Assembly: GCA_043813365.1 (NCBI GenBank)
Contig: JBDRLB010000004.1
Location: forward strand, 1 to 34,489
Direction of reading: 5' to 3'
From: Candidatus Micrarchaeota archaeon
Lineage (GTDB): Archaea; Micrarchaeota; Micrarchaeia; Norongarragalinales; SBBD01
Length of the DNA: 34,489 nucleotides
The notes beneath the pieces are model-generated. The model was not told the DNA's origin, made no database searches, and worked only from the letters and a program-made list of their open reading frames with translations. Position numbers and translations under genes: made by a program. Below, in pieces: positions 1-34,489 of the stretch (positions are counted from its first letter, which is position 1; every line of letters starts with the position of its first letter).

Positions 1-88
1 CATCGAGCTTGCTACGGAGGAGCTGCCTTCCGAGGACGGCCGGATGAGCAAAGTTAGCAGCATGGACATTACGCTTGGGAAGCAGTAG
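1..88 (+). CDS. albA: DNA/RNA-binding chromatin protein Alba, 3' end only (gene starts upstream of the window)
   Basis: Not in the ORF track. Frame from base 2 reads IELATEELPSEDGRMSKVSSMDITLGKQ*, stop TAG 86-88. Matches the Alba C-terminal beta-hairpin pattern I.IGTE...SEDGR.S.VS.I.I.L.K. Confidence 0.85.
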   Translation, partial: IELATEELPSEDGRMSKVSSMDITLGKQ

Positions 89-135
89 TTTCGATTGCTC
101 GGATGGTTTATTTACAGGCGTAGCCTTTAGGATTC

Positions 136-144
136 CGGCCAAGG
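136..144 (+). repeat. 9-bp direct repeat CGGCCAAGG, left copy (right copy 1502-1510)
   Basis: Read directly: TTC-CGGCCAAGG at 133-144 and TTC-T-CGGCCAAGG at 1498-1510. Confidence 0.5.
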
Positions 145-170
145 GGTTGTAAAGCGGCATTTTAACAAGG

Positions 171-193
171 ATTTGGGAGGAGAACTCCCAAAT
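171..193. terminator. Perfect 9-bp stem hairpin between convergent alba and GT4 genes (possible terminator or recombination site)
   Basis: ATTTGGGAG (171-179), loop GAGAA, CTCCCAAAT (185-193). Confidence 0.45.
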
Positions 194-229
194 TGAGGCT
201 AAAGCCGAGTTCCGGCGGTTGCCTCCGGT

Positions 230-1381
230 TTATTTCATTAGGGAGTTATAGAGCTCGATGTATTGTTTAATGATTGTGGCCGAATTGAACTGCCTTACTG
301 TATGCATTGCCCGTTCTGCCATCATCTTTCTCTTTGAAAAATTGGATTTAAGCTCATTAATTTTCTGTATCATTTCACCAAGATCTTTCACAATATATCC
401 ATTCTTACCATTTTCAATTATTTCAGGGGCTACCCCAAAATTGAAAACTACCGGAACCAAGCCTTGCGACATTGCTTCAATAAGGCTTAAGCAGAATCCC
501 TCGTATCCCGAAGTGTTTACATACAAATCGCCATAATGTTTTTTTAATATGGGGGGTATGCTGCGCTTCTCTACGCTAAGAAACGCCGTTGTATTTAAAA
601 TTTGACTGAAAATTTTTTCGTATTGTTTGGTGTTGTGGCACATCCCGATAATTACTTTTTTTAAGGAAGGATAATTTTTCAGAATGAATATAAGTTGGGG
701 TACTCCCTTTAATTTGGCGGTGAAAGGGTCATTTCCCAACCTGCCCAAATAAACCAAGTTGGCCTCTTTTTTGACCTTTTTCACAATCTTTGAATCAAAC
801 CAGTAATCTTCGATAGCGTTATGAATTAAAAAAAGCTTATTCTTGGGGACTTTGTTTTTTATTAATTCGATTCTTACTTTTTCTGATGCGGCGATTACGG
901 CATCGCTTCTCTTTGCGACGTAGATTTCTATTTTGGATATGTCCTTTAACGGCTTGAGGGAATCGTTAAGTGTCGGGATTGCGCCATTCTCATACAGATT
1001 TCTTAAAATAGACCCGAGTTCCCTGTTTTCTTGCTCCAGGCTATTCAAGGAAGGGACAGATTTCAAAAATCCCCATGTTGTGGAACCAAAGTGCGAAATA
1101 ACGGGAATTCCGTTGCCAATAAAGGCCAGTGGGGTATACGTCGTTCCCTGAATAAGGGAATATTTGCTGCTGTCTTCATGTTTTTTAATTAGGGAATAAA
1201 ATAAAAGGATATTCGCTATTCCTGACAGGTCCCTCGATAACAAATCAATACTTTCATTGGGGTATATCCGGTCTACAACGTAACCTTGTTGCTTAAGTTT
1301 TTCAATTATTGTTTCGGAAATATAATGCGCACCGGTCTTGAACTTCTTTTCAGTATGTATGAATAGTATTTTTTTCTTCAT
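230..1381 (-). CDS. GT4-family (GT-B, retaining) glycosyltransferase, AT-rich
   Basis: 383 aa. N-terminal KKILFI strand, IHNAI, LVYLGRL...KG, and an EX7E motif in SGYEGFCLSLIEAMSQG. Confidence 0.88.
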   Translation of the reverse strand: MKKKILFIHTEKKFKTGAHYISETIIEKLKQQGYVVDRIYPNESIDLLSRDLSGIANILLFYSLIKKHEDSSKYSLIQGTTYTPLAFIGNGIPVISHFGSTTWGFLKSVPSLNSLEQENRELGSILRNLYENGAIPTLNDSLKPLKDISKIEIYVAKRSDAVIAASEKVRIELIKNKVPKNKLFLIHNAIEDYWFDSKIVKKVKKEANLVYLGRLGNDPFTAKLKGVPQLIFILKNYPSLKKVIIGMCHNTKQYEKIFSQILNTTAFLSVEKRSIPPILKKHYGDLYVNTSGYEGFCLSLIEAMSQGLVPVVFNFGVAPEIIENGKNGYIVKDLGEMIQKINELKSNFSKRKMMAERAMHTVRQFNSATIIKQYIELYNSLMK

Positions 1382-1428
1382 GATGACTTCATTTAAACGT
1401 ATTTAGGTTAATCGCCTGAGATTAAATG

Positions 1429-1439
1429 TTTGGGAGTTC
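1429..1439. repeat. 11-bp inverted repeat TTTGGGAGTTC, partner GAACTCCCAAA at 182-192
   Basis: Exact reverse complements on either side of the GT4 gene. Confidence 0.5.
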
Positions 1440-1459
1440 CTTCTTAATAATACGTGGGG

Positions 1460-1492
1460 GCTCGCATATCGTGTTTGAAAACAATATCGAGC
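1460..1492. terminator. Imperfect hairpin with bulged bases just downstream of argS
   Basis: GCTCG/CGAGC, ATAT/ATAT and TGTT/AACA stems with unpaired C1465 and CG1470-1471, loop TGAA. Confidence 0.35.
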
Positions 1493-1501
1493 TTCCGTTC
1501 T

Positions 1502-1510
1502 CGGCCAAGG
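1502..1510 (+). repeat. 9-bp direct repeat CGGCCAAGG, right copy
   Basis: Lies 2 bp beyond the argS stop codon. Identical to 136-144. Confidence 0.5.
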
Positions 1511-1512
1511 CG

Positions 1513-3270
1513 TTACATTTTCTCCGGAATCCCCATTCCTAGTAGGTTGAGGCCGTTGGTGAGCGCAATCAGGGTTGCTTCCGTGATGAGCAGGCGCTCG
1601 TTCCGAATTTTGGTATCTTCTGCCCTCAGAACGGGCGAGGAATCATAGAATGCGGAGAATTGCAGCGCTAATTTGAAGAGATGATCGCAGAGGATGTAGG
1701 GCGCCAGGTTGTTCGCGGAATGCTCCAGCACTTCCGGGAACTGGGAAATCAGGGAGATGAGTTTGCGCTCGTCGGAATTGAAAATGTAGGCGGGGGATTT
1801 GGATCCGGCGTTTAATGCTGTTTCGGATGCTTCATTTCCGGCATCTTCCTTCGCTTTTTTCATTATGTTTTTTGCGCGGACGCAGGTGTATTGCAAATAA
1901 GCTGCAGTGTTGCCGTCGAACTTCACCGCCTCGCGGAGGGAAAATTTTATGTCTTTTTCTGAGGAGATGCGCAGGACGGAGTATTTCAATGCGGCTATGC
2001 CGACGATTTCCGCGATTTCGGCGGCGTCCTTTTCCGAATACTGCTGCCGCAATTTCACTTCCTCCAAAGCGAGGGAGATCGCGTCCTTGATGACATCCTC
2101 AAGAAGGAGAACGCGGCCTTCGCGGGTAGAGAGTTTGCCTTCCTCAAGCGAAATAAGGCCGAAACCGATGTGGTGGAGGTTGGATGCATAAGGTTTGCCC
2201 AGCGCTTTCAGGATGGCGAACACCTGCTGGAAATGCAGGTTCTGCTCGGAAGCGGTGACGTAAATCCGCCGGTCAAATTTGTACTTCCGGAAATCGCGGT
2301 CTGCAAGGCCCAGGTCGCGCGTGCTGTAGAGGGTTGTGCCGTTCGAGCGGATGATTATCAGGTTGGGGAGGCTGAATTTTTCCAATGATGCAACTGTTTC
2401 GCCGTTCTTGTCCATGAACGCGATGCCCTTCTCAAGCGCCTCGTTCGCAATTTTCCGTCCATCCTCAACGTAATCGGAATCATACACTTCCTCGTCAAAA
2501 TCCACTCCGAGAAGTGAGTAATTTTTATGGAAGGGCGAGGTTGACAATTTACGTACCTTCGAGAGCTGCTTCAGGGTCGCATGGTCGCCGAGTTCCATCA
2601 GGCTGACGAGCTCCTGTGCCTTCGCATCCAACTCCGGCTTCGTTTCCATCTCCTTGTGGATTCTCACATACAATTCCAGCAGGTCTTTTTCGGTTTCAAT
2701 TTTTTCCTTCCCGAACAATTGCAACGAGAGCAGCAATTTTGCGGTCTGCTTGCCAGCTTCGCATAAATAGTTTGAGCGGACTACTTTGTAGCCGTTGCTT
2801 TCCAAAATGTTCGCAACCGTATCGCCGAGAATGGTTGAGCGGATGTGGCCGATATGCATGGGCTTCCCTATGTTGGGCGAGGAGTATTCAACAACCACCT
2901 TTTTTCCCTTGCCGGTGGTCCCGGAGCCGAATTTTCCCTTTTTGGAAAGCGGCTCCTTCAGGGAGGAATGCAAGAACTTTTCGGAGAAGGAGAAATTCAG
3001 AAATCCGTTGATGGAGCTTGCGGTTGAAAAATTTGGCATCTTGCGGGAATTTATTTCAGCGGCCAGTTTGTCGGCGATTTCAACGGGGCTTTTTTTTGCG
3101 ATTGATGCGAGCCTGAATGAGATCGGCGAGGAGAGGTCGCCGTGGGAGGGATCCCTGGGCAATACGATTTCGATGTCGGCTGGAGGGAATGCTGATGGGA
3201 AAAGCTTCGTGATCGCCTCCGATACAAGTTCCCTTGCTTCTTCCTTTGCGTTCTGGAGCATGCATTTCAT
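1513..3270 (-). CDS. argS: Arginine--tRNA ligase
   Basis: VEYSSPNIGKPMHIGHIRS (HIGH motif), RSNGTTLYSTRDL, EQNLHFQQVF, KLSTREG, GNTAAYLQY, C-terminal LGMGIPEKM. Start uncertain (3288 GTG, or ATG at 3276/3270/3261). 3270 is favoured by a minus-strand TTTTTATTAA at 3304-3295. Confidence 0.97.
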   Translation of the reverse strand: MKCMLQNAKEEARELVSEAITKLFPSAFPPADIEIVLPRDPSHGDLSSPISFRLASIAKKSPVEIADKLAAEINSRKMPNFSTASSINGFLNFSFSEKFLHSSLKEPLSKKGKFGSGTTGKGKKVVVEYSSPNIGKPMHIGHIRSTILGDTVANILESNGYKVVRSNYLCEAGKQTAKLLLSLQLFGKEKIETEKDLLELYVRIHKEMETKPELDAKAQELVSLMELGDHATLKQLSKVRKLSTSPFHKNYSLLGVDFDEEVYDSDYVEDGRKIANEALEKGIAFMDKNGETVASLEKFSLPNLIIIRSNGTTLYSTRDLGLADRDFRKYKFDRRIYVTASEQNLHFQQVFAILKALGKPYASNLHHIGFGLISLEEGKLSTREGRVLLLEDVIKDAISLALEEVKLRQQYSEKDAAEIAEIVGIAALKYSVLRISSEKDIKFSLREAVKFDGNTAAYLQYTCVRAKNIMKKAKEDAGNEASETALNAGSKSPAYIFNSDERKLISLISQFPEVLEHSANNLAPYILCDHLFKLALQFSAFYDSSPVLRAEDTKIRNERLLITEATLIALTNGLNLLGMGIPEKM

Positions 3271-3312
3271 GGCCATAAAAATAAGCACCGGAGGTTAATA
3301 AAAACGACTAGA

Positions 3313-4275
3313 TCAGTGGACGAAAAATGCGAGCGCAACTGCCGCAACAATAAGTTCCATCAGCAGGAGCCTGTTGACGACCTGCTGCTCGGTGAAGCTG
3401 CCCATGCGCATCACTATATGCGTGAGCGAATCCGTCCTTTTTGGCGGGACGAGCTTCCCGTTCTTCAGGGAGCCGAAATTCTGGCCACTGAAGCGGCCTC
3501 TAGCCTTGAGGATGAACTCGGCAAAGTAGGGGAGGAAGAGCACTAGGCCGAAGAATTCGAGGTTGCCGATTATTGCTGCGGAGGCAATGGTGGCCCCGAT
3601 GGAATAAGTGCCAACATCGCCCGGGAAAATTTTGGCGGGAAAGCGGTTGAAATAATAGAACGCGAGGCACGCGCCCAGGAGGGAAATCGATATTATCATC
3701 GCATCGTAGGAGCCCTTCATGTATGCTGCGGCGAAAACAGCTCCGGAAATTATTATGCCCATCCCCGCCTCGAGCCCGTTTAGGCCTGCAAGCATGTTGA
3801 ACGCATTGGATGCGCCGCCTATCCCTATCGGGACTATTGCAAGCGGGTAAAATGCGCCGAAATTAATCGGGTTTAGGAATGGAAAATCTATTGTGCGGGT
3901 ACCTGCACGCACTGCAGAGAGGGGTATTGCGGCAATGAACGGGATTGGCGCCTTGATCTTCCTCTTCAGGTTGAAGAGGTCGTCGAGTATCCCGAGGATG
4001 CCCATGAGCAGGACGGATGAGAGCGCAGCAAGGAGGTATTTTATTTCCGGCCGGGTGTTCAGGCCGAGCGCGATAGCGATCAGTATCCCGAATGTGATGC
4101 CCGCAACAATGGCAACTCCGCCCATTTCCGGGACCGGCTCGCCCTTCTTGTTCCGGTCACGGCCGACTATGCCTGCCTTGAGGGAGTTGGAGATGATGAA
4201 CGGCACCGTGGTGAAGGTGGCCGCAAACGCGAATATGAATGCGGCAGCGACGAATTCTAACGTATACGGGTCCAT
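3313..4275 (-). CDS. aglH: UDP-GlcNAc:dolichyl-phosphate GlcNAc-1-phosphotransferase (AglH/Alg7/DPAGT1-like, PNPT superfamily)
   Basis: Polytopic. Motifs PVPEMGG, GILDDL, NAFNMLAGLNGLEAG and FNRFPAKIFPGDVGTY. Directly downstream of aglB. Confidence 0.88.
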   Translation of the reverse strand: MDPYTLEFVAAAFIFAFAATFTTVPFIISNSLKAGIVGRDRNKKGEPVPEMGGVAIVAGITFGILIAIALGLNTRPEIKYLLAALSSVLLMGILGILDDLFNLKRKIKAPIPFIAAIPLSAVRAGTRTIDFPFLNPINFGAFYPLAIVPIGIGGASNAFNMLAGLNGLEAGMGIIISGAVFAAAYMKGSYDAMIISISLLGACLAFYYFNRFPAKIFPGDVGTYSIGATIASAAIIGNLEFFGLVLFLPYFAEFILKARGRFSGQNFGSLKNGKLVPPKRTDSLTHIVMRMGSFTEQQVVNRLLLMELIVAAVALAFFVH

Positions 4276-4286
4276 TTATTCTGCTA

Positions 4287-7073
4287 TCACGCAACGAGTT
4301 TGAATATTTTCACCTGCCCATTGGGGGATTTGTAAGCGGGCTCGAAACCGTCGAGCTTCTCAAGGAAGAACAGGTTCACGAATGCAGCGCTGTAGAGGTT
4401 GCTCTTGAGCTTTCCGTCAGAAAGCGTATCCAAATCGGGGTTGAGGTTGATGAATGAGAAGCGGCTGTTGTAGTAGAGGTTGTTTCCGAGAGGTGCGGGT
4501 GCAAGCTGCGAATCATCCGCCCTTATAAGCCGCGGGTCCTTGAGCTGCTTTTGCTCTCCCGAGGACTGGAGGAGGAACATGTTGCCTGCGGAATCTATGC
4601 AATACGCTGCCCCGAAGGAGGAATAGAGCATCTGCTTCGGTATCACGCCAGGGCATTGGGTTTTCTGGTAGGTGCCGTCTGCCTGCAGCGTCAGCACGGA
4701 GTAGATGTATTCGAAATAATGCTCCGTCTCGTATTGGCTGGAGCCGGGCGAGCTTGTCGAAGGTATCGGCGGCTCCCTTGCAAATTGGGGATCGTCGTAC
4801 AGCGTCTTGAACGTGCCCGAAAGGTAGACGAGCGCACCCCATTTCTGCACGAGCTCGGAATCAACGAGTATGTGCGTTGCCTGATGGTACTTCATTATTC
4901 GGATGAGGAGGGAAGTGTTTCCTTCTACGAATCCCCTAGCTGTAAGCTGGTCGTAATCCTCGAAATAGTTGCTAGGGTCAAGCACGGATTTCGTATTGCC
5001 AAGGAATGTGTTCCAGTGGCCATAATCCCACCAGGAGATTATGCGGTCATCGGATGTGAGGTTGGTGCGCATCCAGTAAGTCGCATCTATCCAATCCGAA
5101 GTGATGCGGCTGTATTGAAGCTCTGCCATTGATTGGGAGACGGTCTCATATTGCTTGTAGGCGACAACAGTGCCGATGAGCAGTAACAGCACAAGCAGGC
5201 CCATTTTGAGCGAATTTTCAGAAGCGACGAGTTTGAATTCGGAGTTGATGCGCTCGATGAGCTCCGCAAAAAGCATGAGCGCGAACGGGAATGCGAGCGC
5301 AAGCGCGAATGAGAGGTGCAGGAGGTATTTTACCTTGTTCAGGCCGATGTATGCTATCGGGAAGAATGCGAGCAGGAGCAGCAATGTGGTTTTGCTCTTC
5401 TTGTCCGAGTAAAGGTAAAGCACGGAAACGGAAACCATCGAGACGAGGAAATAGATGAAAACGTCGCTATCTATGAAGAAGCGGAGGAACCTTGTGAGTT
5501 CGGGCACGGAAGTTGCAGCAGCATCGCCTATGGCGGAAAGCACCGCATCAACCTGCGGATTGAGCGCAATTATGATGAAGTTTGCAGCCCCAAACCCCCC
5601 TGCAGCCCATAGGCCCTTCTTCCTCAATGCAAGCACTGCCAGCAAAATGAGAAGAATGGTTGAGCCGATGAGCAATTGGTAGGGGTTGAGCGCACCGAAG
5701 GAAGAAACGAAAAGCCCTTCAGAAGTGGCGTTCTCCTCCTGGATGGTTTTGCTCAGGGGAGCGCCCAGCTTTGCATAGCCCGCAAGCGAATTGAAGATGT
5801 CAAGCATGCGGGGCAAAACGGGAGTTACAATTGAAAATGCGAACAGCAGGATGAAGAGGCCTGCCAGTATCTGCTTCTTTGAGTATTTTGCCTCGATGTG
5901 CAATTTGCCAATCGCAAAGAAGATGATTGAGGGGAGGATGGAGGATAGCAGCACAAGCACGCCCAATGTGATGTTGGAGAACGAGAGCGGGATTTCCTTG
6001 TAGAGCATCCAGAGGATATTCCCGATGAGCGCTGCTGCGGCGAGCATCATGTTAATCCCTAAATCCCGTTTATTGAAACCCACCGTGTAATAATCGAGGA
6101 CGGAGCTGATGAAAATGAATGCCGCAACAGCCATAATGGGCCAGATATAGTGCGCGGAGCCGAGGAATGCGAACATCATCCCTAAGGCTGCAAGCACTCC
6201 TAGCCGGTAGCTTTTCCTGTTTACTGCAAGGGCGAACATTGCGAAAACGAGCATGGCCGCGAACATCCCAAAAGGCGCCTGCTCCGAAACACCCGCACCC
6301 ATCTTCTTGATGAGCTGCGGGGTGAGGCAGAACATCGCAGCTGCTATTAACCCCAAATACTTGTTGGATTCCTCCCGGATGAAAAGGAAAGCGAGGAAAA
6401 TCATGAATGCTCCCATCAATGGAGGGTAGAATTGGATGATGGATACCATCTGCTGCTGGTCGAACTGGAGGGAATTGAAATCCCTGAAAAGCAAATACCA
6501 TCCACCGGTCATGTAATGGATCATGGGAAGCTCGCGGAACGACCTGAAGCGCGGGTAGTACACCATGTCGGAAACGAGCGGCGCATCGCCCTTCTGCACG
6601 AGGAACTGGGTGACCTCATCATAATAGTAAGGATCGAACTCGAAGAAATTGGGCGCCCATGCGGTTGCAAATCTTGCATAGAAACCCATCAGCATCAGGA
6701 TAAGCAGAATTGCGTAAATCGCAACTGCAACAGGCCGCTTCTCGATCTCCTCCTTGTAAAAAGAAGGCGTGAAATAGCGGATGAAACCGGAGGGGCTGAT
6801 GGAAAGCGACTTCTGGTAATACATTGCAACAAGTGAAATTATCGAAATCAGGAGCGCGTTTCCGAGTATTACAACGCTGGTGTAAAGCTGGCCGAATAGC
6901 ACCGATTCAACCCATCCCATAAAGGGATTCAGGAGGAAGCCGAAAAGGAGGCCCAGGATGACCTTGTCGGGAAGGTTCAGCTTGAGCCCGCGAAGTAGTG
7001 CAAAAGAGAAGAGAATGCCCGGCAGGCCCAAAACAGCAATTACTACGAATATGGATAGGAATTCCAGCGCCAT
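4287..7073 (-). CDS. aglB: Oligosaccharyltransferase AglB (STT3 family)
   Basis: 928 aa with many TM helices. FEFDPYY, TIQEE (TIXE-type), SWWDYGHW, variant DK region ELVQKWGAL, C-terminal VKIFK. GGGGGGA RBS upstream. Confidence 0.96.
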   Translation of the reverse strand: MALEFLSIFVVIAVLGLPGILFSFALLRGLKLNLPDKVILGLLFGFLLNPFMGWVESVLFGQLYTSVVILGNALLISIISLVAMYYQKSLSISPSGFIRYFTPSFYKEEIEKRPVAVAIYAILLILMLMGFYARFATAWAPNFFEFDPYYYDEVTQFLVQKGDAPLVSDMVYYPRFRSFRELPMIHYMTGGWYLLFRDFNSLQFDQQQMVSIIQFYPPLMGAFMIFLAFLFIREESNKYLGLIAAAMFCLTPQLIKKMGAGVSEQAPFGMFAAMLVFAMFALAVNRKSYRLGVLAALGMMFAFLGSAHYIWPIMAVAAFIFISSVLDYYTVGFNKRDLGINMMLAAAALIGNILWMLYKEIPLSFSNITLGVLVLLSSILPSIIFFAIGKLHIEAKYSKKQILAGLFILLFAFSIVTPVLPRMLDIFNSLAGYAKLGAPLSKTIQEENATSEGLFVSSFGALNPYQLLIGSTILLILLAVLALRKKGLWAAGGFGAANFIIIALNPQVDAVLSAIGDAAATSVPELTRFLRFFIDSDVFIYFLVSMVSVSVLYLYSDKKSKTTLLLLLAFFPIAYIGLNKVKYLLHLSFALALAFPFALMLFAELIERINSEFKLVASENSLKMGLLVLLLLIGTVVAYKQYETVSQSMAELQYSRITSDWIDATYWMRTNLTSDDRIISWWDYGHWNTFLGNTKSVLDPSNYFEDYDQLTARGFVEGNTSLLIRIMKYHQATHILVDSELVQKWGALVYLSGTFKTLYDDPQFAREPPIPSTSSPGSSQYETEHYFEYIYSVLTLQADGTYQKTQCPGVIPKQMLYSSFGAAYCIDSAGNMFLLQSSGEQKQLKDPRLIRADDSQLAPAPLGNNLYYNSRFSFINLNPDLDTLSDGKLKSNLYSAAFVNLFFLEKLDGFEPAYKSPNGQVKIFKLVA

Positions 7074-7182
7074 AAGTCCCCCCTAGAGGTATGAATTATC
7101 TGAACAACCTTTTAAAGCAAACGGTTAACTAAAGATACTTAAGGCGCAGATTGGAAGGAGCATCCTTTTAGGGGGCGATAAA
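7074..7182. promoter_or_regulatory. Divergent promoter region aglB / GT2
   Basis: AT-rich gap. TTTTAAAG at 7110-7117 (TATA-like on both strands), TACTTAAG near 7136, G-rich RBSs before both starts. Confidence 0.55.
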
Positions 7183-8097
7183 TTGAGCAATATTACAGTA
7201 GGAATATCCGCATACAATGAGGAGAGGAGCATAGCTGCGAGCATAAAAAGCGCCCTCGAGTCCATTCCTGCCCCTTTGGAAGTAATAGTCGTTGCTAGCG
7301 GCTGCACGGACAATACGGAAGGAGTGGTGAGGGGGATAATGAGGAAGGAACGGAAGGTCAAATTGATTTCAGAAAAAGTTAGGAGGGGGAAGGGATCGGC
7401 CATTAATTTAATTCTGAAGCATGCGAAGGGAGGATTCATTGTGATGACGGATGCGGACCTTGCCTTCCCGCCGCATTCAATCAAAGAACTGATGAAAAAG
7501 TTCGGGAAAAAAATCGGCGCAGTAAGCGGGAGGCCGGAATATTCCGCTGATTCTGCGATGTTCAACTGGTGGGGGAAATTCGCTTCCGAATGTGCAAACA
7601 GGCAGCGGTTTGTCAGGGAAAAGGAGGGGTTCCATGCAATTTCGGGGTATTTGTATGCAGTAAGGAAGGGGATTGTGAAGGGCATACCCGCAAGCGCGAA
7701 GAGCGAGGATGCGTATGTTGGGGAGATGGTAAAGCAGAAGGGGTATGGGATCGGCTATGCCCCCGAAGCAGTTGTTTACGTAGGGTATGCTGAAAATTAC
7801 CTCGATTACTTGACGCAGAAGGTGCGCACACACTTCGGGCATCTGGAGGTGTTTGAGCGTGCGGGAGCAAAAAGTGCGGTTGAATCCGCCAGAATGGCAG
7901 GAGGGATCAGGGGGGAAATAAAGGAGTATTTCAAAGTTGCAGCGAAAAGGATACGGAATCCTTCGGAATTCATCTATTTTGTCCTGTATCTTATTACGGA
8001 AGTGATGGTTTGGTGCATGGCGTTCCTGAAGTACTACCTGAAGGGGAAGGAGGAGTGGAAGCAGATAAAAAGTACGAAGAAACGGGCATTCAAGTGA
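7183..8097 (+). CDS. GT2-family glycosyltransferase with C-terminal hydrophobic helix
   Basis: ITVGISAYNEE, SGCTDNT, GKGSAIN, MTDAD (DxD), SED, Q..R motif. TTG start after GGGGGCG RBS. Confidence 0.88.
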   Translation: MSNITVGISAYNEERSIAASIKSALESIPAPLEVIVVASGCTDNTEGVVRGIMRKERKVKLISEKVRRGKGSAINLILKHAKGGFIVMTDADLAFPPHSIKELMKKFGKKIGAVSGRPEYSADSAMFNWWGKFASECANRQRFVREKEGFHAISGYLYAVRKGIVKGIPASAKSEDAYVGEMVKQKGYGIGYAPEAVVYVGYAENYLDYLTQKVRTHFGHLEVFERAGAKSAVESARMAGGIRGEIKEYFKVAAKRIRNPSEFIYFVLYLITEVMVWCMAFLKYYLKGKEEWKQIKSTKKRAFK

Positions 8098-8220
8098 AAG
8101 CCGCCGGCAATATCGTGAACGTGGAGCTGATGGGCATGGCGGTCACGCTTTACCCGCATAGAAAGAAATTAACGGACGGAAAATGAACGCGATGCTTCAG
8201 GGCGTTCTTGATTTGGTTAA

Positions 8221-8256
8221 ATGCGCTATTTGGCCAAGTGCCCCAAATGGGAGCAT
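8221..8256. terminator. Hairpin between convergent GT2 and methyltransferase genes
   Basis: ATGC..ATTTGG (8221-8233) pairs with CCAAAT..GCAT (8243-8256). Confidence 0.3.
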
Positions 8257-8267
8257 ATCGGCATCAT

Positions 8268-8921
8268 TCAAACGTCGGCCACGGCGATTAACGTCTTGCA
8301 ATTTTCCGTGGGATATGGGAACCTGGGCCGCAGGTTTAACAAAAGCATAATTCGCCCCAGAACGGCGCTCACGATCTTGTTTTTTAAAATCGGGGAGTGG
8401 AAGCCCGACGACCGAATGATGAAAGACGTCAGACCAGCCGCGCGCAGCTGATGCCTGAGCCGGGTTACATCGTAAATTTGATAGTGGGGGCTGTATTTGG
8501 TGTCGATTTTGTCATAGAGGCAAAAATTCATGCGATCCAGATAAGGGACTGAAATTATCACTCTTTTTTTTGCATGTTTTTTGGCTATTTTAATAAGATC
8601 GACTGGATTTTCGGAATGTTCAATGACCTCCAAGAGCAAAACGGTATCGGCCCTAATGCCGCCAAGATTTTGGATTTTTTTATTTTTAAATTGTATTTTG
8701 GGGTAATTTTTCTTCGCGTTCGATACGTATTCGGCACAGCCATCTATGCCCAAACATTCGGCATCCTTGTTTTTTTCCCTTACATAATTTAGGATATGCC
8801 CCTCGCCGCATCCCAGATCCAAAACACTTTTCCCCACTACATTTGTGGCGACGATATTGCAGCGGTCCTCCTCATTGAATCGCTCAAAACTTTTCCATTC
8901 AATTCCCGTTATGGTTTTCAT
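8268..8921 (-). CDS. Class I SAM-dependent methyltransferase (AT-rich)
   Basis: VLDLGCGEG, GID, LLEVIEH, IISVP. Start moved from 9062 to ATG 8921, which has a GAGGT RBS and removes the overlap with the upstream gene. Confidence 0.85.
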   Translation of the reverse strand: MKTITGIEWKSFERFNEEDRCNIVATNVVGKSVLDLGCGEGHILNYVREKNKDAECLGIDGCAEYVSNAKKNYPKIQFKNKKIQNLGGIRADTVLLLEVIEHSENPVDLIKIAKKHAKKRVIISVPYLDRMNFCLYDKIDTKYSPHYQIYDVTRLRHQLRAAGLTSFIIRSSGFHSPILKNKIVSAVLGRIMLLLNLRPRFPYPTENCKTLIAVADV

Positions 8922-8971
8922 CGCATGACCTCGTAAGAGCGGAGTTATGAAATCGTTGCCTAAAAGTGCAT

Positions 8972-9976
8972 TTAGCCGAATTGCGCCGGATGCTCGAAGA
9001 AGTGCTTGTACCATGCTACCGTGAGCTCGAGACCCTCGGAGAGTTTGAATTTCGGCTCCCATTTGAGCGCCTTCTTCGCTTTGCTGATGGAAAGGTACTG
9101 CTCCGGAATTTCGTGCTCAGCAGGGGTTACCCATTGGGGGGTTATTTTGGAGTTCATCTGCTTGAGCAGGAGCTCCACCACGTCCTTCACGCGCTTTGCC
9201 TCCCCTGATGAGAAATTGAACGCCTCCCCTTTCACTCCCGCATTCTGCGTCGAGGCGGAGAGCATCAGATATGCCTCGATGATGTCATCGATGTAAACGA
9301 AATCCCTTTTCGGAAGCCCGTCGCTGCGCATAACAAGCGGCTTTTCATGCAGCGCATATTTGATCACTTTCGGGATTAGCCGCTTGAAATTCAGATCCCC
9401 ACCACCGTATGTGTTACCGCATCTCGCAATTGAAACCGGAAGGGAGTAGGTTTTGAAATATGCATGTGCAATCAGGTCGGCGCAGGATTTGGAAACCTCA
9501 TAGGGAAATTCGCCCTTGAGCGCCATATCTTCCGTGTAGGGCAATTTATCGGATATCCCATATGCTTTGTCGCTGGAGGAGCAAACGACGCTCTCAATTG
9601 TTTTGGAATTGCGTGCGGCTTCCAGAATGTTCCATGTGCCAGCTATGTTCGCCTCGAAAGTGGAACGCGGGTTCTCCAATGCGGTTAGAACCTGTGATTG
9701 CGCTGCAAAATGGAAAACGTTCTGAGCCTCGTAATCGCTCATGATGCGCCGGAGCAAACTGTAATCCTCCAGCCCTCCGTGGACCATCTTGATGCGCCTG
9801 AAGATGCCGGAAGAGAACATGTGCGCGGAAGGGACGAAATCCCTAACTAAAGCGACAACATTTGCGCCTCCGGTTACAAGGCGTTCAATTGCAGCTCCGC
9901 CAACAAAGCCCGACCCTCCGGTAATGAATACGTTCCTGTCGTTCCAGTAGGAGCTCTTGGTTTTGATAATCAACAC
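8972..9976 (-). CDS. NDP-sugar 4,6-dehydratase, CDP-glucose 4,6-dehydratase (RfbG)-like extended SDR
   Basis: W.DRNVFITGGSGFVG, FHFAAQ, SSDKAY, PYEVSK (YxxxK), RCGNTYGGGD, GEAFNF. Non-ATG start. Confidence 0.82.
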   Translation of the reverse strand: MLIIKTKSSYWNDRNVFITGGSGFVGGAAIERLVTGGANVVALVRDFVPSAHMFSSGIFRRIKMVHGGLEDYSLLRRIMSDYEAQNVFHFAAQSQVLTALENPRSTFEANIAGTWNILEAARNSKTIESVVCSSSDKAYGISDKLPYTEDMALKGEFPYEVSKSCADLIAHAYFKTYSLPVSIARCGNTYGGGDLNFKRLIPKVIKYALHEKPLVMRSDGLPKRDFVYIDDIIEAYLMLSASTQNAGVKGEAFNFSSGEAKRVKDVVELLLKQMNSKITPQWVTPAEHEIPEQYLSISKAKKALKWEPKFKLSEGLELTVAWYKHFFEHPAQFG

Positions 9977-10074
9977 CCCCTAATGCAATGGAAAAGCGCC
10001 TTAATAAAATATGCACGCTTTAAGAATTTAGTTTCATTATTCAACGTTTTAAACCCTTCCCAAGAAGGAGGGAA
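9977..10074. promoter_or_regulatory. Divergent promoter region
   Basis: AT-rich. TTTTAAAC at 10047-10054 before the + strand operon (GGAGGG RBS), and TTTTATTAA on the minus strand near 10001-10009. Confidence 0.5.
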
Positions 10075-11211
10075 ATGGGCGAAAAAATGAGAATCGCAAT
10101 TTTGGTGCCTTTCTTCCTTCCGGTTGTAGGGGGAATGGAGGCGCATGCTTACGAGCTAGCAAGGGATCTGAAGAAGAGGGGGCATGAGCCGGAAGTGCTT
10201 ACTGCGAACATGGACCATTCGGGGAAGAAAAGTTTTGCCCCTGCGGAGGAGGTTGGCGGAGTGGAATGCAGGCGCTATAACGTTTGGCTGAGGTTCGGCA
10301 AATTCGCGAGCTTGTGGCCCGGTTTCATTTCCGATTTGGGGAAGTACGACATAATTCACGTGCAGAACATGCGGCATCCGCATACGGATTTAGCGATGAT
10401 ATTCGGGAAGCTGATGGGGAAGAAGGTGGTGATTTCTCCGCAATCCCCGCTGCATGAGGGGACGCATTCGAAATTGCAGGAGCTGTTGATCAAATTTTAC
10501 GACAATCTAATTTTGCCGATCACTTTCCGTTTTTATGATGCAATTTTTGCGCATCATGTGAAGGAGAAGGAGTATTTGGTGAGGCACGGCGCTCCGGCAA
10601 ATAAAATCTATGTTGTCAATTTGGGCGTCGGGGAGGAGACGTTCAAACCGTGCAGGAAGGGGTATTTCTCGAAAGGGGGGAAAAGAATTCTGCTTTTTGT
10701 GGGAAGGCTGAGCAACATGAAGGGGCTGGAGGTTCTGCTGAAGGCATTTGCATTTGCCAAATTGAAAAATTGGCAATTGGTGCTTGTTGGGCCCGATGGA
10801 GGGGAGTTAGGGAAGCTGAAGCGATTGCAGAAGGAGCTGAATTTGAAGAATTTGATTTTCTGGGGGGCTGTTTCGGAGAATGAGGTGGAGAGGGCAACTG
10901 CGGATGCGGACGCATTCATCCTTCCCTCGCAATACGAGCCGTACGGGCTTGTTTTGATCAAGGCTATGGCAAAAGGGGTTCCTTGCATTGCAGTTAATGC
11001 CGGCGGGCCCTCAGAAATAATTCTGGATGGGAAAACAGGCCTCCTTTGCAAATACGATCCTGCGGATATGGCGAAAGCGATGGAAAAAATGCTTGGGAAC
11101 CCTGCGATGCTGAAGCGGATGGGGAAAGAGGCGGAAAAGCGCGCCCGGATATTCACGGTTGAAGAGATGGTGGATAAGTACGAATTGGTTTATGAGAAAT
11201 TGCTGATGTGA
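10075..11211 (+). CDS. GT4-family glycosyltransferase
   Basis: MRIAIL.PFFLPVVGGME, LFVGRLSNMKG, PSQYEPYGLVLIKAMAKG (second Glu of EX7E replaced by Lys). Alternative start 10087. Confidence 0.9.
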   Translation: MGEKMRIAILVPFFLPVVGGMEAHAYELARDLKKRGHEPEVLTANMDHSGKKSFAPAEEVGGVECRRYNVWLRFGKFASLWPGFISDLGKYDIIHVQNMRHPHTDLAMIFGKLMGKKVVISPQSPLHEGTHSKLQELLIKFYDNLILPITFRFYDAIFAHHVKEKEYLVRHGAPANKIYVVNLGVGEETFKPCRKGYFSKGGKRILLFVGRLSNMKGLEVLLKAFAFAKLKNWQLVLVGPDGGELGKLKRLQKELNLKNLIFWGAVSENEVERATADADAFILPSQYEPYGLVLIKAMAKGVPCIAVNAGGPSEIILDGKTGLLCKYDPADMAKAMEKMLGNPAMLKRMGKEAEKRARIFTVEEMVDKYELVYEKLLM

Positions 11212-11220
11212 ATAAGATGG
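11208..11220 (+). repeat. 13-bp direct repeat GTGAATAAGATGG, left copy
   Basis: 12/13 identical to GTGAATAAAATGG at 11803-11815. Confidence 0.6.
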
Positions 11221-11810
11221 CGGAGCAAAAGGAAAGGGCAATACCGGAAAGGGTGGAAGATTTTTTGGATCATCATAGTCGGATCAATGTACATCAAACT
11301 AATTTTAATTTATCCCCCGATTATTATCCTTCCGACCAACATGAGCCGACTTTGGAGGAATTAGTAAGCATCCTTATGCATGGTTTATTACCGCCAGGAC
11401 GAGCCATGAAGTATCAGGCCAGAGGATTAAAGCTGCCCGAGCTAAATAAAAGACCATCGCATTCGACATGGAAGCTAATTTTCTCAAATGATTATAGCTT
11501 GCAACCAAATGGAAGATTGGAAAAAATCGGCCCCATAAGGTGGATAAATGGGATAAGGATTAAAAATCAGCTTAGGAAATTTGCAACTGATAGGAAAAAA
11601 TTGCCGGCACTCGTTTTTTACAAACCCAAATTTCCTCTTGGCTACAATAAGGCGAGAATCCAGCCCCGCTTCATTTTAGGCGTGGTTTTGCCGGAAATGG
11701 CCCAAACGGAAAGAAATAGATGGATTGAAGCGCTTGGTAAGTTCAAAAAACCGCTTTACGATCACACCGGGAAATTGGTATGGAAGCCGGGAATGGAAAA
11801 GAGTGAATAA
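11217..11810 (+). CDS. Hypothetical protein with ADP-ribosyltransferase-like (DarT/Tpt1/PARP-type) signature
   Basis: Fills the gap between GT4 and GT9 exactly and is AT-richer than neighbours. VHQT...LVSILMHGLLPP, RIQPRFILGVV, C-terminal PLYDHTGKLVW. The gene is likely real; the fold call is tentative. Confidence 0.6.
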   Translation: MAEQKERAIPERVEDFLDHHSRINVHQTNFNLSPDYYPSDQHEPTLEELVSILMHGLLPPGRAMKYQARGLKLPELNKRPSHSTWKLIFSNDYSLQPNGRLEKIGPIRWINGIRIKNQLRKFATDRKKLPALVFYKPKFPLGYNKARIQPRFILGVVLPEMAQTERNRWIEALGKFKKPLYDHTGKLVWKPGMEKSE

Positions 11811-11815
11811 AATGG
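11803..11815 (+). repeat. 13-bp direct repeat GTGAATAAAATGG, right copy
   Basis: Contains the ORFan stop (TAA 11808-11810) and the GT9 start (ATG 11812). Confidence 0.6.
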
Positions 11816-13017
11816 GAAAATATTTACACGCAATTCTCTGGAGATTGCTGACGTGGTTGAAGAGGCTGCTCCTAATCGTATTTTGCGGAATAGGAAAACT
11901 GCTCTTCAGTAAGGAGAGGCCGCTGGAACTGGGGAATGTGAAACGGATTCTGGTGATACATGGGGAGCATTCCTCCATAGGAGATGCGGTTCTGTTTTCT
12001 GCGATGCTGCATCCGTTGAGGAGGAAATTTCCGAGAGCGAGGATTGACGTGCTCATAAGGCATCCGGCGGAGGAGATTTTGAAGAACAATCCTAATGTGG
12101 ATGAACTGATTCCGTATTCTGCGGAGGAAGGGACGAATTTGGTGACGCAGGAGTTTGCTCCTTTGAAGGTTGCGGCGGAGTTGAAGAGGAGGAAATATGA
12201 TCTGGTGATCACTTCCGAGCACGCGTTCAGGTTCATTTTGCTTTCATATCTTATTGGAGCTAGGAATCGAGTAGGGTATGATGCTGAAGGGAGGGGCTTT
12301 TTGCTCACGAAAAAAGTTGATTACCCGCCATATGGGAATAGGGACCGGCTGGAGCTGGAGTATTACCTGGATCTGATTAGGGCGATTGGAATTCCCGTGA
12401 AACCGGAGAAGCGATGGATGAATTTGTACTTTGGGAAGAAGGAAAAGGATGCTGCGGAAAAATTCTTGCGGGAGAATAAAATCGGGAAAAACGATTTGAT
12501 TGTGGGAGTGCATGCGGGAGGGGGGATTTGGAAGAAGAGGTGGCCGCTCTACAAATTCGCGAAATTCTGCGATTTGATGGTTAAGAAGCACCATGCGAAA
12601 ATCATCGCATTCGGGGGGAAGGAGGATGTGGCTCTTTATGGGATGATGCAGAAGATGATGAGAGGTAAGATTGCAGTTGCTGCGGGGAAGATGAACGTGC
12701 TGGAAACTGCAGCCCTGCTGGGAAAATGCAAACTCGTGGTTGCGAATGATTCCGCTGTTTCGCATATTGCAGCAACAACGGATGCAAGAGTGCTGGCGCT
12801 ATTCGGAGTTGATTCCCCGAAAAGATGGGCGCCGTTCGGCAACACATACATAATGAAGCACACGCGGCTGACGAAATGCGCGGTTTTATGCAATTACGAT
12901 TACCTTTATGCGATTGACAGGTGCTTTGATGATAAGGCGCCATATTGCATGAATTTGATTTCTGTGGAGGAGGTAGTGAATAAGGCGGAAGGGCTGCTAA
13001 AGGAGGGAAGGAAATGA
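11812..13017 (+). CDS. GT9-family heptosyltransferase (WaaF/WaaQ-like)
   Basis: KRILVI...SIGDAVL, LRRKFPRARIDVL, NNPNVDELI, KRWP, VVANDSAVSHIAA, ALFG...RWAP, C-terminal Cys cluster. Start moved from 11725 to ATG 11812. Confidence 0.92.
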   Translation: MGKYLHAILWRLLTWLKRLLLIVFCGIGKLLFSKERPLELGNVKRILVIHGEHSSIGDAVLFSAMLHPLRRKFPRARIDVLIRHPAEEILKNNPNVDELIPYSAEEGTNLVTQEFAPLKVAAELKRRKYDLVITSEHAFRFILLSYLIGARNRVGYDAEGRGFLLTKKVDYPPYGNRDRLELEYYLDLIRAIGIPVKPEKRWMNLYFGKKEKDAAEKFLRENKIGKNDLIVGVHAGGGIWKKRWPLYKFAKFCDLMVKKHHAKIIAFGGKEDVALYGMMQKMMRGKIAVAAGKMNVLETAALLGKCKLVVANDSAVSHIAATTDARVLALFGVDSPKRWAPFGNTYIMKHTRLTKCAVLCNYDYLYAIDRCFDDKAPYCMNLISVEEVVNKAEGLLKEGRK

Positions 13018-14069
13018 AAGTGGGGATGGTCATCGGCGCATTGGAAGGGGGAGGAATGGGTACGGTAGTGGATTCGCTCCTTGGAGAACTTAAGAAAAAG
13101 GGGATTGAGGTTGAAATCATCACTAAAAAACTGCTTGTTGCACCTCCAAAAGGCGTGAAAGTGCATCTGGTGAAAACAACCTCCCTTGGGACGACGAAAA
13201 TGCTCGAGAAATTCGATGTAGTTCATGTGAATGGCGGCTCGCTGCTCACTTTGCCTGCTGCATTTGCGAAAGTTCCCAAAATTTTCACCTTCCATGGGCA
13301 AACTCCTCCTGAAATGCACGGCGGGCACGTGAGGCATGCTAAAGCGCTTGCAATTGAAATGCTCTACAGGGCAATGATGCGGAAATTCGATGTAATTGCG
13401 AGCACGAGCAGGTTCGGGCAGGAAGATATCCGGAAAAGGTATGGAATTGGAAAATCAATATGGATACCGAATGGAGTTGAGAGGAAGATGTTCCATAAGG
13501 TGAGCAATGGAAAGGTTAAGCGGATTAGGGAGAAATATTCGCACCCCCTTCTTTTGGGAGTGGGAAGCCTTTATGCAGTGAAGGGATGGGAGTTCATGCT
13601 TGATTGCTTCGAGGAGCTGCTTAAGAGGGAAAGGAATGCGACATTGCTGATTGCAGGCGATGGGGTGCAGGAGAAGGAATTGAAAAGAAGGGTTGAGGGG
13701 AGCAAATTACGGGGGCACGTTGTCTTTCTGGGAAAGGTGAATTTGAAGGATTTGAATGATTATTACAATGCATGCGATCTGTATGTTTCGGGTTCGCCGT
13801 ATGAGGGTTTTTGCCTGCCTGCAGTGGAAGCGCTCGCATGCGGAAAGCCGATTTGCGTAAGGAAAAAGGGCGCGATGACGGAGCATGCACTGTTATCCGG
13901 GTGCGGCACCGTGTTTGAAAAGAAGGAGGAGTTTGCAGGGAAGGCATTGGAAGCGCTCGGGATGCCTGCAAAGGAGATTGGGATCCGCTCAGAAAAATAT
14001 TTGGGACCGTTCTCATGGGAGAAGGTTGCCGGAAGGTATGCGGAAGTTTACAGATCGATGGTGAAATGA
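13014..14069 (+). CDS. GT4-family glycosyltransferase
   Basis: GGMG, FTFHG, IPNGV, VGSL..VKG, SPYEGFCLPAVEALACG. ATGA overlap with the GT9 stop. Confidence 0.9.
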   Translation: MKVGMVIGALEGGGMGTVVDSLLGELKKKGIEVEIITKKLLVAPPKGVKVHLVKTTSLGTTKMLEKFDVVHVNGGSLLTLPAAFAKVPKIFTFHGQTPPEMHGGHVRHAKALAIEMLYRAMMRKFDVIASTSRFGQEDIRKRYGIGKSIWIPNGVERKMFHKVSNGKVKRIREKYSHPLLLGVGSLYAVKGWEFMLDCFEELLKRERNATLLIAGDGVQEKELKRRVEGSKLRGHVVFLGKVNLKDLNDYYNACDLYVSGSPYEGFCLPAVEALACGKPICVRKKGAMTEHALLSGCGTVFEKKEEFAGKALEALGMPAKEIGIRSEKYLGPFSWEKVAGRYAEVYRSMVK

Positions 14070-15022
14070 TGGCAATTGAAATATCTGCAATAATCGCCTG
14101 CAGGAATGAGGGGAGGGACATCCCCAAATGCCTTGAGGCGCTATCGAAGCAGAGCCTCCGAAAGGAAAAATGGGAGGCGATTTTCGTCGATGGGGGATCA
14201 ACTGATGGAACTGTGGATGAAATAAGGAAATTCAAAGGAAGGATTGCAAACTTAAAAATCATGGATGAAACTGGGAAATTCAAATCCGCTGCGAATGCGA
14301 GGAATATCGGTGCAAAAGCGGCAAAGGGGAGGGTGCTTGCGTTCTTCGATGCGGATAATTTCATAGACAGGGAATATTTGCTCGAAATAGGCAGGGGATT
14401 TGAGAAGGGAATAGATGCGGCAAGCACGAGCTCCTCGGGAATGCCTTCAAAAAGCGTCTGGGCGCATCTTCGGGAGCATGAGACCATGGCATCGAATTAC
14501 CTCGTAAAAACCGGGGAGGGCGTGCAGTTTGTGAACGTAATGACGAAGAAGTGCTTTGAGAGGATCGGAGGGTACGATATACAGTTCACATATGGTGAGG
14601 ATTTGAAACTGCTCGATAAGTTAAGGAAGGCGAAGGCGAAATTCGTGCACCTTCCAAAAGTCAAAACCCATCATCAGGAGGCGGAGAGCCTTGAAGATAT
14701 TGCAAAACAGTCGCGGAGCTGGGGGAAGGGCTTCCATCAGCTGTTCATTTCCGAACCCGCAAGGCATTTCCCGCGCTTGGCGCTGGTTACCGCAAGGGCG
14801 CTATGGTTCCCGCTGTTCCTGGTTTATTTGGCAATGCCGTTCAGGCTGCTGATATTGCTTGTTGCGCTTTTCTATGCGGCAACGATAATCGACGGGATCA
14901 TTGTAGGCTACCGCTCAATGAAAATGGGCGGGAAGCTGAAATATGCCGCATTGATGATCCCCTTCCGGATGATAAGGTCGTTCTATTTCCTGCAGGGATT
15001 CGGGAGGGAGGCGCTAAAGTAA
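14066..15022 (+). CDS. GT2-family glycosyltransferase with C-terminal TM helices
   Basis: ISAIIACRNE, VDGGSTDGT, ARNIG, FFDAD, GGYD...GED. Start moved to ATG 14066 (ATGA overlap). Confidence 0.9.
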   Translation: MMAIEISAIIACRNEGRDIPKCLEALSKQSLRKEKWEAIFVDGGSTDGTVDEIRKFKGRIANLKIMDETGKFKSAANARNIGAKAAKGRVLAFFDADNFIDREYLLEIGRGFEKGIDAASTSSSGMPSKSVWAHLREHETMASNYLVKTGEGVQFVNVMTKKCFERIGGYDIQFTYGEDLKLLDKLRKAKAKFVHLPKVKTHHQEAESLEDIAKQSRSWGKGFHQLFISEPARHFPRLALVTARALWFPLFLVYLAMPFRLLILLVALFYAATIIDGIIVGYRSMKMGGKLKYAALMIPFRMIRSFYFLQGFGREALK

Positions 15023-15973
15023 CGCCTTCAGCTCGGAAATTGAAGGAGCCACCGTTCCCACCTTGGAAACAACAATAGAGGCTGCGCAATTGGCGATTTT
15101 CGCGGCATCGGATGGCGATGCGCCCGCAACTGATGCAAGCGCGAATGATGCAATGACCGTATCCCCGGCCCCGCTGACATCAACCGCATGTGTTTTGAGT
15201 CCGTCGATGCGGGAGAACTTATTTTGGTACAGTAAAAGCATCCCTTTCTCCCCCAGCGTCACTAGCAGGGAATCGGGAAGCAGCTTCCCATGCAGGGATT
15301 GGGCGGCTTTCTTGATCCCTTCCTCGTCAGAAACATCGATGCCGGTTTCCTTGGAGAGCTCCTTCAAGTTGGGCTTGAGCAGGGCGGCGCCCTTCATCCC
15401 ATAGGAAAGATAATTCTTGGAATCGATGAAAACCGGCTTTTTGTGCTTTCCAGCAGCATCAATGATCGCATTCGATGTGCTTTTTGATATGACGCCCTTG
15501 TTGTAATCGGAAATTATCACGCCGTCGCATGAAGGAAGCAGCTTCGCGAATGAATCAAGCAGGGATTTCTCCGCTTTTTCGGGGATTTTTTCAGCTGTTT
15601 CAGAATCCACCCTGAGAATATGCCTATTGTTTGAGAGGATGCGGAGCTTCATTGTTGTGGGGCGGGAGCCATCTGGGATGAGTTCAGCTGAGATGCCTGC
15701 AGTTTTTGCCATTTCGGCGATTTTCCTGCCTTCCCCATCATTTCCAACAAGCCCCAGCAGATGTGCCTTTGCGCCCAGCTGGGAAATATTGAATGCGATA
15801 TTTGCTGCGCCCCCGAGGGAATAGCGCTTTTCAGAAACGTTCACAACGGGCACCGGCGCTTCTGGTGAAATCCGGGTTATTTGGCCCAAAAAATAAGCAT
15901 CGAGCATCACGTCCCCGATGACGAGGATGCGCTTGCCTGCGAAATTGCCAATAATTTTTTTTAAATCCGGCAT
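15014..15973 (-). CDS. rfaE1: D-glycero-beta-D-manno-heptose-7-phosphate kinase (HldA / RfaE domain I, PfkB family)
   Basis: ILVIGDVMLDAY, RISPEAPVPVV, GGAANIA, ISDYNKG, KPNLKE, VTLGEKGM, DVSGAGDTV. Confidence 0.95.
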   Translation of the reverse strand: MPDLKKIIGNFAGKRILVIGDVMLDAYFLGQITRISPEAPVPVVNVSEKRYSLGGAANIAFNISQLGAKAHLLGLVGNDGEGRKIAEMAKTAGISAELIPDGSRPTTMKLRILSNNRHILRVDSETAEKIPEKAEKSLLDSFAKLLPSCDGVIISDYNKGVISKSTSNAIIDAAGKHKKPVFIDSKNYLSYGMKGAALLKPNLKELSKETGIDVSDEEGIKKAAQSLHGKLLPDSLLVTLGEKGMLLLYQNKFSRIDGLKTHAVDVSGAGDTVIASFALASVAGASPSDAAKIANCAASIVVSKVGTVAPSISELKALL

Positions 15974-15976
15974 TTT

Positions 15977-16456
15977 TCACGCCTTGTGCCTCTCCACGAT
16001 TTTTTTTATGGTGGTAGTTGTAGAATAGCCCTTCACGAAGGTGACAAATTTGATTTTGCCCCCGAACTTCTCCACAATTGCTGATTCAGGCAAATCCTTG
16101 GAAGAATAATCCCCTCCTTTCACGTGCACGGAAGGCTTTATTGCCTCGAGAAAATGCTCGGGGGTTGTTTCGGGGAAGACGCACACGTAATCGATGCATT
16201 GCAAAGCCGCAAGCACTTCCGCGCGGTCATCCTCGCTGTTCACGGGCCGGTGCTCGCCCTTTATTTTTTTCACGGAAGCGTCGGAATTTACCCCCACAAC
16301 AAGGATGTCCCCCAGTGCTTTCGCATTCTCAAGGTACCTGACATGCCCGGGATGGAGGATGTCGAAGACGCCGTTGGTCGTGACTATGATTTTGCCAGCA
16401 TCCCTGAATTTTTCGCAGATTTTCGAAAGTGAATCAAGAGTTTGTATTTTTCCCAT
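15977..16456 (-). CDS. rfaE2: D-glycero-beta-D-manno-heptose-1-phosphate adenylyltransferase (HldC / RfaE domain II)
   Basis: TNGVFDILHPGHVRYL, GVNSDASV, KG..RP, VKGGDY, GYSTT. Confidence 0.95.
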   Translation of the reverse strand: MGKIQTLDSLSKICEKFRDAGKIIVTTNGVFDILHPGHVRYLENAKALGDILVVGVNSDASVKKIKGEHRPVNSEDDRAEVLAALQCIDYVCVFPETTPEHFLEAIKPSVHVKGGDYSSKDLPESAIVEKFGGKIKFVTFVKGYSTTTTIKKIVERHKA

Positions 16457-16500
16457 ATGAATCTAATCCCTTTTTTTTAAAAGACGGAATAATTGGAACT

Positions 16501-17040
16501 TCAGGCATTATTAATGATTATTTTCGCAGCTTCCAGCAGGTTTTCCGCAATGAAATCCGGTTTCGTGCCGAACCTGCCATCCTTCCCCCCATATCCGGTT
16601 TTCACCAATATTGATTTGTAGCCGCCCCTTCTTGCAGCCTCAACATCGGATGTCTTGTCTCCCACGACCCAGCATTTGGAAGGGTCAAGCTTGAATTTGG
16701 CTTCCGCATGCTTGAAATTCTTCACATTCGGCTTCCTGCAGTCGCATTTCTCATCCGCATGGTGCGGGCAGAAGTAAATATCTTCATTGGAGAGCGTAAT
16801 GCCCTCCTGTTTCATCAATGAAAGCATCTTCGAATGGATCCGCTCGAGCTGCCCGAACGTGATCTTCCCCTTTGCAATGCCCGCTTGGTTCGTGACGAGA
16901 ATCAGTTTGTAACCGCGGTTTTGGAGCATCAGCAGTGCTTCTAGCGAGCCCTCAATGAATGCCAGTTTTTCGGGGTCGTTCAGGTACTCGACCTCCTTGT
17001 TGATGGTGCCGTCTCTGTCGATGAATACGCCCTTTGACAT
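16501..17040 (-). CDS. gmhB: D,D-heptose 1,7-bisphosphate phosphatase (HAD family)
   Basis: FIDRDGTIN, VTNQAGI, FCPHH...CDCRKP (Zn site), VGDKTSD. Sits inside the heptose operon. Confidence 0.93.
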   Translation of the reverse strand: MSKGVFIDRDGTINKEVEYLNDPEKLAFIEGSLEALLMLQNRGYKLILVTNQAGIAKGKITFGQLERIHSKMLSLMKQEGITLSNEDIYFCPHHADEKCDCRKPNVKNFKHAEAKFKLDPSKCWVVGDKTSDVEAARRGGYKSILVKTGYGGKDGRFGTKPDFIAENLLEAAKIIINNA

Positions 17041-17052
17041 TCACACCCCCCT

Positions 17053-17616
17053 TCAGAATTCCTCCTCAACAAGGCCGCAGATGATGTGCGCAGCAGCAAT
17101 GTGCACTTCCTGTATCCGGTCGGTGCCGTCAGCAGGGACGCAGATGCAAATGTCGGAAAGCGCCTTTAGCTTCCCCCCATCCCTGCCAGTAAATGCGACC
17201 ACCTTTACGCCCATTTTCTTTGCAGAATTTGCCGCTTCCAGCACGTTTTTCGAGTTGCCGCTGGTGCTCAATGCGAATAGCACGTCTCCCTTGGAGGCAA
17301 GCGCTTCAATCTGGCGGCTGAAAATGAGGTCGAATGATGCATCATTCGCAATTGCTGTAATCGCGGATGTATCTGTTGTAAGCGCAATTGCGGGCAACGG
17401 CTGCCGTTCCTTCTTGAACCTCCATACGAGTTCAGCTGCGATGTGCTGCGAATCAGCAGCTGAGCCTCCGTTTCCGCAAATCAGCAACTTATTTCCCCTT
17501 TTCAGGCAATCAATGAGCATTTTTGCCGCTTTTTCAATATCGGGTGCACACTCGTCAGCTGCTTTCCGTCTTGTTTCCGCTCCTTCAATGAGCTGTCTTC
17601 CAATTTCCTCCTTCAC
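17053..17616 (-). CDS. gmhA: Phosphoheptose (sedoheptulose-7-phosphate) isomerase
   Basis: CGNGGSAADSQHIAAEL, TAIAND, FSRQIEAL, STSGNSKNV, RIQEVH. GTG start with GGAGGGGG RBS. Confidence 0.96.
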   Translation of the reverse strand: MKEEIGRQLIEGAETRRKAADECAPDIEKAAKMLIDCLKRGNKLLICGNGGSAADSQHIAAELVWRFKKERQPLPAIALTTDTSAITAIANDASFDLIFSRQIEALASKGDVLFALSTSGNSKNVLEAANSAKKMGVKVVAFTGRDGGKLKALSDICICVPADGTDRIQEVHIAAAHIICGLVEEEF

Positions 17617-17756
17617 ATCAACCCCCCTCCAGAAATTAGTTTTTTCAGGGTTTTAAAATGATTGCTATTTGGTGAATAAGCGGGGTCCATGGAAAGGCGC
17701 CTATTAAGCTTAGAGTGGGAATTTTAAAGCAGGGCATTCAAATTTTCTTGATCGTC
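17617..17756. promoter_or_regulatory. Divergent promoters for the heptose operon and galU
   Basis: TTTTAAAA at 17651-17658 (upstream of gmhA) and TTTTAAAG at 17722-17729 (about 30 bp before the galU ATG). Confidence 0.55.
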
Positions 17757-18623
17757 ATGATAAGGCACGCGGTTATTCCTGCAGCGGGGTTCGGGACGAG
17801 GTTCCTTCCCGCAACGAAGGCGCAGCCGAAGGAGATGCTGCCCATTGTGGATAAGCCGGCAATACAGTTCGTTGTGGAGGAAGTTGCTGCTTCTGGGATA
17901 AGGGACATACTGATAATTACGGGAAGGGGGAAGCGCGCGATCGAGGACCATTTCGACAAATCCTTCGAGCTGGAGGAATTCCTGAAGAAAAGCGGGAAAA
18001 CTGAGCAGTTGGCGGAAATACAGAAGATCTCCTCGCTTGCGGACATCCATTACATGAGGCAGAAAGAGCAGCTGGGGCTGGGTGATGCGGTGCTTTGTGC
18101 GGAGAAGCATATCGGAAGCGAGCCGTTTGCGCTGCTTCTGGGGGACATCATCGTCGAGTCAAAAGTGCCGTGCACGAAGCAGCTTATGGAGAAGCACGCG
18201 AAGCATGGCGCGGGAGTGATTGCAGTTGAGGAGGTTGCGAAGGAAAATGTGGGCAAATACGGCATTGTCAAGCCCAAGGGGGCAATTTCCGAAACTTTCG
18301 AAGTTGGGGCGCTGGTGGAAAAGCCGCTTGCAGCAAATGCGCCCTCGAACCTTGCAATAATCGGGAGGTACGTGCTGGAGGCGGACATTTTCGATGAATT
18401 GAAGAATGCAAAACCAGGGAAGAACGGCGAAATACAGCTGACGGATTCATTGAATGCAATTGCGCAGAAAAGGAAATTGCTGGCAACGAAATTCGAGGGT
18501 AAAAGCTACGATATCGGGGACAAGCTCGCGTATGCGGAGGCGTTTGCTGGGCTTGCGATGAAAAGGAAGGACATCGGGCAGGAGTTCAGGGAATCGCTAA
18601 GGAAAATGCTCGGCAGCAGCTGA
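17757..18623 (+). CDS. galU: UTP--glucose-1-phosphate uridylyltransferase
   Basis: AVIPAAGFGTRFLPATKAQPKEMLPIVDKP, KRAIEDHFD, LGLGDAV, VEKP, GEIQLTD. Start moved to ATG 17757. Confidence 0.96.
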   Translation: MIRHAVIPAAGFGTRFLPATKAQPKEMLPIVDKPAIQFVVEEVAASGIRDILIITGRGKRAIEDHFDKSFELEEFLKKSGKTEQLAEIQKISSLADIHYMRQKEQLGLGDAVLCAEKHIGSEPFALLLGDIIVESKVPCTKQLMEKHAKHGAGVIAVEEVAKENVGKYGIVKPKGAISETFEVGALVEKPLAANAPSNLAIIGRYVLEADIFDELKNAKPGKNGEIQLTDSLNAIAQKRKLLATKFEGKSYDIGDKLAYAEAFAGLAMKRKDIGQEFRESLRKMLGSS

Positions 18624-18655
18624 TTGCGGGAATACATTCCGATACAGGGAAGAAG

Positions 18656-19984
18656 ATGGGAAACATTGTTGGAAGCGTATTAAAGGTACCTAGTGGAAAG
18701 CATGAAAGGAGCCTTATCATCCTGCTCACGATCATTGCGCTCCCCATAATCGGGTTCGGGATTTACGAGATTTTTGCGAATGACCTCCTAAGAGTGGAGA
18801 GCGACGTCCCAAGCCATGCGATAAGGGGGTATTTTTTCGCTGAAAACCCCAATTTCGTGAGGGAGTGGTACCTGGGAGCGGATATTTTCAAATACTACCC
18901 GCCGGTTCCGATCTGGGTATCGGGGATATTCTACATACTCGTCCCCCAGCCGGGCTTTTCGCTTTCGGTGCTTTTCCTGCTTTGCTTCATCGCGATAATC
19001 GGCGTTTCAGGGCTCATTGCAAAGCAGCTGCAGGAAAAATTCATTCAGGGAGCATTCGCGGGGCTTATGCTGCTTGCATCATACCCCTCGATTTCGAGGT
19101 ACGTGAATGGGGGGAGGTTCGGGGACTTGCTGGGAATGGTTTTCTTCCTCTCATTCGCTGCAATGGCGCTTTCCTACTACAATAAGCCCACGAAAAAACG
19201 GATGGTTGCGCTGATGGGGATTTCATTGTTTGCGATGCTGACGCATTTCCTTTCGGGATTGCTGGTGCTTTCTGCAACCGGCTTAATTTTCGCGTATTCC
19301 CTCTATAAAAAAGACCCCAAGGCGAGGAACGTCTTCCTTATTGCACTCGCAGGGGCGGCTCCTTCCATCCTCTTCTGGGTGCCGTTCTATTTGCAGGCAA
19401 ACCAATGGGTCGCCGGTTCGGGCGTTTTTACGGCGAACACGCATTATGATTTGAGGCACACGCTGTTCTACCTTTTGATAATCATCAACCTTTTCCTGCT
19501 GATAAGGAAGAGGCCGATTGCCGCATATGCAATCGCATTCCTGCTGCTAGTTGGAGGGGCGTACAAATTGGATTCTTTCTCGGTTGTGTTCAAGGAGAAT
19601 TTTGACGGGCTGGAAATGGATGCGCCCTATTCCACAATTGACGGGTATGCGGGACCGGCAATCTGGTCCGTGCTGGCATACAAGGGATTCGTTGGCGATT
19701 ATGGAAGCTATGATCCCGGAGCACCGCCGGAAGTTGTGGAAAGGTTCCTTGCGCTTAATAGGACGGACTGCAAGTCGCTGGACGAGTACTCGGGAATTAC
19801 CGGAGTGAAATACTTCATAACGAACCAAACCGACTTGGAAAGGTGCGGCTATGCGCTCGTATGGGAGGGGAAGAACGACATTTACGATTACTCCGCTGAT
19901 TTCAATGGGAAGGTGCCGCTGCTTGCAGCTGCGAATGAATCGGTGTACTCGGCTAAATTGAGGGTTTACAAAAAAGAAGGATGA
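18656..19984 (+). CDS. Polytopic membrane protein, GT-C-like (lipid-phosphate-sugar dependent) glycosyltransferase candidate
   Basis: TM1 followed by an external loop SDVPSH...W.LG....YYPP, about 10 more hydrophobic segments including LTH, and a soluble C-terminal domain ending GVKYFI. Confidence 0.6.
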   Translation: MGNIVGSVLKVPSGKHERSLIILLTIIALPIIGFGIYEIFANDLLRVESDVPSHAIRGYFFAENPNFVREWYLGADIFKYYPPVPIWVSGIFYILVPQPGFSLSVLFLLCFIAIIGVSGLIAKQLQEKFIQGAFAGLMLLASYPSISRYVNGGRFGDLLGMVFFLSFAAMALSYYNKPTKKRMVALMGISLFAMLTHFLSGLLVLSATGLIFAYSLYKKDPKARNVFLIALAGAAPSILFWVPFYLQANQWVAGSGVFTANTHYDLRHTLFYLLIIINLFLLIRKRPIAAYAIAFLLLVGGAYKLDSFSVVFKENFDGLEMDAPYSTIDGYAGPAIWSVLAYKGFVGDYGSYDPGAPPEVVERFLALNRTDCKSLDEYSGITGVKYFITNQTDLERCGYALVWEGKNDIYDYSADFNGKVPLLAAANESVYSAKLRVYKKEG

Positions 19985-19991
19985 AAGCGGC

Positions 19992-21089
19992 CTATTCCCC
20001 GGCAATTTTCCTGTAAACTGACGCAAGCTTCCTTGCGGAATCATCCCAATTGAACTTCCTTGACTGCTTTTGCGCAAGGCCGGAATATTTTTTCCTAAGG
20101 AAGGCGCTGGAAAGCAATTTCCTGATGGCATTTGCGAATTCGCCGGGCTTGGAAGGATTTACGAGTATGCCCGCATCCCCTACGACTTCGGGTATTGCAG
20201 CAGATTTGGAAGCTACGACGGGAACGCCGCATGCCATTGCCTCCAAAGGAGGGAGGCCGAAACCCGCATAATAGCAGGGGTAAACGAAAACGGATGCGGA
20301 ATTGTAAAGAAGGGGAAGATCGGCCTCCTCAACATAATCAAGGAAAACGGTTTGCCCGTAAATGCCCGCCTTTTTCAGCCAATGCCGGGTATTTTCCCTT
20401 CCTCCGGGCCAGCTGGGCTTCCCTGCTTTCACGAATGTGAATTTTATGCCGCTCTGCCTCAGTTTCCCCAAAGCGCTTATTAGCACGGAAAGGTTCTTGC
20501 GGGGCTCCTCCGAACCCACGTAGAGAATGATCGGGGAATTGCCCGGAATATGGTGTTTTTTCAGGAAGCCGGATGGCACTTTCATTTTCCTGAAAATCCT
20601 ATGGTCAACTGCATTATGCACAACCGAAATCCTGTTTGAGGGGATGCCGAACTCCACTACAAGCTCCCTTTTCAGGAATTCGGAAACCGCAATGATGTGG
20701 AAGGCACGCCTCATGCCTGCGATGTTCATCTTTGCAATCAGGCGCTTGGGGACGGGCAATTCCCTTTGGTTGAGGAAGGGATGCACCTCATGCACTGTAA
20801 GGAGGGTTTTCTGGCCGTCGAAAATCGGCGTATTAAGCAGCGCTGCGATGGTTTCGGAAGTGAGATGCGCAATTGGGGAGCGCTTCTCCCTTGCTATTTG
20901 GAAGGGGTAGGAGAGGTAGAGCGTGAGGTAGTAAGTTGCGGAGCGGCTCTTTTGGGAGAATGCGATCTCATGCGTGCTGATCCCGTATTTCGGAAGCCGC
21001 TTGGAGGTTTCGGAAACGCTTCGGAGGATCCCATACAGCTGGCCCTGCTCTGCCATCCTTGTAGCTGTTATCAAATCTACATCCAGCAT
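19992..21089 (-). CDS. GT4-family glycosyltransferase (mannosyl/rhamnosyltransferase-like)
   Basis: LTVHE, IIAVSEF, VVHNAVD, YVGSEEPRKN, FVYP.YYAGFGLPPLEAMACGVPV (first Glu of EX7E replaced by Ala). Confidence 0.9.
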   Translation of the reverse strand: MLDVDLITATRMAEQGQLYGILRSVSETSKRLPKYGISTHEIAFSQKSRSATYYLTLYLSYPFQIAREKRSPIAHLTSETIAALLNTPIFDGQKTLLTVHEVHPFLNQRELPVPKRLIAKMNIAGMRRAFHIIAVSEFLKRELVVEFGIPSNRISVVHNAVDHRIFRKMKVPSGFLKKHHIPGNSPIILYVGSEEPRKNLSVLISALGKLRQSGIKFTFVKAGKPSWPGGRENTRHWLKKAGIYGQTVFLDYVEEADLPLLYNSASVFVYPCYYAGFGLPPLEAMACGVPVVASKSAAIPEVVGDAGILVNPSKPGEFANAIRKLLSSAFLRKKYSGLAQKQSRKFNWDDSARKLASVYRKIAGE

Positions 21090-21105
21090 CTCGGACCAAC
21101 TCCTT

Positions 21106-22362
21106 TCAAGAGGTAAGTATTTCGAATTCCGGAAGCGGCACGATGAATTTCCCTCCCTGCTTGAAGAATTCCGCCTCGCGCTGCCTGAACTCCTTCAGGA
21201 AGTGCCATGGAAGGATGAGGAAATAATCCGGCTTTTCCTGCCTTGCCTGCTCCTCGGAAATTATGGGGATGAGCGTGCCCACGGTTTTCCTCCCCCACTT
21301 GTCCTTGTTGCGTTCGGCAGCTGCCTTGATGAGCGTGTTATCCAGACTGAAATACTGGAGCAGCGTATTGCCCTTCGTGCTCGCGCCGTAAACATATATT
21401 TTTTTGCCCGCCCCGACTTCCTTGCGGATGAATCCTACAACATCCTTTTTCCTCTTTTCAACCCTCTGCGCAAAATCAAGGTAGGGCTTCATAGTCCCGA
21501 GGCCCAATTGCTTCTCCGAATCCTCGAGTTTTTTCACGTTTTGGGCGGCATCATCAGGGATGTGCGCAATCGTTCCTTCCTCATGCCTCACATACACCCT
21601 GAAGCTTCCGCCGTTAACATCGTTCAGTTCCGCATCGAATACCTCCAGCCCGTGCCTTTTCAGGAGGAAGTTGAGCGACTGGAGCGAATAATATTCGAGG
21701 TGCTCATGGCAGATGTTGTCAAATGCGTTCTGCTCCAGCATCAGCGGAAGGTAGGACATCTGTATTATCCAAACCCCGTCCTTCTCGAGAAGGGAGGCAA
21801 TGTCGGCAACAAACTTGTCAGGCTCCTCGAGATCGTAGAACATCGCGATGCTCGTGATTATTTTCGCCTTCTTTTCCCCCAGCTCGCTCTTGAAGGAGGC
21901 GGCGTTGAAGAAGTCGTTGATTATCTTGTCATTGCCCTTCATCGCATCCGGGACGAGGTTTTTCGCGGGCTCGAAACCCACTTTGAAAAGCTCTTTTGAA
22001 ATATACTGCCTTAGAAGGGTGCCGTCATTGGCGCCAATGTCAATTGCGATGTCGCCCTTCTCGATATCAACTAGTTTTTCGGCTTTGTGCGCGATGTCTG
22101 CAAGCGCATCCGTCATGGTCTGGTTCATTCCAGACCGGTACCAGTACTGGCGGTACATTATTTCCGGAGGGGTAGTAGTCGTAAGCTGCAAAAGCCCGCA
22201 TCCTCCTGAAGTGGGATCGCAAAGCACCAGATCAAGGGGGATTTTTACGCCCTCTTCGCCCGCATCCACGAAATTCGAAACGTATTGCGGCCCTAGTGCC
22301 AGTATCGGCACCAGCTTTGCAGAATTGCATACACGGCAGGTGTTTCTAGGCGATATGTCCAT
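21106..22362 (-). CDS. NDP-sugar C-methyltransferase (TcaB9/EryBIII/NovU-like, Zn-binding N-terminus)
   Basis: CRVC...C....CGLLQL, Y.YRS, DIGANDG, FDNICHEHLEYYS, GGSFRV, YGASTKGNTLL, ILPWHF, FIVPLP. Confidence 0.9.
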   Translation of the reverse strand: MDISPRNTCRVCNSAKLVPILALGPQYVSNFVDAGEEGVKIPLDLVLCDPTSGGCGLLQLTTTTPPEIMYRQYWYRSGMNQTMTDALADIAHKAEKLVDIEKGDIAIDIGANDGTLLRQYISKELFKVGFEPAKNLVPDAMKGNDKIINDFFNAASFKSELGEKKAKIITSIAMFYDLEEPDKFVADIASLLEKDGVWIIQMSYLPLMLEQNAFDNICHEHLEYYSLQSLNFLLKRHGLEVFDAELNDVNGGSFRVYVRHEEGTIAHIPDDAAQNVKKLEDSEKQLGLGTMKPYLDFAQRVEKRKKDVVGFIRKEVGAGKKIYVYGASTKGNTLLQYFSLDNTLIKAAAERNKDKWGRKTVGTLIPIISEEQARQEKPDYFLILPWHFLKEFRQREAEFFKQGGKFIVPLPEFEILTS

Positions 22363-22525
22363 CGGTATCCCCCCATCTGAAAATATCAGTTTTAAACCTT
22401 ATCACTTCTTAATAAGCTATCTTTCGGACTATAGACTTAAAAGTATTCGGTCGGGGCAGGGGAAAAGGATGGGAAGCAATCTGATGCAATAACTCCGCAT
22501 TTGCAAAAGCTATTTTGGTGGGAAA
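22363..22525. promoter_or_regulatory. Divergent promoter region
   Basis: GTTTTAAACC at 22389-22398 about 30 bp before the C-methyltransferase start, and CTTAAAAG near 22436-22443. Confidence 0.45.
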
Positions 22526-23155
22526 GTGAGCAAGAAGGAAACTTGGGAAAAGGTGTGGAAGAACCAGCGGAAGAATAGGGGGCTGTTCGACAGGGTGCTT
22601 TGGAAATTGAGGCACAGCACATCGAGAAATTATGCGGAAAAAATTTCCAAAATGCTGGAAGGGAAACCGAAGCCCAAAATACTCGAGGTCGGGTGCGGAT
22701 CGGCAGTCACGTTCATCTATTTGAGGAAAAAAATCCCGGATGCGGAGCTGGTGGGACTGGATTTTTCCCCGGCTGCACTCAAATTGGCGGAAAAAAGGAA
22801 TAAGGGATGCAAATTCATCGAGGGGGATGCGAAGAAGATGCCTTTTGGAAGCGGCAAATTCGATTTCGTCTACAGTTTGGGGCTGATAGAGCATTTTTCA
22901 AGGGAAGTGGCTCTGCAAATTGTGAAAGAGCATGCAAGGGCTGCAAAGGAGGGGGGGATTGTGATGATCGTTGTTCCGGCAAAATACTCGCTGATACATA
23001 TGGCAAGGGTAGTTGCGGGCAATAAGTGGCCTTTCGGGTACGAGGAGGCGTTCGGAAAGCAGGAGCTGCTGGAAGTGATGCGGAAAGCGGGGCTGAAACA
23101 CATAAGGATCGAAAGGCTCAAGACGATAATTTACCTTGCAACGGGTATGAAGTGA
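22526..23155 (+). CDS. Class I SAM-dependent methyltransferase
   Basis: ILEVGCGSA, GLDFS, GDAKKMPF...FDFVYSLGLIEHF. Confidence 0.88.
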   Translation: MSKKETWEKVWKNQRKNRGLFDRVLWKLRHSTSRNYAEKISKMLEGKPKPKILEVGCGSAVTFIYLRKKIPDAELVGLDFSPAALKLAEKRNKGCKFIEGDAKKMPFGSGKFDFVYSLGLIEHFSREVALQIVKEHARAAKEGGIVMIVVPAKYSLIHMARVVAGNKWPFGYEEAFGKQELLEVMRKAGLKHIRIERLKTIIYLATGMK

Positions 23156-23158
23156 TTG

Positions 23159-23860
23159 ATGATGATGCTCTCCATTGTGATACCGACATTGAACGAGAAT
23201 GACAATATCGGCAGGCTGGTTTCGGAAATAAGGAAGAAGGTGGAGGTGCCCTTCGAGATAATAATCATCGATGACGGATCAACTGATGGCACAATTGGAA
23301 CCATAAGGAAGCTGCAGAAATCAATGGGGAAAAGGCTCCGACTGATACAAAGGAAGGAGAGGGGGCTTGGAGGCGCGATGTCAAAAGGGCTGCAGGCCGC
23401 AAAGGGGGAATTCATTGCAACGATGGATGCGGACTTGTCGCACGACCCAATTGACATAAGGGGGATGCTCAAGGCAATTGAGGGGAACGACGTGGTTGTG
23501 GGCTCACGTTACCTGAAGGGCGCGAAAGTGCAGAAAATCACGTGGAAGAGGCTCATAATAAGCAAGGGCGCGAATTACCTCACCAAGATATTCCTCGGGC
23601 TGACGCCCTCGGATTTGACGAATAATTTCAGGTTATACCGCAGGAGCAGCCTAAAGGAAATCCACCTCGGAAAAATAAGGAACAAGTCGTTCAGCTTCCT
23701 TGTGGAGGTGCTTTACCTGCTTGCAAGGAAGGGATGCAAAATGGTTGAATTCCCGATACATTTCCGGGAGAGGGAGGACGGGCTTTCCAAACTCTCGAAA
23801 TCGCAGTACGTGATGTTCGCAAAAACAATCGCAAGGCTGAAGCTTTCCGAAATCGGATGA
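23159..23860 (+). CDS. Dolichol/polyprenol-phosphate glycosyltransferase (DPM1-like GT2)
   Basis: SIVIPTLNENDNI, IDDGSTDGT, RGLGGA, MDADLSHDP, VVGSRY, DLT..FRLY, EFPIHFRER..G.SKL. Confidence 0.9.
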   Translation: MMMLSIVIPTLNENDNIGRLVSEIRKKVEVPFEIIIIDDGSTDGTIGTIRKLQKSMGKRLRLIQRKERGLGGAMSKGLQAAKGEFIATMDADLSHDPIDIRGMLKAIEGNDVVVGSRYLKGAKVQKITWKRLIISKGANYLTKIFLGLTPSDLTNNFRLYRRSSLKEIHLGKIRNKSFSFLVEVLYLLARKGCKMVEFPIHFREREDGLSKLSKSQYVMFAKTIARLKLSEIG

Positions 23861-23864
23861 GATT

Positions 23865-24329
23865 ATGCATAAAAGAATGGCGAAATTTCTGGAAAGGCAC
23901 CCCAAGTACCGCGTTTCAGCGCTCATGGAACGCGTGAAGGGGCATAGGAAGCCATTCATCAAATTCCTCCTTGTCGGGGTAAGCGCCACCTTCCTGACAT
24001 TGGGGCTGCTCTATTTGTTCACGGAATATTTCCAAATCTATTACGTGATTTCCGGGCTGCTTGCCTCCCAGCTTTCGATTTTCTGGAGCTTCATCTGGCA
24101 TGACAACTGGACGTGGGCGAAGAGGAGGAAGCAGAAGGGGCTTGTGCCGAGGTTCATGGCATTCGAGGGGATTTACGTTTCAAGCATCATCGCGAACAAC
24201 GCGCTCCTCTACTTGTTCACTGAATTCCTGAAAACCCAATACCTGCTCTCGATGGGGATGGCAATAGGGATAACTTTCACTTACAACTACGTGATGCATT
24301 CGAGAATCACGTTCAAGGAGACAAGCTGA
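23865..24329 (+). CDS. GtrA-family lipid-linked monosaccharide flippase
   Basis: FIKFLLVG, four hydrophobic segments, F.WHD.WTW, C-terminal YNY.MHSRITF. Follows the DPM1-like gene. Confidence 0.88.
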   Translation: MHKRMAKFLERHPKYRVSALMERVKGHRKPFIKFLLVGVSATFLTLGLLYLFTEYFQIYYVISGLLASQLSIFWSFIWHDNWTWAKRRKQKGLVPRFMAFEGIYVSSIIANNALLYLFTEFLKTQYLLSMGMAIGITFTYNYVMHSRITFKETS

Positions 24330-24375
24330 TGCGGAAAGACGGGGCGGAAGGATGGAAACCCCCAGTCACTGCCAC

Positions 24376-25941
24376 TCATTCAAACTTGAAATATTTCTTA
24401 AGGGGCTTCTTGATGAACGAGAGGTTCAAATTGACCCTTTTCTCAACTGCAAGGAGCATCTCGAAATCCGTCCTATCCGGTATCCGGAGAAGCAAAACAA
24501 GCGCAAGGTAGCCCAACCCATAAACTGCTGCAAGGAGGACCAGATTCAGGTCGGTCGAGGCTATTCCAGCAAGCTTGAACAGGTAAACCGTGCCGAGCAT
24601 TGAAATTATTCCCGAAAAGATGATTTTCAGGAAATCCGAATTGAAGGGAAGCGCGCGCGTGTTTGTGTATACGGTAAGCACGTTTAATCCTCCAAACAGT
24701 ATCAGCGAGGCGGAAGTTGACAATGCAGCTCCGGAAACCCCGAATTCCGGCACGAGGTTGTAATTCAGCAGGAGGTTCACAATAGCGGCAATGACCATGT
24801 GCATGAGCACCTTTCTTGGCTTGCTCAATGCGCTCAGCACATCAGCTGAATTGAAGAAAACCGAATAGCAAAGGTAGCCGAATGCGAGTATCTGCAACGG
24901 AAGCGCGGCAATTTCATACTGGTAGCCAAAAAGCACCCTGAGAACTTGCTTCCCGAAGAATGCAAACGCTGTGAAAATCGCGAAGTTTGCTCCGAACGAC
25001 CATTTCGCAAGGATGGAATAGATCTTCCTGAACTCCTCGTTCTTCCTTGCTGCAATGAGCCCCGTAGATATGGGAAGGAAGACCATGTTGAGCGCAATTG
25101 GTATTGTTATGAGCAGCGCTGCTGTTGGGAGTGCCGCATTGTAGATCCCTACTTCAGCGGAAGTGCGGAAATGCCCCAGGAAGAACACGTCGGTCCATGC
25201 CAATAAAGTGTAAACGATGCCCGCAAACATCAGCGGCAGGGAAAATGCGAGGATTTCCCTCTCGGCGCCTTTGCGATTTCCCCTCATCCCAAGGAAGTTG
25301 TGCGTCTTGTGCACCATGAAGTATGCAGCAAGCAGGAAGGAGACAATTGTTGCCGCAAGGTAGGCGATTGCGATTCCCATCAATTTGAAGCCGAAGTAGA
25401 GGAATATGACGGTCATCCCCAATTTCAGGGAGCTCTCCACGAATTGCTTCGTGAATATCTCGTATTTCACCTTCTCGTAGGCCCGAAAAACTCCGAACAG
25501 CACGCTGGTCATCGCATAAAACGGCACTGCGGCAGCAATTACCTGCAATACCTGCGTCAGGCCGGGGTTGTGGAAGAACCCGACGGAGATTTCTTCCGCA
25601 AAAATGAATACGAGCAGTGCGAAGAAGGTGCCGGAAACCAGCACCACCTTGAGCCCGGAATAGATCAATTCGTTAATGCGGGAATTGTTGTTGCTGACCC
25701 TCTGCTCCGCAACCATTTTCTGTATCGCGAGCCCCACGCCCAGCAAAGCTATTGCATTGATGATGTCAAATACCCCGAGTGCAAGTGAGAACGTGCCATA
25801 CTCCTCATAGCCCAAGCGCGCTACGAGCAGCCTGAATACGTAGAATACGGCCTTCCCGAACAGCATTCCTGCAAAGAAAAGCCCCGCGCTCTTGAAAATG
25901 GTCTTCAGGGGCCCATTCGCTGAAATTTCGCCGTCAACCAT
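24376..25941 (-). CDS. Wzx/MATE-like oligosaccharide flippase (AglR-like)
   Basis: 521 aa, about 14 TM. ARLG.EEYGTFSLA, FSLPL, TDVFFLGHF...EVGIYNAA, NLLLNY.LVP.FG..GAA. Confidence 0.92.
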   Translation of the reverse strand: MVDGEISANGPLKTIFKSAGLFFAGMLFGKAVFYVFRLLVARLGYEEYGTFSLALGVFDIINAIALLGVGLAIQKMVAEQRVSNNNSRINELIYSGLKVVLVSGTFFALLVFIFAEEISVGFFHNPGLTQVLQVIAAAVPFYAMTSVLFGVFRAYEKVKYEIFTKQFVESSLKLGMTVIFLYFGFKLMGIAIAYLAATIVSFLLAAYFMVHKTHNFLGMRGNRKGAEREILAFSLPLMFAGIVYTLLAWTDVFFLGHFRTSAEVGIYNAALPTAALLITIPIALNMVFLPISTGLIAARKNEEFRKIYSILAKWSFGANFAIFTAFAFFGKQVLRVLFGYQYEIAALPLQILAFGYLCYSVFFNSADVLSALSKPRKVLMHMVIAAIVNLLLNYNLVPEFGVSGAALSTSASLILFGGLNVLTVYTNTRALPFNSDFLKIIFSGIISMLGTVYLFKLAGIASTDLNLVLLAAVYGLGYLALVLLLRIPDRTDFEMLLAVEKRVNLNLSFIKKPLKKYFKFE

Positions 25942-26071
25942 AAATATTACCGGTATGGAAGGATTGCGCCATTCTCCAATTTTATAGATACAATTAAGGC
26001 ACCATTTTAATAGCTTGTCTAAATAACATAGTAAAAACAGCCGGGATTATGGCCGTTCGGGGGAAATTTGG

Positions 26072-34489: not shown

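Follow-up and report, generated by a model that had tools for sequence, protein, structure and literature searches.

A solitary protein with a predicted ADP-ribosyltransferase fold lies between two glycosyltransferase genes in a Micrarchaeota archaeon

The window, by which we mean the whole stretch of DNA analysed (34,489 nucleotides), makes up all of contig C4 of a Candidatus Micrarchaeota genome of 1.34 Mb (G000, 88.6% complete) and contains, between a GT4 and a GT9 glycosyltransferase gene, an open reading frame for a protein that we refer to as P0001 (Table 1). The frame starts 5 bp past the GT4 stop codon and ends 1 bp ahead of the GT9 ATG, and its own ATG start agrees with a homologue, P0002, that aligns from Met1. 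From aglH to the end of the window, the other scanned genes encode glycosyltransferases, sugar-nucleotide enzymes, a flippase, methyltransferases and an amidotransferase. The preliminary description, which had called P0001 the only gene in this region with no link to glycans, thus holds among the scanned genes, with a membrane protein at 18656 giving only a sub-threshold match and the contig-end ORF at 33831-34487 lying outside the scan.

P0001 is also AT-richer than its neighbours, as described, with a GC content of 0.419 and a GC3 of 0.434 compared to 0.499 and 0.620 for the upstream GT4 gene and 0.481 and 0.582 for GT9. It is not the most AT-rich gene of the window, since a GT4 gene at 230-1381, possibly acquired recently, has a GC content of 0.374, the lowest of the 14 genes measured. 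The C-terminal half of P0001 is basic (23 K+R versus 8 D+E; N-terminal half, 11 versus 13), and the motifs named in the preliminary description, HQT (residues 26–28), LEELVSILMHGLLPP, LIFS, LVFY, RIQPRFILGVVLP and KPLYDHTGKLVW, were all found. Since there is no hydrophobic segment (maximum 19-residue hydropathy 0.73), the protein is predicted from its sequence to be soluble. A Pfam scan matched no family, a promoter and terminator scan stayed at chance level, and four DNA sequencing runs yielded only scattered short contigs, none spanning the ORF.

Table 1. Position of the P0001 gene, its neighbours and its motifs in window coordinates.
Feature	Position	Strand	Remarks
GT4 glycosyltransferase, upstream neighbour	10075..11211	+	directly abuts GT9 in congeners
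Left copy of 13-bp imperfect direct repeat	11208..11220	+	spans GT4 stop and P0001 ATG
P0001, stand-alone ART-fold protein, 197 aa	11217..11810	+	ATG 11217 to TAA 11810; fold from model
beta1 H-Q-T	11292..11300	+	His26 invariant, predicted equivalent of DarT1 His17; Thr28 unconserved
SILMHGLL helix end (S51-L58)	11367..11390	+	matches DarT 'SIL..GIL'; profile match weak (probability 8%, 18 columns)
LIFS, predicted beta2	11475..11486	+	model strand E88-94; Phe89 likely second triad position
LPALVFYK core strand (129-136)	11601..11624	+	Pro130 nearly invariant
Leu141, position of DarT catalytic Glu	11637..11639	+	shortened hairpin; register from 7omu and 8baq alignments
Last core strand RIQPRFILGVVLP	11655..11693	+	most conserved block (mean identity 0.71)
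C-terminal family motif KPLYDHTGKLVWKP	11748..11789	+	mean identity 0.66; Tyr181 invariant
Right copy of 13-bp repeat	11803..11815	+	12/13 identical; spans P0001 stop and GT9 ATG; possible insertion-site duplication
GT9 (heptosyltransferase family), downstream neighbour	11812..13017	+	in 5/5 congeners

An AlphaFold2 model of P0001 built from 12 sequences (pLDDT 83.3, pTM 0.82) was compared exhaustively with 48,161 chains, and ranks 1–19 were all occupied by entries that we take, from their titles, to belong to the ART superfamily, with Z-scores down to 2.9. The top matches were the NAD lobe of yeast Tpt1 (7yw4; Z 6.1, rmsd 3.8, 98 residues aligned), DarTG (7omu; Z 5.9, rmsd 3.7, 115 aligned) and DarT1 (8baq; Z 5.8, rmsd 4.0, 111 aligned). 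Z-scores of 5–6 lie in the range that the search tool calls common; despite these middling values, an unbroken run of one superfamily over the first 19 ranks is unlikely to have arisen by chance from the predicted model. Foldseek on the same model listed Tpt1 first (E 0.018) and included three DarT entries, with nothing at E values up to 0.001.

The relatives of P0001 point the same way. P0019, a partial, Glu-bearing protein from genome G331, matched 7yw4, 7omu and 8baq with Z-scores of 9.1, 8.1 and 8.1. A profile of five relatives made without the query (A5), independent of modelling, ranked 7omu first (E 0.0017) and DarT1 next (E 0.19) among 177,635 PDB sequences, with ARTs making up three of its five matches; the 12-row family profile (A1) gave two unrelated matches against PDB sequences, at E about 0.9. 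P0016, from G247, matched the DarT Pfam model at E 0.003, under the cut-off, and a low-confidence ESM Atlas model lay near DarT and DUF2971 clusters at TM 0.42–0.46. On the strength of these predicted models, the structural ranks, the A5 profile and the Atlas neighbours, P0001 very probably adopts an ART fold, as had been proposed from its motifs.

With DarT (PF14487; 8baq, the DarT2 structure 7omv and the Thermosipho structure 7omu), P0001 shares the fold over 111–115 residues, including the C-terminal helix-strand, as well as the beta1 His, the SIL..GL motif and the I-x-P-R-x-I strand. Unlike DarT, it has, by sequence register, a Leu at the Glu position (E152/E160), a short substrate hairpin, and neither a DarG nor a NADAR partner. 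The C-terminal NAD lobe of Tpt1/KptA (PF01885) is the best structural match; it shares a His in beta1 and the lack of an acidic third residue, and the P0001 model aligns to residues 108–230 of 7yw4 only. Unlike Tpt1, P0001 lacks the N-terminal winged-helix RNA-binding lobe, with just 25 residues before His26, and is patchily distributed. The catalytic set R-H-R-R of Tpt1, as defined in PMC8120803, is absent from P0001. No match to PF14487 above the cut-off was found in P0001, in the 12 members of A1 or in G000, and none to PF01885 in P0001 or the A1 members. P0001 is neither DarT nor Tpt1, though DarT-like in build; identity with DarT was rejected on the missing PF14487 match, the missing Glu by register and the missing adjacent antitoxin.

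CC0527/DUF952 proteins resemble P0001 as single domains like the Tpt1 C-lobe, with a sporadic distribution, an obscure function and a third position that is hydrophobic in the query but mixed across its family; the structural match reaches a Z of only 3.0, there is no DUF952 match, and a second His occurs in just 3 of 12 members of the P0001 family. P0001 also differs in its helix at the N terminus, its long and variable central part and its P-x-Y-D-x-x-G-x-L-x-W tail. Unnamed Bacillota ART-like clusters of the ESM Atlas reached TM 0.53–0.55 and a DUF2971 cluster TM 0.46, values below the bar for naming a family in the Atlas; these proteins are longer (268–337 aa), DUF2971 keeps an ExE motif, and there is no match at the sequence level. 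DUF2971 is described as DarT/AbiGi-like in PMC12522546. AbiGi itself (PF10899) was rejected, with no Pfam or PADLOC match, glycosyltransferases as neighbours and no adjacent AbiGii, as was a PARP-like H-Y-E protein, with no Glu and PARP16 at a Z of only 3.0.

The beta1 His is invariant in all 16 members compared, and Ile52 and Gly56 are conserved in at least 90%, in keeping with the expectation that the His and the SIL..G motif would persist in homologues. The H-x-T motif, which had been put forward as a hallmark, is present in the query, but only 7 of the 16 members have Thr or Ser at H+2. DarT1 contacts the adenine-proximal ribose through His17 and Thr19 and requires both Glu152 and Arg52 (PMC11543638). 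No Arg is invariant in A1, in which the region after the GL motif, where DarT has its catalytic Arg (R51/R52), aligns poorly; seven of the 12 rows have F, H or W in the column of Phe89.

In the 7omu and 8baq alignments the Glu position falls seven residues ahead of the Ile/Val of the I-x-P strand, where both crystal chains carry Ala. Assigned by this sequence register and not by residue-level superposition, the corresponding residue of P0001 is Leu141, which agrees with the earlier remark that no catalytic Glu precedes the RIQP strand, and the triad positions read H-F-L with HQT. Across the 16 members, this -7 position is E in three, T in three, D, H and L in two each, and S, F, K and P in one each; ten have an acidic residue somewhere in -9 to -6, and the query has none. 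Two distant relatives, G247 and G331, keep H-x-T plus Glu. By analogy, loss of the Glu does not prove P0001 inactive, because Glu-less ARTs are known in Tpt1 and CC0527, which have an H-H-h motif (PMC8120803 and PMC9503650). The paralogue P0012 (L001:6320-6829) has His26, a Tyr in what is likely its beta2 and, displaced by two residues from the DarT register, an E-V-H motif; judging by this sequence, it may retain an H-Y-E site that is missing from the window copy. A 172-aa member in G024 (L070:1498-2016) keeps the Glu strand, with the beta1 His not visible by eye.

P0001 had been labelled an ORFan, a label that no longer applies. The paralogue P0012 (169 aa) lies on contig C72 of the same genome (tblastn, E 4e-6), and an exhaustive, length-free phmmer search found ten further proteins among 1.84 billion representatives, with all 11 matches measuring 175–201 aa. 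Three of these ten homologues carry an organism name, each time Candidatus Micrarchaeota. More distant members were found in G247, G323, G331, G010 and G024, the first four of which score 20–28 bits with the A1 profile (shuffles, at most 5.2); altogether, P0001 has about 15 relatives, Micrarchaeota where named. His26, Pro159, Pro179, Tyr181 and Gly185 are invariant in A1. Mean identity is 0.41 in the SIL..G helix, 0.44 in the LPALVF strand, 0.71 in RIQPRFILGVVLP and 0.66 in the C-terminal motif, and only 0.11 over the middle 68 residues of the family alignment, giving a conserved core with a hypervariable middle.

A profile search of 301 phylum genomes matched four, and a wider profile, which took in its own seeds, matched 8 of 400 class genomes, one of the eight (G037) spuriously. 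Family counts leave out G027 (L005, internal stop), G026 (L034) and G037 (L041, overlapping a transposase-like ORF), in whose rows no family-like ORF was found; P0014 (G002) is counted as a weak, position-based relic only (5.5 bits versus 4.7 in shuffles), and the motif counts do not include P0018 (396 aa, 14.3 bits). P0018 (G007 L036:1438-2628) is a basic protein without a Pfam match that ends in I-P-I-Y-D...G-x-L-x-W-P, and possibly represents a longer sister family. The strict pattern H-x-[TS]...SI[LM]xxG[LIV] occurs in one of 13,207 six-frame genome segments and a looser version in ten; because the pattern was tailored to the query, its rarity is weak support for an ART signature.

GC3 lies below that of the neighbours in G000, G002, G007 and G323, and not clearly so in G247, L015 and the full-length G005 copy. 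Because this pattern is mixed, and GC3 of the family copies tracks host GC, fast evolution within the lineage is a better fit than a recent transfer from some distant donor. Only 1 of 14 branches of the family tree is well supported, so we claim neither a donor nor an order of events. Word-indexed protein searches found nothing beyond the query and members already known; pattern scans, an insensitive method, found no relatives in viral contigs, in phage records or, with the single query, in genome contigs, and Foldseek found no match among viral structures at E up to 0.001. For 15 family proteins there was no PADLOC match, and the best PHROGs E value was 0.038. The literature searched contains no description of the family, which could be named in the Aravind-group ART classifications. 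The family is thus rare and fast-diverging, without a Pfam or PADLOC model and undescribed in the literature searched.

In agreement with the preliminary description, no antitoxin accompanies P0001. Its neighbours are the GT4 and GT9 genes, with no adjacent DarG (Macro) or NADAR gene, and no eraser gene was found in its genome. Macro was not found in any of the carrier genomes G000, G002, G005, G007, G010, G024, G247, G323 and G331, nor were NADAR and ADP-ribosylglycohydrolase (ARH) in the five carrier genomes searched for them, including G000. This absence is weak evidence, because Macro is present in only 8 of 40 relative genomes and the carrier genomes are 69–97% complete. As a control, the sole Pfam DarT among the 301 phylum genomes (G278 L043) is accompanied by an adjacent Macro gene; the two are convergent, and the DarT forms the end of an open frame of 644 codons. 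Also, PF01885 (Tpt1) was found in none of the 40 relative genomes, including G000.

The GT4–GT9 slot is empty in all four congeners in which both genes are assembled, with GT4 and GT9 abutting or overlapping; in a fifth, the contig ends inside GT9. Relatives of P0001 occur singly in unrelated operons: between purB and IF2 (G005), fumA and fumB (G007), or sppA and 5-FTHF cyclo-ligase (L015), and, for distant relatives, after an RNase Z-like gene (G247), after endA (G331) or before a poly(A)/CCA polymerase gene (G010). In all, eight other loci adjoin purB/IF2, fumarase, sppA, RNase Z, endA, TrmI, poly(A)/CCA polymerase or a membrane protein gene. These slots are lineage-specific, with the fumarase and purB slots each empty in five of five other genomes, and no family match in the endA slot of four or the RNase Z slot of six other genomes with enough downstream DNA. 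A conserved link to the tRNA-processing neighbours was rejected on the endA and RNase Z slots. One slot alone is shared, that between glmS and a HAD gene: it is occupied by the paralogue (169 aa) in G000, by a relic of 126 aa in G005 and by an ORF of 140 aa, hardly recognisable as a member, in G002, and it is empty in G003 and G004; it belongs to an amino-sugar operon (glmS, HAD, GlmU-like), which is a small point for a sugar link.

P0001 shows no defence-island context. Because the GT4–GT9 slot is empty in congeners and the relatives lie in unrelated operons, the glycan operon is very probably just the place where the gene landed, with no partnership in the pathway. A functional link with surface glycans or ADP-sugars, as put forward in the preliminary description, finds no support in these slots, and the neighbourhoods of relatives sharing the C-terminal motif, which it had proposed to examine, are mostly unrelated, non-glycan operons.

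Several neighbourhoods contain further features of their own. Within the window, 11812-13017 and 15014-17616 carry a set of ADP-heptose genes of bacterial type within a cluster for archaeal N-glycosylation, consisting of GT9, a PfkB kinase, a cytidylyltransferase-like protein, a HAD phosphatase and a SIS isomerase, presumably genes of the GmhA/GmhB/HldE type. In G007 (L008:9123-10337), a MazF/PemK gene follows a gene for a 178-aa protein (no Pfam match at 1e-6) and a 110-aa gene whose product we presume to be a winged-helix regulator; the three may form a toxin-antitoxin unit, which lies at a distance of 2.3 kb from the ART gene. By eye, inteins appear to interrupt a small GTPase (G005 L007:3643-5685) and a polyprenyl synthase (G007 L008:327-2789), and an unrelated basic 276-aa ORF without a known family is embedded in the operon directly downstream of fumB in G009 (L049:651-1481).

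An imperfect 13-bp direct repeat spans the stop-start junction at both ends of P0001, which, at the sequence level, suggests insertion with junction duplication. Outside the ATG, 9 of 11 positions match, a score equalled by 48 of 22,366 pairs of coupled gene starts, and among 54 coupled genes the junction comes second, the first being what seems to be a tandem pair of paralogues, in a ranking that uses crude gene calls made for this analysis. The insert in G007 (L008:6316-6864) opens with the fumB start of G008, its first 16 nt being identical, and thus with the six codons at which fumB starts in related genomes; fumB restarts downstream of the insert, where 9 bp are duplicated at its present start. 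In a shuffle test of inserts, p was below 0.05 in only 3 of 11. The P0001 repeat overlaps ribosome-binding-type sequence, which when shared can mimic duplication, and 13-bp repeats of like quality also arise by chance within the kilobase. No hairpin element was found at the P0001 junctions, where there is almost no intergenic DNA.

With a probability of roughly one half, we read P0001 as a soluble, solitary ART-fold conflict protein that binds NAD+ or ADP-ribose together with nucleic acid and has weak or no DarT-type catalysis. NAD+ or ADP-ribose would likely be bound at the invariant His26 and nucleic acid through the basic C-terminal half, and DarT-type transferase activity would likely be weak or absent because Leu141 sits at the position of the catalytic Glu. 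The gene probably entered at the junction of the GT4 stop and the GT9 start, with a duplication of 13 bp by which it borrowed the translation signals of the operon. Members of the family are found one at a time and with no antitoxin, in housekeeping operons at positions that differ between lineages. Their likely role would be in conflict, either antiviral defence or host-cell interaction, with the window copy acting by binding and not by efficient catalysis; we propose that it is tolerated without an eraser because its catalysis is weak or absent. We infer the ligand binding, the weakened catalysis, the conflict role and the insertion mechanism from these data, and P0001 may likewise have toxin or defence activity.

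Unlikely, though the strongest of the alternatives, is that P0001 is enzymatically active without the Glu, as an ADP-ribosyltransferase or NAD+ hydrolase of the H-x-h type, and serves as a one-gene defence protein or effector that needs no antitoxin because its target is not presented by its own cell. The invariant His, the F, H or W at the likely second position in 7 of 12 and the hydrophobic third position would fit H-H-h, the Tpt1 NAD lobe is the top fold match with CC0527 at rank 17, and P0001 has an intact, tightly coupled frame in a genome that encodes NAD synthase. However, the third position is inconsistently hydrophobic across the 16 members, by sequence the nearest link leads to DarT, an enzyme that depends on its Glu, truncated members without the core exist, and P0001 is missing the R-H-R-R set and N-terminal lobe on which Tpt1 relies.

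A decaying passenger, that is, a formerly active toxin of the DarT type that moved into the operon, then lost its catalysis and now lasts, with no selected function, only until its deletion, is an improbable account, because drift would not preserve what the ten Glu-poor homologues retain at 35–61% local identity, namely full length (175–201 aa), open frames and strongly conserved blocks. Such decay would be consistent with the range of states in the family, from His plus Glu (G247, G331) through His only (query) and Glu without a visible His (G024) to relics of 126–140 aa in one slot, with its rarity (8 of 400 class genomes, one spurious) and with the reduced GC3 of several copies.

We consider a role of P0001 in the glycan pathway, such as the binding or processing of ADP-heptose next to GT9, very improbable: translational coupling to GT9, the heptose pathway at 15014-17616 and the paralogue in the glmS-HAD-GlmU-like operon are in its favour, and an ART cleft could accept an ADP-sugar, but the slot is empty in all four congeners that keep GT9, and the eight other loci lie beside unrelated genes. 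Least credible is a split or divergent Tpt1 NAD lobe for tRNA or RNA repair in Tpt1-less genomes, which has the top fold match, the lack of PF01885 in the 40 relatives and four distant members adjoining or near tRNA-processing genes on its side, and against it the missing RNA-binding lobe with R-H-R-R, a distribution too patchy for housekeeping and the memberless endA (4/4) and RNase Z (6/6) slots of other genomes.

The reading of P0001 as a binding-type conflict protein can be extended to an antitoxin-free Micrarchaeota ART-fold conflict family, some members with His and Glu and others Glu-less, inserting precisely at stop-start junctions with a duplication that keeps the operon intact, and with viral or host-cell nucleic acid as targets; in this full form the proposal is speculative and rather doubtful. 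For the window copy the practical result is modest, in that the assignment of the fold stands and the association with glycans seems incidental. Few proteins for defence or host interaction have been recognised in DPANN archaea, in which a large share of the genes has no assigned function. The duplicated junctions may indicate how fast-evolving genes gain entry to the tightly packed operons of these genomes, and the family offers a natural series, from a full active site to a relic, that would allow a direct test of whether a DarT-like domain can function when it has lost its Glu or has no antitoxin.
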